A program made the position numbers and the translations under genes. From Candidatus Hermodarchaeota archaeon (lineage in GTDB: Archaea > Asgardarchaeota > Heimdallarchaeia > Hodarchaeales > Hodarchaeaceae), in NCBI GenBank assembly GCA_048886185.1, contig JBHLKY010000049.1:1-9633 (forward strand): a DNA stretch of 9,633 nucleotides, read 5' to 3'. The notes below the pieces were generated by a model. It saw only the letters and a program-made list of their open reading frames with translations. It did not search any database and was not told the origin of the DNA. The stretch's first letter is position 1; each line of letters opens with the position of its first letter. Below, in pieces: positions 1 through 9,633 of the stretch.

Positions 1-184
1 ATAGAATCCATGAACCATGGTCACAACTCATTAAGAAACCATTTACTGGTAATCGCCAATTTGATAGTGCAAGACCAGAAATTCTTTAGGAATTGAGGGG
101 AAATGCACAACAAAACGTCTAATGGCCGTTTCTTCCTTAGATGAAGGTAATAGGGCCAGAAAGGAAGGTAAGAGGATTAGAACA

Positions 185-200
185 TGAAAACCTTTAAAAA
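185..200 (+). promoter_or_regulatory. BRE/TATA promoter of rnpB
   Basis: Purine-rich TGAAAACC followed by TTTAAAAA (193-200), about 22 nt upstream of the P1 5' strand at 222; typical archaeal spacing. Confidence 0.65.
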
Positions 201-221
201 GAAAGGTATCCTAGTAAGTCT

Positions 222-595
222 GGCGTCGAAGCAGAAGTCTGACTTGCGGGTTTCTTATGAAACCTGAGGAAATTCCAGCCATTCATGTACGCTGAACAGT
301 GGGATAGTGCCTGATGGTGGCTATTCGCTGTCAACCGAGAGGTTGGGCTCTGTTACAGAAACGACACGCCCCTGTTCTCATGGCTATGATGAAGTGAAGT
401 CACTGGTAACAGTTGACAAGTTAATCTTCTGAGGACGAGCAGGGTATCGATGAAACGAGCATCCTCAGTGAATGCAAGCTGAAATAATGGTTCCTTTGGG
501 GGCCATGGAGTGCAGCGCTTAGGTTGATGTCAGAAACTCTGATGGGGTGACCCTGACGAGCCAACAGAAGCTGGATTACTCTCTGGAGCGACGCC
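222..595 (+). ncRNA. rnpB: RNase P RNA, archaeal type A (~374 nt)
   Basis: All five conserved regions occur in order: CR-I GAGGAAATTCC (266-276), CR-II ACAGAAAC (355-362), CR-III TGAAACG (451-457), CR-IV TTAGGTTGATG (519-529), CR-V ACAGAAGCTGGATTA (564-578). Helices pair: P1 GGCGTCG 222-228/CGACGCC 589-595; P2 TCTGAC 238-243/GTCAGA 529-534; P3 GGTTTC 249-254/GAAACC 259-264; P4 pseudoknot TCCAGC 274-279/GCTGGA 570-575; P5 CATTCA 280-285/TGAATG 469-474; P9 CAACC-GAGA-GGTTG 332-345; long P12; P16 487-506; P19 with GGG-GTGA-CCC 544-553. No P18. Confidence 0.95.
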
Positions 596-602
596 CTCTG
601 CA

Positions 603-609
603 TTTTTTT
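603..609 (+). terminator. Oligo-T terminator of rnpB
   Basis: T7 run starting 8 nt after the P1 3' strand. Confidence 0.55.
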
Positions 610-634
610 ACCGCAAATGTTATCTTAGACCGAG

Positions 635-1174
635 ATGATTTTTTTGCCTTTCCGAAGTTCTCTAACAAGGGAACAGAAAACTCTTCTTGCTTGTCTTGCG
701 ATGTACTGGATATCTTTTCTCCCCCTGTTCGTTCTCACAATCATGGTGGTTTTTCCTCCAAATTTACCTCCAAACCATTTTCCGTTGGCCTTTACAATTG
801 GTATCACAATGAATGCGATCCAGTTTTTTCCTTTCTCTCCACTCATTCTTGCAGTCTTTTTTTCTATCCCAACCGTTGTCAGTTCTCTTTTCGTGAACTA
901 TTCAAACAAGAAACATGCTATCAACTTAAGGATTGTTAGAACAACAGGAATAATCCATTTTACCTTTCTTATTGTAATGTCTTTCGTTCCAGTTCAGTTG
1001 TTAATCGAAATTCTCTTCAATCCATCCCTCAGTCACTACCAATCCCCCGTAAAAGCAGGCACATTTATAATAATTCTCTTTTTCTATTGCCTCTTCGTGG
1101 CCCCTGTCATTTTATTCTCTCTTTTCCTCGCTGCGCTTATCAATAGATGGGACTCACACACTGTCAAATCCTAG
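635..1174 (+). CDS. Hypothetical integral membrane protein (179 aa, ~4-5 TM)
   Basis: Long hydrophobic segments; fills the space between rnpB and fragment A; no recognisable family motif. Confidence 0.75.
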   Translation: MIFLPFRSSLTREQKTLLACLAMYWISFLPLFVLTIMVVFPPNLPPNHFPLAFTIGITMNAIQFFPFSPLILAVFFSIPTVVSSLFVNYSNKKHAINLRIVRTTGIIHFTFLIVMSFVPVQLLIEILFNPSLSHYQSPVKAGTFIIILFFYCLFVAPVILFSLFLAALINRWDSHTVKS

Positions 1175-1213
1175 TCTTTAATTATAAGAGACAAACGGAT
1201 CACTGTCTGAGAA

Positions 1214-1430
1214 ATGGCTATGATGGGGTGATTTCGCTGGTAATAGTCGATGAGTTAATCTCTTGAGGACGAGCAGGGAAACGGTGAAACGAGTATCCTC
1301 AGTGGATGCAAGCTGAAGTAATGGTCTCTTCAAGGGGCCATAGAGTGCAGCGTGTAGATTGGTATCAGAACCTCTGATGGGGTGACCCTGATGAGCTAAC
1401 TGAAGCTGGATTACTCTCTGAAGCTGCTCC
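1214..1430 (+). pseudogene. rnpB: rnpB 3' fragment A (equivalent to rnpB 380-595)
   Basis: Hand alignment gives ~36 differences in 217 columns (~83%). Carries part of P12, CR-III, P15/P16, CR-IV, P19 and CR-V; lacks CR-I and the 5' strands of P1, P2 and P4. Followed by a T-rich tract. Confidence 0.92.
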
Positions 1431-1586
1431 CTCTTTATTTTACTATCATCTTTGTACACATAGATCTGTTATTGTGTGAAAGCTGAAGACCAATGCAAAG
1501 GTTTATGATCTGCTAAAAGGCAGGGAACTTAAATTATTTATAAGTTCAAGAATTTCTTGAAACCATAACGTTCCCAGAACTTTACA

Positions 1587-2579
1587 TTGGTTTATATTAT
1601 GGGTAAACTGAATGAGTATAAAAGCCGATTTGGATGGGATCCAGCCCAAATTACCTATTTAACGGGATTTTTAATCTTTCAGGGAATAATCAATATTCCT
1701 CTTTATTTTTTCTTCTTCATTCCTAACTTTAGTCATTTCACGAATGAGTGGGAAATTTATCATGAAATCCTTCTTGGAAACCAACCTATTTTTTTAACTC
1801 TGTTATTTTTTTGCAGTATAATCCTATTTATACAAATTCTTGGAAGTATAATTTTTGTCCAGAAATGTAAAGCCTTTAAGGAAACTGACCCACATAAAGT
1901 ACAATGGGTCTGGAGTCACCTCATATATTTTGGAATTACTTTATCACTGATGTGTCTTCTTGATTTTATTATCCCTGAATCACGACAGTGGTTCCTCTGG
2001 AGGTGGAGCTGGTTCGTACTCGCAGGTCTAGCATTTTCTGGATTTTTAGCCTCTGTCTCCTTTATTGGCCTTCTGTTTTTTTCACTCTTTGTATTTCTTC
2101 GTGATTATTCAGTAATGCTAATGTCGAGTATCAAAATCATAGAAGATTACTCTTTTAATTATACTATTCTGGGAATGGAGACTATCCTTGTTGGGGATTA
2201 TATTCCTGTAGGCGGAATAAAGATTATGTTAACTATCCTTAGATTATTTAGTCCAATGCTTCTATTTTTTCCAATTATCCTCTTTAAAATTGGTCTAACT
2301 CAGTTAAAGAAACCAGTCTCATCCACAGAGATAGATCAAAAAACTCTTGGCGATAGGGTCAAAAGACATTTTGGTATATATTGTTATTTCCAATTAACTG
2401 TTGCTTATTGGGTTGTTTTTCCTATTTATTTAATGATTCTTTATGTACAAGAATATTCAATGAATAACGAAACAGCAATTACTGTAGGTTATTTATTCTT
2501 TCTCATTATTACTGTATTATGTATTATTCTCCCAATTTTTTTAATAGTCAAAGATCAAAAAATGCCAATCCAAGTGTGA
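1587..2579 (+). CDS. Hypothetical polytopic membrane protein (330 aa, ~8 TM)
   Basis: Long ORF with many hydrophobic helices; TTG start at 1587 or ATG at 1599; stops 19 nt before fragment B. Confidence 0.85.
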   Translation: MVYIMGKLNEYKSRFGWDPAQITYLTGFLIFQGIINIPLYFFFFIPNFSHFTNEWEIYHEILLGNQPIFLTLLFFCSIILFIQILGSIIFVQKCKAFKETDPHKVQWVWSHLIYFGITLSLMCLLDFIIPESRQWFLWRWSWFVLAGLAFSGFLASVSFIGLLFFSLFVFLRDYSVMLMSSIKIIEDYSFNYTILGMETILVGDYIPVGGIKIMLTILRLFSPMLLFFPIILFKIGLTQLKKPVSSTEIDQKTLGDRVKRHFGIYCYFQLTVAYWVVFPIYLMILYVQEYSMNNETAITVGYLFFLIITVLCIILPIFLIVKDQKMPIQV

Positions 2580-2598
2580 TAATAGCTTGTTATGTACT

Positions 2599-2734
2599 CA
2601 TCCTCACTGAATGCAAGCTGAAGTAATGGTCTCTTTGGAGGCCATGGAGCGCAGTCCTTAGGTTGATGTTAGAACCTCCGATAGGGTGTCCCTGACAAGC
2701 CAACAGAAGCCAGATTACTCTCTGGAGTAGCGCC
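2599..2734 (+). pseudogene. rnpB: rnpB 3' fragment B (equivalent to rnpB 460-595)
   Basis: Ungapped hand alignment gives 19 differences in 136 nt (~86%). CR-IV and ACAGAAG retained; followed by TTTCTTTT. Confidence 0.92.
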
Positions 2735-2812
2735 TTTCTTTTCATTAACAGTAACAACCTGTATTGTGTTCACGAAATCAACAAAGACAAACTTAAAACA
2801 TCTAACTATATT

Positions 2813-2858
2813 TGTAGTATTGTAGTCAATATTATATCTATGTAGTAAGATATATAAG
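2813..2858 (+). promoter_or_regulatory. Putative toxin-antitoxin promoter with TATA box and three TGTAGT repeats
   Basis: TATATAAG at 2851-2858, about 30 nt before ATG 2889; TGTAGT at 2813, 2821 and 2841. Confidence 0.45.
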
Positions 2859-2888
2859 TAACAATTTCAGTGGTAAATCTGAGCTAAT

Positions 2889-3161
2889 ATGGGATCCACA
2901 ACCCGAAGGGTATCAGAGGCAGAGCTTCATAAGTTGAAAGAAATTCAAAACCATCTCAAACAGATTGGAATTGATATTAGTCAAGTAGAACTGAGCGAAT
3001 CCATCACCAATTATGTATTAGAACGTTTTGATGATTTTATTAAGGAATATCGTGCCAGAACTCATGACAACAAGCAAGATGCTCTATTAAATTGGATAAA
3101 CAGTCCTTTTAATGGTGAAGAACCAACTGATGCTGTTAAGGAACATGATGTGACTCACTAA
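2889..3161 (+). CDS. Putative antitoxin (VapB role), 90 aa
   Basis: Small charged protein with an acidic C-terminal region; its stop overlaps the PIN gene start (TAATG). Function inferred from position only. Confidence 0.7.
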   Translation: MGSTTRRVSEAELHKLKEIQNHLKQIGIDISQVELSESITNYVLERFDDFIKEYRARTHDNKQDALLNWINSPFNGEEPTDAVKEHDVTH

Positions 3162-3556
3162 TGTTCATAGATAGCGTTGTATGGATTGCACTCAAATATA
3201 AACGCGATCAATGGCATCAAGAAGCTGTCAAGCTAAAGAATAGAATTTTAATATTAGAAAAAATTCATGTGACCGATTTTATTATTGTAGAGACGTACAA
3301 TTTCTTATCAAGGAAAGTTTCATGGATGGCTGCCCAAGAAACGCTTGGGATGTTCCTTGAAAGTCAAAAGGTCGTGATTTTATACAACAATTTTCTTACT
3401 CTAACACATTCGAAGAAAATTTTAGAAAAATATAATCATCTTAGTCTAACAGACGCAAATCTTGTGTGGTTTTCAGAAAATTTAAACATTAACGAAATTT
3501 TAAGCTTCGATAAGGGCTTTGATAACGTGTCTGGTATTAAAAGAATATCTAGCTGA
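3161..3556 (+). CDS. vapC: PIN-domain ribonuclease toxin, VapC family
   Basis: N-terminal FIDS, central IIVETYNFL, and C-terminal LSLTDA...ILSFDKGFD supply the conserved acidic PIN residues; 131 aa. Confidence 0.92.
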   Translation: MFIDSVVWIALKYKRDQWHQEAVKLKNRILILEKIHVTDFIIVETYNFLSRKVSWMAAQETLGMFLESQKVVILYNNFLTLTHSKKILEKYNHLSLTDANLVWFSENLNINEILSFDKGFDNVSGIKRISS

Positions 3557-3601
3557 ATTCTAGCTGAAATTATGCTTTTTTTCTCTTGGAGATTGCAGCA
3601 A

Positions 3602-3703
3602 TCACTTCTTCTTTTTTATTAAAATTCCAATAAATCCTAAAAATACGACAATTACCGAAAATCCTGGAGATACGTTTAATGAAACACCACCGAGAGTAAC
3701 TTC
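3602..3703 (-). pseudogene. Remnant C-terminus of a surface-anchored protein (PGF-TM-basic tail)
   Basis: Minus-strand translation EVTLGGVSLNVSPGFSVIVVFLGFIGILIKKKK*; in-frame stops upstream at 3704-3706 and 3779-3781. Confidence 0.6.
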
Positions 3704-3731
3704 CTAGGTTTCAAGTGAGGAATTTAGAAAG

Positions 3732-3969
3732 ATGCAAAATATGGCTTCAGAATATGACTTTCCGACGGGAAATACTATTTACACAAGAATGATGACAACT
3801 ACTAAAAGAATAGGTAAGACAACCTGTTCCCTCTCCTCTACGATGGCAACTACTAGTCCCTCTCTAATCCAACGAGACACCGATTTAATACCAGGGGCCC
3901 CAATTCATTGGTCTCTTGTCGATTCTAGCGTTCATTGGGGTATTTATTGTGAAAATGAAAAGGAGATAG
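3732..3969 (+). pseudogene. Frameshifted remnant: Ser/Thr-rich linker plus TM-basic tail
   Basis: The 3732 ORF reads TTTKRIGKTTCSLSSTMATTSPSL...DLIPG. A +1 shift at GGGGCCCC (3894-3901) continues as QFIGLLSILAFIGVFIVKMKRR* (stop 3967-3969). Confidence 0.55.
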
Positions 3970-4182
3970 TGAAGAATTATTCAGATTCTTTGGAATGGAG
4001 TTCTCGTAGCTTTTATTTTAGCTATAAAAAGTGTTATCAGATCCTCATATTGCAGTTTCTTGTTAATTTTCGGTATCATCTTGATAATTGCATTAGAAAC
4101 GGTGATCGCGGTGAGTATTGATATTTCATAAATCTATAATGAATTCTTTCCCTAGTATGACACAAACAAACCAATCAAGATC

Positions 4183-4270
4183 TGCAAACTGATTTAATGG
4201 CCTCTTTGAGGGGCCATGGAGAGCAGCGCTTAGGTTGATGTCAGAAACTCTGCTGGAGTGATCCTAACGA
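4183..4270 (+). pseudogene. rnpB: rnpB fragment C, left part (equivalent to rnpB 473-559)
   Basis: About 12 differences in 88 columns (~86%); homology stops abruptly after CTAACGA. Confidence 0.9.
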
Positions 4271-4444
4271 TATGTGTAGTATAAAGAGATGTTGTTCATA
4301 GAATAGAACCCCAAGAGGGACTCACACCATGCACAGACGGCGTAAACGGGATATCAGATCATATGGATGATCCAAGGGCGAAGATATCTGGCATAGGTGA
4401 TCGACAGGGAGCACATCTTGTTAAGATGAGTCTCACATCTAGGT

Positions 4445-4930
4445 TCATGCTGTTGAAATATTATCTGTCTTTAGCCGAATTAAGTAGAAAATGGTGGGTA
4501 TTAATACGATCCACCCAACGATGATTCCAACGGCAATATGAGCGGGGGGATTTCGAGCGACGAGTATATTTGTTACAAAACCTAATATAAAAGCAAATAA
4601 TCCCAATCCCGCTCCTATGAGGTCATTTTTTTTAATTATAATGGCTGCAGCAAAACTTATAATCCCTACACATAAACTTAACACTCCCCACCATGAGAAA
4701 TTGATCGTCCAGTGTTCGAGATGATCGGTGATATAATTTAGATAACCTGGAGCAGATAGCTGGACAACTAAAGATAACCACCAACCCATGAATCCTACTA
4801 GACCTATGATTCCATAGACTAGAAACTGAAAGACGACCAGATTAAGGAGCGGATCACTTCTAACAAAACCAAATAGGTGTTGGCATTTTTGATACAACTT
4901 ATTAGTCCATCTAGGAGTGGAATCAGGCAT
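4445..4930 (-). CDS. Hypothetical membrane protein (161 aa, ~4 TM)
   Basis: Hydrophobic helices; GAGGAGA Shine-Dalgarno-like motif 5 nt upstream of the ATG on the minus strand. Confidence 0.8.
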   Translation of the reverse strand: MPDSTPRWTNKLYQKCQHLFGFVRSDPLLNLVVFQFLVYGIIGLVGFMGWWLSLVVQLSAPGYLNYITDHLEHWTINFSWWGVLSLCVGIISFAAAIIIKKNDLIGAGLGLFAFILGFVTNILVARNPPAHIAVGIIVGWIVLIPTIFYLIRLKTDNISTA

Positions 4931-5175
4931 TTCAGTCTCCTCTGATTACTGTGACGTATCTTAATAAGTGAATCATATAATAATCAAAACTATACCGTAA
5001 TTCTTCATTAAATAATTTATTTGTTTCTACATAAATTGATTCTGTTTTCTGTTTCAAATCCTTTCTTCTTATCTTACCTATAATTTCTATTTGATCTTCT
5101 TTTTTAGCATATCAGGTCTTGGTATTTCTGTAACAAATTACAAAGGAAACTACTTTCTTCACAACCTTAATGGAT

Positions 5176-5209
5176 CAACAGAAGTTGAATTACTCTCTGG
5201 AGCGATGGC
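5176..5209 (+). pseudogene. rnpB: rnpB fragment C, right part (equivalent to rnpB 562-595)
   Basis: CAACAGAAGTTGAATTACTCTCTGGAGCGATGGC matches the rnpB 3' end at 30 of 34 positions. Confidence 0.85.
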
Positions 5210-5483
5210 CACTTCTTCCTTTATAACACAATTCTTAATTTCTTTACAGTCTTGTTAATGTTGTTAAGATGTAAAAGAGCTGAGAAAAAAATAATGGATA
5301 TCAAAACAGAAATAGGAATCCAGCTCAGATTGCGTTTTTAGTAAAAGAGACTACAATTAATTTTAAGATGGCATCCTTCTTAAGCTTTTAAAGGTCTATG
5401 AAAATACATAACCTGTCAATGAGGGTCAGTTACTTTAGGTAATTAATATTCAGTATTTTGACTCATTTTCCAGGGTCGATGCA

Positions 5484-6515
5484 ATGAATTATTCATTGGA
5501 GTGTGCAATCTGGGAAACCACCTTAAAATGCAATTTACGTTGTTCTCATTGTGGATCGTCTGCAGGTCAAGCTCGGAGCGATGAACTTACCACTGAGGAA
5601 TGTTTTTCGTTATGTGAACAATTAGCTCAGTTAGAGTGTAATAATATAGCTTTAATGGGAGGAGAAGTTTTTTTACGAAAAGATTGGTATGAAATTGCCA
5701 GTTGCATAAAAGATCTCGGCATAGAATTGAGTATTGTTTCTAACGGGTTTGTTCTTGATAAATACATCAATGAGGTAGCTCAATTAAAACCAACTGTAGT
5801 TGGTATCAGTCTTGATGGCTTACGAACGACTCATGACCTCATTCGTGGTGTAAAAGGAGCTTTCACCAACGCAATTGAAGCAATTAATCTTCTCAGAAGG
5901 AATCAAATCCATGTCACTATCATCACCGCAGTTAGTAAAATTAATTTCAATGAACTTCCCAAACTAAAAGCTCTCATTTATAATAAAGGTGTTAACTGGC
6001 AAATTCAATTAGCAACGCCTTTTGGTCAATTCACGAAAGATCAAATGCTTTCTTATGAAGAATTTTATGCAGTAGGGTTATTCATTGCTGCATTAAGAGC
6101 TAAACATCACTTCCAAAACATGCCCGTTGTTGGAGCCCATTGTATGGGATATCATTCCAGTATAATGCCAAATTTTCTTTGGAATGGGTGTACTGCTGGA
6201 ATCAGTTCAATTGGGATCACAAGTAACGGTGGAATCGTTGGTTGTTTAGCCATGGGAAATAATCGCTTCATTGAAGGCAATATCCGAGAGCAATCATTGA
6301 CATCGATTTGGTACAGTAGAAACAAGTTCCTTTACAACAGACATTTTTCGAATGATCAAATCGGATCATACTGTCTTCACTGCCATCATAACTTGACTTG
6401 TAAAGGAGGTTGTAACTCCGTTTCCTATGCACTGATGGAACAATTCCATAATGATCCCTACTGTTTTCATCGTATAGAAACAGATATTATCCAAAATCAG
6501 GTTAGTGAGGATTAA
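5484..6515 (+). CDS. Radical SAM protein with C-terminal SPASM domain
   Basis: CNLRCSHC (CxxxCxxC), MGGE motif, SLDG, then SPASM-type cysteines: CTAG...GC...CLHC...CKGGC...C. Confidence 0.93.
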   Translation: MNYSLECAIWETTLKCNLRCSHCGSSAGQARSDELTTEECFSLCEQLAQLECNNIALMGGEVFLRKDWYEIASCIKDLGIELSIVSNGFVLDKYINEVAQLKPTVVGISLDGLRTTHDLIRGVKGAFTNAIEAINLLRRNQIHVTIITAVSKINFNELPKLKALIYNKGVNWQIQLATPFGQFTKDQMLSYEEFYAVGLFIAALRAKHHFQNMPVVGAHCMGYHSSIMPNFLWNGCTAGISSIGITSNGGIVGCLAMGNNRFIEGNIREQSLTSIWYSRNKFLYNRHFSNDQIGSYCLHCHHNLTCKGGCNSVSYALMEQFHNDPYCFHRIETDIIQNQVSED

Positions 6516-6523
6516 TTTAAATT

Positions 6524-7834
6524 ATGACTGATACTGTAAAAGGATCAGAAATTTCTCTTAATCTTGGCTGCGGATCAAATTACCGTATTGGTTTTTTGAA
6601 TGTAGATCTATTTGATTTAACTGCTGCAGATTTTGGTGCTCATGCTGCTTTTTTACCTTTCAAATCAAATATTGTTGGGAGGATAGAAACATATCACTTA
6701 CTTGAACATTTTGACTGGGTGGAAGTCAAGTATCTGTTGAATGAGTGGTTCAGAGTATTAGAAGGAGGTGGGAGTCTGATTATTGAAGTACCTGATTTAA
6801 AGGCTTCAGCTAGAAAGCTCTCACATTTAAAGGACTTATCATCTCAAACAGCAACCTTGCAATGGATTTTTGGTGTAGAGAACTCCGGAATGCGGCATAA
6901 AACGGGTTTCACGAGAGAAATTTTGTTAAACTTCTTGTTGAAGGCGGGATTCGTCGAGATCAAGAAAGAAACTCCTCAAAGTCATCAATATGAGAAAGGA
7001 TTACGAATTACATGTAAAAAACCTCTTCACAATAAAAGTCAGGACTTAACTCTCATTCATGCTTTTAGAACAAATATTACTCCAATTATATTTTCTGGAC
7101 AGGTGAAAAACATTCACCTTTTGGAAAAAAATCATATTGAAATTATAGAGCCCCTATTAGATAAAAAAAAGAAAATAAATATGCTTAACAATTACATTCA
7201 TGCCCTTGCCAGACTGGCTATATGTAATCCATTATTAGCAGAAATATTACTGCAAATAATAACTAAAAATAACCACATTTTAGATAAATACCAAATTAGA
7301 ATGAATAAAGCCATAAAATTTTTACAGGAGATCAATTTTCATCAAAAAATATTCACCTTATGGATTAAGCGTAAAAAAACACCTGGAGAATCAGAAAAAG
7401 ATTATTTGGCTTTCATTGCTAATCTAGAATCTAAGCTTTACCAATCATTTATCACTGACTCTGATTTAAGAAAGGATTTTTCCTATATTTCTACCTTGAT
7501 TTCTGAACCTATCCATTTTCTTGACTTTTTCTTCATCCTGCATAAGGCTACTACTTGTTTTAATCAGGGTCTTCGAAAGTTCTTTTTAAAACGGTATGAA
7601 GAAGCTAAAGACCTGTTTAGTATGTCTTCAAGATTAATTTCTGATAACCATGTTATCTATTGGAATTTAGGCCGTTTAGGAGCATTGACCGATGAGCCCA
7701 AAACCTCCTACTTCTATCAAACCGCTTTAACTTTATCTCCTAGTAAAGCTGACAAAGAAGAAATACTAAAAGAACTTCAAGGAGTAAGAGACAATGCACA
7801 GAGATCTGTAATAGATATGCCTGTTCTTCGATGA
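6524..7834 (+). CDS. Class I SAM-dependent methyltransferase domain fused to a helical/TPR-like C-terminus
   Basis: LNLGCG motif I, LNVD and HLLEHF in the first ~165 aa; C-terminal GLRKFFLKRYEEAKDLF...YWNLG...YQTALTLSP resembles TPR repeats; 8 nt downstream of the radical SAM gene. Confidence 0.8.
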   Translation: MTDTVKGSEISLNLGCGSNYRIGFLNVDLFDLTAADFGAHAAFLPFKSNIVGRIETYHLLEHFDWVEVKYLLNEWFRVLEGGGSLIIEVPDLKASARKLSHLKDLSSQTATLQWIFGVENSGMRHKTGFTREILLNFLLKAGFVEIKKETPQSHQYEKGLRITCKKPLHNKSQDLTLIHAFRTNITPIIFSGQVKNIHLLEKNHIEIIEPLLDKKKKINMLNNYIHALARLAICNPLLAEILLQIITKNNHILDKYQIRMNKAIKFLQEINFHQKIFTLWIKRKKTPGESEKDYLAFIANLESKLYQSFITDSDLRKDFSYISTLISEPIHFLDFFFILHKATTCFNQGLRKFFLKRYEEAKDLFSMSSRLISDNHVIYWNLGRLGALTDEPKTSYFYQTALTLSPSKADKEEILKELQGVRDNAQRSVIDMPVLR

Positions 7835-7904
7835 AAGAGTAACATCTACAAACCTTATCCCCTTAAATTTAGCATCTTGTTTAGGGATATGAGTAAACGA
7901 TATA

Positions 7905-8336
7905 CTAATGTGAGTGAGCTGTTTCATTGGTATAAACACCATACATGGGAGAAACGTTGGTTGTTTTCATTGCCATACCAGCTGTATATCCACTAAATAT
8001 CCCAATAAGTAAAATAACCATTGAGATAAAACCAATCAGAAAAATTGACTTTTTTTTCTTAATTAGAGGATTATTGGGTATAATACCTATTATGATATAA
8101 GGAGTAAGAAATGGATATCCATTAACTACTCTATAATGAGTGGGAGCTAGGTGATAGCCATAGAGGAAAGATAAAACGCCAAGTATCGATTCAAAAATGG
8201 CGACAATTCCGTATTGAAATTTATATTTCTTTTTTGACCGAGAAACCATTTCAAGCTCGGCTGGGGTGAGGTTAAGTTGGTTTGCTAGTGTTTCAAGCTT
8301 TTTTCTTGATGGTTCCATGAATATTCTTGAGTTCAT
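7905..8336 (-). CDS. Hypothetical small membrane protein (~143 aa)
   Basis: Charged helical N-terminus followed by 2-3 hydrophobic segments; TATA box 20 nt upstream. Confidence 0.7.
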   Translation of the reverse strand: MNSRIFMEPSRKKLETLANQLNLTPAELEMVSRSKKKYKFQYGIVAIFESILGVLSFLYGYHLAPTHYRVVNGYPFLTPYIIIGIIPNNPLIKKKKSIFLIGFISMVILLIGIFSGYTAGMAMKTTNVSPMYGVYTNETAHSH

Positions 8337-8355
8337 AGGAAGTGAATCTTAAAAA

Positions 8356-8363
8356 TATTTATA
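8356..8363 (-). promoter_or_regulatory. TATA box for the 7905-8336 gene
   Basis: TATAAATA on the minus strand 20 nt upstream of the ATG, consistent with a near-leaderless transcript. Confidence 0.45.
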
Positions 8364-8460
8364 GGTCAAAGAATACACAATAATGTATATTAGAGTCTTT
8401 TAGATCTTGATTTTGTTTAGGATTTCATTTGATAATTGTATGTTTATTGGTGGAAATTTT

Positions 8461-8889
8461 TTGAATAAGAAGAAGATAAATGAAATAGGAGAAAAGCTTC
8501 AAGTTTCGGTATCAACCATCGAGCAAGGTGAGAATAAAAGACTTTTAATTAAACCTTTGTATTTTCTTATCCAAATAGCGATCTTTATAGTTTCATCATT
8601 AATTGGTATGACCTTGGTTGTTATTAAAGAACGAGCTACTTATCCAATAGACTTTATATTTAATGCTACTCCAGTACTACTTCTTACACTTTCATTACAT
8701 GCTGGAAATGGGATTTTTACGGTACCAGGCCAAAAAAAATATGGATTGAGTAAAAATATTAGGATAACAGCTGTCTTAGTCAATTTATTAGCTTCATTAA
8801 TTATGATCAAGCTATTTCTGGACACTTCCGCCCCTTTCCCTAGGGGAGTAGCATATTCTGTTTTTAAGAATTCACCCCAATCACTCTGA
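8461..8889 (+). CDS. Hypothetical small membrane protein (~142 aa, ~3 TM)
   Basis: The ORF track starts at 8407, but GGTGG (8449-8453) sits 7 nt before TTG 8461, which is the more likely start. Confidence 0.7.
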   Translation: MNKKKINEIGEKLQVSVSTIEQGENKRLLIKPLYFLIQIAIFIVSSLIGMTLVVIKERATYPIDFIFNATPVLLLTLSLHAGNGIFTVPGQKKYGLSKNIRITAVLVNLLASLIMIKLFLDTSAPFPRGVAYSVFKNSPQSL

Positions 8890-8977
8890 TTTTGACATAT
8901 GTTCGATTGATCTCAAGTTTCATTGATATATGATGTTTATAAGAGAAAATATCGATTAAATTTTTGAGATTACTAAT

Positions 8978-9151
8978 TTAATCCTTGGAGGACGTGGAGA
9001 GAGTGGTGACTTGAGTATCCTCGGTGAATGTAAGCTGATATAATGGTTCCTTCGGGAGGCATGGAGAGCATCGCCTAGGTTGATCTTAGAAACTCCGAAG
9101 GGATGACCCTAACAAGCCAAAAGAAACTCAATTACTCTATGGAATGATGCT
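8978..9151 (+). pseudogene. rnpB: rnpB 3' fragment D (equivalent to rnpB 421-595), most decayed
   Basis: About 39 differences in 175 columns (~78%). CR-III mutated (TGAAAC to TGACTT) and CR-V mutated; P16 capped by a C-UUCG-G tetraloop. Confidence 0.88.
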
Positions 9152-9164
9152 TTCTATCTTGTAA

Positions 9165-9401
9165 ATCAAAATAATATATGTTATAAGGACAGAAGCACCT
9201 CTTCTCCATGTTTTAGGCTGTTTTATTGGCCTTACACTCATGATTCTCGCAACTGTTCTTGAAGGCGTTCAACTATCACTATTAGGATCTAATTTGTTCA
9301 TTTTGACATGGCTAGTGCTTGGGTTATGGGAACTTCTAATATTATTAGTGATTATATTGAAACAATGGAAGATAAAAATGTTTTATTCATCGTTGGGTTA
9401 A
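9165..9401 (+). pseudogene. Possible hydrophobic ORF remnant lacking a canonical start
   Basis: Open frame reading ...HVLGCFIGLTLMILATVLEGVQLSLLGSNLFILTWLVLGLWELLILLVIILKQWKIKMFYSSLG*; first in-frame ATG is at 9240; not in the ORF track. Confidence 0.3.
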
Positions 9402-9633
9402 GACTGGTTTCCTACTTGACTTTACGCATTGGTAAAGGTTAGGTTTCTCAGTGGCCATTTTTAGAAAAAAATTATCAATTTGAGTAATTAACTATTGATT
9501 GCAGGAAAAATTCGAGTGAGAAAAAATATATCCTGAATCTAGTGATAGTTTAATAAGATAACATGTGTTCTTCAGAAACTTGAAGAGCCGAAAGCGCTTT
9601 CTCTGATATATAAACTCTGGTAATATCATGGTG

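Follow-up and report, generated by a model that had tools for sequence, protein, structure and literature searches.

The stretch analysed here, referred to as the window, is contig C49 at its full length of 9,633 nt, part of a 4.84-Mb genome. It holds an intact RNase P RNA gene (rnpB) and, downstream of it, repeated copies of the 3' part of the same gene, which alternate with modules of cargo genes. The copies were mapped by BLASTN of the intact rnpB against the window, and all rnpB ranges are given in window numbering. The features are as follows.

227-599, plus strand: rnpB, the intact RNase P RNA gene, matching the RF00373 covariance model
600-1213, plus strand: cargo M1, with an ORF at 635-1174 for a 179-aa membrane protein
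1214-1441, plus strand: fragment c1 of unit M1, equal to rnpB 380-606 (83%, E 1.5e-64)
1442-2598, plus strand: cargo M2, with an ORF at 1587-2579 for a 330-aa membrane protein (326 aa in MAG records)
2599-2740, plus strand: fragment c2 of unit M2, equal to rnpB 460 to about 600
2741-4182, plus strand: cargo M3, three ORFs including a putative toxin-antitoxin pair
2889-3161, plus strand: putative antitoxin of M3, 90 aa
3161-3556, plus strand: PIN-domain toxin of M3 (PF01850, E 5.7e-11)
3732-4121, plus strand: 129-aa ORF of M3
4183-4270, plus strand: fragment c3a, the 5' piece of the split copy 3, equal to rnpB 473-559 (86%, E 8e-24)
4271-5175, minus strand: composite insert of 905 bp
4445-4930, minus strand: gene for a 161-aa membrane protein, in the insert
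4978-5157: C-terminal remnant of a 99-aa gene, in the insert
5176-5213, plus strand: fragment c3b, the 3' piece of copy 3, equal to rnpB 562-599 (87%, E 5e-7)
5214-8974, plus strand: radical SAM (rSAM) cargo module, four genes, one of them on the minus strand
5484-6515, plus strand: radical SAM/SPASM enzyme (Pfam PF04055, PF13186)
6524-7834, plus strand: 436-aa protein
7905-8336, minus strand: 143-aa membrane protein
8407-8889, plus strand: 160-aa membrane protein
8975-9151, plus strand: fragment c4 of the rSAM unit; BLASTN aligned 8975-9143 with rnpB 418-587 (79%, E 9e-36)
9194-9633: conserved distal flank, a small-gene remnant and the end of a CLC gene
9194-9425: the remnant, of a small membrane-protein gene
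from about 9550, minus strand: 3' end of a CLC chloride-channel gene, which continues in contig C36

The initial annotation had read the rnpB at the start of the window as intact, and the RNaseP_arch model (Rfam RF00373) bears this out, aligning its positions 1-288 with 227-590 at 148 bits (gathering threshold 84, E 1.4e-42). A covariance-model search of the whole genome recovered a single full copy. The partial copies lie on this one contig and on the same strand, and are not scattered through the genome. Homology shared with the fragments ends at about 599-606 on the 3' side of rnpB, where a T-rich tract follows. The fragments diverge from the rnpB of their own genome by 13-23%. The alignment of c2 spans 2599-2727 (rnpB 460-588, 88%, E 1e-41), and c4, the most decayed copy in the window, is the positional orthologue of fragment f1 in the related genome G008 (boundary at 419). 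The annotation had also counted four 3' copies on one strand, all reaching the mature 3' end. The strand holds for all of them, but copy 3 (rnpB 473-599) lies in two pieces, interrupted at about position 560, and an inserted chromosomal gene had been overlooked there. Correctly noted was the spacing of the first two module ORFs, which stop at 1174 and 2579, 39 and 19 nt before the next copy.

In G010 and G008, the 161-aa gene of the composite insert sits in its native place between conserved genes, far from rnpB. The same site is vacant in the present genome (C13:104226-104317), with the microhomology TTCAT at the deletion that vacated it. The captured chromosomal piece consists of the ORF and about 30 nt on either side. 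Intact versions of the 99-aa gene lie in G017 and metagenome contig L077, next to either rnpB or one of its fragments. Downstream of the insert, c3b runs uninterrupted into the flank of the rSAM module, and positions 5176-5320 are colinear with the intact rnpB 3' end and its flank in G008.

Pfam scans assigned no family to either the 179-aa protein of M1 or the 330-aa protein of M2. Both have homologues in the rnpB array of another species, L134, that of M1 with 68% amino acid identity and one in-frame stop, and that of M2 with 77%, in the first module behind rnpB. The toxin-antitoxin pair of M3 occurs in G018, G005 and G008 at non-syntenic loci without rnpB fragments. The rSAM module is shared with G008 at 86% nucleotide identity, where it is the first behind the intact rnpB. 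Across the arrays, cargo includes toxin-antitoxin and Abi-like genes, and also ordinary chromosomal genes such as nadA and mdh. Several modules hold more than one gene, with genes on both strands. Of 26 fragments, not all independent of each other, 19 are preceded by a co-oriented ORF that ends 1-484 nt before them, and in 13 of these 19 the distance is within 61 nt. The arrays are flanked upstream by genes for an MFS transporter, an M20 peptidase, ABCE1 and Tsr3, and downstream by CLC channels.

An array of this kind could be an assembly chimera that joins the rnpB loci of several strains. The contig ends are 77-nt graph overlaps, and several related species were present in the same samples, leaving loose ends. 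However, all array junctions are bridged by Logan contigs assembled per run, each in two to three of three runs, although these runs may be the source samples and are then not fully independent. Five other NCBI MAGs from the same study have contigs in which the M2 gene and its neighbours are arranged as in the window, and one of these aligns without gaps over all 9633 nt at 99.78% and extends into both flanks. Fragments downstream of rnpB are also present on a 493-kb contig of G008 and on the closed chromosome of G010. Because the MAGs and the per-run contigs confirm every junction, the array is not an assembly product, and we give the chimera next to no credence.

Species of the same subclade, within one genus of the Hodarchaeales (Asgard archaea), carry differing module sets at one and the same rnpB site. 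G008 has rnpB and four fragments across 21 kb, and further array sets were found at rnpB in G010, G014, G017, G003, G012 and L134. No fragment was found within 10-15 kb downstream of rnpB in nine more distant species of the genus or in 20 genomes from other genera of the class. Compared with G008, the window has three to four additional modules between rnpB and the rSAM module. The rSAM unit is adjacent to rnpB in G008 and last in the window, and thus the newer units are those nearest to rnpB. The order rnpB-M1-f380-M2-f460 of the window is rnpB-M2-f458-M1-f380 in L134, and in spite of the swap the cargo-fragment junctions of both units are kept. That of M1 reads TGTCTGAGAA joined to ATGGCT in the window, and the L134 version, TGTCTGGGAA, differs by one base. 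In a similar way, a unit of an ABC transporter and f438 is common to L134 and G003 with differing upstream neighbours, and a PadR/505-aa unit with f466 is common to G014 and G012. The heritable, movable unit is therefore the cargo gene or genes together with the rnpB 3' fragment downstream of them. The identical module content in all relatives that would have spoken against the initial annotation is not seen.

The 5' boundaries of the fragments fall at no fewer than ten distinct positions in the range 380-562, each unit type having its own, and the stretch shared by all is limited to the final 38-50 nt of rnpB. One repeat in G003 continues about 60 nt past the end of rnpB, which shows that no fixed site delimits the duplicated segment. 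The fragment interiors are of the host type: in L134, every fragment has the hairpin variant of that host, GGAGATCG, and those of G000 and G008 carry the other. All four combinations of variants at two sites occur among the L134 copies, pointing to exchange between copies. In the genome studied here, the divergence of the fragments and the presence of the same array in five conspecific MAGs indicate that the array is old, stable and not visibly active.

No recombinase was in view in the initial annotation, and a wider search agrees with it. Six-frame searches with PF00589 and PF16795 in five genomes gave no match inside any array. Scanning some 60 ORFs against Pfam (about 50 from arrays and 10 from flanks), the part of the search that covered serine recombinases, gave no recombinase family. 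The flanking contigs encode no tyrosine recombinase, and there is no intI-like gene beside the rnpB platform. None of about 30 modules from at least nine genomes holds an integrase or a fragment of one, also where six-frame searches read through stops. By eye, no convincing 11-6-11 inverted repeat was seen in the rnpB 3' core, and no recombination intermediates or joints were observed in the assembled contigs. A literature search found no publication on such arrays at, or targeting of, the rnpB 3' end.

Because packets of cargo and fragment reorder between species without a recombinase gene, it seems that gene exchange uses the tail of rnpB as a portable landing pad. This agrees with the proposal of the initial annotation that rnpB is a repeatedly used landing site giving a cassette-like array, for which the comparative data now speak. 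That this is a genuine and recurrent cassette site, free of recombinases, whose units of cargo plus fragment are mobile, we regard as very likely. Whether the site is attB-like or one of homologous recombination had been left open; the latter fits better, because of the lack of recombinases in arrays and flanks, the variety of 5' boundaries, and the host-type interiors. The full reading, in which the array was built and shuffled by homology-dependent recombination on the rnpB 3' homology, is in our judgement probable. The units were probably joined by general homologous recombination and not by an unseen enzyme acting in trans.

Under this homology-dependent reading, cargo flanked by rnpB-derived sequence would enter by recombining with the resident rnpB in unequal register, with no dedicated recombinase encoded in cis. 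This could take place through (i) Campbell-type integration of a circle that had looped out from between a pair of repeats, or (ii) a double crossover with linear DNA, with the left arm in rnpB and the right arm formed by the fragment of the unit pairing with the 3' part of the resident rnpB. Either route would leave rnpB intact, place the new cargo next to it, and displace the old 3' end as a fragment behind the cargo. Repeated rounds, along with unequal crossovers among the repeats, would add, delete, duplicate and reorder units, and small deletions may pare the 5' ends of fragments back to the preceding stop codon.

A site-specific recombinase supplied in trans (Xer-like, another tyrosine integrase or a novel type) could instead act on the last 38-50 nt, inserting and excising integrase-less cassettes as the integron integrase does, or XerCD for IMEX elements. 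The complete fragments do share only this 3' core, and extra tyrosine integrases, patchy in the genus, are encoded outside the arrays in G000, G008 and G010. The starts of the shortest fragments fall at 542-562. Two fragments are cut at 554-559, precisely in that zone, suggesting a breakpoint hot spot; together with the split of copy 3, these cuts hint that breaks favour one place, which would not be expected from homologous recombination by itself. The confinement of arrays to one subclade could also point to a lineage-specific enzyme. Against such an enzyme, a crossover in the 3' core would carry the interior along with the cargo, yet interiors are host-type and junctions unit-specific. In addition, searches did not find the extra integrases in G014, G017 and G003, which bear arrays but are incomplete genomes, the 3' core of an old fragment has decayed no less than its remainder (as in c4) with no visible constraint, and the G003 repeat passes the gene end. 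A site-specific event at the shared core, followed by gene conversion, could still have produced the interiors, and homologous recombination has its own difficulty, as it requires for M2 that the crossover in each of the two lineages fell no more than about 37 nt from the 5' boundary, resembling the fixed crossover of classical integrases. On balance, we consider a recombinase in trans unlikely.

The modules might also be decayed self-integrating elements (viruses, plasmids or islands) whose attP consisted of the 3' part of rnpB and whose integrase was later lost. Their architecture of 3' direct repeats with older elements pushed outward is that of tandem islands at tRNA and tmRNA genes, the differences in fragment length could mirror integrase classes, and toxin-antitoxin and Abi-like cargo is typical of mobile DNA. 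This is nevertheless quite improbable given the absence of integrases and their remnants from all of the about 30 modules, the single-ORF units of 0.6-1.2 kb that shift position between species by themselves, and the chromosomal cargo (nadA, mdh, and the core 161-aa gene with its vacant native site). Viral contigs in IMG/VR also lacked the rnpB 3' motifs searched for, in a search by exact pattern that would miss a diverged attP. If, on the other hand, the 3' end of rnpB were fragile and highly transcribed, each insertion could have produced its fragment afresh as a long target-site duplication, by staggered-break repair capturing stray DNA, or by one-sided homology-facilitated illegitimate recombination. 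The gene-sized chromosomal capture, the TTCAT microhomology, the variable 5' and constant 3' boundary, and the absence of a recombinase would all suit such duplications. Yet in two species a unit has the same junction although its place in the array differs, so boundaries pass down as part of the unit and are not remade per insertion; moreover, no arrays were found at rnpB in 29 other genomes of the class, whose rnpB should be equally transcribed. As a general mechanism, duplication is contradicted by the common junctions and is very improbable, but it may account for the first origin of new units.

Taking homologous recombination as the driving process, a broader and more tentative proposition, to which we assign a chance slightly short of even, is that in Hodarchaeales, and perhaps in many lineages, rnpB fragments act as portable homology arms which turn a gene plus fragment into a cassette for ordinary homologous recombination. 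If true, joining to a 3' fragment of rnpB would allow any gene to be inserted beside rnpB in any relative, and then to be shuffled or removed. Such a system would be a recombinase-free analogue of the integron, able to take up core chromosomal genes too.

Tandem islands at the 3' ends of tRNA and tmRNA genes are known from the model of Williams (2002) and from the tycheposon arrays of Prochlorococcus (bioRxiv 10.1101/2020.12.28.424599). Like these, the rnpB arrays target the 3' end of an essential stable-RNA gene that stays intact, leave a direct repeat of the gene's 3' part per insertion, displace older units outward and carry accessory genes. They differ in the target, rnpB, in modules free of integrases or their remnants, in repeats of 38-228 nt with at least ten unit-specific boundaries instead of a fixed core of about 40 nt, and in single-ORF units that move by themselves. 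Repeats that start in the 3' end of rnpB were reportedly described downstream of the enterobacterial gene by Reed and Altman in 1983. There too, 3'-end sequence is repeated directly downstream of rnpB, but those repeats are short, tandem and bacterial, and lack intervening cargo.

With integrons, the arrays share an ordered build, a terminal recombination element in each cassette, and the proximal entry of new cassettes; small, often single-ORF and mostly co-oriented cassettes whose order varies among relatives may be a further likeness. Unlike in integrons, no intI-like gene accompanies the platform, some cassettes are multi-gene with both strands used, and the cassette ends are, judged by colinearity, copies of the 3' part of a host ribozyme and not folded attC sites. 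IMEX-like elements are each delimited by a dif-like site, about 28 bp long, on which the Xer recombinase of the host acts; for the rnpB arrays, a crossover in the 3' core is spoken against by fragment interiors of the host type. Integration hot spots devoid of mobile elements, with homology-facilitated recombination between core-gene flanks, are said to have been reported by Oliveira et al. in 2017. The rnpB locus resembles them in its fixed site between conserved genes, its lack of mobility genes and, presumably, its use of host homologous recombination. Its conserved flanks, variable content and mosaic, host-type repeats are those of a recombinase-free additive hot spot, which would be driven by homologous recombination. 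Unlike in the Oliveira-type hot spots, one homology arm lies within the array as a repeated partial gene, so that insertions add to the existing content instead of replacing it, and every event stays recorded as a scar.

The window holds a complete archaeal RNase P RNA gene (rnpB) at 227-590, scoring 148 bits against an Rfam gathering score of 84. It is the only complete rnpB in the genome G000, whose 4.84 Mb lie in 75 contigs, with the window making up all of contig C49. A BLASTN search of the gene against the window gave five further matches on the same strand, for which chance is excluded by E-values of 5e-7 to 1e-64.

Copies of the rnpB 3' part in the window (positions, strand, matched rnpB positions, BLASTN identity)
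1214-1441, plus strand: fragment c1, rnpB 380-606, 83%
2599-2727, plus strand: fragment c2, rnpB 460-588, 88%
4183-4270, plus strand: fragment c3a, rnpB 473-559, 86%
5176-5213, plus strand: fragment c3b, rnpB 562-599, 87%
8975-9143, plus strand: fragment c4, rnpB 418-587, 79%

The initial annotation had described an intact rnpB followed by four copies of its 3' part. Gene and copies are real, but the third copy is not in one piece: c3a and c3b are complementary and add up to a single copy (473-599), which 905 bp interrupt near position 560. Elsewhere in the G000 genome there is no additional rnpB copy, so the copies are not scattered genome-wide, a pattern that had been held against an array. 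Every fragment is followed by a pyrimidine- or T-rich tract of 13-17 nt, the sequence of which differs each time. The tract after the intact rnpB, ATTTTTTTAC, lies at about 609-618, some 20-25 nt upstream of the M1 start codon, and could serve both as rnpB terminator and, if the cassette mRNA is leaderless, as its TATA-like element. The fragments are 13-23% diverged from the intact rnpB and from one another, and conspecific MAGs carry an identical array. Thus, the array is old and stable in the G000 species.

The fragments delimit cargo modules, which lie between two conserved flanks.

Cargo and flanks of the array (position, strand where noted, content)
Upstream conserved flank: MFS transporter, M20 peptidase, ABCE1 and Tsr3
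635-1174: M1, ORF for a membrane protein without family
1587-2579: M2, ORF for a membrane protein without family (330 aa here, a 326-aa form in databases)
M3: 90-aa gene, PIN toxin (3161-3556) and 129-aa ORF
4445-4930, minus strand: 161-aa membrane-protein gene, within the insert that splits copy 3
4978-5157, minus strand: C-terminal third of a 99-aa gene, a remnant in the insert, cut off by c3b
5484-8889: rSAM module, with a radical-SAM/SPASM enzyme, a 436-aa protein and two small membrane proteins
Downstream conserved flank: two CLC channels

The 436-aa protein of the rSAM module has a methyltransferase-like LNLGCG motif and no Pfam match, and the module may be a peptide- or lipid-modification cluster. 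It is conserved in the relatives G008 and G014, where its 143-aa gene is duplicated; a paralogue of this gene lies at G000:C5:182841-183201. In M3, 29 nt from the PIN stop codon (3554-3582) match rnpB 469-497 at 23 of 29 positions, and may be the last trace of an extra fragment splitting M3 into two units, or chance. Behind the last fragment, 9194-9425 shows homology to a gene for a 153-aa membrane protein (METRLAPRLH...), which G017 and G003 have in intact form. This region looks like a pseudogene, because only a 53-aa ORF (9240-9401) remains. The position of the 153-aa gene relative to the fragments varies between genomes.

The array is well supported as an assembled sequence. C49 is joined to contigs C3 and C36 through 77-nt overlaps, and every cargo/fragment junction is bridged by per-run Logan contigs (for example 494-2637, 1860-3646, 3703-4552, 4696-9058, and 6700-9633 onward) from three runs, which are possibly the source samples. 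The M2 gene occurs in the same gene order on contigs of five other NCBI MAGs from the same study. One of these contigs, from a conspecific MAG (L129), matches the full 9633 nt without gaps at 99.78% and extends into both conserved flanks. By the per-run contigs and this gapless alignment, the array is no assembly chimera, a possibility that the initial annotation had considered. Four runs compared as assembled contigs held no excised or rearranged joints, a comparison that is uninformative about their absence, and the lack of cover over 2255-5152 in the estuary run X5 is likewise not readable as absence.

Similar arrays were found in the closer relatives. Every genome of the genus whose assembled rnpB shares at least 91% identity with that of G000 carries downstream fragments, and so do G003 and G012, from which only fragments were recovered. 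G008 has rnpB and four fragments across 21 kb, while the closed chromosome of G010 runs from rnpB through a CLC gene to a 49-nt fragment. Further fragment sets occur in G014, G017, G003 and G012, on metagenome contigs, and on contig L134, which comes from another species (GCA_016840285.1). No fragment was present within 10-14 kb of the own rnpB in nine more distant species of the genus, or within 15 kb of rnpB in 20 genomes from other genera and families of the class. In the single-contig genome of G015, a distant genus member, a 47-nt piece of the rnpB 3' part lies some 350 kb away from rnpB (G015:C1:1101521-1101567; L039), beside sequence that reads as N.

The cargo of the relatives' arrays is diverse: ABC transporters, NosD/beta-helix proteins, a DUF3267 peptidase, a GNAT-thioredoxin protein, a PadR regulator with a 505-aa protein, NadA, a flavodiiron-type protein with a malate/lactate dehydrogenase, an AbiEii-like protein, HTH regulators, and a DEAD/MZB helicase. 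The arrays differ between species at rnpB, and the identical modules in all relatives that the initial annotation had weighed against its reading were not observed. For example, G008 has the rSAM module and its fragment immediately behind the intact rnpB, whereas in the window they form the last unit; homology between window and G008 begins in the rnpB end (c3b in the window) and continues into the module. This placement indicates that M1-M3 and the insert were gained rnpB-proximally in the G000 lineage. Fragments in G008 and L134 share about 94-97% identity with the rnpB of their host; these two arrays are younger, or still exchanging sequence.

The flanks show variation of their own. Just past the array, G000:C36:1-4466 (L079) carries two paralogous CLC chloride-channel genes, 36% identical. 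The first CLC gene itself looks like the oldest unit, because G008 and G010 have a short rnpB fragment on its far side. Upstream of rnpB the sequence is also species-variable, with an MFS transporter and two small ORFs in G000 (C3:1-3400; L124) versus a different set of three genes in L134 (1287-4219), one of them weakly matching RAMP. These two upstream regions hold no rnpB 5' fragments.

Sequence comparison between the arrays indicates that the unit is the cargo plus its downstream fragment, and that this unit moves. The fragment 3' ends are constant, always at about 597-611 and followed by a T-rich tract, and the 5' ends are varied (380, 394, 418/419, 438, 455-473, 505-509, 524/525, 542-562). 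Shared units keep their boundary: 418/419 for the rSAM unit in G000 and G008, 466 for the PadR/505-aa unit in G014 and G012, 505-509 for a 496-aa protein unit in G003 and two metagenome contigs, and 438 for an ABC transporter unit in G003 and L134. Most telling is L134, whose rnpB is 92% identical to that of the window: behind it come the M2 homologue with fragment 458 and then the M1 homologue with fragment 380, whereas in the window M1 with fragment 380 comes first and M2 with fragment 460 second. The cargo/fragment junctions of M1 and M2 are the same in both, and L134 has in addition another M1 tail, which is truncated and accompanied by its fragment. A nucleotide search did not find M1 or M2 in 21 other genus representatives, so their distribution is patchy across both hairpin clades.

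These clades are defined by a hairpin in rnpB. All four complete fragments of L134 carry the variant of their own rnpB (GGAGATCG), and in G000 and G008 the fragments have the other one, likewise matching their hosts' rnpB. At two sites the L134 copies show all four variant combinations, which indicates exchange between copies. A segment-wise comparison of the intact rnpB with relatives revealed no clear discordance between 5' half and 3' half that would mark a donor. A co-oriented ORF precedes 19 of 26 fragments, and 13 of the 19 end within 61 nt of the fragment, in rows that are not independent; this suggests that junctions were trimmed by deletions up to the stop codon.

Some cargo comes from the chromosome. 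The 161-aa gene is conserved and single-copy, and lies between two conserved genes in G010 and G008. The G000 orthologues of these neighbours are adjacent on C13, with a clean 90-nt empty site (C13:104226-104317), and the relatives' sequence of this locus has TTCAT microhomology at the deletion ends. The array copy consists of the ORF and about 30 nt on each side. At 87% nucleotide identity it is nearest to the gene of G015, against 78-79% for the genes of closer relatives, which hints at acquisition from another lineage. A stretch in the 129-aa ORF of M3 (3822-4009) has its sole nucleotide match within the genus on the G015 chromosome (1747387-1747572, 71%), a second hint of a G015-like lineage as cargo source. 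In other genomes, the PIN pair and the rSAM gene lie at unrelated loci without rnpB fragments, and the homology is confined to the genes. The 99-aa gene is found intact directly behind rnpB or a fragment in G017 (L047:6604-6903) and on a metagenome contig (L077).

A tyrosine or serine recombinase beyond position 9633, as suggested by the initial annotation, was not found in the scanned array flanks. About 60 scanned ORFs (about 50 from arrays, 10 from flanks) included no integrase, transposase or other recombinase, with one exception in G002, where a DDE transposase lies some 1.4 kb away from an isolated rnpB fragment. A six-frame search for two tyrosine-recombinase families gave none within any array of five genomes, and no intI-like recombinase lies upstream of rnpB. 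Tyrosine recombinases exist in these genomes, but never inside or beside an array, and have no tRNA genes near them. The non-Xer ones are patchy over the genus, and their occurrence does not follow array presence. Among IMG/VR free elements, the exact 24-mer of the rnpB 3' core had no match and matches of 16-21 nt were at chance level, a search that could miss a diverged attP. A metagenome scan for free elements gave further chromosomal arrays only.

All data are consistent with Campbell-type or unequal-register recombination on rnpB homology. The resident rnpB would pair with incoming DNA carrying cargo and then an rnpB 3' fragment, either linear DNA with rnpB as its left arm or a circle released by loop-out from between two repeats. 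The resident 3' end would be displaced behind the cargo, and rnpB restored. Such recombination would explain the constant 3' end, the insertion beside an intact rnpB, the unit-specific 5' boundary, as it is inherited with the unit, and the host-type interior, as it is replaced each round or by conversion. Loop-out of M1 from an L134-like order and re-entry at the intact rnpB would give the exact order of the window. Each new cargo-fragment junction still requires some illegitimate joining. De novo target duplication at a fragile site fares worse, since it leaves identical junctions at different array positions unexplained. A decayed tandem duplication of the rnpB region was rejected, as the modules are mutually unrelated. 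Stop codons 1-40 nt ahead of many fragments make a retro-copy appealing, in which 5'-truncated RNase P RNA cDNA is joined to mRNA. This was rejected because module genes lie on both strands; in addition, there was no sign of a reverse transcriptase, and DNA recombination is needed in any case for identical junctions to go with host-specific interiors.

As for the agent, a recombinase acting in trans on a shared rnpB 3' core is possible. The restriction of arrays to one lineage would fit, as would the clustering of breakpoints at 542-562, including the cut at 554-559 in two fragments, whereas the host-type fragment interiors argue against it. Modules as decayed self-integrating elements are unlikely, as zero integrase traces are left and single-ORF units move independently. 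As agent, general homologous recombination needs the fewest assumptions, with at least ten boundaries, no recombinase in cis, and one repeat in G003 that extends about 60 nt beyond the rnpB end.

Asgard archaea are the closest known prokaryotic relatives of eukaryotes, and their gene flow is poorly understood. Here, rnpB anchors an ordered, species-variable array without a recombinase, in which single-gene units nevertheless demonstrably shift position between species, and into which a core gene was relocated. If a carried gene fragment and the homologous recombination of the host suffice, this would be a simple and general route of gene gain, overlooked by island-finding tools keyed on integrases and tRNAs. 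Each fragment is in addition a dated scar that keeps an old version of the host rnpB, making order and source of acquisition legible from the sequence. While tRNA and tmRNA genes are textbook landing sites of mobile DNA, the literature searched, including papers on Asgard mobile elements, held no integration or cassette site at rnpB or RNase P RNA. The nearest known systems are the tandem islands at tRNA and tmRNA genes, including tycheposon arrays, and the integrons, both of which are defined by a recombinase that the rnpB array lacks.
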